Positions 1 through 64,000 of a stretch of DNA of 64,000 nt are shown piece by piece. Every line of letters starts with the position of its first letter. Position 1 is the first letter of the stretch. A program made the translations under genes and the position numbers. The stretch is from the NCBI GenBank assembly GCA_965223845.1, contig CBDCXR010000004.1, positions 6,080,001-6,144,000 of the forward strand. Direction: 5' to 3'. Under the pieces are notes generated by a model, which had not been told where the DNA came from, ran no database searches, and saw only the letters and a list, made by a program, of their open reading frames with translations. The DNA comes from Planctomycetota bacterium (GTDB lineage Bacteria > Planctomycetota > UBA8108 > SXIK01).

Positions 1-3000
1 CCGATATCGCTCCGGCGGTCACCGTTCGGATCGCCGCGGAGGAACTCGGGCTCGTCGCTCGGTGCGTCGACTCCAACGAAGACCTCGACCGTCGAGCGCG
101 AGCGATTGCCGGCTGAATCCTTCGAGTCGAGGTGGATCGTGTGCCGTCCCGGCGAAAGCCCTTCGACGTCGATCCGGCGACCGCGGCCGAGCACGCCGTC
201 CCGGTCGGACGACCAGAGAACGTCTCGCTCCGAGATCTCTCCGTCTTCGTCGTCGCTCACGCTCGCTTCGAAGATCAGGGCGTCGCCCGATTCGATCTCC
301 TCGTCGTCGCGCGGCCAGAAGATGACGGAGTACGGGGCCTTGTCGGCGACCTCGAACGGCCCGGCGATCGCCTGCGCCGTGTTGAGGCCGTCGGACGCGG
401 TCACGCGAACGAGTGCCTTCGGCGAGCCAGTGAGATTCGCGGCGGGGACGTCCAGCCGATCGCCCGGGACGTCACGGCGCAGCATCTCCCAGGTCTCACC
501 GCCATCCGACGAGTAGTGGACGGCGTAGACGAGGTCGTCGCGATCGGAGTCGCTTCCGCGCCAGCGGATCTCGACCGTGTCCTCGACTCCGTAGGAATCG
601 CCGGCGCGCGGCGAAGTCACCTCGACCGTCGGCGCGCTCGGACTCGCGTCGGCGCGGTGGACGAGCTCGTCCTTCCAGCGGATCTCGATGGCGACGCTGC
701 CTTTCGGAAACGGCATGAGGAGCGCGAACTGGCGGAGGTGATTCGAGCTGTGCTGAACCTCCTGGGGTGCGACGCGACGCTCCGCGAGGACGTCGCCTCC
801 GGCGCCGAGAGCGCGGACTTCGAGGTCGCCGTCCGAGTCGGGGAGCGACAGTCCGCGAGGAGTCGGCACGCGGTAGAGACCGCCGAGGTGGACTTCGTCG
901 ACGCCCGAGTCGTGCTCGTCGCCGTGATCATGGTCATGATCGTGATCGTGATCGTGTCCGTCGTGTCCGTGATCGTCCGCGGCCTCCTCGTGCTCTTCGC
1001 CCGTGATCGTGCCGCTGATCGCGACCACCTCCGGCGCGGAGACCGGACCCGCCGCGCCGCCGATTCCGAACGATCCACCGAACCCGTCGAGCAAGATTCC
1101 GTTCCACGTGTAGGGCGAGGTCCAGTAGGGGTTTCGCCCGTAGGACATGTAATCGTGGAGGAGGTGGCACTCGGGCTCGTCGGTGAGATTGCAGTTGCGG
1201 AAGCTCGTGCGGAGGAACGAAGGGATGTCCGCTTCGTTCGTGTAGCGCGGCCGCACCACGACCCAATCGGTCGTATCGAAACCGTAGAACGGAATCGTCC
1301 CGTGCGGGTGCGGATAGCGTCCGTCGTAGCCGCCCCCCGATGACTCGCCGTGACCGTTTCCGGCGTGGCTCCGTCCGATGTTGTGGACGAGCTCCTGCGC
1401 GGCGACCCACGGCGTAGCCTCGGAGACCGAACCCGGCGCGTTCAGCGTCGCGAGTCCGCCGGGAGTACCGCTCACGAGTCCGATCGCGTAGCTCGACCAG
1501 GTGCAGCCCGTGAAGAACGTCTCGAACCATCCGTCCCAGCACGTGAAGCGGCTCTGAACTTCGCCCATGATCCGCGAGAGATCGGACGGATCGGGAAGCG
1601 GCGAGAGCGCGAGCGTTCGCATCGGCAGAACTTGGAGTTCACCGTGCGGAAGCGCGCGGCGGATCGCTTCCAGGGAAAAGAGCGACTGCGCGACCGTCGG
1701 CGTCATGACTCGCCCCGCACCGTCCCGCGTCGTCACGCGCACCGGCCGGACGCTCAGGCGCTCGGACGCGGTGAAAAACACCGTCTGCTCCACGCGATTG
1801 TTGTCGAGGCAGTTCTCGCACTCTCCGAGCGTGTTGTCGGGGTCGACGATCCCGACGAGATCGACGCCGCCGGCGGTGTCGGTCCACGTCGTCGGCAGGA
1901 GGAAGTTCCACGTTTTGTTCACGTCGCCGTGACGCTCGGGGAACGTCTCGCCCGCGATCACGTCGATCGTGTCGCCCCCCACCGGCCGAATTGGCGAGCC
2001 GGGGAGCTCACGTCCGTCGCGGAAGGCGTACAGCTCCGCGGGAATGTTTCGAACGGTGGCGCCGCTCAGCCCAGGGGTGAGTCGGGCGACGGTCCGGCGA
2101 TTCGTGACGAGAAACCCCGTCTCGACCGCCTGGGTGACCCGCATGGAAGCGGAGATTCGATTGGGTCGCTCGATCACCACGCGTACGTTGTCCGCTCCCG
2201 ATCCGCCGCCTTCGTCCGTCGCTCGCACGGTAATCGTGTTGAACGTGCGCTCGGCGATGTCGAGAAGATCGACTCGCGCTCTAAACTCGTAGTTCGGCGC
2301 CGAGCCGGTCACGCTCTCGATGACTCCCGCGCGACTCCGGCCGCCAACGGCGGCTTCGATGGTCAAGTTTCGGGTCGTGAAAGTTCCGTATTCCTTGCGA
2401 ACACGACCGCGCACCGCGACGCGCGGGCTCGAGAATGTCGCATCCGCGACCGGGGACGTGATCGTGACCTGCGGCGCGGCGCCGTACGTCACGACGACCG
2501 AGTGCGAATGAGTTTGGTTGCTCGAGTCGACGGCGGTCACGGTGATGCGATTTCGTCCGGGGCGCAGAAAGACGCTCGACGAAATCGACGGGAATCGAAA
2601 GTTCGGTGCCGTGCCCGCCGTGAGGAGAGGAACGTTGATGTCGTCCTCGCTCGAGTCGAGAAACTCCATGCGGAAGCGAACGATGCCGAGCGCTACGTCT
2701 TCGGTGATCGTTCCGCCGAAGGGGACGTTGTTGCTGCCGAAAAAGACCGCGCCGTTCGCGGGCTCGAGGATGCGGACGACGGGGGCCGCGTCCGGCGGCG
2801 GGGGCGGAGCCGAAGCGCCTTCGAAGTAGAGATTGTCGATGATCTCCACGCCGTTTCGATCGAGCTCGATCGGCGTGCCGTCGAAGATCTGGCGGTCGAC
2901 GTAGTGCACCTCGGCGCGCCGAATGCGGTTCGACCCGACGTCGACCGAGAGCTGAATGCCGACGTCGTGCGCGCTCGTACCGAGCGGCTCGACGTCGGTT

Positions 3001-3464
3001 GCGATCACCGCGCCCGAGTCGTCGCGAACACGGAGAACCGCATACTCGCGTACTCCGGCCCACCGCCGCCCGCAGCGGAGCATGATCTTCTGCTGGAGGC
3101 TCGTGAACCGAAAGCGCATCGGGCCCGGATGGGTCGGGATGTCGAGGCCGTAGGGGACCTCGAGGCAGTGCGGCCATGTGCCCGTCGACACGGGTGCGGG
3201 CCGCACGATTCGGGGATTCCCCTCGAAGACGACGCCGAGCGACGAGTACTGGTTGCTCACCCGTGTCGTCTCGTCGAGATCGTCAAAGTTGATCGACGTC
3301 CCGGGAAAGGGATCCGGGAGCGGCGGCGGATCGATCGGCGGGGGGAGACCGGGATCCGGGAGCGGCGGGAGCTGGGCGGCGGCGGGCACGCTCCAGCAGA
3401 GGGCCGCGGCGAGGAGACAGAGCCAGAACTGGCTGTGACGATTGGAGTTGGGGAGACGGTACAT
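1..3464 (-). CDS. Large secreted multidomain protein (3' end runs off the window): Ig-like domains, metzincin/M66-like metallopeptidase domain, His/Asp-rich linker, C-terminal dockerin-like domain
   Basis: Not in the ORF track (no stop in the window); translated by hand from ATG at 3464 with RBS AGGAGG upstream. Signal peptide MYRLPNSNRHSQFWLCLLAAALCWSVPAAA, Pro-rich linker, QELVHNIGRSH at 1365-1397 (in frame), Met-turn-like HDYMSY, HDHDHDHDH tract, and EFLRGDPNGDRRSDI at the window edge. Confidence 0.85.
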   Translation of the reverse strand, partial: MYRLPNSNRHSQFWLCLLAAALCWSVPAAAQLPPLPDPGLPPPIDPPPLPDPFPGTSINFDDLDETTRVSNQYSSLGVVFEGNPRIVRPAPVSTGTWPHCLEVPYGLDIPTHPGPMRFRFTSLQQKIMLRCGRRWAGVREYAVLRVRDDSGAVIATDVEPLGTSAHDVGIQLSVDVGSNRIRRAEVHYVDRQIFDGTPIELDRNGVEIIDNLYFEGASAPPPPPDAAPVVRILEPANGAVFFGSNNVPFGGTITEDVALGIVRFRMEFLDSSEDDINVPLLTAGTAPNFRFPSISSSVFLRPGRNRITVTAVDSSNQTHSHSVVVTYGAAPQVTITSPVADATFSSPRVAVRGRVRKEYGTFTTRNLTIEAAVGGRSRAGVIESVTGSAPNYEFRARVDLLDIAERTFNTITVRATDEGGGSGADNVRVVIERPNRISASMRVTQAVETGFLVTNRRTVARLTPGLSGATVRNIPAELYAFRDGRELPGSPIRPVGGDTIDVIAGETFPERHGDVNKTWNFLLPTTWTDTAGGVDLVGIVDPDNTLGECENCLDNNRVEQTVFFTASERLSVRPVRVTTRDGAGRVMTPTVAQSLFSLEAIRRALPHGELQVLPMRTLALSPLPDPSDLSRIMGEVQSRFTCWDGWFETFFTGCTWSSYAIGLVSGTPGGLATLNAPGSVSEATPWVAAQELVHNIGRSHAGNGHGESSGGGYDGRYPHPHGTIPFYGFDTTDWVVVRPRYTNEADIPSFLRTSFRNCNLTDEPECHLLHDYMSYGRNPYWTSPYTWNGILLDGFGGSFGIGGAAGPVSAPEVVAISGTITGEEHEEAADDHGHDGHDHDHDHDHDHGDEHDSGVDEVHLGGLYRVPTPRGLSLPDSDGDLEVRALGAGGDVLAERRVAPQEVQHSSNHLRQFALLMPFPKGSVAIEIRWKDELVHRADASPSAPTVEVTSPRAGDSYGVEDTVEIRWRGSDSDRDDLVYAVHYSSDGGETWEMLRRDVPGDRLDVPAANLTGSPKALVRVTASDGLNTAQAIAGPFEVADKAPYSVIFWPRDDEEIESGDALIFEASVSDDEDGEISERDVLWSSDRDGVLGRGRRIDVEGLSPGRHTIHLDSKDSAGNRSRSTVEVFVGVDAPSDEPEFLRGDPNGDRRSDI

Positions 3465-3676
3465 GGGGACCTCCTGGCGATAGAAACGGGTTGAACTCGC
3501 CTGTGGAGGGCCGGTGGGAACGGTCGCCGTAACCCGAAAACCAAAAAAACCTCTCGCCGTAGTGGAGTCGGGGGAGCCGCTTCGGGGGGTGGGTCAAGCG
3601 AGCCCGCGATTCTCGGGTCCGCGGGCGGGACGGACTCGCCGAGTGGCTTCCGGCGGGCGGGGACCTCGAGTTCGAG

Positions 3677-4591
3677 CTACGGGATCCGCGCCGAGAGGAG
3701 CCGCAGCGACATCGCCCGCGAAGGATCAGCGGGGTGCGCGGCCTCGATCGCGATGATTCCCGCCCCCGGGAGGATCGGGTTCACGCACGGCGCGACGAAC
3801 GCCGTGCCGACGAGCGCGGGAGAGTCGTAGATGCGGACCTCGAACGGGAGCGCGAGGATCGGGTGCGGGACATCCTGAATCGGCGCGGCTCTCCGTGCGT
3901 CTCCGAGCGCCGGAAGGAGACCGATCTCGAGTTTGAGCCCGTGGCGGAGTACGGCGAACACCGACGGCTTCGCGACGACGAGATCCACGAGGGGCTCGAG
4001 AGTCGGGTTTTCGTGAGCGAGACTGAAGAGACTCAGCCAGGCCGCGAGTGACCGCTGGAGGGCATCGAGTTCATCCTCCGTCGGAACGCCGTCCGCGCGT
4101 TCGGCGAGCTGGAGACCGATGGCGCCGCCATCGTAGAGACCGCGCTGGAGGAAGTCGGCCGGAACCGGATAGATGCCGCGGTGCTGTTCTTTCCCACTTG
4201 CGTCGTAGGTGGCGATCTCCAGATCCAGCGCCCTCGAGGGAAAGGTGCGCTCGCGGTCGCCGCTCTGAAGTACCTGCCGAAACGGGGCGCGGCGACCGTC
4301 GGGAATTTCCCGGGGCAACGATCGAACGGTCATGCGAACGAACCATCGTCGCGGACTCTGCTCGCGCGCGAGAGCGAGACCGTAGACGAGCTCGTTGCCG
4401 ACGATCCAGTCGCTCGAGTCCCGCCAATCGAAGATCCCCGGAGAGACTCCGATGCGCTCGCAGGGAGCAAAGTCTCCGAGGGGCGCCGGCGCGAGACTCG
4501 GCGTATGCTCCGGCGTGGGAGCCCGACACGCGGCGAGAAAGAGCGCGAGAGCGGCGAGTTCGAAGTGGCCTAGGCGGGAGCGATGGGGCAC
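3677..4591 (-). CDS. Hypothetical lipoprotein
   Basis: ORF 3677..4819. Start re-placed at GTG 4591, which gives a hydrophobic stretch ending in the lipobox LAAC (FELAALALFLAAC). No recognised family. Confidence 0.6.
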   Translation of the reverse strand: MPHRSRLGHFELAALALFLAACRAPTPEHTPSLAPAPLGDFAPCERIGVSPGIFDWRDSSDWIVGNELVYGLALAREQSPRRWFVRMTVRSLPREIPDGRRAPFRQVLQSGDRERTFPSRALDLEIATYDASGKEQHRGIYPVPADFLQRGLYDGGAIGLQLAERADGVPTEDELDALQRSLAAWLSLFSLAHENPTLEPLVDLVVAKPSVFAVLRHGLKLEIGLLPALGDARRAAPIQDVPHPILALPFEVRIYDSPALVGTAFVAPCVNPILPGAGIIAIEAAHPADPSRAMSLRLLSARIP

Positions 4592-4750
4592 GCGAGTTCG
4601 CGGTCGTGGGGCCGGACGCGCCGCGACGTGCTCGAGGAGTCGCCTCGAGCGGTCGAGGTCGAGAAGCGCGAGAACTAGAGACGCAGCGTAGCCGCGCGAC
4701 GAAGCGAAGAGAAGCGAGGAACGGCGTGCAAGCGCGTCTCGCGCATCGCC

Positions 4751-4868
4751 CTCTCTCCCCAAACAACGAGGGACCCAAACCCTCTCGGGTCTGAGTCCCT
4801 CGCTAGCACGGGGTTTCACCGAAGCCCCGCGCGGGGTGAGAACGGAGTGACGAGTGTTTCACGACTCG
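4751..4868 (-). ncRNA. Candidate structured RNA or 5' leader (three-way junction)
   Basis: 18-bp hairpin with GAGA (GNRA) loop at 4765-4804, second hairpin at 4806-4832, closing helix 4751-4760/4833-4842, extra hairpin at 4851-4868. Several pairs are G-U only on the minus strand. Lies just downstream of a sigma54 motif. Confidence 0.45.
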
Positions 4869-4901
4869 CGATGCCAGGCGCGAGCGCCCCGACGAAGCTG
4901 G

Positions 4902-4917
4902 TGCAAGACCGATGCCG
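4902..4917 (-). promoter_or_regulatory. Sigma54 (-24/-12) promoter
   Basis: Minus strand CGGCATCGGTCTTGCA matches YGGCAYR-N4-TTGCW spacing, with GG and GC correctly placed; intergenic. Confidence 0.65.
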
Positions 4918-5129
4918 TTTGTTCGCGGCGCCGGATCCGAGCTCTAAGTCTTGGATACGCCAGAGACTAGGAGCGGTTTCGACCGGGCCCTCGCGCGTCC
5001 GTTCGCCGCGTTCGCCCAGGTAAGAATTGCCGCCTGGGGCTCGATCGGGCGTCTTCCCACGTAGACTTCGCTCGCCCTAGCCGCGGATAATAGAAGGGGA
5101 TTGCCGGCGACGGAGGGCGAGAGAGGATC

Positions 5130-8100
5130 ATGAAGTCGACGCGCGCTGCGTGGACGATCGTGCTTGTGATCGCGATCGTTCCCACCTGGACGGATGCCTC
5201 CGACCCTGGGAAGGCCGAAGACGCGGACGCCCCAGGCGCTCGGCCCGCGGCCGTCGACTCCAGCTTCGATGCGGAGATCGCGCCGATCCTCGCGGAGCGC
5301 TGCCTCGACTGCCACAGTGGTCCCGAACCGAAGGGAGGGCTCGATCTCTCCCGTCGCCGAACTGCGCTCGCCGGCGGGGAGACCGGCCGTGCGATCACCC
5401 CGGGCTCGGCGGAATCCAGTCTACTCTGGCAGCGCGCCCGTTCCGGCGAGATGCCACCGAAGGAACGTCTCCCCGATCGGGAGCTCGAGGCGCTCGCGCG
5501 CTGGATTTCGTCCGGGGCGCGCTGGGGTACGGACCCGATCGATCCGTTTCGCTTCACGACGGACCGCCGCGCGGGCTACGACTGGTGGTCGCTCCAGCCG
5601 ATTCGTGATCCCGTTGTTCCATTCCGAAACGATGGCCGAGACGATCCCGGCGCCGGCAGCACGAACCATCCCGTCGACGCCTTTGTCCGCCGCCGACTCG
5701 ACGCCGAAGGGATCACTCCGTCCGCCCCGGCGTCTCCGCGCGCTCTCCTTCGCCGTCTCTCCTTCGGCCTCACCGGCTTGCCGCCGAGTCCGAGCGAGCT
5801 CGAGGCGTTCGTCGCCGAGTCCTCGGACGCCGCGTACCTCGCGTCGGTCGATCGACTTCTCAGCTCGCCCCACTACGGCGAGCGGTGGGCGCGTCACTGG
5901 CTCGACGTCGTCCGCTTCGGGGAGAGCCACGGCTTCGAATACGACCAGCCGCGCAACAACGCCTGGCCCTACCGCAACTGGGTAATCGACGCGTTCAACC
6001 GCGACCTGCCCTACAACGAGTTCGTTCGCTTGCAGATCGCGGGTGATGTTCTGACGGGGGGGAGTGAGGACGGCGTCGCGGCGACCGGTTTCCTCGTCGC
6101 CGGTCCGCACAACACGACGCTACCCTCGAGCGACAAGATGCGCCGGAGCATGGCGCAAGATGAGCTCGAAGACCTGGTCGGTGTCGTCGGCCAGTCCTTC
6201 CTGGGCTTGACCGTCAACTGTGGCCGCTGCCACGATCACAAGTTCGACCCGATCAGTCAGCGAGACTACTACGAGCTCGCCTCCGCTCTCGCCGGCGTGC
6301 GCCACGGCGAGCGCGAAGTGCGAGGCCCTGCGTTCGAGCGGCGTCAGGCGCGCATCGCCGCAATCGATCGCGAAGTCGCGGAGCTTCGCCGGCGCGTCAG
6401 CGAAATCGATGTGCCCGCACGGCGCGCGATTCTCGCCGAGCGCGGGGAGAGCGCGCGAGCGATCGACGCCGGTCCGGCACCGATCGCGCAGTGGGACTTC
6501 GCGCGCGGTCTCCGCGACCAAGTCGGTGAGCTCCACGGCACGGCCGAGCGTGGCGCACGCCTCGAAGACGGCGGACTCGTCGTCGACGGACGGGGGTACG
6601 TCGTCACTCCTCCGATCGCGAAGGGGATCGGCGAGAAGACGCTCGAGGCGTGGGTGCGCCTCGCCGATCTCGGTCAGCGCGGAGGCGGGGTCATCAGCAT
6701 CCAAACACCGGGTGGAGACGAGTTCGACGCGATCGTCTACGGCGAGCGCGAAGCCGGGCAATGGATGGCGGGAAGCGACGGATTTCGCCGCACGAAGTCG
6801 TTTGGCGGGCCCGAGGAGACCGAGGCGGTCGACCGGCCCGTGCACGTGGCGATCGTCTACGCCGCGGACGGAACCGTGAGCGGTTTTCGCGACGGGAAAC
6901 CCTACGGAAGTGCGTACCGGAGCGTCGGACTCAAACGATTCCCGGCGAAGACGAGCGTCGTTCTCTTCGGTCTTCGTCACGCCGATCCCGGCGGTAATCG
7001 TCTACTCCGCGGCACTATCCTCGGTGCGCGGCTGTTCGACCGCGCGCTCTCTCCCGACGAGGTTGCGGCCTCGGCGCGGAGCGGCGGTTTTTTCATCGCC
7101 GAAGAAGAGATCATCGCGCGACTCGATGTCGCGATTCGCGCGCGGCGCGGTGAACTCGCGAAAACGATCGCCTCGCTCGAGGCCGAGCGCGACGGTCTCG
7201 CCGGGGAGCGTCCGCAAAAGATGTACACGAACTCCCCGGCCGGGAATCCCGGGGCGACTCATATCCTTGTTCGCGGAGATGTCACGCGACCGGGCGAAGT
7301 GGTCGCGCCTCGCGGCCTCTCCGCGCTGCGCTCGCTCGATCCCGATTTCGGCCTCGATCCCGCGGCGCCCGACGCCGCCCGGCGCGTGAAGCTCGCCGAT
7401 TGGCTCGCCCACTCCGACAGTCCCCTTCTCGCGCGAGTGATGGTGAATCGCGTCTGGCAGTACCACTTCGGCCGCGGACTCGTTCCGACCGCGAACGACT
7501 TCGGCTTCAGCGGCGGACACCCGAGCCATCCCGACCTCCTCGATTGGCTCGCCCGCGAGTTCATACGAAGCGGCTGGAGCCTCAAGCACCTCCACCGGAC
7601 GATTCTCTCCTCCGCGACCTACCGGCAGAGCTCCCGCTGGCGAGCCGACGCGATCGCCGTCGATGCGGGAAACCGTCTCCTCTGGCGCTTCCATCCCCGG
7701 CGTCTCGAAGCCGAAGCCATCCGCGATGCGATGCTCGTCGCGGCCGGCGTGCTCCGCGCGGAAATCGGCGGGCGCGGGTACCGCGACGTGCGCCACTACC
7801 CGCACAAGGGAAGCAATTTCTACGCGCCGCTCGACGAAACGGGCGAAGAGTTCAACCGCCGGACGATCTATCGCTTCGTCGCACGCGGGGGACGCAATCC
7901 GTTCCTCGACACGTTCGACTGTCCGGATCCGTCGACGACGACGCCCACGCGGACGTCGACGACGACGCCGCTTCAAGCCCTTTCACTTCTCAACAATCCC
8001 TTTGTTTTGCGAGCGGCGCGTTTACTGGGCGCTCGGCTCGAAGCCGAGTGCGGCGACGCCGTCGAGCGGCAAATCGAGCGCGCGTTCGTTCTCGTCTACG

Positions 8101-8216
8101 GACGTCCGCCGAGCGCGGGCGAGGTTCGATTCACGTCCGCCTTCGTGAAAGAGCACGGCATCGAGCTCTTCTGTCGCGCACTCCTCAACAGCAGCGAGTT
8201 CCTCTACCTCCCGTGA
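5130..8216 (+). CDS. PSD1 and planctomycete cytochrome c domain protein (DUF1549/DUF1553) with LamG-like insert
   Basis: Signal peptide, CLDCH, YGERWARHWLDVVRF, CGRCHDHKFDPI, LamG-like KTLEAWV...HVAIVY region, RVMVNRVWQYHFGRGLV, PSHPDLLDWLA, C-terminal LLNSSEFLY. Confidence 0.93.
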   Translation: MKSTRAAWTIVLVIAIVPTWTDASDPGKAEDADAPGARPAAVDSSFDAEIAPILAERCLDCHSGPEPKGGLDLSRRRTALAGGETGRAITPGSAESSLLWQRARSGEMPPKERLPDRELEALARWISSGARWGTDPIDPFRFTTDRRAGYDWWSLQPIRDPVVPFRNDGRDDPGAGSTNHPVDAFVRRRLDAEGITPSAPASPRALLRRLSFGLTGLPPSPSELEAFVAESSDAAYLASVDRLLSSPHYGERWARHWLDVVRFGESHGFEYDQPRNNAWPYRNWVIDAFNRDLPYNEFVRLQIAGDVLTGGSEDGVAATGFLVAGPHNTTLPSSDKMRRSMAQDELEDLVGVVGQSFLGLTVNCGRCHDHKFDPISQRDYYELASALAGVRHGEREVRGPAFERRQARIAAIDREVAELRRRVSEIDVPARRAILAERGESARAIDAGPAPIAQWDFARGLRDQVGELHGTAERGARLEDGGLVVDGRGYVVTPPIAKGIGEKTLEAWVRLADLGQRGGGVISIQTPGGDEFDAIVYGEREAGQWMAGSDGFRRTKSFGGPEETEAVDRPVHVAIVYAADGTVSGFRDGKPYGSAYRSVGLKRFPAKTSVVLFGLRHADPGGNRLLRGTILGARLFDRALSPDEVAASARSGGFFIAEEEIIARLDVAIRARRGELAKTIASLEAERDGLAGERPQKMYTNSPAGNPGATHILVRGDVTRPGEVVAPRGLSALRSLDPDFGLDPAAPDAARRVKLADWLAHSDSPLLARVMVNRVWQYHFGRGLVPTANDFGFSGGHPSHPDLLDWLAREFIRSGWSLKHLHRTILSSATYRQSSRWRADAIAVDAGNRLLWRFHPRRLEAEAIRDAMLVAAGVLRAEIGGRGYRDVRHYPHKGSNFYAPLDETGEEFNRRTIYRFVARGGRNPFLDTFDCPDPSTTTPTRTSTTTPLQALSLLNNPFVLRAARLLGARLEAECGDAVERQIERAFVLVYGRPPSAGEVRFTSAFVKEHGIELFCRALLNSSEFLYLP

Positions 8217-9673
8217 CCACACCGCTCGACTCTTCCACGCCCCGACACCCGATCGACCGTCGCGATTTCCTCTCGTGGACGAGCGGCGGGCTGACCGCGG
8301 CCGCGCTCTCCTCGCTTCTCGCGTCGCCGAGCGGCGTGCGCGCCGATGGTGTTCCCGGCGAGGCGTCGGATCCACCGCCCCACCGAACTCCGCGCGCGAA
8401 GCGGGTCGTCCACTTCTGCCTCTGCGGCGGTGTCAGTCACATCGATTCTTTCGACTACAAGCCGGAGCTCGCTCGGTTTCACGGGAAACCGCTCCAGTCG
8501 GAAGAGCGCCCCGAGACCTTCTTCAATCAAATCGGACTCTTGCGGAAGAACGACTGGTCGTTCGAGCGGCGGGGAGAGAGCGGTCTCCTCGTATCGGAGC
8601 TCTTTCCGCACATCGCGACCGTCGCCGACGAGCTCTCGGTCATCCGCTCGATGGTGGCCGACTCGGCGAACCACACGCCGGCGACCTTCGAGCAGAACAC
8701 GGGATTCCGGCTGAACGGATTCCCCGTGATGGGATCTTGGGTGTCGTACGGCCTCGGCTGCGAAACCGACGAGCTTCCCGCGTACGTCGTTCTTCCCGAT
8801 CCGCGCGGCCTTCCGGCTGGCGGTGCGATCAACTGGTCGAACGGTTTCCTTCCCGCTCAGCATCAAGGCGTTTCGCTTCAGAGTGAAGGCCCGCCGATCC
8901 GCGATCTCTTTCCCGCGGAGCCCGTCGCGGACGCCGCGGAGCTCGCGACGCGCGGTCTTCTCGCCCAGCTCAATCGCCGTCACTTCGAGCGTGCGGGCGA
9001 CACCGAGCTGCGCGCGCGAATGAAGAGCTACGAGCTCGCCGCGAAGATGCAGCTCGCGGTTCCTCACGTCACCGATCTCTCCCTCGAGTCTGCTGCGATC
9101 CGCGAGTCCTACGGCGTCGATCGCGAGCCCACGGCGGACTTCGGGCGTCGCTGCCTCCTCACCCGCCGTCTGCTCGAGCGCGGAGTTCGGTTCGTGCAGC
9201 TCTTCTCCGGCGGCTCGTTCGGCTCTCCCCGCATCAACTGGGACGGTCACGAGGACATGGTGCGGAACCATACCCGGGAGGCGACACGCGTCGATCAACC
9301 GATCGCGGCGCTTCTGCGTGATCTGCGCCAGCGCGGGATGCTCGACGATACGCTCGTTCTCTTTACGAGTGAGTTCGGGCGGACTCCGTTCGCGCAGTCG
9401 GCCGCGAACAAGGTCGGCACGGGACGCGACCACAACATGTACGGCTTCTCGGTCTGGCTCGCCGGCGCGGGAGTGAAGGGCGGACAGGCGTACGGTTCGA
9501 CCGACGAAATCGGTTGGAAGACGGTCGAAAGCCCCGTGACCTGGCACGATTTTCACGCGACCGTGCTGCACCTGCTCGGGGTCGATCACGAGCGCCTCAC
9601 CTATTACCACAACGGCATTCAGCGCCGGCTCACGAACGTGCACGGTACGGTCGTTCGCGGCATCCTCGCTTAG
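8213..9673 (+). CDS. DUF1501 family protein (Tat-exported, sulfatase-like)
   Basis: GTG at 8213 overlaps the upstream TGA. RRDFL Tat-like motif, GGVSHIDSFDYKP, ERGVRFVQL, WDGH, SEFGRTP, GRDH, RLTNVHG. Confidence 0.93.
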   Translation: MTTPLDSSTPRHPIDRRDFLSWTSGGLTAAALSSLLASPSGVRADGVPGEASDPPPHRTPRAKRVVHFCLCGGVSHIDSFDYKPELARFHGKPLQSEERPETFFNQIGLLRKNDWSFERRGESGLLVSELFPHIATVADELSVIRSMVADSANHTPATFEQNTGFRLNGFPVMGSWVSYGLGCETDELPAYVVLPDPRGLPAGGAINWSNGFLPAQHQGVSLQSEGPPIRDLFPAEPVADAAELATRGLLAQLNRRHFERAGDTELRARMKSYELAAKMQLAVPHVTDLSLESAAIRESYGVDREPTADFGRRCLLTRRLLERGVRFVQLFSGGSFGSPRINWDGHEDMVRNHTREATRVDQPIAALLRDLRQRGMLDDTLVLFTSEFGRTPFAQSAANKVGTGRDHNMYGFSVWLAGAGVKGGQAYGSTDEIGWKTVESPVTWHDFHATVLHLLGVDHERLTYYHNGIQRRLTNVHGTVVRGILA

Positions 9674-9701
9674 AGGCGATACTCCTCTCCGGGATGCGAG
9701 A

Positions 9702-9729
9702 AGGCGCCGGGTGAGGGCACCCGGCGCCT
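9702..9729. terminator. Perfect 12-bp hairpin, probably a bidirectional terminator
   Basis: AGGCGCCGGGTG-AGGG-CACCCGGCGCCT, 28 nt after the DUF1501 stop; weak U tract on either strand. Confidence 0.55.
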
Positions 9730-9973
9730 GGGATCCCGAGTTCACCTTACGGCCCGCAAGTGGCGGTTTGCGGTCAGTGCGGTGCTCGGGGACGGTCGCC
9801 TCGGCTGGGCAGGCCGAGGCAAACAGGAGGAGTCGGGCGGAGTCCTCGCGCGGGAGTTCCTACCTCGATTCCTCTTCCGGTCAAGTGCAGTCAGGGCGCG
9901 CTCTCAACGAGACGCGACGTTCGACGCGAGGGACGATTGCGCCGGCCCGGAGGGCCCTAGACGCCGGAGAGAG

Positions 9974-9989
9974 TGCAATCGCCGTGCCG
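9974..9989 (-). promoter_or_regulatory. Sigma54 (-24/-12) promoter
   Basis: Minus strand CGGCACGGCGATTGCA is a near-perfect consensus; no credible CDS lies downstream. Confidence 0.7.
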
Positions 9990-10157
9990 TCTTCCAAATT
10001 CGCGCTCCTCGCTCGTTCTGCAGGGGCGACCTGCGTCCGAAGCTCGGCGGTAGTTCGGACTTGGAGAGCGTCGTCTACGATGTGGATAGCGCTTCACTCT
10101 GGGGCGCGGTACCGCGGTCTCGAGTCGTCGCCGTTTCGACGCCCCTTGTTCAGCGTC

Positions 10158-11618
10158 TCAAGCGTCGACTTCGAGCGTCCCGACGACGGTGCCGACTCCC
10201 GCCGGGATTCGCAGCGATCCTCGCTGCACCGTATTCCCTGAGATCGAGTTGTCGCGGCTGAACCGCTCTTCGATCTCGATCGAAGCGAGCATCGACTTCT
10301 CCCGCCGACGATCGATGACCGTACAGTTCGAGATGCGCCCTCGCTTCACGCGATCGAAGACGATGCCCCGGTGACGGGGATCGAGAATCTGGCACTCGCT
10401 GAGCGTCACGTCGCGTGAATCGACGACCTCGATCGTGCCTCCGCCTTCCTTCGTTCCGCGAAACGAGTTCTCGATGATCATCCCGGTGATCGAGACGCCA
10501 TCCGAGCCGCGGACGAGGACGCCGTCGGTGAGGCGCTTTCCGCGGTGGTCCGGGTTCCAGTCGATCGTGTTTCCCGCGAGCACGATGTTCGCGCTGCGCT
10601 CGACGAGAGCCGTCAATCGCTCCGCGCTGTAGAGCGAGTTGCCACTGACGGTGACGCCGCGACAGCGATCGAGGTGGATGTTGTCGGTCTGGCTTCCGAT
10701 CAAGTTTCCGGTGATCGCCAGAAGACCGGACGTCCGCAGCTCCGGACCGCCGACGACGCGAACGTTCGCTCCACCCGGGCTCGGCCGCGCTTGGATGGTA
10801 TTCCCGACGATCGTCCCTTCGCGGAACGTGCTTCCCTCGAGCGTGAGATCGAACCACACATCGGCAGACCCGCCCGTTTTCGGGTCGTGGTTGTATTCGA
10901 TGTCGTTCCCGCAGATCTGGATGTTGCGCAGCTCACCGCCGCGAAAGAGGAGGCCCGATCGCGGGTTGTAGCTGATGTGGTTGTTGTTGATCACGCACTG
11001 GTGGAGATTGACTTGGTCGAAGAGGAGGCCGATTTCCCGGTTGTGATAGATGTGACACTCGCTGACGACGAGGTTTCGGTTGCGTCGGGTGAGATGAACG
11101 CCGATGCGGCAGCGACGGATGAGAAGGTGCGAGAGGGAGGCCTGCATCGTGCCTTCGAGCCGAAGCCCAATCGCTTTCTCGTGCGCGCCGCGGATTTCCA
11201 CGCCGCTCACGAGAGGGAGGCGCTCGCGATTCCACACTCCGGGGAGAACCGAGCCCGGGTCGGCCGTGCCGGCGTGCGTCCCGCGAAAGTGGAAGGCGGG
11301 ACCGTCGAGATCGGCGAGGACGACGGCGCTCCCGTCGCCCTCGAGCGCACGGTGGCCCGTGGACGATAGATCGACCTCGATCGGGCGGGTGACTCGATAC
11401 GTTCCGGCCGAAAACCCAATCGCGCCCGGTGATTCCTTCAGTGCCCGCACGATGGCGTCGGTGTCGTCCGTCTTCCCATCCCCGACTGCACCGAACGCGC
11501 GGACGTCGTTCGACGCCCGCGGCGGCGTCTTCGCGTCCGTCGGATCCGCGTGCAGCGTACGCGTCGCGCCGAGTGCGCCTCCGAGTGCGGCTACGCGCAC
11601 GAAATGCCGTCGATCCAT
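10158..11618 (-). CDS. Tat-exported right-handed parallel beta-helix (pectin lyase-like) protein
   Basis: MDRRHFVR Tat signal, FGAVGDGKTDDTDAI pectate_lyase_3-type motif, repeated I-x-G-N-x-I beta-helix rungs. Confidence 0.88.
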   Translation of the reverse strand: MDRRHFVRVAALGGALGATRTLHADPTDAKTPPRASNDVRAFGAVGDGKTDDTDAIVRALKESPGAIGFSAGTYRVTRPIEVDLSSTGHRALEGDGSAVVLADLDGPAFHFRGTHAGTADPGSVLPGVWNRERLPLVSGVEIRGAHEKAIGLRLEGTMQASLSHLLIRRCRIGVHLTRRNRNLVVSECHIYHNREIGLLFDQVNLHQCVINNNHISYNPRSGLLFRGGELRNIQICGNDIEYNHDPKTGGSADVWFDLTLEGSTFREGTIVGNTIQARPSPGGANVRVVGGPELRTSGLLAITGNLIGSQTDNIHLDRCRGVTVSGNSLYSAERLTALVERSANIVLAGNTIDWNPDHRGKRLTDGVLVRGSDGVSITGMIIENSFRGTKEGGGTIEVVDSRDVTLSECQILDPRHRGIVFDRVKRGRISNCTVIDRRREKSMLASIEIEERFSRDNSISGNTVQRGSLRIPAGVGTVVGTLEVDA

Positions 11619-11888
11619 CGTTTCTCCCTCCTGATGTCCTTCGAGATCGGCCCGCCCGATCCTACCTCTTCCCTTCGAGCCGCCTCTACACGGATCGGTC
11701 GAAGGACGGCGCCGCGACGGCGGAGCATCCTCCGTCGACCTCGAATCACTGCGCTTCGCGATCAGAACGGGGCCGACCTCGACGCGGGAACTGCCGCGCG
11801 TGGCGACGAGCTTCTCCGACTCGACGGGCGACGCTCGTTCAAACTCGGCGCTGCCGAAGAACGCTGCGAACCGCTGCGCGGAGCGCGA

Positions 11889-13988
11889 CTAGCTCGGTCG
11901 CGACGCCGGTGCGGCGCGAGGAGGGCTCGAGGCGCCGGGAGGCTCGTTCCCGGACGGAGAGGCCTCCCGATCGCTCGATACGGGTGGTTCCGCCGCGGAT
12001 CGGGATTCGCCGGTTCTCGGCGCGGACGAATCGCTCGTCAAGTACGTGCACGCCGCGAGGCTCAGCTTGTAGAAATCGACGAATCGCCGTGCTTCGGCGG
12101 GAGTGATCTGCCCCTGCCGCTTTGCTGCTTCGACGTCCGCGCGAATGCGACGCACGAGCTCGACCCCCGAGTACTGCACGTAGGACAGGACCTGCTCGAC
12201 GGTGTCTCCGTCGACGACGGTGTCGATATTGACGTTGCCGAGTCCCGAACCATCGCGCTCGCGAAGCTGCACGTGAACGGAGTTCGTGTCGCCGAAGAGG
12301 TTGTGGAGATCGCCGAGGATCTCCTGGTACGCCCCGACGAGGAATACACCGAGGTAGTATTCGCCGCCGTGGAAGGGATGCAGCTCGAGCGAGCGCTTCA
12401 CATCCCGCCGGTGGATGAAGCGGTCCACCTTCCCGTCCGAATCGCAGGTGAGGTCGGCGAGGACACCGCGGCGATCGGGGCGCTCACCGAGCCGATGGAT
12501 CGGAAGAACCGGGAAGAGCTGGCCGACGGCCCAGCTGTCGGGAAGCGATTGGAAGACGGAGAAGTTGCAAAAGTACGTGTCGGAGAGCTGATCTTCGATC
12601 CCTTCGAGCTCTTCCGGAGTCGTCGGCAGAGTGCGCGCAACGCGGAGAATCCGCTGGAGAGCGCGGTAGTAGAGCCGCTCCGAGAGCGCGCGCTGCCCGA
12701 GAGAGAGATAGCCGAGATTGAAGGTGTTGATGGCTTCTTCGTAGTACTGAACCGCGTCGTGGTAGCACTCGATGACGTTGCGACTCGACACCTCGTTCGG
12801 GATGGCGTGGAGCTCTTGAACGGGCTGCGGTGCCGTCGCGACGGAGCTCTCATCGACGGCGTCCGTCTCCTCCGGCGGGTCACCGCCTTCCCGCGCGGCG
12901 GGGAGGCAGCGCGACACGCTGAGCACGTTCGTCACGAGGACGCTGTGATAGGCGACGAGCGCGCGGCCGGATTCGGAAATGATGAGAGGGTGCCGGACAC
13001 CCGTCTCGTCGCAGACCGCCCCGACCCGCGCGACGACGTCGCCGGCGTACTCCGTGAGTGAATAGTTGACCGACGACTCGAAGTTCGTCTGGGATCCGTC
13101 GTAGTCGATTCCGAGTCCACCCCCGACATCGATCATCTCGAGCCCCGCGCCGGCTCGCGTGAGCTCGACGTAGATGCGCGCGGCTTCCGTGATCGCGTTC
13201 TTCAGGTTGTAGATATTCGTAATCTGACTTCCGATGTGGAAGTGAAGGAGACGCAGGCAGTCGGCCATCCCGTTCTCGCCGAGGTGGCGGACGAGACGGA
13301 GGAGCTGCGTCGCGGTGAGCCCGAACTTCGACCGATCGCCCGTCGAGCTCTTCCACCGCCCCGCGCCGCGCGCCGACAGCTTCGTCCGCACGCCGAAGAC
13401 CGGGCGAACGTCGGAGCGGCGGGCCTTGCGGAGGATCATCTCCGCTTCGGCGTAGCTCTCGACGACCGGAATGACGCGTTTTCCAATCTTCTGTGCGAGG
13501 ACGGCCATCTCGATGTACGACTCGTCCTTAAAGCCGTTACAGATGATGGGAACGTCGGCCCGCGGGGCGAGAGCGAGCACCGCGAGGAGCTCGGGCTTCG
13601 AGCCGCACTCGAGTCCGAACTCGTATTCGCGGCTGCAGTCGAGGAGATCCTCCACGACTTGGCGCTGCTGATTCACTTTGATGGGATAGACGCCGCAGTA
13701 GCCGCCGCGGTAGTCGTTCTCGCGAATGGCGCGCTGAAACGCGGCGTTGATCTCGGCGACGCGGTGACGAAGAACGTCGGTGAAGCGGATGAGGAGCGGC
13801 AGCTCGACGCCTTCGGTGCGGAGCTCGTCGACGAGCTCCTTGAGATCGATCGAGGCGCGGTCGTCCTTGTAGGGATGCACCGCGACGTGTCCCGCTGAGT
13901 TGACGGAGAAGTAGCCTTTTCCCCAGGCGGGGATGTCGTAAAGCTCGCTGGCGTCCTGCGCGGTCCAGCGCGGGGGAAATCGCACCAT
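11889..13988 (-). CDS. speA: Biosynthetic arginine decarboxylase
   Basis: LYDIPAWGKGYF, YPIKVNQ (PLP Lys), GLECGSKPEL, HFHIGSQI, DVGGGLGIDYDG, SESGRA, NFSVFQSLPDSW, TCDSDG, GAYQEILGDLHNLFG. Start placed at ATG 13988. Confidence 0.96.
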   Translation of the reverse strand: MVRFPPRWTAQDASELYDIPAWGKGYFSVNSAGHVAVHPYKDDRASIDLKELVDELRTEGVELPLLIRFTDVLRHRVAEINAAFQRAIRENDYRGGYCGVYPIKVNQQRQVVEDLLDCSREYEFGLECGSKPELLAVLALAPRADVPIICNGFKDESYIEMAVLAQKIGKRVIPVVESYAEAEMILRKARRSDVRPVFGVRTKLSARGAGRWKSSTGDRSKFGLTATQLLRLVRHLGENGMADCLRLLHFHIGSQITNIYNLKNAITEAARIYVELTRAGAGLEMIDVGGGLGIDYDGSQTNFESSVNYSLTEYAGDVVARVGAVCDETGVRHPLIISESGRALVAYHSVLVTNVLSVSRCLPAAREGGDPPEETDAVDESSVATAPQPVQELHAIPNEVSSRNVIECYHDAVQYYEEAINTFNLGYLSLGQRALSERLYYRALQRILRVARTLPTTPEELEGIEDQLSDTYFCNFSVFQSLPDSWAVGQLFPVLPIHRLGERPDRRGVLADLTCDSDGKVDRFIHRRDVKRSLELHPFHGGEYYLGVFLVGAYQEILGDLHNLFGDTNSVHVQLRERDGSGLGNVNIDTVVDGDTVEQVLSYVQYSGVELVRRIRADVEAAKRQGQITPAEARRFVDFYKLSLAACTYLTSDSSAPRTGESRSAAEPPVSSDREASPSGNEPPGASSPPRAAPASRPS

Positions 13989-14392
13989 CGTGGATGACTC
14001 GGGCGGAATTGGAGGAGGGATGCCGCACCGGCGGACGCGGCGCTCGCGTCGGGATCGGAGTCGAGCTCCGTCTCGGTTCGAGAGCCTGCCCGCAGCCACG
14101 ATCGGGTCGGTCGGGGCTCGGCCACGGATTAGCGAACTCAAAGCCCACTGCGCACGCAACAGAAAACGCCGCTCGGCAGCCCGCATTTGGCGAGCGTTCG
14201 GGACCGCTCCGGCCGCGCCGGACGGGTCCGATAATCCTCGGTCGCTGAAGGGCCGGAACGCCGCGGGCGTCCCACGTGCGTAGGACGACAGCTCCGGGCG
14301 GCCGTTGTATTCTTCAGTCGAGCCGATCCTTCACCGGCGTCTCTGCCGGGGAATCATCCCGCCGTTCGACCATCTCTGACCCATTCCGCGCC

Positions 14393-15106
14393 ATGGCCGA
14401 AGCGAAAGAGACGCAGCGAGGCGTCTCCACCACTCAGCTCACCGTGCAGTTCTTCCTTATCTGCATGGTCTTCGGCATCTGGTCGACCCCGCTCATCCAC
14501 CCGATAAAGATCATGGTGGTGCTCTTCCACGAGCTGAGTCACGGGCTGATGGCCTTAGCGACGGGGGGAACGATCCTCAGCATCGAGATCACGCAGCAAG
14601 AGGGCGGCTTGTGTGAGACCGAAGGTGGACACGCCGCGTTGATCGTGAGTGCGGGGTATCTCGGGAGCATGTTCTTCGGGGGGCTGCTTCTCTACCTCTC
14701 GAAGTTTCGCGAGTACGTGGGCGTCGTCTACACGATGCTCACGATACTGCTCGCCGCCGCGATCTTTTCCGTGCTCAAGGACCCCTACACGCGCGATTTT
14801 GCCACCGGACTCGCGGGCGCCTTCGTCGTGCTCGGCCTTCTCGCGCCGTCGATGGTCGGAGCGTTTTTCCTCCAGCTACTCGGTACGGTGAGCTGTCTCT
14901 ATTCGCTCTTCGACATCTACGGCGACGTCCTGGCGCGTTCGGGGGCGTCCTCGACGCTGCAGAACGACGCGACGGTTTTTTCCGAGCTCACGGGCGTGTC
15001 GACGTCCCTCATCGGATTCCTGTGGCTCGCGGTGTCGTTCGTCTACTTCGTCGTCGTGCTGCGCTTCCGCGTGCGAGCGACGAGCGCGGAGGTCGAGGCG
15101 GAGTAG
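14393..15106 (+). CDS. M50 family (M50B-like) intramembrane metallopeptidase
   Basis: HELSH in a TM segment, SAGYLG, C-terminal NDA motif, multiple TM helices. Confidence 0.85.
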   Translation: MAEAKETQRGVSTTQLTVQFFLICMVFGIWSTPLIHPIKIMVVLFHELSHGLMALATGGTILSIEITQQEGGLCETEGGHAALIVSAGYLGSMFFGGLLLYLSKFREYVGVVYTMLTILLAAAIFSVLKDPYTRDFATGLAGAFVVLGLLAPSMVGAFFLQLLGTVSCLYSLFDIYGDVLARSGASSTLQNDATVFSELTGVSTSLIGFLWLAVSFVYFVVVLRFRVRATSAEVEAE

Positions 15107-15131
15107 TCGCGCTTCGGCGCGTCGCCGCGGC

Positions 15132-16124
15132 TCAGAATCTCCGGGTGCGCGCCGGCCGGCCGTCGAGATCGCCGGCGAGTCCGATCACCGCCCACGCCGT
15201 TCCCCAGTACTTCGACGTGGGAAGAACGCGCCGCTTCTTTCGCTCGAGAGTCGACGGCACGGACCATGTTCCGTCGCTCTCTTGGCTCCGCAATAAGTAC
15301 TCTACGGCTCGCGCGATTCCGCGCGTTCGTCGGACGTCGGTGGGTCCGCTCGATGCCGCGAGGCGAAGCACATAGAGGCTTTCTCCCGTTCCGTACGCGT
15401 CGCTCGGATCGCCCTTGAGGTAACCCCAGCCGCCGTCGTCGTTTTGACGCGCGAGAAGCTCCGCGACGAGCTCCCCCGCACGTTCCGACCGCTGCTCGAG
15501 CGCGAGTAAAATGCGGAGCACCATCGCGTCCGTGCTTTGCCGGGCGTCGTCGCCCCCCGCATTCGCTTTCAGCCAAGCGAGTCCTTTCTCCCGAGCGCTC
15601 GCTCGCGCCGGTGGCGAATTCGTCGCGCCGCCGAGCGCGAGAACGGAAAGCGTCGTGCTCACCGCTCGAGCTTCCGTATCGCTCGTCCGCTGGCCGGGAA
15701 GTTGTCCCTGCGGCTTCCACGAACCGTCCGGCGTTTGTGTCGAAACGATGATCTCGCGGAACCGGTTTTTCGTGGCGTCGTCGCGGACGTTGTCGGAGAG
15801 GATGAGCCACGCGAGCCCTTCGGTGTTCCGTTCGCCGACGAGAATGTCCTCGTTCTCGCGCTTCTCGAGGAGCTTCGCGCTCGACCACGTGCGCCAAGCG
15901 TCGAGCTGGTCTGTGTCAACGTCGAGCCCGCTCGATCGCGCCGCGGCGAAGCTCCACAGCATGAACGGAATCTGGTGGCAGGAGTTGCACTCCCGCTTCT
16001 CCATCCACTCGAGACCGTCCGACTCGAGGAAGGGAAGGCTCCGCTCGATCGCGCGGCGGACGTCGGCCGGCGCGTCCGCGGCGAATAGAACGACTGCAGT
16101 TGCCATCAGAATCAGGCGAGACAT
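15132..16124 (-). CDS. Secreted prenyltransferase/squalene-oxidase repeat protein
   Basis: Signal peptide; QW-like repeats QTPDGSW, QNDDGGW, QESDGTW; CNSCH motif. Confidence 0.8.
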   Translation of the reverse strand: MSRLILMATAVVLFAADAPADVRRAIERSLPFLESDGLEWMEKRECNSCHQIPFMLWSFAAARSSGLDVDTDQLDAWRTWSSAKLLEKRENEDILVGERNTEGLAWLILSDNVRDDATKNRFREIIVSTQTPDGSWKPQGQLPGQRTSDTEARAVSTTLSVLALGGATNSPPARASAREKGLAWLKANAGGDDARQSTDAMVLRILLALEQRSERAGELVAELLARQNDDGGWGYLKGDPSDAYGTGESLYVLRLAASSGPTDVRRTRGIARAVEYLLRSQESDGTWSVPSTLERKKRRVLPTSKYWGTAWAVIGLAGDLDGRPARTRRF

Positions 16125-16396
16125 GAGGTCCTCCCGCTGGCGCGCAACGGCGATTGGAATTTCCGTCCACCATCATTAGACACGTCGGTTCGGGCGTTGC
16201 GCAACGAAACGTCGATCTCGACCGGCGTTTCTTCGCCGCGGACGGCGGTCCGGAGGGGAGTGGCGACGAGCGACGTCGACGCACTCGCAGCGCTCGGAGT
16301 CTGTCGAGGCGGGATCGACCGGACGATTCCTCGCCGCGAACTCTCGACGAATCCTACGGATTCGCCGGCGACCGGTTCCGGGAGAGCACCGCCACC

Positions 16397-16429
16397 AAAA
16401 AGAAAGCGGCGCCGCCGAAGCGACGCCGC
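16397..16429 (-). terminator. Rho-independent terminator
   Basis: Minus strand GCGGCGTCGC-TTCG-GCGGCGCCGC-TTTCTTTTT: 10-bp stem, cUUCGg loop, U tract. Confidence 0.8.
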
Positions 16430-16628
16430 AATCCACAACCACTTACGTTGAGGGGTGCTGAATCTCTGCTGTCGACGGAATCGACCGCGAAGACGGCCTT
16501 AGCGTCCCCTGCCGAAACGGCCCCGTTCCACGACCACCCGTCCCACAACGGCTCCAGTTCGTAAGCGGCGTTGGGATCTCATTGTCGGATCACACCGGCG
16601 TCTGGTCTCTCGCGCGGTGCATCTAAGG

Positions 16629-16654
16629 AATCGCGGCTCACGAAGAAATCCGCC
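16629..16654 (-). promoter_or_regulatory. Candidate ECF-sigma promoter GGCGGA-N15-CGATT
   Basis: Mirrors the motif in front of the ECF gene (both read G[A/G]CGGATTT...GCGA) and points at the 16397-16429 terminator. Confidence 0.45.
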
Positions 16655-16802
16655 GCACTTTTTCCGGGATTCTTTTCGACCCGAGATCGCGTCTCGATGC
16701 GCGAGGCCTTGTTGCTCTGTTTAGGGTAATTCGTTCCCATCCCGCCGCGAAAATGCGTAAGATGTCTCGGGGTCCACTGAGATGTCGGGGCGAGATTCTT
16801 CC

Positions 16803-16828
16803 GACGGATTTCGACGGCGGGCGCGAAG
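16803..16828 (+). promoter_or_regulatory. Candidate autoregulatory ECF promoter GACGGA-N15-CGAAG
   Basis: Ends 5 nt before the GTG of the ECF sigma gene (leaderless geometry); the motif recurs at three other intergenic sites. Confidence 0.45.
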
Positions 16829-16833
16829 TAGTT

Positions 16834-17478
16834 GTGAGTGATCAAGATTGTCGAGACGACTCGGGATCGGATCCCGAATTCGACTTGGTCCGGCAGGCGA
16901 AAGCTGAGGACAAGGAGAGTCTCGGTGATCTTCTCGAGAGACATCGCTACCGAGTGACGTCGCTCGTCTATCTGCGTCGAAGCGATGCGCTGGCGGCAAA
17001 GGTGGAGCTCGACGATTGCGTTCAGGAGGTCTTCCTGCGGGCCATTCGAAGCCTCGATCGATTCGAATGGCGCGGCACGGGATCGTTCTTCCGGTGGCTG
17101 GGCGGCATCGCCGATCACGTGATCAAAGATCTGGCTCGATACCATTTCGGCACCGGACGAGCGAACGAAGTTCGGTTGGAGATCATGCAGCAAAACGGCG
17201 CGGACATTCCCGCCGGAGGGTTGACTGCGAGCGGAGCGGTACGCCGTGACGAGCGTTTCGAGCGCTTGCGCGTTCAGCTTCACGCTCTTCCCGAGGCGTA
17301 TCGGGAAGTGATTCTCCTCGCCCGAATTCGTGGACTTCCGATGCGCGAGGTCGCGATGGAAATGGAACGGTCGGAAGACGCGGTGTCGAGCCTTCTCCGT
17401 CGAGCGCTCGAGAGGCTCGGCGACGGCGGGTGGGGAACCTCGGGCAGCAATCGCCTGCCGCCGCGATCTCTCGACTAG
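16834..17478 (+). CDS. ECF RNA polymerase sigma-70 factor (kinase-associated type)
   Basis: Region 2 DDCVQEVFLRA...FFRWL; region 4 LPEAYREVILLARIRGLPMREVAMEMERSEDAVSSLLRRA. Start GTG 16834 is uncertain. Confidence 0.92.
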   Translation: MSDQDCRDDSGSDPEFDLVRQAKAEDKESLGDLLERHRYRVTSLVYLRRSDALAAKVELDDCVQEVFLRAIRSLDRFEWRGTGSFFRWLGGIADHVIKDLARYHFGTGRANEVRLEIMQQNGADIPAGGLTASGAVRRDERFERLRVQLHALPEAYREVILLARIRGLPMREVAMEMERSEDAVSSLLRRALERLGDGGWGTSGSNRLPPRSLD

Positions 17479-17584
17479 GCCACGAGCGAGCCACGTGCCG
17501 CGACCGTTGACCGATCCGGGGTAGGCCCTCAGCAAGATCGCGGCGCGATCCGGATTCGACCGGTCGCACACGAGGACGGAAGCA

Positions 17585-20500
17585 GTGCGGGACCACGAAC
17601 TACGAGGTTTGTCGGACGAGCACCGAGTCGACGACCCCGACGCCATCGAAGAGCTCGCGCGCTTCGTGGATCTCTGCGCTGCGGGAGCAGAGGAGGAGGT
17701 TCGCGAGGTTCTCGCCGACCGCAGGGCGCGGGGCGGCGATGGATCCGATCCGCTTCTCCTTTTCGACGAGCTCCGCTGGCTGGTCGAAGAGCGTCCCGTC
17801 CATCTACCCGATGTCGGCGGGTTCGAGGTGCGCCGTGAGATCGGAAGGGGGAGCTTCGGCGTCGTCTACGAAGCGGTCGAGGCCGCTCTCAACCGGCCCG
17901 TCGCGCTCAAGGTCCTCCATCCGGTGCTTGCGAACGATCGCCGCGCCGTCAGCGTCGTCCGCCGTGATGCCCGCGTCGCCGCTCGATTGAACCATCCGAA
18001 CATCGTCCGCGTGCACGGCGCGGGAATCGCCTCGGACGGGTCTCCGTACGTCAACATGGAGCTCCTCGAGGGAGCGACGGTGCGCGAGCTCATCGACGCG
18101 CGCATCGCCGATGTCGGCGAGAGGGAGCGCGCGGCGACGACACCCGAGGAGCGCACGAAGGAGCTGGAGCGACTTCGCGAGATCGCGGGCGCGTTCGCGG
18201 GCGCCGCGCGCGGTCTTCAGCACGCTCACGATCGGTCGGTGGTTCACCGAGACCTGAAGCCGTCCAATCTCGTTCGCGGAGCCGACGGTGAGCTGCGCAT
18301 CATCGACTTCGGGCTCGCGCGCGGGAACGAGTTCTCGCGTCTCAGTGAAACGGGAGAGCGACCGGGCACTCCGCTCTATATGAGCCCCGAGCAAGTCCGC
18401 GGATTGCCGCGCGACGGACGAGGCGACGGCGTTGACGCTTCGGCGGACGCACTCCCCTCGAGTACGGACATCTACAGCCTCGGCGCAACGCTCTACGAAG
18501 TCTGCACGCTGACGCCTCCCGTCCGCAGCGTCGCTCGATCGGCCGTCGAGCACGAAATTCTCAACACCTATCCGCCGCCCGTTTCGGAGCTGAATCCGAA
18601 CGTTCCGACCGAGCTCGAGTCGATCGTACACAAGTGCCTCGAAAAGAGGGTCTCTCGACGATTCGCGACGGCCGAGGCACTCGCGCAAGAACTCGAGCGA
18701 TTCGCTCGCGCGCGTCCCGTGGAGACTCGGCCCGTGTCGGTCTCCACGCGTGCGGTCCGCACATTCTGGCGAGTTCGGCGCCGCGTCGCGATCGGCGGCG
18801 CGCTCGGTCTGGTGGTCCTCCTCTCTGCGGTCGTCTTGACGGAAAGGATCGGAGCCCAAAGAGAGAGAGCGCGTGAGGAGATCGCCCATCGCTGGGAATC
18901 CCTGATGGAGAACGCTCGGGAAGCGATTCTTTGGGAGGAGATTCGCCGCGCGACCGCCGACGCGACCGTGCGCAGTCGCTTCGTTTCGCTGGCGCCCGAC
19001 GAGGAGATCTCCCTCACCGATCCGGTCACGCTCGGCGGATCGCACCGTCTGCTCGATTCCTACGAATCCCGCTTGATTCTCGGATCCGGTAGGCGCGGTT
19101 CCCCGCTCGATCTCGCGGTCGCAACGTCTCGACTCGCGGAGGCCATCGAGCTTCGGCCGGAGGAACCGGATCCCTACGTGCTGCTCGCTCGCCGCCACCT
19201 TCTCGACGGAAACGTGACGGCCGCCTCGCGAGAGATCGAACGCGCGCTCGCTAACCGACCGGACTATGTACCCGCACGAGTTTTCCTCGCATCCCTGCCC
19301 CAGAATGCGACCGAGGTCGACGCCGTGGGCCGCTGGGAGACGAAATGGCGCGAAGCGCTCGATCACGAAGCGAACATGGATTGGCCGCGCGCTTCAAAGG
19401 CCTACGCCGACGCTGCCGCGCTCAGTCCCCGGACCGGAGCCGGCGAGGCCGAGATCGAGCTCAAGGTGAAGAGCTCGCTCGCTCGAATTCGAGCGAACGA
19501 CGAGAGCCTACTCTTCGAGGCGGTGCTCGATCTCTACGAGTGCGTCCTTCGCTGGCCCCATCGAATCGACTCGCAGCTTCTCTTCGCCAAGGCGTGTTTT
19601 CTCTTCGCGGGCGACGAGATCTCGGGCCGCGGTGACGCGGTCCTCGACGGACTCTTCGAGCGAGAGAGCGAGGAAGACCGGCCACCGGTGGTGAGGGCGA
19701 TCGTCGGCCTCTTGCTCGATCTCGGACTCGAAGAGCGGGCCGACACTTGGGCGTCCCGACTGCTTGAAAATGCCCATTCCTATGTCGACCTTGCCGAGGA
19801 AGCGATGCGTCCGCCCGTCGTGCGTGCGATCGTCGGGACGGCGGTCGATGTGGGGCGCGTCGACGAAGTCTCCGAGTGGGTGCCCCTACTCGGCGGAGAC
19901 ATCGACTCGGTTCTCCTCAAGGCGGAGGTGTTTTCCGCCACGGGAGACCACGCGTCGGCGCTGGACGTCTGTGAAGCCGCGCTGAGGTTGGACCCCGCGA
20001 GCGAGCGCGCGCGCTACCGCAGAGCCGAAGTCTTCGCTGCGCTCGGGCGTTTCGAGAACGCGAAACGAGACTTCCTCGACGTGATCGGGACGCGTGGCGA
20101 GTTCGCCGCGGCTGCGCACAACAACCTCGGCACTCTGCTCCATCGCGAAGGTCGATTGCAGCGAGCGGCGCGGCACTATCGCGAGGCCGGACCCCTTCCC
20201 GTCGCGCGGTTCAACCTCGGGTGGATCTTTCACCGCCAGCGCCGTTTCGACGCGGCGGAGAAGGAGTACCGTGCGGCGATCGAGCGTGGATTGGATCTCG
20301 CCGTCATTTACCACAATCTCGGACCGTGTCTCCTCAAACAGGAGAGAGAGGACGAGGCGATCGAGTTCATCGAGCAAGGGCTGGATCTCGAGGAAGACTA
20401 CACCTTGGGCTGGAAGAACCTCGCGACCGCGCACGTCTGGCAAGAGTGGCGAACGAACGACCCGCGAGCGAAGCGACAAGCACTGGATCGCGCCGTGAAG

Positions 20501-22345
20501 GCATGTCGGAAGGTTGCCGAGCTCGAGCCCACGTGGGACGACGCGTTCTATCGTCTCGGGGAAGTGGAAGATCGGGTCGGGAAGAACGAACAGGCGCTGG
20601 CGTCGTATCGCCGCTCGATCGAGTTTGGAGGGCCGGCGAATCTCGCCTACGAGAGTCTCGCGAGATTGCTGCTGCGAACGGATGCGCCGATCCCGATCGG
20701 CGGCGAACTCCGTCGGCAAATCATTCGTTTCGAAGCCGCGGAGGTCGCGCGTAGGCGGTGGAGTAAGACCGCGCAGCTCCTCGCCGCCTATCGGAGCCAT
20801 CTTCCGAAGCACGAACACCCGATCTCGTACGCGTCGGTCGACGCGGAGATCGACGCCCCGGTCGGTTTCCGCCGGGAAGGCGACGCGATGGAGTGGGAGC
20901 TCTTTGAACTCGCGACCGCACCGAGCGGCGAGTGGACGAAGACGAACTTCGTGAGCTCGGAGTGGAGCCGCGTGGAGTTGTCCCTCGCGTACGGCGATTC
21001 GCCGGATCTCGATCCCGACGAAGACACGCCCAAGACGAAGAAGAATCCTTTGGGAGACGGGGTCTCGGGCGTTTGTTTGCGCCGCTCGTTTCGGATCGAC
21101 CAGTCGGCGGGGAAGACGTTCGCGCGGATCGGCGCATCCGTCGGGAAGGACGATGGCTTTGTTGTCTATTTGAACGGCCACGAAGTCTCGCGAACGAGGA
21201 CGGGAGAGACTTGGCGAGCCGAGCTCGCCCTTCCGGCGTACGCGGAGACGAGCAGCGAGGAGTCGAACGACGGCGAGGTCGATTGGAGGTGGATCGAGCT
21301 CCCGGCCCTCTGGCTCGACGAGGAGAACGTGGTCGCGGTGTACGCCGCGACGAGCGAGGGAGATTCGTCGCTCTACGTCGACCTGAAGATCGAACGGTCT
21401 CCACCGACCGATGTCGTCGCGAAGCGCGCCGCTCGGATCCTCGACGGGCTCAGCGGGCGCTCGCCGGAGGATCCCGTCGTCCGCTACGCGGAAGGTAGGC
21501 TGGCGCAGTCGGAGGGCCGACACGACGAAGCGCTTGCGATCTTCGATCCACTCGTCGCGCTCGGGGAAGGCAGCGGCGAGCCGGCGCTCCGCGCGGCCGA
21601 GAGTTTGCGAGCGCTTCAGCGACGAGACGACGCGGAGCGGATGCTCAGCGGCGCGCTCGTCCCAGCGTCGTCCCTGCAGCGAGAGATTTGGCGTGAGTGG
21701 CGCGAGCTCGTCCTCGCAGACTTGCGCTGGACGCCCGAGGAGATTCTCGAGCGAGTCCCGCCGGTCGACGGATCCGCGCCGGAATCCTACGAGGATTTCT
21801 TGTGGGTGGTGGGCGAGCTGGCCGCCGGCCGCGAGATTCGCATCAACTGCGCGGCCGGAGTCGACTACGACGGCGAGGCTGACGCGGCGGACGAAGGTGC
21901 GGAGACCGCGGACATCGAGTGGTGGAGCCGCGAGCGCTTCGTGCACATCAATGGAATCGTGGAGTTTCTGAAGCCGAAGGAGCCGGTGCCCGATCCCGCG
22001 ATCTTTCAGATCTCACGCTCGTTCTTCGCGAGATCGCCGATCATCCCGGGCCTCAGTGTGCCCGTTCCACGCGGTCGATACGCACTCGTTCTGTACTTCG
22101 TCGAGGATTCCGAGGACGACAAGGACCCCAATCGGGACGGGCGCCGGCGCTTCGACGTTCTCGTCGAGGGAAAGACGGAGCTCGAGAATTTCGGCGCCGC
22201 CAGAGAAGCGAACTTCGATGAGATCGTCACGCGCACGATCGAAGTCGACGTAGACGATGGATCCCTCGATGTCGATTTTTTGCGGCGCCTTGGTGATCCG
22301 GAACTGGCTGCATTCACCATCAAGCAAGTCGAGCCGGACCGATGA
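17585..22345 (+). CDS. Membrane Ser/Thr protein kinase with TPR repeats, jelly-roll domain and C-terminal malectin-like domain
   Basis: GRGSFG, VALK, HRDLKPSN, DFG, GTPLYMSPEQ; TM segment; TPRs (AHNNLG, ARFNLG); DDGFVVYLNGHEV; malectin-like IRINC...LVLYFVE...RRFDVLVEG. Confidence 0.93.
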   Translation: MRDHELRGLSDEHRVDDPDAIEELARFVDLCAAGAEEEVREVLADRRARGGDGSDPLLLFDELRWLVEERPVHLPDVGGFEVRREIGRGSFGVVYEAVEAALNRPVALKVLHPVLANDRRAVSVVRRDARVAARLNHPNIVRVHGAGIASDGSPYVNMELLEGATVRELIDARIADVGERERAATTPEERTKELERLREIAGAFAGAARGLQHAHDRSVVHRDLKPSNLVRGADGELRIIDFGLARGNEFSRLSETGERPGTPLYMSPEQVRGLPRDGRGDGVDASADALPSSTDIYSLGATLYEVCTLTPPVRSVARSAVEHEILNTYPPPVSELNPNVPTELESIVHKCLEKRVSRRFATAEALAQELERFARARPVETRPVSVSTRAVRTFWRVRRRVAIGGALGLVVLLSAVVLTERIGAQRERAREEIAHRWESLMENAREAILWEEIRRATADATVRSRFVSLAPDEEISLTDPVTLGGSHRLLDSYESRLILGSGRRGSPLDLAVATSRLAEAIELRPEEPDPYVLLARRHLLDGNVTAASREIERALANRPDYVPARVFLASLPQNATEVDAVGRWETKWREALDHEANMDWPRASKAYADAAALSPRTGAGEAEIELKVKSSLARIRANDESLLFEAVLDLYECVLRWPHRIDSQLLFAKACFLFAGDEISGRGDAVLDGLFERESEEDRPPVVRAIVGLLLDLGLEERADTWASRLLENAHSYVDLAEEAMRPPVVRAIVGTAVDVGRVDEVSEWVPLLGGDIDSVLLKAEVFSATGDHASALDVCEAALRLDPASERARYRRAEVFAALGRFENAKRDFLDVIGTRGEFAAAAHNNLGTLLHREGRLQRAARHYREAGPLPVARFNLGWIFHRQRRFDAAEKEYRAAIERGLDLAVIYHNLGPCLLKQEREDEAIEFIEQGLDLEEDYTLGWKNLATAHVWQEWRTNDPRAKRQALDRAVKACRKVAELEPTWDDAFYRLGEVEDRVGKNEQALASYRRSIEFGGPANLAYESLARLLLRTDAPIPIGGELRRQIIRFEAAEVARRRWSKTAQLLAAYRSHLPKHEHPISYASVDAEIDAPVGFRREGDAMEWELFELATAPSGEWTKTNFVSSEWSRVELSLAYGDSPDLDPDEDTPKTKKNPLGDGVSGVCLRRSFRIDQSAGKTFARIGASVGKDDGFVVYLNGHEVSRTRTGETWRAELALPAYAETSSEESNDGEVDWRWIELPALWLDEENVVAVYAATSEGDSSLYVDLKIERSPPTDVVAKRAARILDGLSGRSPEDPVVRYAEGRLAQSEGRHDEALAIFDPLVALGEGSGEPALRAAESLRALQRRDDAERMLSGALVPASSLQREIWREWRELVLADLRWTPEEILERVPPVDGSAPESYEDFLWVVGELAAGREIRINCAAGVDYDGEADAADEGAETADIEWWSRERFVHINGIVEFLKPKEPVPDPAIFQISRSFFARSPIIPGLSVPVPRGRYALVLYFVEDSEDDKDPNRDGRRRFDVLVEGKTELENFGAAREANFDEIVTRTIEVDVDDGSLDVDFLRRLGDPELAAFTIKQVEPDR

Positions 22346-22382
22346 GGTGGGCTCACGAGGGGGAGCGACTGGGAGGAGGAAA

Positions 22383-23966
22383 GTGAATCTACGCACGCAA
22401 CTGAACAACGGACAGATTCCTTCGAGCCTCGAGGACGGAGGAGGACGGTACGGCCGGCTCTTTCCGGATCTGGCGGCGTGTTCCGCCGACGAACAGCCGG
22501 ATCCCATCGAGCTCGGGAATTTTCTCCACAAGCTCTCGCGCGGCGGCACCACGCCGCCGAACGTCAAAATCGCGGCCGGCTACACCTTCTTCGGTCAGTT
22601 TGTCGTTCACGACTTGACGTCTGATCCGTCCCCCATCGACGAGGTGGCCGATCCCGACGAGATCTACAACCAACGGACCCCGTCGCTCGATCTCGACTCT
22701 CTCTACGGCCGCGGTCCCGAAAGCGAGAGTCGCGATCTCTACGAACCGCCGGAGATCGCGTACGGAAAGTTTCGTCTGGGTCCGACTCGAACGATTCGAT
22801 TCGATTTGCCGCGCGACCGAGACCATCGCGCGTTCATCGCCGACCCCAGAAACGATCACAATCGGGTTCTCTCGCAGCTCCACGTCGCGTTCTTGAAGTT
22901 TCACAACTACGTGATGGATCGCGTCGCAGAGCATCGACCGGACCTGGACGATCGGGAGCGATTCGAGGAGGCTCGGCGGCTCGTCCGCTGGCACTACCAG
23001 TGGATCGTTCGCCACGAATACCTACCGCTCCTCTGTCGACCCGAGGTCCTCGCCGAGCTGGACGAGAACGCGCCGACGTTCTATCGACCGGGCGACGATC
23101 GTTGGCCCTACATTCCCGTCGAGTTCAGCGTGGCCGCGATGCGAGCCGGTCACAGTCAAGTCGGCCGCGGCTACAAGGCAAACGAGATTCAGCCCGCCTT
23201 GCCCGTCTTCGCTCGAGAGGGCCCCGATCTCCGAGGGAACGTCAAGGTCACGAAGGACAAGACGGTGGATTGGCAGCTCTTCTTTCCTCTGAACGGAAAC
23301 ACGAGCCGTCTTCAACTGAGCCGCGGCATCAACACGATTCTCGACTACACCATGCAGGCGCTGCCGGCGGAGACCCTTCCCGCCAGCGACAGCGGCAGTC
23401 GTGTGCTCGGAACGCGCGATCTCGTCCGCGCCCTGAACCGGAACTTGCCCTGCGGCGACACGGTCGCGAAGAAGATCCGGAGCGAGGCCCCGACTTCTTG
23501 GAGAGCCAAGGTGAAGCTCATCGAGAACGACGACCTCTGGCCGGAAGACACGTCGGGGGCGTCGCCCTTCGAGGGAAAGAAACCTCCGCTTTGGTACTAC
23601 GTCCTCCGCGAAGCCGAGCTCCAGGAGCGCGGCGAACGCTTGGGATTTGTCGGGAGCTGTATCGTCGCGGAGGTGATCTGCGGCATTCTGCGGGCGACGG
23701 GAAAGCGCTCCCCCGAAGCGGTTGCGGCGGAGGCGGCACACGACGGGGGACACGACTCGGAGCTCGCCAGAGAATCCGCGGAGAAACGAAAGCGAGCTGT
23801 TCGAGCGCAGAGTCAGGCGGCCCCGGCGAACGAGGCTCCTCCGCGCGAGGAGACTTCGTACTGGGACACCGGCTGGACGCCCGCGGAATCGGTGTGGCTC
23901 GATCCGGAACGGCGAAATCCGGAGGAATTTCGCATTCGGGACTTACTGAGGCTGATCGGGGGTTAG
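22383..23966 (+). CDS. Heme peroxidase (peroxidase-cyclooxygenase superfamily, short bacterial type)
   Basis: RBS GGAGGAGG plus GTG; YGRLFP, GYTFFGQFVVHD, LDLDSLYG, DPRND, WHYQW, EFSVAAMRAGHSQ (proximal His), PLWYYVLREA. Confidence 0.9.
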   Translation: MNLRTQLNNGQIPSSLEDGGGRYGRLFPDLAACSADEQPDPIELGNFLHKLSRGGTTPPNVKIAAGYTFFGQFVVHDLTSDPSPIDEVADPDEIYNQRTPSLDLDSLYGRGPESESRDLYEPPEIAYGKFRLGPTRTIRFDLPRDRDHRAFIADPRNDHNRVLSQLHVAFLKFHNYVMDRVAEHRPDLDDRERFEEARRLVRWHYQWIVRHEYLPLLCRPEVLAELDENAPTFYRPGDDRWPYIPVEFSVAAMRAGHSQVGRGYKANEIQPALPVFAREGPDLRGNVKVTKDKTVDWQLFFPLNGNTSRLQLSRGINTILDYTMQALPAETLPASDSGSRVLGTRDLVRALNRNLPCGDTVAKKIRSEAPTSWRAKVKLIENDDLWPEDTSGASPFEGKKPPLWYYVLREAELQERGERLGFVGSCIVAEVICGILRATGKRSPEAVAAEAAHDGGHDSELARESAEKRKRAVRAQSQAAPANEAPPREETSYWDTGWTPAESVWLDPERRNPEEFRIRDLLRLIGG

Positions 23967-24141
23967 GGGCGAGTGCGTTGTGTTCGTTCAGGGCGGAGCG
24001 GCTTTTCAGGCGCCCCCGCGCCCACGCGGCGAAGCCGCGCCGGCTTCACCCGGGCGAGCGAGCTCGCGGTTCCTCTTAGCCCGAACGCGCGTTTCGAACG
24101 AGAAGCGCTTTCTTCAGGAAACATCAGACAGGAGAAGAACG

Positions 24142-24375
24142 ATGTCGACACATCCAGCGAGGCCCTCGACGCCCCCCGCGATGCCGGAGCACCTCCGCGA
24201 GCGAGGAGTACAAGAACTCATGAGCGCGGGAGAGAAGGCGTATCGCGCCGGCTATCGCGAGGGCTGGAGAGCGGGTTGGCGAGCCGGCCTCAGCCAGTAC
24301 GTCCGCCCGGCCGACGGGTCGGCGCCGAATCTCGAAGCCCCTCAGCTCGAAGATGAAGGCGAAGGCGTCGAGTGA
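24142..24375 (+). CDS. Small hypothetical protein with G-x-x-x-G repeat helix
   Basis: RBS AGGAG; 77 aa; AYRAGYREGWRAGWRAG; stop lies 1 nt before the next ATG. Confidence 0.65.
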   Translation: MSTHPARPSTPPAMPEHLRERGVQELMSAGEKAYRAGYREGWRAGWRAGLSQYVRPADGSAPNLEAPQLEDEGEGVE

Positions 24376-24376
24376 G

Positions 24377-25210
24377 ATGGCTCGTCTCATCGCACTGACC
24401 AGTCTCGGATCGTCCGACTATCGTCGAACCGCGGAGCTCTGCCTGCGCTCGCTTCGAACGCACGGGCGCTTCCGCGGCGACATCGTGGTCTTCTCGAACA
24501 ACGACTTCGCCACGGACGATCCGAACGTTCGCGTTCTTCCCGCGCCGGAGAAGCTCGACCGCCGGGCGATGCACGAGTACAAGCCAGCGGCGGCGGCGCA
24601 GCTCGAGACCAGTGGCTATGACCGCGTTTTGGTCATGGACTCCGATATGATCGCGATCGCCGACATCGCACCTCTTTTCGATCTCGCCGACGCGGCGGTC
24701 TGCGGTGTGGAAGAACGGCCCTGGACTCGAATGGTGGACGCCCCCTGCGGTGGGTGTCTGTCCGAGTCCGAGAAGCGAATGGTCGGAGATCGCTGGGGAG
24801 TGAACGGGGGCCTGCTGTGCGCCCCTTCGACTCTCTTTCGTAGGGCGATGTCGCTCTGGTTCTCTGAGATCCGGGCACAGCACGGCCAGCTCAACGAGTG
24901 GCTCGACCAGCCACCGCTCAACCGACTGATCGCGACGGGGCAGATCCCGTTTCGAGCTTATCCGCACGGCTGGGTCGACATGCCACCCATGTATCGATGG
25001 AACGGCGGAGAGTTCCGAGTGACGCACGAGACGAAGCTGCTTCATCTCTGCTGGCCGGATAAGGAGCAAGCCTCCGACGAAATGGAAACTCTGCTCGACG
25101 CGCTCGACGATCGGAGGCTCGAAGCAACTCGAGTTTCTGCGGGGCAGACGTGTGCCGATCCGGGCGTTCGCCCGGGCGGCGAACTATCGACGTCAACTCA
25201 TTCGAGGTGA
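24377..25210 (+). CDS. GT8-like glycosyltransferase
   Basis: DSD (DxD), NGG, DQPPLN and C-terminal LLH motifs in the order typical of GT8. Confidence 0.78.
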   Translation: MARLIALTSLGSSDYRRTAELCLRSLRTHGRFRGDIVVFSNNDFATDDPNVRVLPAPEKLDRRAMHEYKPAAAAQLETSGYDRVLVMDSDMIAIADIAPLFDLADAAVCGVEERPWTRMVDAPCGGCLSESEKRMVGDRWGVNGGLLCAPSTLFRRAMSLWFSEIRAQHGQLNEWLDQPPLNRLIATGQIPFRAYPHGWVDMPPMYRWNGGEFRVTHETKLLHLCWPDKEQASDEMETLLDALDDRRLEATRVSAGQTCADPGVRPGGELSTSTHSR

Positions 25211-25216
25211 GAAACG

Positions 25217-25555
25217 ATGCCTACACCGAAACCGACCTGGGAACCGGGTAAGCTCGAGCGGAATCAGCGCGAGCTGATCGGAATTCCGCGCTGGATCCAA
25301 AACATGATGGAACAGAATGCTCGGCCGTTTTCCGAAGAGTGCTTCTACGAAGGATTCTTCACGGGTTGGGACACGGCGACCGAGCAGTTCATTCAGGCCG
25401 ATATCTTCTATTCCGTGCATTACATTCTCGAAAAGAAAGGCGCGACCGACGACGAGATCACCGTCGCTCTCGATTCCCTTCGCAGCGGTCTCCCGGGGCG
25501 ATTGGGGTATACGAATGGACCGGGGGGGCCATCGACCGGGGGGCTATCTCCCTGA
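25217..25555 (+). CDS. Hypothetical protein (112 aa)
   Basis: RBS GAGGTG, 6 nt after the GT stop, protein-like composition; FYEGFFTGW motif. Confidence 0.7.
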   Translation: MPTPKPTWEPGKLERNQRELIGIPRWIQNMMEQNARPFSEECFYEGFFTGWDTATEQFIQADIFYSVHYILEKKGATDDEITVALDSLRSGLPGRLGYTNGPGGPSTGGLSP

Positions 25556-26536
25556 TCCAGTGAACGCGGAGCGGTCCGGCCACTCGAGACCGTACCGCTC
25601 CGCGTAATCGAACTCGGTACGCGTGCAATTCCTCAGCACGCAGTCTCGCTCGCGCGCGACGCTCTCCGCCCGCGATTCGAACTCCGCCCACGCTCGCTCC
25701 CAAGTCTCCGGTTCTTCCACCGACTCGGTGTAGCCGACCCACTCGTCGAATACCGCGTCCGAGAAGTTCTTTCTCGCCATGCGCAACTTATTGGCGAGGA
25801 CGCAAACTTCCGTGACGGTGTACCCCTTGAACTCGCTTTGAAAGCGGTGTCCGATCGCGACGCTACCATCGACGAGCGAGTCGTGGCCGCAGAGCCACGC
25901 TTTAAGTCCGAAGTCGATGTCTTCGAGGCCCCATTCCCGCATGTCGGCGTCGAAGCCGCCGAGCCGATGGTAGAGCTCTCGGCTCACCGCGAGGCTGCAC
26001 CCGATCGTTGCCGGGCATTCGAAGTACCGACCTCGCCGCGCTAGCTGCTCCTTCGGAATCCAGGCGCAGTCCATGTTGAGGAGGTTCATGCAGAACCCGT
26101 AGCCGGGAGCGGCGGGAGTGAACTCCCAGGTTTCCGGGTCGACGCCGGGGATTCGGGGGGTCACGAGTGCGCTTCCGCCGAGCTCTTCGATGTCGTCGAC
26201 CAGCTTCGCGATCGCTCCCGGCTCGGGCTTGGTGTGGCCGTCGAGAAACACCAAGGTGTCTCCTCGAGCGGCGCAGGCTCCCAGATGCTTCGTGGGCGAG
26301 GGGCCTCGACGCTTCCCCGATGAGAGGATGCTGATCTCAGGGAAGAACTCCTCTCGCCGCTCACGGCGGAGCCGGTCGAGCTCCGACTCGAGCGCCGCGA
26401 GCGATCCGTCGACGGATTCGTCGTCGGCGACGACGATCTCGTAGTCGAGATCGTCGATGGTCTCGACGCACGTCGTGACCGTTCTCCAGAGAAGATCCCC
26501 TTCGTTGCACGACGCGACGACGATGCTTGCACGCAC
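25544..26536 (-). CDS. GT-A glycosyltransferase (GT2/GT27-like, resembling polypeptide GalNAc-transferases)
   Basis: SIVVASCNE, VADDES, FLDGH (DxH), GGFDADMREWGLED...AWLCG...GHRF. Confidence 0.85.
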   Translation of the reverse strand: MRASIVVASCNEGDLLWRTVTTCVETIDDLDYEIVVADDESVDGSLAALESELDRLRRERREEFFPEISILSSGKRRGPSPTKHLGACAARGDTLVFLDGHTKPEPGAIAKLVDDIEELGGSALVTPRIPGVDPETWEFTPAAPGYGFCMNLLNMDCAWIPKEQLARRGRYFECPATIGCSLAVSRELYHRLGGFDADMREWGLEDIDFGLKAWLCGHDSLVDGSVAIGHRFQSEFKGYTVTEVCVLANKLRMARKNFSDAVFDEWVGYTESVEEPETWERAWAEFESRAESVARERDCVLRNCTRTEFDYAERYGLEWPDRSAFTGSGR

Positions 26537-26775
26537 GATTCAGAATCCTCCGGCGAGACTAGAAAAACCCGGACGCTCATTCTAAACGTTCGCGTCAGAG
26601 CGGCCGCATCCGTCGCGGCTTTCGGGGAGGAATCGTGTGATTTCTGGGTCGATCTCGCGCGAGCTCGGCGGGCTCGCTTCGAGAGTCCGGTGTTCGTCGA
26701 AGCTTGACGACACTGGACAACCGAGCGATGCCGGCCAATCAAGCGTAGTCAATTCTAGGGATAAAGCGGCTCGCG

Positions 26776-26807
26776 AAAAAAAGAGCGGTGTCGGCGAGCG
26801 ACACCGC
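26776..26807 (-). terminator. Rho-independent terminator
   Basis: Minus strand GCGGTGTCG-CTCGC-CGACACCGC-TCTTTTTTT. Confidence 0.8.
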
Positions 26808-26908
26808 GACCACAACTAACTTCCCGCGTACCGCCGCGAGGCGAGCGGCGGCGATTCTGCGAGCGCTCCACGCAGTCGTTGGTGGAACGGGGAGGCGTCC
26901 ATCCTCTC

Positions 26909-26936
26909 CATCGTGGTTGCGGTCCGGCGTCCGTCA
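26909..26936 (-). promoter_or_regulatory. Candidate ECF promoter TGACGGA-N16-CGATG
   Basis: Boxes and spacing identical to the site at 45024-45051; points at the 26776-26807 terminator. Confidence 0.5.
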
Positions 26937-27093
26937 GGAATCTTGAAGTTTTTCTCGGTGCCACGGTAAATCGCTTTCAGGAAGAGAGTTACGAGTTCGA
27001 TCAGAGCGCGAATACGCGCTGCCGGCGTCGGGCCGAGGCCGCGCGATTCGAATCCGCGGACTCTCGACGCGCCGGTGGCGCCTACGGGACGAG

Positions 27094-27960
27094 CTAGCTG
27101 CAAGCGTTTGCTCCGCAGCTCGCCAGCCCGTCGGGGGTCGGGTCGAAGCCGCACTCGCGGATTCCGGGTGGAGGAACCGTGCCTTCGCCGAGAAAGAGCA
27201 CGTTGAAGACGCGGATCGCGTCCGTGATCTCGATTCGCCCGCTGTCGTCGGCGTCCGCGGCGTCGACGCACTCGAGCGGACCGACTCCGAAGAAGGTGTG
27301 ACGAAGGATGCGGATTCCGTCGGTGATGTCGACACGGCCGCCTCCGTCGGCGTCGCCGCGAATGAACCGGCGCCCAGTGAGCTCCAGCCGCGGCGACAGG
27401 GAGAAGTCGGAGCTTTTCATCGCCACGTTGTGGCCTTCGATCGCGATGACGTTGTCGCCGCTCTTCAGCACGGACCGAGCGATCCGGAAACGCTCCGGTG
27501 TTCCCGGTTCGCGCGCTTTGCGCGCGGGGTGGTTGTATTGGAACTCCTCGCCGCGAGCGCCCATCCCCGCTCGCGCGACTTCCCGTCCGTTGATGTACGC
27601 GATGAATCCGTCGTCGTAGTCGATCTCGAGAACGAGTTCCGTAATCGAAGACAATTCCGGAAGCACGAAGCGCTTTCGGATGTACACCGTGAGGTAGTTG
27701 AACTGCATGTCCGAGAGGACCGTAGTGTCGTCTTCGTCGCCGTAGCCGAATCCCGCGGGGCGATACTCCCAGCGACTGTCGTCAAATCCGGGCTCACGCC
27801 ACGCGGTCGACGGTTTCGACGGAGCCGAACGGCCGCGAAAGAGCCGCCACGTATCTTCGAGCGGGATGACGTCTTCCTGCGCGGATGCGGTCCCCGCGAG
27901 CAGAACAACAAGCGAGAGAACGTAGAGAATCGACGCGGCGAGACGATGCGACGTGGACAT
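27094..27960 (-). CDS. Secreted jelly-roll (sugar-binding-like) domain protein with C-terminal dockerin-like domain
   Basis: Signal peptide ending ASA; WREPGFDDSRW, GFGYGD, DDGFIAYINGREV; FIRGDADGGGRVDITD...CVDAADADDSG...CGFDP. Confidence 0.85.
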   Translation of the reverse strand: MSTSHRLAASILYVLSLVVLLAGTASAQEDVIPLEDTWRLFRGRSAPSKPSTAWREPGFDDSRWEYRPAGFGYGDEDDTTVLSDMQFNYLTVYIRKRFVLPELSSITELVLEIDYDDGFIAYINGREVARAGMGARGEEFQYNHPARKAREPGTPERFRIARSVLKSGDNVIAIEGHNVAMKSSDFSLSPRLELTGRRFIRGDADGGGRVDITDGIRILRHTFFGVGPLECVDAADADDSGRIEITDAIRVFNVLFLGEGTVPPPGIRECGFDPTPDGLASCGANACS

Positions 27961-28091
27961 TGCGGCCTCCCGTTGGATCGCAGAAGTGGGACGAGTTTCA
28001 CTTCCGGATGAACGCGAGGCGTAACGCGCGAAGCGGCTGTTCGAGAGATTCGTGCGGTGTTCGATCGAATCGCTTCGAACGAGCGGAAGGG

Positions 28092-30167
28092 CTAGCGAGC
28101 GACCGTTGTCTCGATGAGAAGACGAACGAGCGCCGAGACGTGCTTGGGTGAGGACGCCGTGAGAACGACGCCGGGATCCTTCGCGCTGCGCGCGAGTTGA
28201 ACCTCTCCGCGCGACTCGAACTCGCGGTGCTTGAGGATCTTCGCGTCGGCGAGCACGTCTCGCCCTTCGCAGATCGCGCCGACAACGTGCCCGCGCTGAA
28301 GAAACGCCTCGGTCAACTCGCGAGCCACGACGCCCGTGGGGCTCTTGTGCGTGAACTCGTGGATCTTGCCACCGACGAAGATCGCAGCGTCGAACTCGCT
28401 CGCTTCGACCGTTGCGAGCGAAACGGTCTCGAGGGGCCGATCCTTCTCGCTCTTCTTGCCGCTCGGCTTCGCCCAACCGGCTTTGCTCGAAGCGAGGACG
28501 ACCTCGAGAGAATGTTCGTCGAGCGCGGATGCGAGGGCTCGGTAGTCGGACGAGCTAAACTCCGCATGAGGGAGGACGACGAGGATTCTTCCGGGGCCTC
28601 CGTTTGCGAACTGCGCCGGATGTCCGATGGGCGGTGCCTTCGCGATCGGCGTTGCGGGCTCGGGTTCAGCCGCTGTTTCGGGGCTCGACTCGACCACCTC
28701 CCCGGCTTTGGCGTTGAGTGGAGCCGAAGCGTTTCCCGCGATCTCTCTCCACGCCAGTAGTGTGAGCGCAACGCCGAGCGCGAGGGCGGTGGCCGCGAGG
28801 ACTCGGCGCGGCGTGGAGTGCGCTTTGAGGGAAGCGAGCGCCGACGGCCGGCCGCCGGCGAGAACGGTTTCGAGGTCGTCCGCCGCTTCCTCCATCGAAG
28901 CGAATCGCGCCCCGGGATCCTTCGCGACCATACGGCGGAAGACCGCATCGAGCTCTTCGCTCGCGTCTCGGCGCACGCTCGAGAGCGCAGGCGCGCTTCG
29001 TTCTCGATGAGCCACGAGCTTCTCCACGACCGTTTCGCCCGCGTGAAGGGGCTTTCCCGTGAGGAGGTAATAGAAGGTGCAACCGAGACTGTAGATGTCC
29101 GACCGAGCATCAGCGTTGCGGGAATTGAGCGCCTGCTCGGGAGCCATGTAATCGACGGTCCCCATCACCGTGCTCGTCGTCGTCATGGACGCGTGGCTGA
29201 GCGCGTCCGGACTTCGATCGAGAAACGAATCGAAGCGGGCGAGACCCAGATCGAGAACCTTGATCGATCCGGAATCGTCGAGAAGCAAGTTGTGCGGTTT
29301 CACGTCGCGGTGAACGATTCCTTGTTCGTGTGCGTACTGGAGTGCGCGGGCGGATTCGATCACGAGCCGCAGCGTTTTCTCCAAGGGAAGGGGGCCCTCA
29401 GACGCGACGACCTTGGCGAGATCTCTTCCCTCGATGAGCTCCATCGCGAGAAAGTGGATTCCGCCGGACTCGCCGGCGTCGTGCGCGACGACGATGTTCG
29501 GATGGTGCAGAGTGGCGACCGCGCGCGCCTCGCGTTGAAATCGCTCGACGTGGTCGGGAGATCGACTGCCGGAAGGATGCAGTACTTTTAGGCAGACGAC
29601 GCGGCCGAGGCGGCGGTGTCGCGCTTTGAAGATGCGGCCCATTCCGCCCTGACCGAGCTTCTCGAGGACGACGTAGCTGCCGAGGACGAGCCCCTTCCAG
29701 CGGCCGTGCTTGAGAATCGTCGCTTGGAAGGGGGTTAGTCGTTGGCGCCGGGTGAGCTCGCGCACGAGAGAGTCGGTGTCGCCGTTGGGGAAGGACTCTT
29801 CGAGACGCTCGATTTCGTCCGAAGCGAGTAGGTCGCTTTTTCGAAGGCAGTCGAGAAACACATCGCGCTCGACGGGTTCGACGCGGGGTCGGCGGTCCGC
29901 CTCAGCGCGGGCTCCGTCGACGCCCACCGCGAGGTTCCCCGCCCGGTCGATGAGTCTCCCGAGCATGGACTCCGCCGCAGCGTTGAGAGCCGGGACCGGA
30001 CGACGGAGCGCGCTCACGAGGTGGTCGCTTCGCACGAGGAGATCGTCGAAACGCGCTTGGCAGTTCGGGCACCCGTCCAAGTGTCCCGAAACGGAGAGCG
30101 CTGCCGAGTCGTCTAGCTCTCCGGTCGCGTAACTCGTGAGCGTCGCGTGATTCGGACAGTTCGCCAT
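28092..30167 (-). CDS. Ser/Thr kinase with N-terminal zinc-finger anti-sigma motif, TM helix and C-terminal DJ-1/PfpI-like domain
   Basis: HLDGCPNC; GQGGMG, HRDVKPHN, DLG, GTVDYMAPEQ; TM segment; FDAAIFVGG...VGAICEG. Confidence 0.92.
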   Translation of the reverse strand: MANCPNHATLTSYATGELDDSAALSVSGHLDGCPNCQARFDDLLVRSDHLVSALRRPVPALNAAAESMLGRLIDRAGNLAVGVDGARAEADRRPRVEPVERDVFLDCLRKSDLLASDEIERLEESFPNGDTDSLVRELTRRQRLTPFQATILKHGRWKGLVLGSYVVLEKLGQGGMGRIFKARHRRLGRVVCLKVLHPSGSRSPDHVERFQREARAVATLHHPNIVVAHDAGESGGIHFLAMELIEGRDLAKVVASEGPLPLEKTLRLVIESARALQYAHEQGIVHRDVKPHNLLLDDSGSIKVLDLGLARFDSFLDRSPDALSHASMTTTSTVMGTVDYMAPEQALNSRNADARSDIYSLGCTFYYLLTGKPLHAGETVVEKLVAHRERSAPALSSVRRDASEELDAVFRRMVAKDPGARFASMEEAADDLETVLAGGRPSALASLKAHSTPRRVLAATALALGVALTLLAWREIAGNASAPLNAKAGEVVESSPETAAEPEPATPIAKAPPIGHPAQFANGGPGRILVVLPHAEFSSSDYRALASALDEHSLEVVLASSKAGWAKPSGKKSEKDRPLETVSLATVEASEFDAAIFVGGKIHEFTHKSPTGVVARELTEAFLQRGHVVGAICEGRDVLADAKILKHREFESRGEVQLARSAKDPGVVLTASSPKHVSALVRLLIETTVAR

Positions 30168-30263
30168 GGGGAGGACACACCCTCGTCGGCCGCCAGAATG
30201 AATTCAGTCCGAGGCGCGAAGCGCACCCCGGGATGAACGAAACGGCATAACGCGGACCGGTCG

Positions 30264-30896
30264 TCAATCGACGAGATCGCCGAGGATCGCGCGCAATCGT
30301 CGGCGAATGCGATAGTTCGCCTGGCGAATGGCTTGAGGCGTGCACTTGGCCGCGCGCGCGACGTCCACCGCGGATTTGCCTTCGACGACCACCTGCCAAA
30401 ACGCGGCCCAGTTTCGGGGACTGAATTCGCGACGGAGTTTCTTCAGCGCGCTTTGAACGACAATCGCGTTTTCATCCGCGATCGAGTCTTCGTCTTCGGC
30501 CCAGAGTGCGTCCCACCGATCGGTGGCGAGCGGGTCCGACAGATTCGCTAGTTGAACTTGTGCGTCCGTGCCGCCTTGCGCGATCGGTCGCTGGCTCTGG
30601 CGACGGAAATGATCGGCGATCTTCGACCGAACGATGCTGCGGAGCCAGCAGCGAAACGAACCGGCGGCGCGAGCGGGCTTGAATTCCCGGAGACCGGCGG
30701 AGACGGCGCGAAACGTTTCCTGGAAGATGTCGGCCGTGTCGTGGTCTTTCAGACCCGATCGCCTGCACCACCGATGGACGAGCGGGCCGTAGCATTCGAC
30801 GAGGCGGCGCCAGGCATCCTCGTCGCTCGACCGGGCGCGGGCGAGCAAGCTCAACGACGTGGGCGCGTTGTAGGGGGCGCCGGAGGGAGCAGCCAT
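30264..30896 (-). CDS. ECF RNA polymerase sigma-70 factor (kinase-associated type)
   Basis: TSLSLL, AWRRLVECYGPLVHRWC, DIFQETF, GSFRCWL, region 4 helix-turn-helix; directly upstream of the kinase. Confidence 0.92.
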   Translation of the reverse strand: MAAPSGAPYNAPTSLSLLARARSSDEDAWRRLVECYGPLVHRWCRRSGLKDHDTADIFQETFRAVSAGLREFKPARAAGSFRCWLRSIVRSKIADHFRRQSQRPIAQGGTDAQVQLANLSDPLATDRWDALWAEDEDSIADENAIVVQSALKKLRREFSPRNWAAFWQVVVEGKSAVDVARAAKCTPQAIRQANYRIRRRLRAILGDLVD

Positions 30897-31314
30897 GACG
30901 GTTCGCGAAGGCGCTAGTCGGGGGGAAGAGGAAGTGGGGCGCGAGGGGATCACCGCTCGCGCGGCGGGACGGTGGCGGGCTCGATTGCGCTCGAGCGTCT
31001 TTCGAATTGTACGGCCGAACTCCGCCGAGAAGGAAAACTGTTCGCCTCACGCCGCGAACGAATCGCTAAGTCCGGCAGCGCTCCCATCGACGGCGTGCGG
31101 CCTGTTCGGGTCGCAGCCGATGGCGAGAGCGGGTGGAGATCGTCCGTCACGCGATCGAGCCTCGGTCGAGTCGAGACGGGACGAGCGCGCGGGGCGAATG
31201 CTCTCTGCGGTGGCGTTTTCGGCTGCTTGGTCCCGCGATAGCCGGACGGAGTCCTCGGGCGTCTCCGACCGCTCGCGCCGAAGTGGAAAGTCCTCGGGAT
31301 CACCTCAAACTACC

Positions 31315-31336
31315 CATGCCGCCGGCCGGCGGCATG
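31315..31336. repeat. Perfect 22-bp palindrome upstream of the transposase
   Basis: CATGCCGCCGG|CCGGCGGCATG. Confidence 0.6.
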
Positions 31337-31467
31337 CCCGACCCATGTCCACCGACTTTCGTCCCGCGGCCGGTACCGGGCGGACGACCGAGACCAAGAG
31401 TCCGGTCCGACGCTCGAGAAACGCCGGGGCCGAGAGGGTAAGAACGTGAAGTGGGAGGGAAAGAGAA

Positions 31468-32382
31468 ATGCAGCCGAGGCCGGTCTTCCCGGGATCGACT
31501 TATCTGATGACACGTCGCTGCGCGCAGCGGCAGTTCTTGTTTCGGCCGGACGAGCGGGCAAATCAGACTGCGGTGTACTGCCTGGCGTACGCGGCGGCAG
31601 AGACGGGAGTCCAAATCCATGCGTACGTATTTCTATCCAATCACTATCACATGGTGGTCACGGATCCAGGCGGAAAGATCGTCGAGTTCACCCACCGATT
31701 GAACCTGCTGCTCGCAAGGTCGTTGAATGCGCTGCGAAACCGCCGCGACAGCGTTTTCGACTGTTCGCAGGCGAGTCGAGTCCGAGCCGCCGAGGCGGGT
31801 GACGTCTTGCGGCAGCTCGTCTACACGTTCTGCAATCCCGTCTCGTCGGGACTCGTCGCGGACGCGCGCGATTGGCCGGGGGCGAGGAGCGATCCGTCGC
31901 AGTTCGATACGACGATTCCGGCGACCAAACCGGGTTGGTTCTTTTCCGCGAAGATGCCGAATGTCATCGCGCTCGAATTGACACGCCCACCGTGCTTTCT
32001 CGAGCGGAGTCGCGAAGAGTTCATGGAAGAGTTGACTGAGGAGGTGAGAGAGCGGGAGGCGAATTGCCGCGCCGAGATCGAGAGCTCGAATCAGGCGTTC
32101 CTCGGGCGTCGACGCGCGCTGAAGCAAGATCCGGAAGGCTCGCCGCGGACGTACGCGAAGCGGTGGACGATCTCGCCGACGGTGCAGGCCCAGCGTCCCA
32201 AAGCGAGAGTGGAGGAGCTGGTCGCGCTGAAGACGTTTCGGCTGCGGTACCGCGAGGCGCTGGTCCAGTATCGAAATCGGATCAAGGATGTCGTGTTCCC
32301 CGCGGGAACGTACTGGATGCGTGTGTTCCACCTTCAGAGGTGTGAGCCTCTCATCTCCGGCGCGGTGCCCGCCGGACCCTAG
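31468..32382 (+). mobile_element. REP-associated tyrosine transposase (RAYT / Y1 HUH family) CDS
   Basis: YLMTRRC, HAYVFLSNHYH (HUH), catalytic Tyr in YTFCNPVSSGLV, followed by DWP. Confidence 0.88.
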
Positions 32383-32576
32383 AGATTCCGCCGGCTGAGC
32401 GGACGAGACGTCGCCGCGCGTGCAGCGAGCGGGCGCGGACGCAGAGGAGATCTGTCCCGAGATCGACTCTTCGGATTGAGAATCGCGGACGACTTGAATC
32501 TGGACGAGGTTCGCCGCTCGACAGCGCTCGAAACGGAGCAAAAACGAGCCCCCGAGTACCAAACCTCACCCCTTTT

Positions 32577-32705
32577 CCGACCCCGAACCCCGGTCTTCTT
32601 CAACTTTCCCGTATCTGACCGGGATTCGCTGGGAACGAACCCCGGTCGGGGAGCGGTCGAACCCCGGTCGGGGAGCGCGGTCGGGGAGCGGGGGGGCGGG
32701 GAGCG
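32577..32705. repeat. REP-like repeat cluster downstream of the RAYT
   Basis: CGAACCCCGGTC at 32584, 32636 and 32658; inverted near-copy at 32617-32628; GGTCGGGGAGCG at 32644, 32666 and 32679. Confidence 0.65.
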
Positions 32706-32712
32706 AGCGGGG

Positions 32713-34413
32713 CTACCGGGCGTCGAACCGGAGCGGTTTTCCTGGAGTCGCCCCGGTGTGGACCGCTCGTTCGAGCACGATCTCTCCGTTCACGAGGACG
32801 TACTCGATTCCGGTTGGATAGGAGAACGGCTCGAGATAGGTGGCGCGGTCCTTCACGCTCTTTGGATTGAAGAGCGTGATGTCCGCGAAGAAGCCTTCGC
32901 GGAGGAGCCCCCGGTCTTCGATTCCGAGCTTCGCGGCACAGAGAGACGTCATTTTTCGAACGGCTTCCTCGAGACGAAGTAGCCCTCGTTCTCGCACATA
33001 GATTCCGAGAACTCTCGGGAACGTGCCGAAATTACGAGGATGCGGCTTCCCGCGGCGAAGCGGCCCCTCGATCGCGTAGGCGGAGCCGTCGGAGCCGACC
33101 GCGCACCACGGCTGAGCGAGCGCCAGATTCATGTCGGTCTCGGTGTGGTGTGCATAGATCGTGCTGATCGAACCTCCCTCCTCCACGAGGAAATCGAACA
33201 GGACGTCAAACGGATCCGACGGCCGATCCCTTCCGCGGTTCCGTTCCGCGATGATGCGATCCATCGTCCACCCTTCGAACCTCTTATTGCGCTCGCTTAG
33301 ATTCGCGTTCACGAGCATGCGACTCCAGTCGCCGCCGACCGCACCGTAGTGGCTGTACCACCCCTCGACCCCCTCGAGCACGTCCGCGCGGATCCGCGCC
33401 CGCGCCTCCGGATCCCGCAGCCGCTCGAGAAACCGCTGTCTGCCTCCGTCGTGAGCCCACGGCGGAGCGATCGTCGCGAGGTTGTTGTTGCCCCGCGTGT
33501 ACGGGTAGACGTTCGCCTGCACATCGATACCGCGCCGCCGCGCCGCTTCGATCCGCGAGACGATCTCCGGCATTCTTCCCCAGAGCTGCTCCTCGGCGAT
33601 CTTGATGTGAATGATGTCGGCGGTGAGCTTCGCTCGCCCGGCGATCGCGATGATCTCGTCGACGGCATCGAGGACCAGCGATCCTTCGTTCCGAATGTGA
33701 CTCGAGAAGATCCCGCCTCGCTCGGCCACCGGTCTACAGAGCTCGACCAACTCGTCCGTCGTCGCCAGCAGCCCGGGCGGAACGGCGAGCATCGTCGAAA
33801 GACCGAAGGCGCCATCGGCCATCGCCTCGTCGATGAGGCGACGCATCGCCGCGAACTCTTCGCTCGATGGCCGCACGTGCGACTCTCCCATCACACACCG
33901 CCATACGTTCCCGAGTCCGACGTAAGTCGCTACGTTGATCGAAATCCCCGATCGCTCGAGCGCGTTCAGATAATCGGCCACCGTTCGGATCGTGACCGTA
34001 CGGCCATCGACGTCGACCTCGCGCGCCGGAAGCTTCCCTTTGAACGGCCCACCGGAGGAATCTTCACCGATCACGTCCGTCGTGACGCCCTGGCGAATCT
34101 TGCTCTGGGCGAATCCGTCCTCGAAGAGAAGCCAATCGGAATGAGAATGGTTGTCGATGAAGCCCGGCGACACGACGAGTCCCGTCGCGTCGATCGTCCG
34201 TTTCGCACGCGCGCCGTCGAGTCGTCCGATGCGAGCAATCCGATCCCCACGAATCCCGACGTCCGCGCGGCGCCACGGATTGCCGCTTCCGTCGACGACG
34301 CGACCGCCGTGAATGACAATATCGTAGTCTTCCCGGTCTTGGGCCCGGGTGGGGCGACCGACTCCCGCGCTGAGAACGATCAGTAGCCAGCCCCATACAA
34401 TCCGTGAACGCAT
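32713..34413 (-). CDS. N-acyl-D-amino-acid deacylase (D-aminoacylase, amidohydrolase family)
   Basis: GGRVVDGSG, PGFIDNHSHSD, SHIRNE, GSDG, PHPRNFGTFPR, GFFADITLF; signal peptide from ATG 34413. Confidence 0.92.
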   Translation of the reverse strand: MRSRIVWGWLLIVLSAGVGRPTRAQDREDYDIVIHGGRVVDGSGNPWRRADVGIRGDRIARIGRLDGARAKRTIDATGLVVSPGFIDNHSHSDWLLFEDGFAQSKIRQGVTTDVIGEDSSGGPFKGKLPAREVDVDGRTVTIRTVADYLNALERSGISINVATYVGLGNVWRCVMGESHVRPSSEEFAAMRRLIDEAMADGAFGLSTMLAVPPGLLATTDELVELCRPVAERGGIFSSHIRNEGSLVLDAVDEIIAIAGRAKLTADIIHIKIAEEQLWGRMPEIVSRIEAARRRGIDVQANVYPYTRGNNNLATIAPPWAHDGGRQRFLERLRDPEARARIRADVLEGVEGWYSHYGAVGGDWSRMLVNANLSERNKRFEGWTMDRIIAERNRGRDRPSDPFDVLFDFLVEEGGSISTIYAHHTETDMNLALAQPWCAVGSDGSAYAIEGPLRRGKPHPRNFGTFPRVLGIYVRERGLLRLEEAVRKMTSLCAAKLGIEDRGLLREGFFADITLFNPKSVKDRATYLEPFSYPTGIEYVLVNGEIVLERAVHTGATPGKPLRFDAR

Positions 34414-34598
34414 TGAGGCGCCCCCTCTCGAAGGCCATCGGCCGCTACACGCGCCGAGGCGGTCGGCGGACTCGCTCCGGCGGATCGGACACCGCCCTTC
34501 GGCGATCGCGATTCGAGACCGGTCGCGATCAGCTCGCGACACTCTTCTGATCAGTCGACTCCACGCGATTCCCGCGTGCGTCGAACGCTCGGGAAACG

Positions 34599-35372
34599 TC
34601 ACTGCCGGACGAACGAAACGTCGTCGAGAAACACTTCGCCCGATCCCCCCGCGACCGCTCCCGTCACGAATCGGAACAAGATTTCGGCTTCGCGCGCGCG
34701 CGGCGGAGCGACGAGATCCGAAATCGAAATCTGTTTCCACTCACCACTCCCGCCTCTGAAACCGGTCAGGCCGGTTCCCACGCCGAGATCGCTTCCGAGT
34801 CCGCTCACCCACTTCACCTCGTACTCCTGGACGTAACTGACGCCGTAGTCCATCTCCTTCGCCCAAAACGAAAGCTCGTATGTCTCTCCGCTCTCCACGT
34901 CGTTCACCGACTGCCGGAGGAGTCCTTCGCTCGGCGTCGCGCCGGCGTTCACGAGAAGCGAGTGCATGCTGAACGATCCGGTGCGCGCATCCGCGTCCGA
35001 TCGACCAGGCGGAAGGCTCGCGGCGACGAACCAATCCGTCGCACTCTCGCCCGTGCCCGCCTCGAAGCTTCCGTTTCGAACGATGCCCCGATCATCCGAA
35101 ACGAGAGCCCGGTTCGACGCGTCCGGCTGAGGCACCTCCGGAACCGGATCGGCGGGCTTCTGCGGCTCGCCGCGTTCGATCGCGGGTGCTTCGGACGGGC
35201 TCGACGGCGCGATTCGAGCGGGTTCACTGGCGCCCGGTTGAGCCGTCTCCGGTGACTCGGCGTCGCCCGGCGACTTCGAGCACGACGGCAAGAGCGCGGC
35301 AATCGAAGCTCCGAGAACGAGTCCTCGCGCAGTCAGCCGTAGAAGGGAGAACGTACGTTGGCCTCGGTTCAT
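34599..35372 (-). CDS. Lipoprotein with carbohydrate-binding (CBM4/9-like) domain
   Basis: Lipobox LPSC, Pro/Glu linker, VRNGSFE, GETYELSFWAK, VFLDDVSF. Confidence 0.75.
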   Translation of the reverse strand: MNRGQRTFSLLRLTARGLVLGASIAALLPSCSKSPGDAESPETAQPGASEPARIAPSSPSEAPAIERGEPQKPADPVPEVPQPDASNRALVSDDRGIVRNGSFEAGTGESATDWFVAASLPPGRSDADARTGSFSMHSLLVNAGATPSEGLLRQSVNDVESGETYELSFWAKEMDYGVSYVQEYEVKWVSGLGSDLGVGTGLTGFRGGSGEWKQISISDLVAPPRAREAEILFRFVTGAVAGGSGEVFLDDVSFVRQ

Positions 35373-35443
35373 GTCGACTCGAGCTTTCCTCATGGATGCG
35401 TTCCGCGACGGTGACGCGGCGGAGTTTCGTTCGTTCGCGCGCC

Positions 35444-36862
35444 TCACGCCAAGATCTCGCGGATCACCCGGCCGTGGACATCGGTCAAACGAAAATCTCT
35501 TCCCGCGTAACGATAAGTCAGCCGTTCGTGATCGAGTCCGAGCGCGTGCAGCATGGTGGCGTGAAGATCGTGGACACTCGTCCGGTTCTCGACCGCTCCG
35601 AACCCGAACTCATCGGTCGCACCGTATACGCGTCCACCTCGAATCCCTCCACCGGCGAGCCAGACCGTGAAGCCGTAGTGGTTGTGATCCCGACCGAGCA
35701 TCGGTTTTCCGTCGCCGGTCAGCTCGACCGTCGGTGTGCGCCCGAATTCCCCGCCCCAAAGGACGAGAGTTTCGTCTAGCATCCCTCGCTGCTTGAGATC
35801 GGTGAGGAGAGCGGAGATCGGCTGGTCGATTTCGGCCGCGAGCTTCCGGTGCGCCGATTCGATCTGCGTGTGATTGTCCCATGGCTGCCCGCCCCCGTGC
35901 CAGAGCTGGACATACCGCACTCCTCGCTCGAGCAATCTTCGCGCGATCAAGGTCTGACGCGCGTGGACACCCGAACCGTACATCTCGCGGATGGACGAGG
36001 GCTCGCGCGAAACATCGAATGCATCGGTGGCTTCCGTCTGCATTCGAAACGCGAGTTCGTACGACTGGATGCGCGCCTCGAGCCGATCGTCTAGTCGCCG
36101 AGTCTGGTGCCGCCGATTCCACCGCGCGAGAAGATCGAGCTGGCGTCGTTGGTCCGCCGTCCCGACGTGCGGATGCTCGATGTTCTCGATGAGTCGGCTC
36201 GGACTTTCGTACTTCGAATCGACGTACGTGCCTTGGTACGCTCCCGGGAGAAACGCGGCCTGCCAGTTTTCCGAGTCCTTAATCGGCAGCCCGTTCGGGC
36301 ACATCGCGATGAATCCCGGCAGATTCTGGTTTTCCGCACCGAGCCCGTAGAGAAGCCACGACCCGAAGCTCGGCCGTGCCTGCACGGAGTCTCCGCAGTT
36401 CATCAGCATGAGCGACGGCTCGTGGTTCGGCACCTGTGCATACATCGAGCGGATGACCGCGATGTCGTCGATGTGCTCGGCCGTCTTTCGAAAGAGGTCG
36501 CTCACCTCGATCCCCGATGCGCCGTATCGGCGAAACTCGAACGGTGACGGAAACGCGGCGCCGGTCTTGCGCTCGGTGGTTTGCGTCACCGACAGGAGCT
36601 TGCCCGCGTACTTCGCGAGAAGCGGCTTCGGATCGAAGGTGTCGACGTGCGACGGGCCGCCGTTCAGAAAGAACTGAACGACGCGTTTCGCTCTCCCGGC
36701 GTGATGCGACGGTCGTTCGGCAAGCGGACCCGTCTTCGGCGTCGCTCGGAGCTCCTCCGAAACTAGCGAAGAGAGCGCGAGCGATCCGACGCCGAGCGCT
36801 GAACGCGCCAACATCTCACGGCGATTGTAAGGAAACGGGTTGACTCGAGCGGAACTGTTCAT
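35444..36862 (-). CDS. DUF1501 family protein
   Basis: RREML, GGPSHVDTFDPKP, ERGVRYVQ, WDNH, GEFGRTP, GRDHNH, RLTDVHG. Confidence 0.94.
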   Translation of the reverse strand: MNSSARVNPFPYNRREMLARSALGVGSLALSSLVSEELRATPKTGPLAERPSHHAGRAKRVVQFFLNGGPSHVDTFDPKPLLAKYAGKLLSVTQTTERKTGAAFPSPFEFRRYGASGIEVSDLFRKTAEHIDDIAVIRSMYAQVPNHEPSLMLMNCGDSVQARPSFGSWLLYGLGAENQNLPGFIAMCPNGLPIKDSENWQAAFLPGAYQGTYVDSKYESPSRLIENIEHPHVGTADQRRQLDLLARWNRRHQTRRLDDRLEARIQSYELAFRMQTEATDAFDVSREPSSIREMYGSGVHARQTLIARRLLERGVRYVQLWHGGGQPWDNHTQIESAHRKLAAEIDQPISALLTDLKQRGMLDETLVLWGGEFGRTPTVELTGDGKPMLGRDHNHYGFTVWLAGGGIRGGRVYGATDEFGFGAVENRTSVHDLHATMLHALGLDHERLTYRYAGRDFRLTDVHGRVIREILA

Positions 36863-36886
36863 TGCGTCACGGGTGATGCGAGTACG

Positions 36887-39800
36887 TCAGTCGATGAACA
36901 AGAACTCGTTGGTCGAAAGCAAGATCTGTGCGAGCTGTGCCCAGCCGCCGAGTCGGCGTTTCGAATCGGGAGTGAAATCCGTCCGAGAGTTCCACGCAAC
37001 CGACGCCTCGTGGGCGCGCAAGCTCGCGTCGCGGATGTCGATCTCCCACGAATACTGATCGTGACTCAGCGTGCCGCCGATATCGACGACGAAGTCGATC
37101 GTTTCGCCTGCGATCACTTCGACCTCGCCGACCGAGACGGAGCTCGCGTTCCGATGGATCTCTTTCCGAGCGAGCAGGCCGGACCTCGAGCTCACGATAC
37201 GCGCCGAGATTCCGTCGCCTTCTTTCGGCTCGTGTGCGAGTCGACTCTCGATGCGCACCGCCATCGCGCGCGGTGCGGTCCACCGGCGGATCGACGCGTG
37301 CTCTTTGTCGTTCCCGGGGTGCCCGCCCGTCGCCGTCAACTGAACCCAGCCGAGCTTCGGGTCCGGCCAGCGCGCTCCGCCCTGCCACGCCTCGCCGGTG
37401 AAGTGGGGAAGAGGCGCGAAATTCGCCACCCGCTTCGCCTTCTCGTCGAAGAGTCCGAATCCGTACTGCCAGTCCCGAGCCGTAGCCGGCGCGGCGTCTA
37501 CGGGTCGCGCCGACTCGATCAGCTCCGCTCCCTCCCGGAGCTCGGCCGCGTCGGGTTCCCGCTGAAACGCGCGCGCAAAGAGCGCCCGGATTCCGATCTC
37601 CCGCGCCTTCGCGCTCTCACCGTAACGCGCGAGCGCGAGCGCGCGATCGAGGACGAGCGGATGATTGAGAAAGAACAGAGCCTGCTGCGGCACCGTCGTT
37701 TCGCGCCGTGCCGGAATGTGAAGGTCCGGGTTCGCGAAGTCGAACGTCCGGAGCGCGGCGGGCAGAAACTGACGATCGACCTTGGCGTAGAGCGTGCGTC
37801 TTCGCCCGAACGGCTCGCCGAAGAGATCGAACGGTTTGCCGCCCATCGCGGGCTCGAGATCGCTCGCGACCGCGAGCATCGCGTCGCGAAACTCCTCGAA
37901 GGTGAGTCGCCGAGGCGTCATTCGCCAGAGGAGGCGATTGTCCGGATCCGATGCCTCCGCGGCGGCTTTCGCGCGCGGGTCGGACGGCCCTGTCGACGCC
38001 TGGCGGAACGTCGCCGAGAGGACGATCGTGCGGTGCAGCTTCTTGAGGCTCCACCCGTCGGTGACGAATCGAGCCGCGAGCCAGTCGAGGAGCTCCGGAT
38101 GGGAAGGCGGGGCGGCGCGGCGACCGAAGTCGCTCGGTGTCGCAACGAATCCTCGTCCGAAGTGATGCATCCACACACGATTGACGATGACGCGCGCGGT
38201 GAGAGGATTCGACGGCGATGCGATCGCCTCGGCGAGCTCGAGTCGACCGCTTCCCTTTCGAAACGGTTCCGAGGTCTCGGCGATCACGGGGAGAAACCGC
38301 CGCGGCACCTCCTCTCCCTTGTCGATCGGGTTTCCACGGCGGAAGATCCGCGGTCGAGCCGGAACGGAGCGATCCCGAAGCACGGTCGTGAACGGAGCGG
38401 CGCCGCGCGCATTGATGATCCAGCGGTCAACTTCGCCCTGCAGTTTCCACAGCTCTCCCACGCGTCCCGAGTCGAAGAAGTTCTCGCAGTCGACGATCGC
38501 TTCGTCCGGCACCTCGCACGGCGCGTTCTCGCCGTAGAGCACTCGCCGGAGCGCGTCGGTCGCGTCGTCGAGGGAACCACGCGAGACGGATGAAGTACTC
38601 GCGTCCGCGGATCTTCGCGCCGCCTTCCAACGCTCGTCGGCGGCCGTAAGGACGCGAGCGTAGCGATCGATGACGTCGTCGAAGCTTTTCGGTGGCTCTC
38701 TGAACGCCTCTCCGATGAGCGGATGGACGTCTCCTCGTTCTCCGCTCTGGAGCGCGCGTGTCACCTCGGCGGTGAGTTTCGCAAATGACTCCTGCGGTAA
38801 CGAGGCGTAGGCGTGCCACGGAACGAAGATCGGATCGCGTTCCTCTCTCGCGCGACGGAGGAACTCCTCCCATCGACGCACGAAGGCCGGAAGAAGATCG
38901 TCCGGCTGAAAGATCTGGTCGAAGCCATCGGCGGGGAATTCGCCAAGGCGAGTCTGCGCCTTCAAGTAGTCGCCGATTCGCCGGCGCGCGCGGTCCGACG
39001 CTTCGAGACGGAACGCCGCGAGCTGCGTGGCGAGCTTCTCTTGGCGCTTGGCGAGCTCCGATTCGAACGCCGCGTCGCTCGCTCCGCCGGGAAGTCGCTC
39101 GACTCGTTCGCTCGAGCTGTCGAACACCCCGTAGAGCGAATAGTAGTCGGCGGTCGCGATCGGATCGTATTTGTGATCGTGGCAGCGCGCGCAGCTCACC
39201 GTGAGACCGAGCGTGCCGCGAGTGACGACGTCGATGCGGTCGTCGATGATCTCTCGCGCGACGCCGAGGAATCGGCGGCCGAGAGTGAGGAACCCCATCG
39301 CCGCGAGATCTTCCGGCCGGCGATCCTCGATCTGATCGGCCGCGATCTGGAGCCGAAGGAACCGATCGTAGGGCAGGTCTTCGTTGAGCGCTCGCACCAC
39401 CCAGTCGCGATACGTCCACGCGTGGATCCACGTGCGCTCCTCCCGGGCGTAAACGTAGCCTTTGGTATCGGAGTAGCGAGCGACGTCGAGCCAGTGGCGA
39501 GCCCACCGCTCGCCGTAGCGCGGAGAGTCGAGAAACGAGTCGACGAGGCGCTCGTATGCATCGAGGCGCGGATCGCGGAGGAACTCGCGCACTTCTTCGA
39601 CGCTCGGCGGGAGCCCGCGGAGTGCGAAGCTGAGCCGCCGAATGAGTGTCCGTCGGTCGGCCTCCGGCGAAGCTTCGAGACCCTCTCCCTCGAGTCGCGC
39701 GCGAACGAACGCATCGATTGGATTTCGCGTCGGCGCGTCGCCCCCGACTCGAGGGATCGTAGGCGCGCGCACGGGCTCGAAGGCCCAGTGCTTCTCGCTC

Positions 39801-40183
39801 GCGGCCGGCTTCTCCGTTCCTTCAACCGATGCCGGCCACGGAGCGCCCGCTTCGATCCATCGCGCGAGCGCACGCACTTCGCGTTCGCCGAGCGCGCGAT
39901 CGGGTGGCATTTTCGGATCGCCCGTTCGTGCGACCGCCTGAACGAGCCGACTCGCCGCGGAGTCGCCGGGAACGATCGCTGGCCCCCGCTCGCCTCCGCG
40001 GAGGATCGCCGCCCGCGAGTCGACGCGGAATCTGCTCTTCGCCTTCTCGCCGCCGTGGCAGCCACCACACTTCGAGACGAGGAGCGGGCGGATTTCGCGC
40101 TCGAAGAATTCCGTCGCCGCGAATTCGTCTGCCGCCGCGGGCGTAAGGAGTGATGCGACTAGTAAGGCCCGAACTATCGCCAC
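36887..40183 (-). CDS. PSD1 and planctomycete cytochrome c domain protein (DUF1549/DUF1553)
   Basis: CGGCH, HWAF, YGERWARHWLDVARY, CARCHDHKYDPI, NPLTARVIVNRVW, PSHPELLDWLA, NEFLFID. Confidence 0.94.
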   Translation of the reverse strand: MAIVRALLVASLLTPAAADEFAATEFFEREIRPLLVSKCGGCHGGEKAKSRFRVDSRAAILRGGERGPAIVPGDSAASRLVQAVARTGDPKMPPDRALGEREVRALARWIEAGAPWPASVEGTEKPAASEKHWAFEPVRAPTIPRVGGDAPTRNPIDAFVRARLEGEGLEASPEADRRTLIRRLSFALRGLPPSVEEVREFLRDPRLDAYERLVDSFLDSPRYGERWARHWLDVARYSDTKGYVYAREERTWIHAWTYRDWVVRALNEDLPYDRFLRLQIAADQIEDRRPEDLAAMGFLTLGRRFLGVAREIIDDRIDVVTRGTLGLTVSCARCHDHKYDPIATADYYSLYGVFDSSSERVERLPGGASDAAFESELAKRQEKLATQLAAFRLEASDRARRRIGDYLKAQTRLGEFPADGFDQIFQPDDLLPAFVRRWEEFLRRAREERDPIFVPWHAYASLPQESFAKLTAEVTRALQSGERGDVHPLIGEAFREPPKSFDDVIDRYARVLTAADERWKAARRSADASTSSVSRGSLDDATDALRRVLYGENAPCEVPDEAIVDCENFFDSGRVGELWKLQGEVDRWIINARGAAPFTTVLRDRSVPARPRIFRRGNPIDKGEEVPRRFLPVIAETSEPFRKGSGRLELAEAIASPSNPLTARVIVNRVWMHHFGRGFVATPSDFGRRAAPPSHPELLDWLAARFVTDGWSLKKLHRTIVLSATFRQASTGPSDPRAKAAAEASDPDNRLLWRMTPRRLTFEEFRDAMLAVASDLEPAMGGKPFDLFGEPFGRRRTLYAKVDRQFLPAALRTFDFANPDLHIPARRETTVPQQALFFLNHPLVLDRALALARYGESAKAREIGIRALFARAFQREPDAAELREGAELIESARPVDAAPATARDWQYGFGLFDEKAKRVANFAPLPHFTGEAWQGGARWPDPKLGWVQLTATGGHPGNDKEHASIRRWTAPRAMAVRIESRLAHEPKEGDGISARIVSSRSGLLARKEIHRNASSVSVGEVEVIAGETIDFVVDIGGTLSHDQYSWEIDIRDASLRAHEASVAWNSRTDFTPDSKRRLGGWAQLAQILLSTNEFLFID

Positions 40184-40255
40184 GGCACGTCTCCCTTCCG
40201 CTCGCCATTCTGAGCGAGCGAACGTAGCGGATCAACGAGACGTCCCGGAAACGTC

Positions 40256-41695
40256 CTACTCGAGCTTCATGCTGTCGACGCTTTCCGTCAGCTTCTTGCC
40301 GACATCGCTCCACTGAGCTTCGAGCGCCGCTGCGGTTGCGACGTACACGCGACCGTCGGCGAGCTCGATCCGCGCGTAAAAGCGAAGATCGCGCCCGTTC
40401 AGCTTCCCGGAGTAGTCGAGCGTCGCGGTTCCCGCTGCGTGCCCGACGCTCTCCGCAATGATCGTCATGTTGACTAGCTCGAGCTTCTGCTTCGTGATCG
40501 TGACGTAACCGTCGATCGAGCCGACGTACGGCTCGATTTGAACCTCGACGTGCGGCGCGTAGCCGCTCGTCGCTGGGAGGTAGAGCACGGCCGATCGATA
40601 CGGTGCAGCACTCACGCCCGCTTCGAGCGGTGCGATCGAGAATCCGTTCTTCTCGAACTGAAGCCTTGGCGGGCGTCCGGCGACGTCGGCGCCGGGCTTC
40701 ATCCGCAGAAGCTTCATGATGCGCCCCGACACGTTCCAGTCCTGGACGTAGAGATTCCCCGCCCCGTCCCAATACGATCCGTGCGTGCCGCTGAAGTAAC
40801 CTTCGACCCAATCCTCTTGCTTGATGCCGAACGACCCGCCCTTCCTTCGGTCGGGGTTGTGGCCGAGCACGGCGATGATCGTGTTCGTCTTATCGAGAAT
40901 GACGAGACGACCGTGGAGATCGGGTACCGAGACGAAATCGCCCCGAACCGCCGCCGAGGTCGGCATGCCGAGCCCCGTCACGACTTCGCCGATGAACTCG
41001 CCGTCGAGGCCGTAGTGGACGAGGCGTCCCTTGGGTTGGTGGTTTCGATCGCAGATGAGAAGCCGGGGAGGGTCGTAGCGCGTATCTAGCGTCATCCCGT
41101 GCGCAGTGTTGAACTCCTTGAGACCGTTCCCTTTCTTCCCAAAGTACATGACGAACTTGCCGGTCTTGTCGAACTTGAAGATCCGGTCGCTCGCGTACCC
41201 GTCCGCCAAGACGATGTCGCCGTTTGGGGCGACGGTGATCGCCGTCGGCTTGAAGTTCCTGCCGTCTAGCCCCGAGTCCTCGGGAAAGCCGAGCTTCAGC
41301 ACGATCTCACCGTCCGACGCTTTGATCTTGAGTCCCTCGCGATCGTTGTTGCGCGCGCCGTAGATGTATTCGGTACCGTTCTCATCCCGAATCTCGAGGT
41401 CGTGAATGTTCGAGTAGCTCTTCCCGAGGAACGAGCGGACGACCTGCCCGCCGGGCGAGAATACGACGACTCCCTTCTGCGCGCTCGTGTAGACGTTGCC
41501 GGCCTTGTCGACGACGACTCCGCCGTGCGTCGGGCCGAGCACAGACTTTCCGTCGGCGCCGAGTCCCCAGCCCGGAACGGTGTGAAACGTCATCTCGCCG
41601 CAGCCCATGCTCACCGGCAGAGGAGATTCCTTCGCGGAGATCGTGGTGGTGGACGAGATCGCGAGCGCGATGGCAAGTAGCGATGAGGTTTTCAT
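40256..41695 (-). CDS. Secreted NHL-repeat beta-propeller protein fused to a PsbP/DcrB-like C-terminal domain
   Basis: Signal peptide; THGGVVVD, LADGY, FNTAHG, ICDR, YVQDW repeats; C-terminal GFSI...GRVYVATAAALEAQWSDVGKKLTESVDSMKLE. Confidence 0.8.
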   Translation of the reverse strand: MKTSSLLAIALAISSTTTISAKESPLPVSMGCGEMTFHTVPGWGLGADGKSVLGPTHGGVVVDKAGNVYTSAQKGVVVFSPGGQVVRSFLGKSYSNIHDLEIRDENGTEYIYGARNNDREGLKIKASDGEIVLKLGFPEDSGLDGRNFKPTAITVAPNGDIVLADGYASDRIFKFDKTGKFVMYFGKKGNGLKEFNTAHGMTLDTRYDPPRLLICDRNHQPKGRLVHYGLDGEFIGEVVTGLGMPTSAAVRGDFVSVPDLHGRLVILDKTNTIIAVLGHNPDRRKGGSFGIKQEDWVEGYFSGTHGSYWDGAGNLYVQDWNVSGRIMKLLRMKPGADVAGRPPRLQFEKNGFSIAPLEAGVSAAPYRSAVLYLPATSGYAPHVEVQIEPYVGSIDGYVTITKQKLELVNMTIIAESVGHAAGTATLDYSGKLNGRDLRFYARIELADGRVYVATAAALEAQWSDVGKKLTESVDSMKLE

Positions 41696-42121
41696 GTGGA
41701 GCTCCAACGGACGCGGCTGCGCGCGGCGCACGCGAGACGCGAGGTCAACTGGATGAATTCGGATGGGGGAGGGTCGACGCTCTCCGCCGCGAATGCCTCC
41801 AAATTCGAAGGGCTCTTCGCGTGCGGTCATCGTGGATGCCTATTCTCCGTGAGGAGGTCGCGGAAATCCACGGACAGCGCGCCGCCGGCCGAGCGGCACG
41901 GGATTCTCGCTCCCGTGAGCTTCGAATGACGCCACGGCTCGGCGTATCGGTGGATGTTCGGTAGTCTCGCCACGGGGTGAATCCGGTGCAGAGGGCGAGC
42001 GATTCGGCTCTCGCCTCTTCGCGTTCGATCCGAGGAGAGCTTGACGTCGCGATCCCTAGATTCGCTAATCGTGTCGGGGCGGGCGTTCTCCAGGAGGGAA
42101 GGCGGAGCGAGGCGAAACCCG

Positions 42122-43420
42122 ATGTCCCAGCGAAAGATCCATCGGCGAGCGGTTTTCAAGCGAGCAGCGGGCGCGGCGACGGCGCTCGTGGCGCCGAGCT
42201 TCGTCCCCGCGTCCATTCTCGGCCGAAGCGGCCGCGTACCGCCGAGCGACAAGATCACCGTCGGCTTCATCGGAGTCGGGGGACACGGACGACAGCGGAA
42301 CCTCGAGCAGTACCTCGGCCAGGACGACGCGCGCGTCCTCGCCGCGTGCGACGTCGACTCGAACCATCTCGCGATCGCGACGAACCGGATCAACGAGGTT
42401 TACCGAAACAAGGACTGCGCGACGTACAGAGATTTCCGCGAGCTCCTCGCGCGGGACGACATCGACGCCGTCATGATCTCGACGCCCGACCACTGGCACG
42501 TCCTCATGAGCGTACTCGCCGTCCGCGCGGGGAAGGACGTCCAATGCGAGAAGCCGACACTCACGATCGACGAAGGGAAGATCCTCGTCCGAGAGGTGCG
42601 AAAGCACCGCAAGGTGTTTCAAACGAGCACGGAAGACCGATCAATCCCCGTCTACCACCGAATCGCGGAGCTCGTTCGGAACGGACGCATCGGGAAGCTG
42701 CAGACGATACGCGTCACGCTCCCCCAGCAACCGAAGGAGCCCGGTGACCCGACGCCGCAGCCCGTCCCGAAGGACCTCGACTACGATCTCTGGCTCGGCC
42801 CGGCGCCGTTTGCCCCGTACACGAAGGGGCGAGTTCATTTCCACTTTCGCTGGATCTCGGACTACTCGGGCGGAATCATTCCCGACTGGGGCGCGCACCT
42901 CTTCGACACCGCAGCGTGGGCGAGCGACACGGAGCGGAGCGGTCCGATTAAGGTGGAGGGAAGCGGAACGTTTTGGAAGGGCGGCCTTTACGATACCGCG
43001 AAGGACTATCACGTCGAGTACACGTACGCGGGCGGTCTCAAGATGATCCTCGATCACGGAGGGAGCCGGCTCCGCTTCGAAGGCACGAAAGGGTGGGTCG
43101 AGATTCCGCGGTGGCGCGCGGACATCATCGCGAGCGATCCGAAGATCCTCGATTCGAAGATCGGACCGGACGGAGTTCGTCTGTACACGAATCCAGCTGG
43201 CGAGCACCGTGATTTTCTCGACTGCGTGAAGTCGCGGAAGGACCCGTATTTCCCGGCGGACATCGGCCACCGCGTCTCGACGCTCTGCCACCTCGCCGAC
43301 ATCGCGCTTCGGCTCGGGCGCCCGCTCGAGTGGGATCCGAAGGCAGAGCGCTTTTCGAAGGACGATGAGGCGAACCGAATGTTGTCGCGTCCGATGCGTG
43401 AGCCGTGGAGCTTCGCGTAG
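42122..43420 (+). CDS. Tat-exported Gfo/Idh/MocA family oxidoreductase
   Basis: RRAVF, IGVGGHG, STPDHWH, CEKP, WLGPAP, DWGAHLFD. Confidence 0.93.
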   Translation: MSQRKIHRRAVFKRAAGAATALVAPSFVPASILGRSGRVPPSDKITVGFIGVGGHGRQRNLEQYLGQDDARVLAACDVDSNHLAIATNRINEVYRNKDCATYRDFRELLARDDIDAVMISTPDHWHVLMSVLAVRAGKDVQCEKPTLTIDEGKILVREVRKHRKVFQTSTEDRSIPVYHRIAELVRNGRIGKLQTIRVTLPQQPKEPGDPTPQPVPKDLDYDLWLGPAPFAPYTKGRVHFHFRWISDYSGGIIPDWGAHLFDTAAWASDTERSGPIKVEGSGTFWKGGLYDTAKDYHVEYTYAGGLKMILDHGGSRLRFEGTKGWVEIPRWRADIIASDPKILDSKIGPDGVRLYTNPAGEHRDFLDCVKSRKDPYFPADIGHRVSTLCHLADIALRLGRPLEWDPKAERFSKDDEANRMLSRPMREPWSFA

Positions 43421-43510
43421 ATTCGCTTCCACGGCGCGAAGGATCATTGCGACGGGCGATGGAAACGCGGAGAATCTGAGCGAAACTCTCATCGCGCGGG
43501 AGGCACGACG

Positions 43511-44959
43511 GTGACGGAAATCGAGCGCAAGGCCATCGCGTCGAGCTCGCTCGCAACTCGACGTTCCGTGCTCCGGGCCGGCTCGATCGGCCTCCTCGGT
43601 CTAGGGCTCCCCGAGCTCGGCTATCTCCGCGCCGAATCGACGCGCGAGCCGAAGGCGAAGTCGGTCATCTATATCTTTCTCTCCGGCGGCCTCTCGCAGA
43701 TCGACAGCTTCGACATGAAGCCGGAGGCGCCCGAGAAGTACCGCGGGTCCTTCCGTCCGATCTCGACGAAGACGCCGGGTCTGCAGATCTGCGAACACTT
43801 GCCACTCCTCGCGGCGCGGAGCGACAAGTGGGCGATCTGCCGTTCGCTCACTCATCCATACAACGAGCATTCCCAGGGACACATGGTGATGCTCTCGGGG
43901 CGCCGCGACCTTCCGCCCGGTTTCGACGCGAGCAAGCCACGCGCGGAGGATTGGCCGTCGATCGCGGCGTGCGGCGCGAAGCTGCTCGAGTCTCGCGGCG
44001 CGCTGCCGCCGGCGATGGTTCTTCCCGAACGACTCGTTCACCGGACGGGCCGCGTGATCCCCGGACAGTTTTCCGGAAAGATGGGCGCCGGAGCCGAGCC
44101 GTGGTTCATCGAAGCTTCGAGCTTCAACGCCGCCTCGTACGGCGCGTACCCGACGTTCAATTTCCACCACGAGCGGGGTTCGGAGCAGCGGTCGAATCCC
44201 GCGTTCGCGGTGCCGGAAATCTCACTTCCGGAAGAGATGACACTCGGACGACTTCGCCGGCGCGCCGACATCCTCCGTCTTGTGAACGCTCAGCAGCGCG
44301 CGCTCGAGACCGCCCCGCCGGTCACCTCTTACCGGCGTTACCACGATCTCGCGATTCGACTTCTCGCCGACTCGAAGACGCGGGCGGCGTTCGATCTCTC
44401 CAGCGCGGACGCGCGTACGCTCGATCGCTACGGACGCAATTCCTTCGGCTGGTCGCTCCTTCTCGCGCGCCAGCTCGTTGAGGCGGGAGTTCAGCTCGTC
44501 CAGGTGAACCTCGGGAACAACGAGACGTGGGACACGCATCAAAAGGCGTTTCACAATCTCGAGCACTACTTGTTCCCGCCGACCGACCGGGCCGTCTCGG
44601 CGCTGCTCGACGATCTGGGCGAGAGCGGGCTCCTCGACGATACACTCGTCGTCATGGCGAGCGAGTTTGGCCGGACGCCGCGCATCTTCAGCATCGGGAA
44701 GGGCAAGCTCCCGGGGCGAGACCACTGGGGCGCGGTGCAGACCGTCTGGTTCGCGGGCGGGGGAGTCGCGGGCGGCGCGGTGGTGGGTTCATCGGACGCA
44801 ACGGGCGGGCACCCGAAGGACTCGCCGCAGACGCCGGAGAGCTTCGCCGCGACGATCTTCGACGCCCTGGGGATCCCGCGCGACGCCCACTGGGAGGAGA
44901 AACTCGGGCGTCCCCACCCGCTCTATCGAGCGGACCCGATCCCCGGGCTCGTGAGCTGA
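43511..44959 (+). CDS. DUF1501 family protein
   Basis: RRSVL, GGLSQIDSFDMKP, WDTH, SEFGRTP, GRDHWG. Confidence 0.93.
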   Translation: MTEIERKAIASSSLATRRSVLRAGSIGLLGLGLPELGYLRAESTREPKAKSVIYIFLSGGLSQIDSFDMKPEAPEKYRGSFRPISTKTPGLQICEHLPLLAARSDKWAICRSLTHPYNEHSQGHMVMLSGRRDLPPGFDASKPRAEDWPSIAACGAKLLESRGALPPAMVLPERLVHRTGRVIPGQFSGKMGAGAEPWFIEASSFNAASYGAYPTFNFHHERGSEQRSNPAFAVPEISLPEEMTLGRLRRRADILRLVNAQQRALETAPPVTSYRRYHDLAIRLLADSKTRAAFDLSSADARTLDRYGRNSFGWSLLLARQLVEAGVQLVQVNLGNNETWDTHQKAFHNLEHYLFPPTDRAVSALLDDLGESGLLDDTLVVMASEFGRTPRIFSIGKGKLPGRDHWGAVQTVWFAGGGVAGGAVVGSSDATGGHPKDSPQTPESFAATIFDALGIPRDAHWEEKLGRPHPLYRADPIPGLVS

Positions 44960-45023
44960 ACTCCGCCGTGGAGGGGGCGAACCACACCGCGACTCGGACG
45001 ATCACGGAACGCCCCACAACATT

Positions 45024-45051
45024 CATCGAGATCCGCCGGCCCGATCCGTCA
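45024..45051 (-). promoter_or_regulatory. Candidate ECF promoter TGACGGA-N16-CGATG
   Basis: Same boxes and spacing as 26909-26936; a second TGACGGA-N17-CGAC lies at 45089-45116. Confidence 0.45.
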
Positions 45052-45305
45052 GGATTTTTCCGGGCCGCGTTGCGCGCCGACGAAAGAGGTCGCCGGATCG
45101 GGATGCGAATCCGTCATAAGGTGCTTCACCAAGTTGGCTTACGTGAGGGTCGCACGCGGTTTCGCGGACGCGTCAGCCGCTCTCGACCGCCGCTCGCACT
45201 TGCGCCGACTGGCGCATCCGTCGTCGCCCGTGGGGCTCTCGCCGTCCGGCGGCCAGCCGGCGCCGCGAGAGGATTCCGGAGTCACTCGCCGGGAGGAGCG
45301 GCTGA

Positions 45306-45986
45306 ATGAGCCCGAAGCCTGAGGCGGAGCGGACGAACGGGGACCTTGCCTGGTTCGTCACTCTCCGCCGAGAGGAGTACCGCGGCGAAGCCCGCGCCAA
45401 CCTGATTCGCCTCATCGGCATCGCCGGCTTCTACGCGATCGAGCTCATCAGTTACTACGGGCTCCGGGTCGGGTTCCTGGAGATTCCGCGACAGACAGGC
45501 ATCGACCGGGAGTTTCACGTCGCCGTCACCGCGCTCGCTCTCACCTGGACCGCCGTCGGGCTCGGTGTTCACTTCGCGCTGCGCGCAAGGGTCTTTCCCG
45601 ACGTCCTCAAGTTTGTCTCCACCGGCGCCGACGTCGCGCTCCTCACGTCGGTCCTCGTTCTCGCCGACGGCCCGCGGAGTCCGCTCGTCGTGATCTACTT
45701 CCTCGTGCTCGCTCTCGCTGCGCTCCGCTTCAGCTTGCCGCTCGTTCGTTTTGCCACCGGATCGTCGATCGCCAGCTATCTCTTTCTGAGCGGCTACGCG
45801 CGCTGGTTCGCCGAGCGTGACCTCACCGTTCCTCGCTACGCGCAGTTCGTCGTTCTGCTCGCGCTGCTCCTCGCCGGTGTGGTGCTCGGTCAAGTGCTGC
45901 GCCGCATCCGCGCCATGGTTCGAGAACACGCGAACGCGACGACGGCCGCTCCGCGAACGACGCCGACCGGGGAGCCGAAGCGATGA
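45306..45986 (+). CDS. Polytopic membrane protein, first gene of the radical SAM-Lgt operon
   Basis: RBS GGAGG; about 6 hydrophobic segments; ATGA overlap with the next gene. Confidence 0.8.
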   Translation: MSPKPEAERTNGDLAWFVTLRREEYRGEARANLIRLIGIAGFYAIELISYYGLRVGFLEIPRQTGIDREFHVAVTALALTWTAVGLGVHFALRARVFPDVLKFVSTGADVALLTSVLVLADGPRSPLVVIYFLVLALAALRFSLPLVRFATGSSIASYLFLSGYARWFAERDLTVPRYAQFVVLLALLLAGVVLGQVLRRIRAMVREHANATTAAPRTTPTGEPKR

Positions 45987-46564
45987 GCGGCTTACCATCG
46001 CTCGTTCGGTGCCAGGTTTGCAGCGAACTCAACAACCCCGGTCGATCCATCTGTTGGCTCTGCGAGCAGCCGCTCGAACCCCGAACCGTCGATCCCGTGA
46101 TCCGCGGCCCGGAGATCGAGCCAGTGAGCGAAGAGGGAGCGTCTCTCTTTCACTCCAGCTTGGTGGTCGCGCCGGCTCTCCTCCTCGTTCTTCTCGGCGT
46201 CGGGCTCGTTTGGCCGGGCCTCGGGATCGTGCTGGCGATCGTCCTCGTGATCCCGTTTCTCCGAACGGCGGCGCTCGCGCGCCGGCGCGCTGAGGCCGGC
46301 GCGGAAGACGCGTTTCCATTCCTGGTCGGCTCGTTCGTCGGCTCCACACTCGCGACGTTCGTCGTCATCGCGGTCGTCGGCGTCGTCGGATTCGGCACGT
46401 TTTGCATTACGTGTTTCGGAGTCGGGGTATCCACCAACAACATCCATCTAGCGGTGCTCGGTTCGGGACTTCTCGCGATCATCGTGCTCATTCCTGTTTG
46501 TCGGAGGCTCGCGCGCTGGGTGCGGAATCGCTGGCGGCGCGACGTCAAGCGACGCAGTCTCTAG
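45983..46564 (+). CDS. Membrane protein with N-terminal zinc ribbon and membrane-embedded Cys
   Basis: CQVC...CWLC; about 4 TM segments; GFGTFCITCFG; basic C-terminal tail. Confidence 0.8.
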   Translation: MSGLPSLVRCQVCSELNNPGRSICWLCEQPLEPRTVDPVIRGPEIEPVSEEGASLFHSSLVVAPALLLVLLGVGLVWPGLGIVLAIVLVIPFLRTAALARRRAEAGAEDAFPFLVGSFVGSTLATFVVIAVVGVVGFGTFCITCFGVGVSTNNIHLAVLGSGLLAIIVLIPVCRRLARWVRNRWRRDVKRRSL

Positions 46565-46579
46565 CTAGGTCTTCTTCTC

Positions 46580-48001
46580 ATGCAGCTTCGCGATCACGTC
46601 TTCCTCGGGACGACACAGAGTCTCTGTCCGAGCTGCCTCGGACTCGTCCAGGCCAAGATCATCGAGCGTCGGGGACGGGTCTATTTTCGGAAGCGCTGCC
46701 CCGAGTGCGGCGTGCGTGAAGACTTCGTCTGCTCCGATCGCGCTCAGTTCGACCGCCTAGAGCTCAACTCGCCGGGTAAGGTTCCGCACCAGAGCGGAGT
46801 TCTTCCCGAGCGGGGTTGTCCCTACGACTGCGGGCTTTGCACCGAGCACGAGCAGCACACCTGTGTGGGCCTCGTCGAAATCACATCCGCGTGCAATCTC
46901 AAATGCCCGATGTGCTACGCGTCGAGCGGCCCGGGCGGGCGGCACCTCGAGTTCGACGAGTGTCGGAGTGCCATCGAGCGCCTCGTCGACGTCGAAGGTC
47001 GCCCCGAGGTGCTCCAGCTCTCCGGCGGCGAGCCGACCATCCATCCCGAGTTCGATCGCGTGCTCTCGTTCGCGTGCGCACAGCCGATCGACATGGTGAT
47101 GATCAACTCGAACGGCATCCGCTTCGCTAACGACCCGGAGTTTCTGCGGCGGGTTGCGGAATACCGAGATCGGCTCGAAGTCTATCTTCAGTTCGACGGG
47201 TTTCGGCCGGAGACGAGCGCCGCGCTCCGCGGAGAGCCGCTCGTCGAGACGAAGCTTCGAGCCGTGGAGGCGCTCGGCGAAGCGGGCGTCCGCGTGATCC
47301 TCGTGAGCACGCTTCAAGCGGGAGTGAACGACGGTGAGATCGGTGCGATTGTGAACTACGGCCTCGAGCGGCCGTGGGTCACCGGCGTGAGCTTCCAACC
47401 GGCGACCTACTCCGGCCGGCACGTCTTACCCGACGAGCTCGAACGACGGATCACGTTTCCCGACGTCGTCCGGGCGATCGTCGAGCAGACGAACGGCGTC
47501 TTCGCCGTCGAAGATTTCCTGCCCCTCCCCTGCGCTCACCCGAACTGCCACACTCTTACCTACGCGTACCGGCGCGGAGGGACGATCGTTCCGCTCACGC
47601 GCTTCATCGACGTCCGGAGCCACGTCGATCTCCTATCGAACGGCATCACGTTCACCCGACCCCGCGCGCGCGCGTTGATCGAGCAGTACGTAGAGCGCGC
47701 GAACTGCGGGGACGGCGGCTGCGGGTTCGGTGCGTCCGTGCCGGCGCCTCTTGTTGCCGTCGCGCAAGAGTTCTTCGGAAAAGCGATGCGCGAAGACCTT
47801 TCGCCGAGCGATGTCTTCCGGATCACGATCACTTCGTTCCTCGATGCCTACAACTTTGATGTGCGGCGACTCATGAAGTGCTGCATCCATCACGTACTTC
47901 CGAGTGGACACGTCGTTCCGTTCTGCGCCTACAACGTACTCTACCGCGACGGCCACGTATCATTGCCGCAACTGGTCGCGAATTCGCAAGCTGAGATCTA
48001 G
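46580..48001 (+). CDS. Radical SAM enzyme of the Tes/GDGT-MAS (MJ0619)-like family
   Basis: N-terminal CPSC...CPEC, GCPYDCGLC...HTC, CNLKCPMC, SGGEPT, YLQFDG, VSFQP, C-terminal DAYNFDVRRLMKCCIH...PFCAYN. Confidence 0.9.
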   Translation: MQLRDHVFLGTTQSLCPSCLGLVQAKIIERRGRVYFRKRCPECGVREDFVCSDRAQFDRLELNSPGKVPHQSGVLPERGCPYDCGLCTEHEQHTCVGLVEITSACNLKCPMCYASSGPGGRHLEFDECRSAIERLVDVEGRPEVLQLSGGEPTIHPEFDRVLSFACAQPIDMVMINSNGIRFANDPEFLRRVAEYRDRLEVYLQFDGFRPETSAALRGEPLVETKLRAVEALGEAGVRVILVSTLQAGVNDGEIGAIVNYGLERPWVTGVSFQPATYSGRHVLPDELERRITFPDVVRAIVEQTNGVFAVEDFLPLPCAHPNCHTLTYAYRRGGTIVPLTRFIDVRSHVDLLSNGITFTRPRARALIEQYVERANCGDGGCGFGASVPAPLVAVAQEFFGKAMREDLSPSDVFRITITSFLDAYNFDVRRLMKCCIHHVLPSGHVVPFCAYNVLYRDGHVSLPQLVANSQAEI

Positions 48002-48034
48002 TGCCGCGGCGAACTACGAACGGCGGAGCGCAGC

Positions 48035-48769
48035 ATGAACTGGAATGATCCGATTTGGATCTACTCCGCGATCATGGTTGCGGCGGTCGCGGCGGGATGG
48101 CTCGTGAGCCGCCGAACGCAGAGTCGTGCTCCGCTGAGCGGTTTCGAGAAGCTCGCGATCGCGCTCGGCGCTTTTTGCGGGGCGATGATCGGAGCGAAGC
48201 TGCCCTTCGTCCTTCTCGACTGGGACGGACTCCTCTCCGGACGTGCCTGGCTCGAGAACGGGAAAACGATCACATTCGGATTGGTCGGCGGATACGTCGG
48301 CGTCGAGCTCGCGAAGTGGGCGCTAGCGATTCGCGTGAAGACCGGCGATTCGTTCGCCGTGCCCGTCGCCCTGTCGATCGGGATCGGTCGTCTCGCCTGC
48401 TTTTCCGTGGGTTGCTGTCACGGGACGGAGACCGCGCTCCCTTGGGGAGCTGATTTCGGCGACGGGATCCGCCGGCACCCGACTCAACTCTACGAATCGG
48501 CCTTCCATCTTTCGGCGACGCTCGCGCTCGCGTACCTGCTCCGTTTCGGTCTCTTCCGCGGACAGCTCATCAAGCTGTATTTCATCGCCTACTTCGTCTT
48601 CCGCTTCGCGAGCGAGTTCATCCGCCCGGAACCCGAGGCATGGCTCGGTCTCACCGTGTATCAGTGGGCGACGATCGCGTTCATTCCGCTTTTCGGCGCG
48701 CTCTGGATCGTGGATCGGCGGAGGTTCGCGCTCGAGTCGGCGCAGGTGAACACGCGTGCCGGAGCGTAG
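48035..48769 (+). CDS. lgt: Prolipoprotein diacylglyceryl transferase-like protein (divergent paralog)
   Basis: IGRLACFSVGCCHG, PWG, HPTQLYE, RFASEFIR, about 7 TM segments. Confidence 0.85.
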   Translation: MNWNDPIWIYSAIMVAAVAAGWLVSRRTQSRAPLSGFEKLAIALGAFCGAMIGAKLPFVLLDWDGLLSGRAWLENGKTITFGLVGGYVGVELAKWALAIRVKTGDSFAVPVALSIGIGRLACFSVGCCHGTETALPWGADFGDGIRRHPTQLYESAFHLSATLALAYLLRFGLFRGQLIKLYFIAYFVFRFASEFIRPEPEAWLGLTVYQWATIAFIPLFGALWIVDRRRFALESAQVNTRAGA

Positions 48770-48784
48770 CCGGTCCCGCTTCGC

Positions 48785-51700
48785 CTACTCGCAACCCGAG
48801 TACTCGTCGCAGCCCAGTGCGGGATCCTCGCCGCAATCGGGGTACGGCGCCGCCGGTCCCGCGCCCGCGCCGAACATGAAGTTGAGGAGCCTCAAGGCGT
48901 CGGTGATCACCACCGTGCCGTCGGCGTCCGCGTCCGCGGCGTCCGCGCAGCGGAAAGGATCGGGCACGGAGAAGAGCTGGATGAGGATCGAGACTGCGTC
49001 CGAGATGTCGATTTGGCCGTCGCCATTCGCATCCCCGCGAAGGAAGGCTCGCGATTCTTCGCCTACGAATTGATCCCACGTGTACGCAGCGGTTTCGTGC
49101 GCGCCTTCGACGCGCTCGGCGGTGACGTACTCGACACTCCCGTCGAATAGCTCGAGCGGAGAGAGCGAGTACGGACCGGATCGCTGCGAATCGTAAATCT
49201 GCTCACCCGGGAAGACGAGGCGGAAGCCCTCGGTCTGCGGCACGGCGAGATCGAGAATCGCGTGCGCGGTCGCCACCGTCTCGCCCGCTGGATCGAGCAG
49301 CGTCCCCGCGATGACGAAGCGCCCCGCGATGTCGGCTTCGATCATCCCGTCGATCCAGAGCGAGCCGAACTCGGCCGCACCGGCCCCGCCGTCTCCTTCG
49401 CCTCCGGCGGCCGGCGCGAGTCCCGATTCGAGCTCGCCGCCGAAGCGAACCGAGTCCGAGCGCACCTCGAGCTGCGTGGTTCGCTGACGAAGGAACGTAC
49501 CGGCGGGGTCGGACGCTGCAACCTCGATGAGGTGGAGACCTGCTTCGTCACCACTCAGCTCCGCAGTGTAGACCCCGTCGCCCGCGGACGCGTCCGGGGC
49601 GACGCCGTTATCGAGGAGATCGACGAGATCGAGCGTCCCGTTGGGGCGCCATAGGCTTGCGGTCGCGTTCGCACCGGTGATCGGTGCGCCGAGCTCCATC
49701 AGGGTCGCGGTGAGCGCGGTCGAGCCCGCGATATCGATCTCGTCGGGATCGAGCACGACATCGAGGACGAGGTCGCTTTCCGAGTAGAGCTCGACCGTAT
49801 ACGGCACGGGAACGTTGTCGACCGGGTTTTCGAGCACGGCGGTGTACACGCCGACCTCACCACTCGCGAAGTCGTAGAGCTGAACTTGGTGACCTTCCCC
49901 GTCGAGGAAGCTTTGATATTCGACCCCTTCGCCTGGATTCGACGGTGTATGCACGATCACTTCCGGTCCCGGGTCGTGAACATCGAACTCGAGTCCGCCA
50001 GGAACGCCGATGTTCAGAATCACGATGATCGACTCCGAGGTGTCCGAGAGCATGAGCAGCTCGGCGGTCCGCCCCGGCTCGAGGAAACCGGAATAGAACG
50101 TACCGAGCGAGTAGCTCGACCCGACGCCCCCCGCCGCACCGGGAACGTCGTTCTCCGCGCCCCCTCCGGCGACGCCCGCGACGGGGTTCTCGACGTGCTC
50201 GAGCACATCGCGAAGGAGAACCGTGATCGACTCGCCGCCGCGCCCGAGCGTCCCGTGGTTCTCCGCGACGCGGTGAGTCACAGCTCCGGCGATTCCGCCG
50301 AGCGCACTCGCAGCGCACACGCGATCGTCGTGTTCACCGCAGCTGAGAACGGGATCGAGACTCGAGCGCCCGCCCGTTCCCGCGACGAGATGAACGCGGG
50401 CCCCGCGCGTGTCGATTACCGCGCGATTGAACCGCGCGAGGAACTCCGCGGTCTGCTCCGCGGCGCCGGCGAACTCGTCTTCCGTGATCGAACCCGACAC
50501 CCCGTCGAGGGGGCGACTCGCGAGCTCGCCGCGCACCTCGATCCGCGCGCGCGGCGTTCCCAAGTTCGGTGTTCCAAGGAGGGCGAATCGGCGCACCCGG
50601 CCGTACTCGGACTCGGCGAGGTACAGCCGCGCCGCGAGTCCCGCCGCGCCGTACGCGACGATGTCGACCTGATCCGGTGCGCGCCCGAAATTTGCGGCGA
50701 GCTTCGCGTCGAGAGCTTCCAGATGACGCGCGAGTGAGAGCGCCCCGCGAGTGATCCCCGGCTCGATGCGAAGCGAACGGAACCACGCGGGCGCCGCCGG
50801 GGCGGCGAGGTTCGCGTTCGCCTGCGCCGATGCGAGCAGCTCCCGCCATCGCTCGGTGTCGTCGCCGAGCGATGGCTCGCGACTCGCGACGAGAATCACG
50901 GGCACCGGCAGCCGGAGCTCGACCTGGCGGCCGGCGCCGACTTCGACGTCGACGCTGAGAACACGGTTGAGGTCGCCGGGCAGAGCCGGTCCGCCGATCA
51001 AGCCCGCACGGTAGCGGAGCTGAGTGGGGACGCCATCGCCCGGCGATCGCAGGATGAATCGGCCCGAAGGATCGACCTGCGCCACCTCCACTTCGACACC
51101 GCCTTCGTCGAGTCGCACCACCGCACCGCGGTTGACCGTCGTTCCCGCGCGATCGCCGTAACGAACGACGCCGGCGAGGAGCGGCTCCGGTGGAGCGCCG
51201 ACATCCGCCCGACAGAGCTCGCTCGGCGGTCCGCGCCGCGCGAAACCTCTCTCGGCGACGCCCAGCACGCGATACTCGTTTCGCCCCGGCGGCACCCCGC
51301 CTTCTCGGTAGGGCGGAAGCCCGACGCGGGCGACGACGACGCCGTTGCGGAGGATATCGTACGCGTCGTACTCCGGCGCCGGATTCCAGTCGAGCTCGAC
51401 GACGCGCGGTCCGACGAGCGCGCAGCCAAAGCCCTCGATCGGCGGCAGCTCCGACGCGTCGACGGTCACACGACACGTCGCGCGCGATTCCGGCGCCGCC
51501 GGATCGAGCACCTCGATGAGATGCGTGCCGTCGGCGACGTTCGGGATGAAGAACGACGTCGTCGTCGGCGGCAGCGGTCCGCTCGCGTCTCGACCGTCGA
51601 TGCGAACGAGGAGCGACGAGTAGCGATCCGCCAGGCGCCAGCGCACGGCGATCCCGGCGTCGGTTTCTTCGCACGCGAGATCTCTCACCGCGAGCGTACG

Positions 51701-53485
51701 AACGACGATGCGAACCATTTCCGAGCGAAGCGCCGGATCCCCGTTCGCTTCGACGAAGTAGATATGCTCACCGCGTTCGACGCCGATATCCGTGAAGTCC
51801 ATCAGCCGACCGGAAAGTGGCTGGGGGTTCACGAGGGTGCCGTCGCGGTAAACGTTCTGGAACGCGTAGCGCCCGTCGATCGTCCACGCGAGATGCACTC
51901 GTCCGCCCGGGATCTGCTTCGCGCGGAGATGCCGCGGCGCGCCGTCGGTCGCTTCATCGCCGATGAAAACGACGACCGCCAAGCCCACCCCGCCATCGCG
52001 GATATGCGGAATGCCGGGCGCACCGATCGTGAGCTCACCGCGGCCACCGCCCGAGAAATCTTCGAGGCCGCCGACCGACGACCCGACCCCCGCGCCGGAG
52101 ACGCCCGCGCTGAATGCGGCACCATCGTTCGAGCGCATCGCGGCGAGCAGGATCTCGGCCGGGAGAGCGTTTCCGCCGAACGCGAGGTAGGCCGCTCCGC
52201 GTCCTTCCCCGCGCAGCGGAGCACCGATGAACGCCTCGGCGATTCCGTCGCCGTTAGCGTCCGGCGTGAACGCGACGGCCGACCCGGCGCGTTCGCCGTC
52301 CGATCCGAGGTACGTCGTCTGCGCGACGACGGAAACGTCGACGCTCGGAACGCCGCTTCTCAGTCGCGCTCCACCGGCGATGAGAAACGCGGCACCGGAG
52401 ACGCGGTCGAAAGCGAGCCCCGGCGATCCGAGAAGCAGATCGGGAGCGCCATCGCCCGTCGCGTCGCGCCCCCCCGCGATCGCCGCCCCGAGCTCGCTCG
52501 CCGGCAGAGCGGAGCGAACTTCGACGAGACGATCACCATCCGGCGCGTCTGCGTTCGGGAGTCCGTCGAGCCCGGCGCGACCGAAGTAGACGTAGACGGC
52601 ACCGCCCCCAAATGCCGGCGCGCCGGCGGCGAAGTCGCGTATTCCGTCTTCGTCGGTGTCTCCGAGCGGCGCGATCGCCGCGCCGAAGAGGCTCCCGTCC
52701 GCCGGTCCATGAGCGACGATCGCGTTCTCTCCCGGTAGCGCCGCGACATCGATCGACGCGAAGGCTCCGGGCCGCGCGAGCTCGAGATCGACGAGCGCGA
52801 TGATCTTTCCGCGGCGCTCGCCGGTCGCCTCGTGGAGGCCGCGAGGGATCCCGAGAACGACATCGTCCCGCCCGTCGCCGCTCGCGTCTCCGACCCCGAC
52901 TCCGCTCTCGCCGAGACGACCTTCGCCCGCGAGCGACGAAGTGAGAAAGACGACGCCGTGAGGCGAGAAGGTGAGATCGATGACGCCAGGCAGTGCGTCC
53001 GATCCGAGGAGAAGGACGACGCCGCTCTCACCGCCCGCGACGATGCCACCCGGCGCGCCGATCAAGACGTCGTCGAATCCGTCGGCGTTGACATCGCCCG
53101 CTCCGGCGACGAAGCGGCCGAATTCGTCGCCCGGACCCGCGCCCGAGCGAATTTCGACGATGAACTCGCGCCCCGGATGGAGCGTCGCGCGGAGTGTCGG
53201 AGGACGTCCGCCGAAGACGAGGAACACACGCCCGGGGGTTCTCGCGCTTCCCGGTGCACTGACGATGACGTCCGTGCGACCGTCGCCGTTGACGTCGCCT
53301 GCGTCGGCGATGTGGGCGCCCGCGCCGAACGTCCCGTCGCCGGCGAAGAGCTCGAGACGATTCCCAGGGTTGTCGCCATCGAGGCGCGTTTCGAGCGGAA
53401 GCTGCGCGCATACCGGTACCACCGACGCGAGGAAGATCGCGAACGCGAAGGTAGCTCGCAGGATCCGCTTCAAAGATCGAGACAC
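48785..53485 (-). CDS. Large secreted protein: FG-GAP/integrin-alpha propeller, FN3-like repeats, degenerate alpha/beta-hydrolase, choice-of-anchor-X-like domain, dockerin-like domain
   Basis: About 7 GDVNGDG..D...GAP repeats; LLGTPNLGT; LLDNGVAPDASAGDGVYTA; FLRGDANGDGQIDISDA...CADAAD...CGEDP. Confidence 0.9.
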   Translation of the reverse strand: MSRSLKRILRATFAFAIFLASVVPVCAQLPLETRLDGDNPGNRLELFAGDGTFGAGAHIADAGDVNGDGRTDVIVSAPGSARTPGRVFLVFGGRPPTLRATLHPGREFIVEIRSGAGPGDEFGRFVAGAGDVNADGFDDVLIGAPGGIVAGGESGVVLLLGSDALPGVIDLTFSPHGVVFLTSSLAGEGRLGESGVGVGDASGDGRDDVVLGIPRGLHEATGERRGKIIALVDLELARPGAFASIDVAALPGENAIVAHGPADGSLFGAAIAPLGDTDEDGIRDFAAGAPAFGGGAVYVYFGRAGLDGLPNADAPDGDRLVEVRSALPASELGAAIAGGRDATGDGAPDLLLGSPGLAFDRVSGAAFLIAGGARLRSGVPSVDVSVVAQTTYLGSDGERAGSAVAFTPDANGDGIAEAFIGAPLRGEGRGAAYLAFGGNALPAEILLAAMRSNDGAAFSAGVSGAGVGSSVGGLEDFSGGGRGELTIGAPGIPHIRDGGVGLAVVVFIGDEATDGAPRHLRAKQIPGGRVHLAWTIDGRYAFQNVYRDGTLVNPQPLSGRLMDFTDIGVERGEHIYFVEANGDPALRSEMVRIVVRTLAVRDLACEETDAGIAVRWRLADRYSSLLVRIDGRDASGPLPPTTTSFFIPNVADGTHLIEVLDPAAPESRATCRVTVDASELPPIEGFGCALVGPRVVELDWNPAPEYDAYDILRNGVVVARVGLPPYREGGVPPGRNEYRVLGVAERGFARRGPPSELCRADVGAPPEPLLAGVVRYGDRAGTTVNRGAVVRLDEGGVEVEVAQVDPSGRFILRSPGDGVPTQLRYRAGLIGGPALPGDLNRVLSVDVEVGAGRQVELRLPVPVILVASREPSLGDDTERWRELLASAQANANLAAPAAPAWFRSLRIEPGITRGALSLARHLEALDAKLAANFGRAPDQVDIVAYGAAGLAARLYLAESEYGRVRRFALLGTPNLGTPRARIEVRGELASRPLDGVSGSITEDEFAGAAEQTAEFLARFNRAVIDTRGARVHLVAGTGGRSSLDPVLSCGEHDDRVCAASALGGIAGAVTHRVAENHGTLGRGGESITVLLRDVLEHVENPVAGVAGGGAENDVPGAAGGVGSSYSLGTFYSGFLEPGRTAELLMLSDTSESIIVILNIGVPGGLEFDVHDPGPEVIVHTPSNPGEGVEYQSFLDGEGHQVQLYDFASGEVGVYTAVLENPVDNVPVPYTVELYSESDLVLDVVLDPDEIDIAGSTALTATLMELGAPITGANATASLWRPNGTLDLVDLLDNGVAPDASAGDGVYTAELSGDEAGLHLIEVAASDPAGTFLRQRTTQLEVRSDSVRFGGELESGLAPAAGGEGDGGAGAAEFGSLWIDGMIEADIAGRFVIAGTLLDPAGETVATAHAILDLAVPQTEGFRLVFPGEQIYDSQRSGPYSLSPLELFDGSVEYVTAERVEGAHETAAYTWDQFVGEESRAFLRGDANGDGQIDISDAVSILIQLFSVPDPFRCADAADADADGTVVITDALRLLNFMFGAGAGPAAPYPDCGEDPALGCDEYSGCE

Positions 53486-53992
53486 GGCCGGGACACTCAG
53501 CCTGACTGCTTTTCGGTTGGCAGCTCCTCGGCAAACCAGACCTAGAGATGGCGAAGCGCGCGAAAGGGGCAGCTGTTCTCTACACTTCCGATGATGACCG
53601 TGATGGCGCTGACGGCGCGACGTTCAGCGAGAACGCGCACCGCGTCCTCGACCGGACGTTCGCCGCAGATTCGGTGCCCACCGCTCCGGTGAGCGAGAAA
53701 GACGCGGTCCCCCGTCGGCGTTCGCCGTCGGCTCGCCGGCACTCGCCTCGGTTCGGCACGACGTGCGGAGTCTGGGGGCCGCGCGTCGCGACGTTCGCCC
53801 TCACCCCCCTCCCCGAGAACCGTGGGAACGTCGGGCCTGTGTCCTTGAAACACCCTGAAATTCAGGGCTTACACAGCGCTTGTTCCCGGATCGAGAGGAT
53901 CGTGCGTCGTCGCACCTAGGCCGAAGAGCGACCGGGTTGGCCTCGGGTTCCAGCTTCCGAGGGACCGAGCAACTTCTTCCACCCAGCTCGAA

Positions 53993-54008
53993 AGCACGTC
54001 CTGTGCCA
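53993..54008 (-). promoter_or_regulatory. Sigma54 (-24/-12) promoter with upstream IHF-like box
   Basis: Minus strand TGGCACAGGACGTGCT has correct GG/GC spacing; AT-rich TAA-N19-TTA box at 54048-54072. Confidence 0.55.
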
Positions 54009-54358
54009 TCCCTCCGCGATCTTCGTTATTGAGTCGGCGGGGACGTTTAAGACTCTATGAAGTAATGACTTAAGAAGTTCCAGCCGCGCTTCGTGCGGAC
54101 GCTCTCCCCGCTCGCCTCACAACTTCTTTGTCAAGCGAGCCCGGTAGGTGGCCGGGATCGGCCTCGAAAGGCCCACAAGGATGTTGTGAGTCGAGCTCGG
54201 ACCCGAGGAACGTTCGCGTGGATTGTCGCCCACGAACTCTTTTGACCCGAAGTTGATCGGGTCGCCGCTGCGTGGGGTTCTAATCACGAAGCGGCGTCTT
54301 CGCCGCCGCTCCCCCGGATTCGTCCCGTTTCGCCCCGAGTTTCTTCTAGAGGAACAGC

Positions 54359-55777
54359 ATGTTTCGATCCCCGCGCTCAAGATCGTTCGTTGGCACCGCC
54401 CGATTCGTCGGAGCTCTCGTCTTCGCCGGCAGCCTGAACTCGTTCGCCGCCGCCGGCGATTGGCTCCACTGGCGCGGCCCGACCGGGAACGGCACCGCTC
54501 CGGACGCGAAGCCGCCGATCGAGTGGGGTGAATCGAAGAACCTTCGCTGGAAGGTCGAGATCCCCGGGAACGGCAGTGCGTCGCCGATCATCGTCGGCAA
54601 CCGAGTCTTCATCGCGACCGCAGTCGAGGATGAGAACGCCCGCGGCGCGCGGCGCTCGGATCCTCGCCGTCCGACGGAAACTCGCGCAGCGGGCCAAGAA
54701 GAACCGGAGCGGCGCCGAGATCGGCGCCGCGGACGAGGCGGACGACGCGGCGGTCGCGGGCGAGGCGGCCCGCCGACGGTCACACAGAGCTTTACGCTCC
54801 TCTGTCTCGATCGAAAAAGCGGCGACACTCTCTGGACGAAGGTCGCCGCGAAGACCGTCCCGCACGAAGGTCACCACGGCGACCACGGATTCGCTTCCGC
54901 CTCGCCGTGCTCGGACGGGGAGCGCGTCTATACGCACTTCGGCTCGCGCGGACTTTTCTGCTACGACCTCGCGGGGAAGCTGATCTGGGAAAAGGCCGAC
55001 TTCGGGAAGATGGAAACTCGAAACGGGTTCGGCGAGGGCAGCTCCCCGACCGTCTACAAGGACGTCGTCATCGTCCCTTGGGATCACCAAGGTCCGTCCT
55101 ACCTCGTCGTTCTCGACAAGAAGACGGGCGACGTGCGCTGGCGCGTCGACCGCGACGAGCCGACGTGCTGGGCGACGCCGCTCGTCGTCGAGCACAACGG
55201 GAAAGAACAAATCATCGTGAGCGGAGAGAATCACGCACGTGGCTACGATCTAAAGAGCGGTGACGAGCTCTGGCGCTGCTCGGGACAGACGGGCCGGCCG
55301 GTAGCTTCGCCGGTCGCCGGTCACGGGCTCGCGTTCGTCGGGAGTGGATTTCGCGGCTCGTTTCTCGGCGCGTTCCGGCTCGGCGCGCGCGGCGATTTGA
55401 AGGGCACGGACGGAGTCGCGTGGCAACTCAAGTCGTCGACCCCCGACATTCCGTCGCCGCTCCTCTCGGGAACTCGCCTCTATTTCCACGCGGCGAGGAA
55501 GAACATCATTTCGTGCTACGACGCGCCGAGTGGAGAGCCCCACTACGGACCGACGCGCGTAGAGGGACTCGGCGACACCTACGCCTCACCCATAGCGGCG
55601 AACGGCTACGTCTACCTGACGGACCGAAGCGGCACGACGGTCGTGATCAAGGACGCTGACAAGCTCGAGATCGTGGCGACGAACGAGCTCGACGAGGGTG
55701 TCGACGCGACTCCGGCGCCAGTGGGGAACGAGATGTTCGTCCGCGGGCGACGGCATCTCTATTGCTTCGGTAGTTGA
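54359..55777 (+). CDS. PQQ-like beta-propeller repeat protein (BamB-like, planctomycete-expanded)
   Basis: DWLHWRGP, NLRWK, ASPII, SPCSDG, LDKKTGDVRW, YASPI, MFVRG..HLYCF. Confidence 0.92.
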   Translation: MFRSPRSRSFVGTARFVGALVFAGSLNSFAAAGDWLHWRGPTGNGTAPDAKPPIEWGESKNLRWKVEIPGNGSASPIIVGNRVFIATAVEDENARGARRSDPRRPTETRAAGQEEPERRRDRRRGRGGRRGGRGRGGPPTVTQSFTLLCLDRKSGDTLWTKVAAKTVPHEGHHGDHGFASASPCSDGERVYTHFGSRGLFCYDLAGKLIWEKADFGKMETRNGFGEGSSPTVYKDVVIVPWDHQGPSYLVVLDKKTGDVRWRVDRDEPTCWATPLVVEHNGKEQIIVSGENHARGYDLKSGDELWRCSGQTGRPVASPVAGHGLAFVGSGFRGSFLGAFRLGARGDLKGTDGVAWQLKSSTPDIPSPLLSGTRLYFHAARKNIISCYDAPSGEPHYGPTRVEGLGDTYASPIAANGYVYLTDRSGTTVVIKDADKLEIVATNELDEGVDATPAPVGNEMFVRGRRHLYCFGS

Positions 55778-55797
55778 TCGGTCGACTTGAGAGAGAA

Positions 55798-55997
55798 TTT
55801 CACACGAAGAGCGCGAAGGACCGCGAAGAAAGACTTCGGAAGAGAGATCGCGGAGGTTTCGTCCTCGCGTACGTTCGTCCGGTTAGGGATGTAGATTCAT
55901 CGATCCACCACCACATCGACTCCGAACGTTCGCCACCAATCTCTCTCCCGCTCTTTCTTCCTCTTTCTTCGCGGTCCTTCGCGCTCTTCGTGTGAAA
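55798..55997. repeat. REPIN/MITE-like element with 36-bp perfect inverted repeats
   Basis: TTTCACACGAAGAGCGCGAAGGACCGCGAAGAAAGA at 55798-55833 and its exact reverse complement at 55962-55997; lies between convergent genes. Confidence 0.85.
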
Positions 55998-56029
55998 CTC
56001 TTCGTCAGAGTCGACCAACCGCCCGGGAA

Positions 56030-58765
56030 TCAACCACACCCCGGAAACACCGCGCAAGTCAGCGAACCCGGCGTCGGATCATCCCCGCAAGCGTCAAACG
56101 GCGGCGGTGGAGCGTCGCCATCGCCGAAGAGGTGGTTCAGCAGCCAAATCGCATCCGCGATGTTGATCCCACCGGAGTCATCCACGTCCGCCGCATTCGC
56201 GCATGCCGGGTCGTCGCCGTCGACGAAGAGGTAGTTGAGGATGAAGATCGCGTCGGCGATGTTCGCGCTCGCGTCGCCGTCGACGTTACCGCGGCGAAAG
56301 GCGACATCGGCCGGGCAAGCCTCGTACGCCCCGCGGTCGACGCCGCCGCCGCACGGTCTCGCGCGGCCGTCGAGATCGGTCGCGGGTGCGCCGTCCGCCT
56401 GCCCCCGGTCGATCGACTCGGAGGTCGCCTCGAGACGGAAGTCACCGGGGATCCACACGTCGTCGGCCGGGCTCGGTGTCCCGCGGTCGTCCCAGCGACC
56501 CGCATCGATGAAATCCGGGTCGACGTTCGAGTTCCCGTCGCCGGGCCAGGTGTTTTCGCCGCGGACGCACGAGAAGCTGATCTCCGCCGTTGATCCAGAG
56601 CGAAGATCGAGCGGAGTCTCTTCCCAGAAGATTGCGTTCGCCGCCGAGAGCGTCGACTGCGCGGCCAAGATGCCGGCGGTCCGATTGCCGGAAAACGTCG
56701 TGTTCACGAACTCCGGGTCGGCCCCGCCCGTCAGGTACGCGCCGATCTCGTTGCCCGAGACGACGACGTTCTCGAGTCGCGGTCGAGAGAGAAACGCAAA
56801 GAGTCCCGCGCCGCCGAACGCCGCCGGGTCGATGATGTCGCGGAGCTCGCTCCTTGCGCGCGAGTTCGCCTCGAGGTGAACTCGCGACAGGAGAGGGGTC
56901 TCTCCCGAAGCGACGGCGATCGCCGCCAACACCTCCCCCGCGGTGACGGTCGCGTCCTCGACGCGCGCGCTCGTTCGGAGACCGGCCAGAGTCCCGCGGA
57001 GCAGCGTCGAGCGGTGGCCGTCCCCTAGGAGACTGACCGCGAGCGCGAGATTCGTCAGGCCGACGGTCAACTCACCCGCTACGTGAACCGTCCGGCGGTC
57101 GAATCCACTCGCCGGCACGCGATCGTCGCTCGCGCCCATGTCGACGCCGTCCGCTCCGCTACCGAGACACGGTGAATCCTCGGCGAGCGCGAGATCGAAA
57201 CCCGCGAGAGCGGGGTCGAGAGTCCCGAACGGCGCCGCTTCCGTGCCGTCACCACCATCCGGGGCCCCCGCGACGACGTACACTTCGTCCGTCGACCAGC
57301 CTGCGAATGCGGGCGCCGCGGCGATATTCCCCGCGCCCGGCCACGGGCCGTCGTTCTCGACGCAGGAGAACGTCACGGTGCAAAGATTTCCGTCGCACAG
57401 ATTCCCCGCGATGGGGCCGCCCGCGTTCGCCCAGAGGATCGAGCTTTCGATCGTGAGGGCGGCCTTGTCGGAGAAGATTCCGCCGCCGGTTCGAAGCGCC
57501 GCGTTTCCGACGATCGTCGCGCGATCGATCTCCGTCATCGATTCGCTCAGGTACGCGGCGCCGCCGGTGCCGGCGGTGTTCCGAAAGAAAATCGACTCGG
57601 AGACCTGGATCTCGCCGCCGTAGGCACAGAAGAGTCCGCCTCCGCGCGGTGCGAAATTCTCCTCGATGCGGCACCGCTCGAACCGGATCGCGTTCTCCTT
57701 GTGCTCGGTGTACAGCGCTCCGCCCGAGTCGCGCGCGCGGTTCTCCGCGAATCGGCACCCGACGACGATCGGAGGAGAGTCGTCCCTCGCGCTCGCGATC
57801 GTCTCGACGGAGATTCCCGCTCCGACCTGCGCGGTGTTGAGGAGGAATTCGCTTCCTTCGATCCGCAGGTCGATGCGCGCGAGTGCATCGATTTCAAGGC
57901 CTCCACCCGATCCGCCGGTGCCGTCGGGAAGGCCCTCCGCGACGTTTCCGCGAAATAGACTGTCCTCGAGTGCGAGCTTCTTTCCGCGGCAGAAGAGGCC
58001 CCCGCCGTGAAACTTCGCGGTGTTGTTTCGAAACTCGACGCGGCGGATCTCGGCGCTCGCATCGCCGTCGATGAAAATGCCGGCGCCGTTTACGGCGCGA
58101 TTGCTCGAGAAGACCGAATCTTCGACGACCAGGTTCGAGTCCGCGAGAGCGGCGATGCCCGCTCCGCCCGGGAAGCGAAACCTCGGCGCATCGGGGTTGA
58201 AGTTCCGCGCAAAGGTCGAGCGCCGTACGGTGACGCGCGAATCGACTCCGCAGAGGATCGCGCCGCCGTACTCGGCGGTGTTCGATTCGAAGACGCAGTC
58301 TTCGATCACCGGCTCAGCGTGCGGGCCGACGTACACCGCGCCGCCGCCGACGGCGAGCACGACTTCGAACTTTCCGTCGGGGAGTCGAACTTCAATCTCG
58401 CGGCGAGTGCCTCGGCCGCCGCTGATCGTAAGGCCGGCGATGCGAACGTCGGGCTCGCCGCTTTCGAGCGCGAATACGCTCGCCCGGGAGCGGTCGTCGG
58501 GTGAACCCATGCGCACGGTCGTCGCCTCGGCGCCGTCGCGGCTTCGAACCGTGAGCGACTTCCCGCCGAACACGATCGGGCGCGTCACCTCGTACTCGCC
58601 GGGCGCGATGACGATTTCGTCGCCACTCTCGGCGGCAGCGATCGCGGCGGCGATCGTCGCGTGGTCTTCCGGAACGCGGAGCTCGACGGCTGGGAGAGCG
58701 CTCCATCCGATGAAGAGCGCGATCGCGACGAACGGTCCGAGCTTCGAAGGCCTCGACTCACTCAC
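56030..58765 (-). CDS. Secreted beta-helix (Pmp-like GGA/FxxN repeat) protein with dockerin-like domain
   Basis: LRVPEDHATIAAAI, repeated F..N.A..GG(A/G), DLDGRARP...DRGAYE, FRRGNVDGDASANIAD...C...CGDDP...C. Confidence 0.9.
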   Translation of the reverse strand: MSESRPSKLGPFVAIALFIGWSALPAVELRVPEDHATIAAAIAAAESGDEIVIAPGEYEVTRPIVFGGKSLTVRSRDGAEATTVRMGSPDDRSRASVFALESGEPDVRIAGLTISGGRGTRREIEVRLPDGKFEVVLAVGGGAVYVGPHAEPVIEDCVFESNTAEYGGAILCGVDSRVTVRRSTFARNFNPDAPRFRFPGGAGIAALADSNLVVEDSVFSSNRAVNGAGIFIDGDASAEIRRVEFRNNTAKFHGGGLFCRGKKLALEDSLFRGNVAEGLPDGTGGSGGGLEIDALARIDLRIEGSEFLLNTAQVGAGISVETIASARDDSPPIVVGCRFAENRARDSGGALYTEHKENAIRFERCRIEENFAPRGGGLFCAYGGEIQVSESIFFRNTAGTGGAAYLSESMTEIDRATIVGNAALRTGGGIFSDKAALTIESSILWANAGGPIAGNLCDGNLCTVTFSCVENDGPWPGAGNIAAAPAFAGWSTDEVYVVAGAPDGGDGTEAAPFGTLDPALAGFDLALAEDSPCLGSGADGVDMGASDDRVPASGFDRRTVHVAGELTVGLTNLALAVSLLGDGHRSTLLRGTLAGLRTSARVEDATVTAGEVLAAIAVASGETPLLSRVHLEANSRARSELRDIIDPAAFGGAGLFAFLSRPRLENVVVSGNEIGAYLTGGADPEFVNTTFSGNRTAGILAAQSTLSAANAIFWEETPLDLRSGSTAEISFSCVRGENTWPGDGNSNVDPDFIDAGRWDDRGTPSPADDVWIPGDFRLEATSESIDRGQADGAPATDLDGRARPCGGGVDRGAYEACPADVAFRRGNVDGDASANIADAIFILNYLFVDGDDPACANAADVDDSGGINIADAIWLLNHLFGDGDAPPPPFDACGDDPTPGSLTCAVFPGCG

Positions 58766-61700
58766 AGTCCACTCGGAGCGGCGATGCCGCGCGCCCCCCT
58801 CCGTAGAGATAGTTCAAGAATGCGATTGGATCGTTGATCGCGACCGAACCGTTTCGATCGAAATCTGCAACCGATGGACAAACGATCGCGACCTCCGTCG
58901 CGCCTTCGCGCGCGCCGAAGAGATGGCGCAGCACGGTCACCGCGTCGGTGACGTCGAGCCGACGATCGCCGTTCGCGTCGCCCGTCAAGATGTCGCGCGC
59001 GTACACGTACGCACCGGCCTGGCGGTCGGTTCCGTGTGCGGTTTCCACGATGACATCAACTGAGTCTGCGCGCACGGCCGGAGGCGCGAGTCCGCGAAGA
59101 TCCCCGCTCGGGAGGAGGGCGAGATCGAACAGTTCGCGCTCGCCGACGAGAACGCGGGTTGCGCTCGTCAATCCCGCGCCCGTCACCGTGACGACGTCAC
59201 CCCCGAGAACCGACCCGCGCGCGGGAAGGATCTTCGCGATCGCCGGCGGCTCGGAGCTCGCGAGTCCGCGCGCGCCCATGTCCGTTCCGTCGCGCCCGGT
59301 GCCGAGACAGGGAGATCCCGCGCGCAATCGGACGTCCCGCTGAGCGACGAACTCGGGGTCGAGAGAGACGTTCTCAACACCCCAGAAATCCGGATCCGTG
59401 CCGAGATTCGATCGAGAGATCTCGAGCGTCGAATCGAGGTCGACGCTCACGTCGACGTCGTTGCCCCACACGATCGAGCTGTGGAACGTCCCGTGAGCCC
59501 CGAGCGCGCCGGCGGTCTTGACCAGGGCCGCTACGCCGTTCAGGCATCCCGTAACCGTGTTGTGGTCGCCCGTAGCCGTCGTCCCGTCCTTGAGGACGAT
59601 CCCGTCGCGGCAGTCGACGATCACGTTCTTGCGAATGGAGGGCGATCCGAGGCCCTCGATCGAGATCGCGCGATCGCCGCAATCGATCATCACGTTTCCC
59701 TCGATCAGAGCGGAAGACGCGAGGAGGTCGATCCCATCGTCGCTTCCCCCGCGGATCAAGTTCCCGGCGATGCGACTCGCTCCCGGTTCGCGGTCGAGCT
59801 CCCCGTCGAGATCGATCGCGTCCTGGTCGCCGTGAACATCCTCGATCGTATTTCCGGTCGCGATCACTGTCGACGTCACCCCGTGGATCGCTTCGCCGGT
59901 CCGCCGGAAAGTGCAGTCGGCAACCTCGAGCCGGCCGTCGATCGCTTCGAGGACGACTCCGGGAATCCCTTCGAAGTGGGAGTTCCGCACCGAGACGTTC
60001 CCCTTCTCATTTTCGATGAACGGTTTCGCGGGTGTCGACGGATCGAACTCGCCGCTCGCAAACACGAAGCGGACGTGCTCGAGGCGGCCGCGCGAACCGT
60101 TCAAAAAGTGGATGCGTTGGCCGCTGCCGCCGGGGATAGAAAGCCCGAACACGATCGGTCGATCGGCGCTTCCCACCGCATCCAGGTTGCCGTCGACGAG
60201 AAGCTCGCCGCTCGGTGCAAGGAGAACGTGGGCCCCGGCGTCGATCCGGACCGAAGCGTTCGCGGGCACCTTGAGGTCGGGTGCGAGGATCCAGGGCGCT
60301 CCGTCAGCCGCGAACTGGGTCTCCCCGGGAGGAAGCGTCGAAACGACGCGTTCGGGCGAGATGCGCTCGAGCGTCGCGTCGAGCCTTGCGATGGTCTCGC
60401 CGTCCTCGTCGAAGGCGCGGATGCGAAGCCTCCGGTCCGTGCGCGCGGAGATCGCGATGCGCCAAATGCCGTCGACCGCCGAGTACTCGGCTTCCCGTCC
60501 GGCTACCGTCACCCGCGCCGCCTCCGCGGGTGGCGCCGTACCGGAGAGAACAAGATCCTCGGCGATCGCGAAGAGTCTCCGGCCGCTCCCGACTCCGCCC
60601 TCGGCGACCGAGGCGCTCAGCGTGCGCTCGACGTGCCGGCGGATGAACGCGCTTCTCTCGCGGACGAAGGTGACGAACTCGTCCTGACCCTCGAGGTCGT
60701 ACCCGCGCTCGATGCGGCGCGCTTGGCGAGCGGTCGCTTCGACGGTGAAGTGCGTCGAGACGAGATCGCGGAGCGTCCGGTAGTAGTGTCGTGAGTACTC
60801 GGGGATCTCGAGGAGACGACGGATCGCGGGCACGCTCGGGCGGACGAGCCGCTCCTCGGACTCGAGGTAGACGCTGTCCATGTCCCACGGAAGGAGCACG
60901 AAGCGCCCGCCTTCGGGCGAGTAGATGAAATAGTCGTCTCCCGTGTCGCGATAGATGCCGCCCTCCTGATTGCTGAGCGCACCGTGCACGGCGAGAGTCT
61001 CTATCCATTGGCGCGCATCGATCCGGCGGGAAATCGTCGCCCGAAACTCGTCCTCGGGAGTCTCGCTGAACACACGGCATAGTTCGATGATGTCCGAGAA
61101 ATCGCCGTCGCGCTCGTTCGTCTCCTTGTTGTAGTGCTCGACGTAGGCCGCGGGATCGTCGCCGCGATAATCGAATACCGCTTCGTCGCGGCCGCGGTAG
61201 AGATTGCCGTCGTCGTCGCTGAAGTGCCGGCGGAGGTACGCCCGATCGATCGGCTCGAGCTGGGCGTAGCGAGGAAAAAGCTGGCCGTCGAAGACGAGAC
61301 GGACGAGGCGCGCGCGCGAGTAGGGAAGTCCCACGCGGCGCCAAAGATCCATTCCCATGACTTGTCGGTGCGGCTGGAACGCATTGAGGAAGATCGTGCG
61401 GCCGTCGGGAAATCGGTCTTCGTCGCGAAAGCGGATGCGGTAGGACTTCGGATCGAGGAGCCGCGACCCGCTCCCTCGGTAGCGAACGCGAGCGCGGTAG
61501 TACGCCTTCCCCCCCGCGATGAAGGTAGCGGGACGCTGGACGTTCGAGAGCGGATCCTCGGCGAGCGCGGCGACGTCCGCCGGCCGGAGAACGAGACGGT
61601 AGTCTTCGTCGAGCGGCGAGTCGCGGTCGGTGTCGACTTCGAAGAGTGCGGTATCCGGCTCGCCGCCGTAAGGGAACACGCCGCACTCGCGGCGCCCGCG

Positions 61701-63962
61701 GCTCTCGGGGCCGCAAACCTCGATCTGAAACTCGATCACCGCGCCGTCGACCTGCGGAGGAATTTCTCCGATCCAGAAACCGTCCTCCGCTCGCATCGGA
61801 AGCTCGGCGAGCGCGCCGTCGCCGGCGACGCGGTAGCGGAGCGTCGCCGCGGGAACGGAGTCCTCCGCGCGGGCGCGGATGGAGATCGCGTCGCCCGGGG
61901 TCGGTACGAGCGGCGTGTGCGTCACGTCCCAGATCTGACGCGGGACGCGTTCGCCCTCGACGCTGTTCGCGCGGCCGGGAGTCCCACCTACCGCGAGCGA
62001 TGGCAGCCAAGCCCCGCCGGCCTCGTTTTCGAGCGCCGCCTCGACGAGCTCGAGCGATACCCCCGACTCGTCGGGCTCCTCGGGCCACGTCCCGCCGGCC
62101 GCGTAACGAACGCGGTCGAGTTCGCGCCCGCGGCCATCTGAGAGGACGAGCGTCTCGCCGCGACTCGACAGACGTCCGGCGAACGGGCCTAGGACCATCG
62201 TTTCCGGTGGGACGTCGATCTCGTCCGGCTCTTCCGCGACGACGAGGCGCTCGCCCGCTTCGAGCACTACATCTTCGGGAAAGAGGTACTCGACGCCGCC
62301 CGAGACCCGGCCGTAGCCGAGGTCGACCCGCTCGCGCGCGACGATTTCGATAAACTCGCTCCCCGATGTCGGGCGGTAGAGGATCTCCGTGATCACCGCC
62401 GCGCCGGGCGCCGGGGGAACGTTCGGCGCGGCGGGCGTCGCTCGCTCGAGCCACCGCACGGGATCGCCGGACGCGTCGCTCGACGGATCCCCGGAGGGAA
62501 AGCGCCCGAGCGAACCGCTCTCCGGCGCGCGCGGAAACCAGCGCGCGTCGATGAGTCGATCTCCGTCCGCAGTGCGGAGTGCGAGCCGTTTCCCGTCGAG
62601 CTCATTCGGAAGCTCGAGAGTGGAGAACCCGTTCGCTGGGAGCACCGTTCCGGGCGGGAGGGTCGTCACCGGGCTCGGCGCCTCGCTGGCGAGCGCTTCG
62701 GCGTCGAGGAGCTGCGCGCCCGAGAGGTCGACCGCGTGCGGTGACGCATTTCGAAGCTCGAGTCGAAGCGTTCCGCCGTCGCGCCAGAGTTCGTTGAGAG
62801 TCACTTCCGGCGGACGCGGCCGCCGCGTCGCCAGCTCGAGCTTCGGATCGATCACGAAGTCCGAGCCTCGGACGTGATCGTTGACCGCGTAAACGGCGAG
62901 GACGTTCGTCCCCGGGACGAGAAGGTCTGCGCGCGATGAGAGGTGGATGACCGCCGGAACGCCTTCGGCGCGCTGTCGCTCCGTCGCGACGTCGTCGTGA
63001 CGAACCGGCGTTCCCGGCTCGCCCGTATTTCGCCGCGCGATCTCTTCGCCGTTGAGCCACGCGACGAAGCCGTCGTCGAAGAGGGTCGTGAACACGAGAT
63101 CGACGATGTCTTCTCCTGACGGCGAGTAGTCGAAGGTGCGCCGGAGGTAGAGCGAGCTGTAGGACTCGCGCATGTCGTCGAGAACCGTCGCATCATCGAA
63201 GTTACCGAACCCGAAGGAAGCCGGATCCTCGGCCCACGAGCCGTCGTCATAGTTCGCTCCCGTCCACGCGAGAGCGTCACCCAAGGGCTCCGAGCGACCT
63301 TTGAAGTAACGCCACCGCGCGCCGGGCGGGACGAGCGCTTCGGTCGAAAACGCCTCCGCCCGCGAGTTCGTGCGTCCCGGAGTTCCTCCGATCGCCCACG
63401 AGCGAGCCCAGGATGCGGCGCGCGTTGGATCCGAGAACGTCGCGACGCGCTCGAGCGATGCTCCCCCGCGATCGGCGGCCGCGCCCGGTTCGATCGCATA
63501 CTCGCTGCGCTCGATCGAGCGGCGCTCGGCGTCTTCGATGCGGAGCTCGCCGCCGTCCGCCGGAAGCTTGCCGGAATACTCCCCCGTCGCCTCGAATCCG
63601 AATCGTTCGCGAAAGAGCTCGAGATCGTCCGTGAGAACGATCCACCCGCGGCCGGGAACGGTCGATCCGGCGGGAAACGAATACCGGGCGTCGCCGCGGA
63701 GCCGCCAACCGCCGACTGAGAGCGGTCGCGGTGACGGATTGAAGAGCTCGACGAACGCCGGCCACCCTCTCGCGGGCGCGGCGTGGATCTCGCTCGTGAG
63801 GAGATCGCGCGCGCTCAGCGTCGGCGCCGCGAGCGCGAGCGCGATCACGGCGGCTCGCGTCGATCCGCGCCGCCGCGGGGGCAAGTTCTCGTTCCCGTTC
63901 ACTCGCACGGTGGAAACGCCTCGCAGGTGAGTCCGTCGTCGTCGGTCGGGTCGAATCCGCAC
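58758..63962 (-). CDS. CotH-kinase family protein with lamin-tail domains, jelly-roll, beta-helix, IPT/TIG and dockerin-like domains (start uncertain, 63902-63962)
   Basis: FVELFN and ITEILY...EFIEI with GTPGR.NS (lamin-tail); RYRGSGSR, KSYRIRF, PWDMD (CotH); DDGFVAWLNGEE; GDANGDRRLDVTDA. Confidence 0.9.
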   Translation of the reverse strand: MRIRPDRRRRTHLRGVSTVRVNGNENLPPRRRGSTRAAVIALALAAPTLSARDLLTSEIHAAPARGWPAFVELFNPSPRPLSVGGWRLRGDARYSFPAGSTVPGRGWIVLTDDLELFRERFGFEATGEYSGKLPADGGELRIEDAERRSIERSEYAIEPGAAADRGGASLERVATFSDPTRAASWARSWAIGGTPGRTNSRAEAFSTEALVPPGARWRYFKGRSEPLGDALAWTGANYDDGSWAEDPASFGFGNFDDATVLDDMRESYSSLYLRRTFDYSPSGEDIVDLVFTTLFDDGFVAWLNGEEIARRNTGEPGTPVRHDDVATERQRAEGVPAVIHLSSRADLLVPGTNVLAVYAVNDHVRGSDFVIDPKLELATRRPRPPEVTLNELWRDGGTLRLELRNASPHAVDLSGAQLLDAEALASEAPSPVTTLPPGTVLPANGFSTLELPNELDGKRLALRTADGDRLIDARWFPRAPESGSLGRFPSGDPSSDASGDPVRWLERATPAAPNVPPAPGAAVITEILYRPTSGSEFIEIVARERVDLGYGRVSGGVEYLFPEDVVLEAGERLVVAEEPDEIDVPPETMVLGPFAGRLSSRGETLVLSDGRGRELDRVRYAAGGTWPEEPDESGVSLELVEAALENEAGGAWLPSLAVGGTPGRANSVEGERVPRQIWDVTHTPLVPTPGDAISIRARAEDSVPAATLRYRVAGDGALAELPMRAEDGFWIGEIPPQVDGAVIEFQIEVCGPESRGRRECGVFPYGGEPDTALFEVDTDRDSPLDEDYRLVLRPADVAALAEDPLSNVQRPATFIAGGKAYYRARVRYRGSGSRLLDPKSYRIRFRDEDRFPDGRTIFLNAFQPHRQVMGMDLWRRVGLPYSRARLVRLVFDGQLFPRYAQLEPIDRAYLRRHFSDDDGNLYRGRDEAVFDYRGDDPAAYVEHYNKETNERDGDFSDIIELCRVFSETPEDEFRATISRRIDARQWIETLAVHGALSNQEGGIYRDTGDDYFIYSPEGGRFVLLPWDMDSVYLESEERLVRPSVPAIRRLLEIPEYSRHYYRTLRDLVSTHFTVEATARQARRIERGYDLEGQDEFVTFVRERSAFIRRHVERTLSASVAEGGVGSGRRLFAIAEDLVLSGTAPPAEAARVTVAGREAEYSAVDGIWRIAISARTDRRLRIRAFDEDGETIARLDATLERISPERVVSTLPPGETQFAADGAPWILAPDLKVPANASVRIDAGAHVLLAPSGELLVDGNLDAVGSADRPIVFGLSIPGGSGQRIHFLNGSRGRLEHVRFVFASGEFDPSTPAKPFIENEKGNVSVRNSHFEGIPGVVLEAIDGRLEVADCTFRRTGEAIHGVTSTVIATGNTIEDVHGDQDAIDLDGELDREPGASRIAGNLIRGGSDDGIDLLASSALIEGNVMIDCGDRAISIEGLGSPSIRKNVIVDCRDGIVLKDGTTATGDHNTVTGCLNGVAALVKTAGALGAHGTFHSSIVWGNDVDVSVDLDSTLEISRSNLGTDPDFWGVENVSLDPEFVAQRDVRLRAGSPCLGTGRDGTDMGARGLASSEPPAIAKILPARGSVLGGDVVTVTGAGLTSATRVLVGERELFDLALLPSGDLRGLAPPAVRADSVDVIVETAHGTDRQAGAYVYARDILTGDANGDRRLDVTDAVTVLRHLFGAREGATEVAIVCPSVADFDRNGSVAINDPIAFLNYLYGGGRAASPLRVDCE

Positions 63963-64000
63963 GTGAGAAGCGGCGCGGGCGGCTCGCGTCCGTCCGCGAA

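What the first reader, a model, noticed from the sequence alone, without database searches (positions are those of the whole stretch)
45306..48769. Tetraether-synthase-like radical SAM enzyme coupled to a divergent Lgt: candidate undescribed lipid/lipoprotein cross-linking system
Seen: four co-oriented genes with an ATGA overlap and 15- and 33-nt gaps, encoding a membrane protein, a Zn-ribbon membrane protein, a radical SAM enzyme and an Lgt-like protein. The radical SAM enzyme has the full Tes/GDGT-MAS layout (rubredoxin-like CPSC/CPEC, CPYDCGLC cluster, CxxxCxxC, C-terminal CC...PFC). Established: archaeal Tes joins unactivated lipid tail carbons to make membrane-spanning lipids, and Lgt transfers diacylglyceryl from phosphatidylglycerol to a Cys thiol. 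Inference: a dedicated Lgt lipidates an operon-encoded membrane protein and the radical SAM enzyme links the acyl tails, giving a macrocyclic or membrane-spanning lipid anchor, or a lipo-RiPP. I know of no characterised pathway with this pairing.
Basis: partly seen in the sequence, partly recalled or inferred. Interest (0 to 1): 0.88.

Follow-up and report, generated by a model that had tools for sequence, protein, structure and literature searches.

The report
Tes-like radical SAM enzyme with Lgt-fold partner
A planctomycete operon pairs a relative of the archaeal enzyme that welds lipid tails together with a stripped-down copy of the bacterial lipoprotein-lipidating membrane enzyme; the two always occur together and are often fused, so they probably form one uncharacterised membrane-lipid-modifying machine.

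Summary
Four co-oriented genes lie at 45306-48769, with the stated ATGA overlap, 15- and 33-nt gaps and Cys motifs.

The radical SAM protein matches GDGT-MAS/Tes over its full length (7TOL, E 1.8e-76). It scores below the NCBIfam cut-offs for Tes and TrsS and sits in a separate tree clade.

Its partner has the Lgt fold and keeps the phosphatidylglycerol-site network. It has lost the essential HGGL histidine, N146 and E151, and carries invariant cysteines instead.

Three results link the pair:
- The Lgt-like gene is present in 58 of 66 loci that have enough downstream sequence.
- A second clade has the opposite gene order, in 14 of 20 loci.
- 60 natural LGT-radical SAM fusion proteins exist.

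In 151 Planctomycetia genomes, each gene was found in 42 and both in 41.

The first membrane protein has no cysteine, the second protein's conserved cysteines form a zinc ribbon, and the peptide-binding histidine is gone.

Best reading: a two-part, sometimes fused, enzyme that modifies the tails of membrane glycerolipids. The product is unknown. I found the pairing in no searched paper.

The parts
45306..45986 (+). memA: 226-aa membrane protein of about six helices with no cysteine. It is a standalone copy of a signalling-type 6TM membrane domain (PilS-like, adenylyl-cyclase-like). It is an accessory part of the module.
   Evidence: ORF. Zero Cys. Pfam: the window protein matches nothing, but 6 of 27 orthologues match PF25323 6TM_PilS and 3 match DUF4118. 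Atlas clusters are PilS-like. AF2 model pLDDT 92. Best folds are the membrane domains of ImcA (8wcn, Z 14.8), AC9 (6r3q, Z 14.2) and AC5 (Z 12.8). Upstream of the radical SAM gene in 28 of 72 loci that have at least 1800 nt upstream. In the class sample, strong hits (130 bits or more) in 20 genomes, all among the 41 that carry the pair.
45983..46564 (+). znB: 193-aa protein with an N-terminal CxxC...CxxC zinc ribbon followed by hydrophobic, probably transmembrane segments. It overlaps memA by ATGA. It is a frequent but fast-evolving companion, usually placed directly upstream of the radical SAM gene.
   Evidence: ORF. Overlap. Cys positions and hydrophobic segments. Found by tblastn in 20 of 80 loci. 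A profile built from those 20 finds it at 45 bits or more in 42 of 80 loci; 39 have the ribbon and 27 end within 150 nt of the radical SAM start. Pfam gives only a weak DUF7577 hit (E 0.053).
46580..48001 (+). Radical SAM enzyme of the GDGT-MAS/Tes/TrsS superfamily. It has a rubredoxin-type ribbon, an N-terminal auxiliary cluster motif, the CX3CX2C radical SAM cluster and a C-terminal auxiliary cluster motif. It belongs to a distinct clade whose members are linked to an Lgt-like partner.
   Evidence: Pfam. NCBIfam: TrsS 345 bits (cut-off 490) and Tes 301 bits (cut-off 450). 7TOL E 1.8e-76 over residues 11-457. Ligand columns. Tree. About 60-75% identical orthologues in Pirellulales, Gemmataceae, Isosphaeraceae, Planctomycetaceae and a few Myxococcota.
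48035..48769 (+). Lgt-like protein: a 244-aa, 7-TM protein with the Lgt fold. It keeps the equivalents of R143, Y235, R239, E243 and R246, and the H-P-x-Q-L-Y-E motif. It lacks H103, N146 and E151, lacks the N-terminal arm, and has only about half of the periplasmic head. C122, C127 and C128 are invariant.
   Evidence: Pfam LGT 102.6 bits. Below all NCBIfam lgt cut-offs. Alignment A1. Profile match to 5azb, E 1.4e-11. Motif table. AF2 pLDDT 91.8. Foldseek: only 5azb is significant (E 1.1e-5, TM 0.60). Residue roles are taken from passages of Mao et al. 2016.

Best explanation
The core of the locus is an obligate two-part enzyme. One part is a cytoplasmic radical SAM protein of the GDGT-MAS/Tes superfamily. 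The other is a 7-TM membrane protein derived from Lgt. In other planctomycetes the same two parts are made as one polypeptide, with LGT at the N-terminus and the radical SAM domain at the C-terminus.

Shown:
- The two genes are linked, co-occur and are fused.
- The radical SAM part keeps every metal-binding motif of GDGT-MAS.
- The Lgt part keeps the arginine, tyrosine and glutamate network that holds the diacylglycerol-phosphate of phosphatidylglycerol in E. coli Lgt. It has lost the HGGL histidine and the N146/E151 polar residues that canonical transfer to a lipobox cysteine needs.

Inferred:
- The Lgt-derived part no longer lipidates proteins. It anchors the radical SAM enzyme at the membrane and binds or presents a glycerophospholipid.
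- The radical SAM part abstracts hydrogen from an unactivated acyl-chain carbon and, like Tes, most likely couples two tails through its C-terminal cluster. The product would be a macrocyclic or membrane-spanning diacyl lipid.
- znB (Zn-ribbon membrane protein) and memA (signalling-type 6TM domain) are lineage-specific accessories. They could act as an electron-donor or scaffold and as a lipid-sensing or regulatory subunit. They are not substrates.

The chemistry and the product are not shown.
For: Linkage:
- The Lgt-like gene is present in 58 of 66 orthologue loci that have at least 1000 nt downstream. In 49 of them it lies within 400 nt on the same strand.
- In a second radical SAM clade (38-44% identity), 14 of 20 loci have an Lgt-like gene adjacent: 11 directly upstream, 2 downstream and 1 on the other strand. 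Nothing else is conserved there.

Fusion:
- Of 64 long homologues of the Lgt-like protein, 60 carry PF01790 plus PF23545, and 59 of those also carry PF04055. Their LGT domains are 54-70% identical to the window's. See also P0132 and P0167.

Co-occurrence in 151 Planctomycetia genomes:
- The radical SAM gene is in 42, the Lgt-like gene in 42, and both in 41. Seven genomes have the two genes on different contigs.

Phylogeny:
- One 62-row clade (support 99) holds 20 of 21 Lgt-adjacent and 12 of 12 Lgt-fused radical SAM proteins.

Active sites:
- The GDGT-MAS metal motifs are all conserved.
- GDGT-MAS binds bacterial phosphatidic acid in two tail pockets.
- The Lgt site-II residues are invariant in 27 orthologues.

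Paralogy:
- The genome has a separate canonical lgt with intact HGG and signature motifs.
Against: - No lipid product is known. I found no report of diabolic-acid-type or macrocyclic lipids in cultured planctomycetes in the papers searched.
- The conserved site of the Lgt fold faces the periplasmic leaflet (Mao 2016; positive-inside reading of the sequence), whereas the radical SAM domain must be cytoplasmic. How one lipid reaches both sites is unexplained.
- Met439 and Tyr459, completely conserved in 1000 archaeal Tes homologues, are Thr and His here. The pocket around the reacting carbon therefore differs, although both residues are dispensable in GDGT-MAS.
- The second Lgt-linked clade lacks two of the three C-terminal cluster cysteines, so C-C coupling via that cluster may not be general.
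- 8 of 66 loci have no Lgt-like gene within 6 kb.
- Kin genomes are not independent, so the co-occurrence counts overstate the evidence.
Confidence: 0.5

Rival explanations
1. The Lgt-like protein transfers diacylglyceryl to a cysteine of an operon-encoded membrane protein (or of a peptide, as a lipo-RiPP). The radical SAM enzyme then cross-links the anchor's acyl tails.
For: The protein has the Lgt fold and retains the R143/R239 network. Membrane ORFs lie upstream. znB-like genes are found in 42 of 80 loci.
Against: memA has no Cys and no conserved Cys column. znB's conserved Cys are a CxxC...CxxC ribbon at the cytoplasmic N-terminus, with no signal peptide or lipobox. H103 of HGGL is absent; it is essential and is the proposed lipobox-binding site. 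Clade C has only the pair conserved. The gaps of 15 and 33 nt leave no room for a precursor peptide between the genes.
Confidence: 0.06
2. The Lgt-like part is still a transferase but uses its own invariant cysteine (C122, in place of N146) as acceptor. This would form a covalent S-diacylglyceryl-enzyme that tethers the lipid while the radical SAM part modifies its tails. Alternatively, it passes the diacylglyceryl to a non-protein acceptor.
For: C122 is conserved in all three Lgt-linked clades, exactly within the signature motif next to R143. The leaving-group network Y235/R239/E243/R246 is invariant.
Against: There is no base equivalent to H103. The other two cysteines are specific to some clades. 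A covalent adduct would give a single turnover unless it is resolved. A third paralogue with the same Cys motif has no radical SAM neighbour.
Confidence: 0.14
3. The pair modifies lipids by a radical reaction other than tail-to-tail C-C coupling, for example C-S bond formation, methylation, or hydroxylation-type functionalisation. It might act on the very-long-chain (omega-1)-hydroxy C28-C35 fatty acids typical of planctomycetes, which are long enough to span the bilayer from a periplasm-facing Lgt site to a cytoplasmic active site.
For: The enzyme lies outside the Tes clade. The pocket residues Met439 and Tyr459 are changed, and two extra Cys (C318, C435) are conserved throughout the three Lgt-linked groups. 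Such fatty acids are reported in a planctomycete (Table 1 of PMC6995999, passages). The two conserved sites lie on opposite membrane faces.
Against: No methyl-donor or cobalamin domain is present. All GDGT-MAS clusters are retained in the window's clade. The module is in only about a quarter of sampled Planctomycetia, whereas these fatty acids are described as common. I tested no correlation.
Confidence: 0.2
4. The Lgt-derived protein is only a passive membrane anchor with no ligand binding. The radical SAM enzyme finds its substrate unaided, as archaeal Tes does.
For: Archaeal Tes needs no such partner (Lloyd 2022). Canonical catalytic residues are lost.
Against: A mere anchor would not keep R119, Y186, R190, E194, R197 and the H-P-x-Q-L-Y-E motif invariant across 27 orthologues. 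Most of these are also kept in the fused clade and clade C. An anchor also does not need a 7-TM fold conserved at 44-63% identity.
Confidence: 0.08

Closest known systems
GDGT-MAS / tetraether synthase Tes (M. jannaschii MJ0619, PDB 7TOL/7TOM; NCBIfam NF045702)
   Same: The match is full-length (E 1.8e-76). Both have the rubredoxin-type C-C-C-H/C ribbon, an N-terminal cluster (three Cys plus His), the CX3CX2C cluster and three C-terminal cluster cysteines. GDGT-MAS is a lipid-tail enzyme that also binds bacterial phospholipid.
   Different: The window protein scores 301 bits against a cut-off of 450. It sits in a separate clade. Met439 becomes Thr and Tyr459 becomes His, and there are two extra invariant Cys. 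It is bacterial, presumably acts on ester lipids, and is obligatorily tied to an Lgt-fold membrane protein, which archaeal Tes is not known to need. Its activity is untested.
TrsS radical SAM (seleno)protein (NCBIfam NF045646)
   Same: This is the best-scoring curated model (345 bits), with the same superfamily architecture.
   Different: The score is below the cut-off of 490. True TrsS representatives fall in the other main clade and are fused to methyltransferase, MobA-like NTP-transferase/HD, DUF5714 or AMP-binding domains, never to LGT in my sample. I found TrsS function described in no paper; a review table lists only its name.
E. coli Lgt, phosphatidylglycerol:prolipoprotein diacylglyceryl transferase (PDB 5AZB/5AZC)
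   Same: Both have the 7-TM fold. The equivalents of G142, R143 and G154, of H196-P-x-Q-L-Y-E202, and of Y235, R239, E243 and R246 are conserved.
   Different: H103 (HGGL), N146, N149 and E151 are not conserved; Cys stands at the N146 and E151 positions. The alignment starts at E. coli residue 28, so the arm-1 and beta-1 region is missing. The head is about half the length. It is a paralogue beside a canonical lgt. It scores below the NCBIfam lgt cut-offs.
Mss, bacterial membrane-spanning lipid synthase of Thermotoga and Thermoanaerobacter (Sahonero-Canavesi 2022)
   Same: Mss is a radical SAM enzyme that couples two acyl tails of bacterial lipids, the reaction I infer here (passages).
   Different: The authors describe Mss as only remotely related to Tes. 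No Lgt partner is mentioned in the passages I read. I made no sequence comparison with Mss.

Membership tests
Tes / GDGT-MAS (NF045702) | Four-domain layout with a rubredoxin-type site, an N-terminal [4Fe-4S] motif, the CX3CX2C cluster and C-terminal [4Fe-4S] cysteines | tested here: met
   Alignment to 7TOL. Motif definitions from Lloyd 2022 passages. Columns C16, C19, C40, C/H43, C80, C84, C87, H90, C105, C109, C112, C323, C434 and C449 are conserved in the window's clade.
Tes / GDGT-MAS (NF045702) | Score at or above NCBIfam's equivalog cut-off (450 bits) | tested here: not met
   301 bits. Of the 30 sampled tree representatives, 2 clear the Tes cut-off, P0200 (480.6 bits) and P0236 (592.6 bits).
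Tes / GDGT-MAS (NF045702) | Met439 and Tyr459, completely conserved in 1000 archaeal homologues | tested here: not met
   They align to T418 and H438 (numbering offset checked). The clade shows T in 9 of 9 rows and H in 8 of 9 rows. Both residues are dispensable for activity in GDGT-MAS.
Tes / GDGT-MAS (NF045702) | Placement within the Tes clade of the superfamily tree | tested here: not met
   FastTree of 159 rows. The window lies in a 111-row side, separated (support 97) from the 48-row side that holds the representatives passing the Tes and TrsS cut-offs. The tree is unrooted and has local supports only.
Tes / GDGT-MAS (NF045702) | Csp3-Csp3 coupling of two lipid tails | not testable with these tools
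   This needs anaerobic enzymology and lipidomics.
TrsS (NF045646) | Score at or above the cut-off (490 bits), and clade membership | tested here: not met
   345 bits. The five sampled representatives that pass the TrsS cut-off all lie on the other side of the tree.
Lgt (PF01790, TIGR00544) | LGT domain and 7-TM Lgt fold | tested here: met
   PF01790 102.6 bits against a cut-off of 24.9. The AF2 model matches only 5azb (E 1.1e-5, TM 0.60).
Lgt (PF01790, TIGR00544) | NCBIfam equivalog score | tested here: not met
   TIGR00544 44.9 bits against 118.9. NF000778 82.7 bits against 334.
Lgt (PF01790, TIGR00544) | HGGL motif with essential H103 (proposed lipobox-peptide site) | tested here: not met
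   The aligned segment has no His in any of the 34 radical-SAM-linked Lgt-likes tabulated. The genome's canonical Lgt has S-H-G-G. All H103 mutants are inactive.
Lgt (PF01790, TIGR00544) | Signature motif G142-R-L-G-N-F-I-N-G-E-L-W-G154, including N146 and E151 | tested here: not met
   G, R and the final G are kept. N146 becomes C122 and E151 becomes C127. E151A and E151Q are inactive in E. coli.
Lgt (PF01790, TIGR00544) | PG site-II and leaving-group network: R143, Y235, R239, E243, R246 | tested here: met
   R119, Y186, R190, E194 and R197 are invariant in 27 orthologues. They were mapped through the 5azb alignment.
Lgt (PF01790, TIGR00544) | Transfer of diacylglyceryl from PG to a lipobox cysteine | not testable with these tools
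   This needs a biochemical assay.
6TM_PilS-like sensor membrane domain (PF25323), for memA | Match to the family model, and a fold like signalling 6TM domains | tested here: inconclusive
   The window protein has no Pfam hit. 6 of 27 orthologues match PF25323 (best E 4.6e-6). Fold matches are to the ImcA, AC9 and AC5 membrane domains at Z 12.8-14.8, near the level that helical bundles can reach by chance.

The most novel reading that the evidence does not exclude
The pair is a trans-bilayer lipid-coupling machine. The Lgt-derived subunit holds a phospholipid whose head group sits in the periplasmic leaflet, as Lgt holds PG, and threads its tail through the central cavity. The cytoplasmic Tes-type radical SAM domain welds that tail to the tail of an inner-leaflet lipid. 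This would make a genuinely membrane-spanning bacterial lipid and solve, in one complex, the topological problem that is still open for archaeal tetraether synthesis.
Probability: 0.1. Interest if true: 0.88.

Novelty: new variant of a known kind. Interest (0 to 1): 0.64.

Why it matters
What bacterial Tes homologues do is an acknowledged open question. It bears on who makes membrane-spanning and branched tetraether lipids, which are used as palaeoclimate proxies (Zeng 2022, Lloyd 2022 and the 2025 and 2026 papers read all say the function is unconfirmed).

This locus defines a large, coherent bacterial clade that is not Tes proper. It comes with an obligate Lgt-fold membrane partner, often fused. 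That warns against counting these genes as tetraether synthases in metagenome surveys.

It also gives a compact, directly testable two-gene (or one-gene fusion) system. And it would be the first case I know of in which the Lgt fold is recruited for something other than lipoprotein maturation.

Tried and rejected
- Complex prediction for the radical SAM and Lgt-like proteins scored 0.00. The verdict was 'no answer', so it counts neither way.
- Sequencing runs: no RNA holder is listed, so I laid no reads and make no statement on expression.
- The promoter and terminator scan found 0 promoter-like sites and terminator-like sites at the chance level. It was uninformative.
- A single-sequence PDB search with the Lgt-like protein found nothing. 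A profile of 27 orthologues found 5azb.
- The JGI name '7,8-dihydro-6-hydroxymethylpterin dimethyltransferase' on some homologues, and the Pfam domain name HMPTM, raised a methanopterin-pathway reading. I rejected it because Lloyd 2022 report that they could not corroborate that activity and reassign MJ0619 as GDGT-MAS (passages).
- tblastn alone made znB look poorly conserved (20 of 80 loci). A profile raised this to 42 of 80. That profile was built from 20 of those same loci.
- I looked for other conserved neighbours by all-against-all BLAST of ORFs in the 80 loci plus part of the window and in the 20 further loci. Apart from shadow ORFs and a DUF1501 gene in 9 loci, nothing recurs.
- I tested no correlation between the module and any lipid phenotype.
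- Rows left out of the tree: representatives shorter than 400 aa, and one row whose matched envelope was 330 aa or less.
- Papers: I saw only passages found by term, never whole texts. Supplements were closed. Supplementary Fig. 5 of Lloyd 2022 (similarity network) and Supplementary Table 2 and Fig. 4 of Zeng 2022 may show these bacterial clusters or their neighbourhoods, and could bear on my statement that the pairing is not in print.
- That statement rests on searches (0 papers; 9 papers, none containing 'Lgt'), and ('Lgt' and 'diacylglyceryl' occur 0 times in Zeng 2022).

Full report
**1. Observation**

The window region 45306-48769 holds four co-oriented ORFs on the + strand:

| Name used here | Coordinates | Length |
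|---|---|---|
| memA | 45306-45986 | 226 aa |
| znB | 45983-46564 | 193 aa |
| radical SAM protein | 46580-48001 | 473 aa |
| Lgt-like protein | 48035-48769 | 244 aa |

- The ATGA overlap was read at 45983-45986. The gaps are 15 and 33 nt.
- Pfam gives Zn_ribbon_HMPTM plus Radical_SAM for the third protein and LGT (102.6 bits) for the fourth.
C16, C80, C84, C87, C105, C109, C112, C434, C435 and C449 are invariant in 27 orthologues, and C19 and C40 are nearly so. Position 43 is His in most orthologues.

**2. The radical SAM protein**

- It aligns over residues 11-457 with GDGT-MAS of M. jannaschii (7TOL, E 1.8e-76).
- Lloyd et al. 2022 (passages) define the sites: the rubredoxin site C9X2C12X20C33X2H36; the N-terminal cluster C73/C77/C80 plus His; the CX3CX2C cluster; and a C-terminal cluster with labile Met439.
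- The corresponding columns are conserved in the window's clade: C16, C19, C40, H/C43; C80, C84, C87, H90; C105, C109, C112; C323, C434, C449.
[quoted passage not shown] Here they align to Thr418 and His438.
- Two further cysteines, C318 and C435, are conserved throughout the three Lgt-linked groups but not in the true-Tes rows.
- NCBIfam scores are 345 bits for TrsS (cut-off 490) and 301 bits for Tes (cut-off 450).

**3. Tree of the superfamily**

- I built a FastTree of 159 rows: representatives of 50%-identity clusters that are at least 400 aa long, plus locus proteins.
- The window lies in a 62-row clade (support 99). That clade contains 20 of 21 radical SAM proteins with an adjacent Lgt-like gene and 12 of 12 Lgt-fused ones.
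- I scanned 30 sampled representatives against NCBIfam. Two passed the Tes cut-off and five passed the TrsS cut-off. All seven are on the other, 48-row side of the tree. All 20 sampled from the window's 111-row side were below both cut-offs.
- So the protein is Tes-like in architecture but is neither Tes nor TrsS.
- Caveats: the tree has local supports only and a midpoint root.

**4. The Lgt-like protein**

- The genome has three LGT-family genes.
- One is canonical (197.8 bits) with intact S-H-G-G and G-R-L-A-N-F-I-N-G-E-L-W-G motifs. One is the gene studied here. The third is another paralogue.
- A profile of 27 orthologues matches E. coli Lgt (5azb, E 1.4e-11).
- The AF2 model (pLDDT 91.8) matches only 5azb significantly.
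- Residue roles come from passages of Mao et al. 2016.
- Invariant here: the equivalents of G142, R143 and G154, of H196-P-x-Q-L-Y-E202, and of Y235, R239, E243 and R246. These form the second PG site and the leaving-group network.
- Not conserved: H103 of HGGL, where all mutants are inactive and which is the proposed lipobox-peptide site; N146; N149; and E151, where A and Q mutants are inactive.
- C122 stands at the N146 position and C127 at the E151 position, followed by C128. All three are invariant in the window's clade and, apart from C127 in P0328, in the sampled fused rows.
- The N-terminal arm region is missing and the periplasmic head is about half as long.
- By the positive-inside rule and the E. 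coli structure, this conserved site faces the periplasmic leaflet and the C-terminus is cytoplasmic. That fits fusions in which the radical SAM domain follows the LGT domain.

**5. Linkage of the pair**

- 80 genome loci were fetched with the radical SAM protein. They come from Pirellulales, Gemmataceae, Isosphaeraceae, Planctomycetaceae and a few Myxococcota, at 58-72% identity.
- tblastn finds the Lgt-like gene in 62 of the 80.
- Counting only loci with at least 1000 nt downstream, it is present in 58 of 66. In 49 of these it lies within 400 nt on the same strand. Eight loci lack it within 6 kb.
- In 20 loci around more distant homologues (about 34-44% identity), 14 have an Lgt-like gene adjacent: 11 directly upstream, 2 downstream and 1 on the other strand. 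Only the pair is conserved there.
- Of 64 long homologues of the Lgt-like protein, 60 are LGT plus Zn-ribbon fusions, and 59 of those also have the radical SAM domain. Their LGT domains are 54-70% identical to the window's, and they come from Pirellulales, Thermoguttaceae and unnamed metagenomes.
- In a sample of 151 Planctomycetia genomes, the radical SAM gene was found in 42 and the Lgt-like gene in 42, with 41 in common. One genome has only the radical SAM gene. One has only a broken Lgt-like gene with an in-frame TGA. In seven genomes the two genes lie on different contigs.
- These genomes are kin, so the counts are descriptive, not a test.
- The module is patchy. It is in about a quarter of the sampled Planctomycetia. 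In a 151-genome sample of the window's own phylum, an orthologue at 70% identity turned up in only one genome besides the window's, and none in the six relatives of its own class or order.

**6. The upstream genes**

*memA*
- It has no cysteine and no conserved Cys column.
- 6 of 27 orthologues match PF25323 (PilS-like 6TM).
- Its model (pLDDT 92) resembles the 6TM membrane domains of ImcA and adenylyl cyclases at Z 12.8-14.8. That is near the level helical bundles can reach by chance.
- Strong matches occur in 20 of the 151 genomes, all of them carriers of the pair. Weaker matches lie in 525-950-aa frames, as expected for sensor proteins that share the domain.

*znB*
- It has a CxxC...CxxC ribbon followed by hydrophobic, probably transmembrane segments.
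- A profile finds it in 42 of 80 loci, 27 of them directly upstream of the radical SAM gene.
- Neither protein has a lipobox.

**7. Interpretation**

- Shown: an obligate, sometimes fused pair made of a Tes-superfamily radical SAM enzyme and an Lgt-fold membrane protein.
- The membrane protein keeps its lipid (PG) site but has lost the features needed for lipoprotein modification.
- Inferred: it is a membrane-glycerolipid tail-modifying enzyme, most likely coupling tails as Tes does. GDGT-MAS itself binds bacterial phosphatidic acid with one tail in each of two pockets.
- Unexplained: how a periplasm-facing lipid site cooperates with a cytoplasmic active site.
- Also unexplained: why the second Lgt-linked clade lacks two C-terminal cluster cysteines, and why the fused clade lacks two N-terminal cluster ligands.
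- The product is unknown. I did not test the (omega-1)-hydroxy C28-C35 fatty acids reported in a planctomycete as possible substrates.

**8. Literature**

- Bacterial Tes homologues, including those of Planctomycetota, are noted as functionally unconfirmed.
- No paper in the library holds both 'diacylglyceryl transferase' and 'tetraether synthase'.
- None of the 9 papers holding at least three of the four search terms mentions Lgt.
- No NCBIfam model claims the fusion or the Lgt-like protein.

**9. Verdict**

- The finding is real, and the pairing is undescribed in what I could search.
- It is a new variant of known kinds, of moderate to high interest, and directly testable.

Noticed in passing
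G000:C4:2877489-2878133 (L003:1357-2241, - strand; L109:8346-9230, - strand): A third LGT-family paralogue (294 aa, PF01790 80.7 bits) carries the same G-R-x-G-C-F-x-x-G-C-C-F-G variant of the signature motif but has no radical SAM neighbour. It lies divergently beside dxr and an RseP-type M50 protease.
   Followed up: partly
L100, L101, L104, L106, L107 (other Planctomycetota genomes): These loci hold tandem pairs of Tes-like radical SAM genes without any Lgt-like gene. They form their own clade and share several other conserved neighbour ORFs, so they look like a separate uncharacterised system.
   Followed up: no
proteins P0206, P0243, P0232, P0172, P0218: Members of the clade that holds the true TrsS representatives are fused to a methyltransferase, a MobA-like NTP transferase (with or without an HD domain), DUF5714 or an AMP-binding domain. 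This hints at quite different, possibly cofactor- or small-molecule-directed, roles.
   Followed up: no
alignment columns: [quoted passage not shown] The clade with Lgt upstream lacks the equivalents of C434 and C449 (Ser/Thr and Asp instead). Cluster content therefore differs among the three Lgt-linked clades.
   Followed up: partly
window 48785-53485 (- strand): A 1566-aa ORF converges on the operon. By eye it has FG-GAP-like Gly/Asp-rich repeats and a dockerin-like C-terminus. I ran no family search on it.
   Followed up: no
window 42041-43420 and 43511-44959 (+ strand): A Gfo/Idh/MocA oxidoreductase and a DUF1501 protein lie directly upstream. A DUF1501 gene also lies near the module in 9 of the 81 sources clustered. 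This is probably local synteny rather than function.
   Followed up: partly
G239:C166:722-1325: In the only sampled genome that has the Lgt-like gene without the radical SAM gene, the Lgt-like gene is broken: two pieces with an in-frame TGA, on a short contig.
   Followed up: no
whole genome G000 versus relatives: The window's genome is Planctomycetota but not class Planctomycetia: one genome appears in both samples (G003 = G159). None of its six relatives of the same class or order has a homologue at E 1e-30 or better. Its copy is nevertheless 70-75% identical to Planctomycetia ones, which suggests horizontal acquisition or patchy loss.
   Followed up: partly
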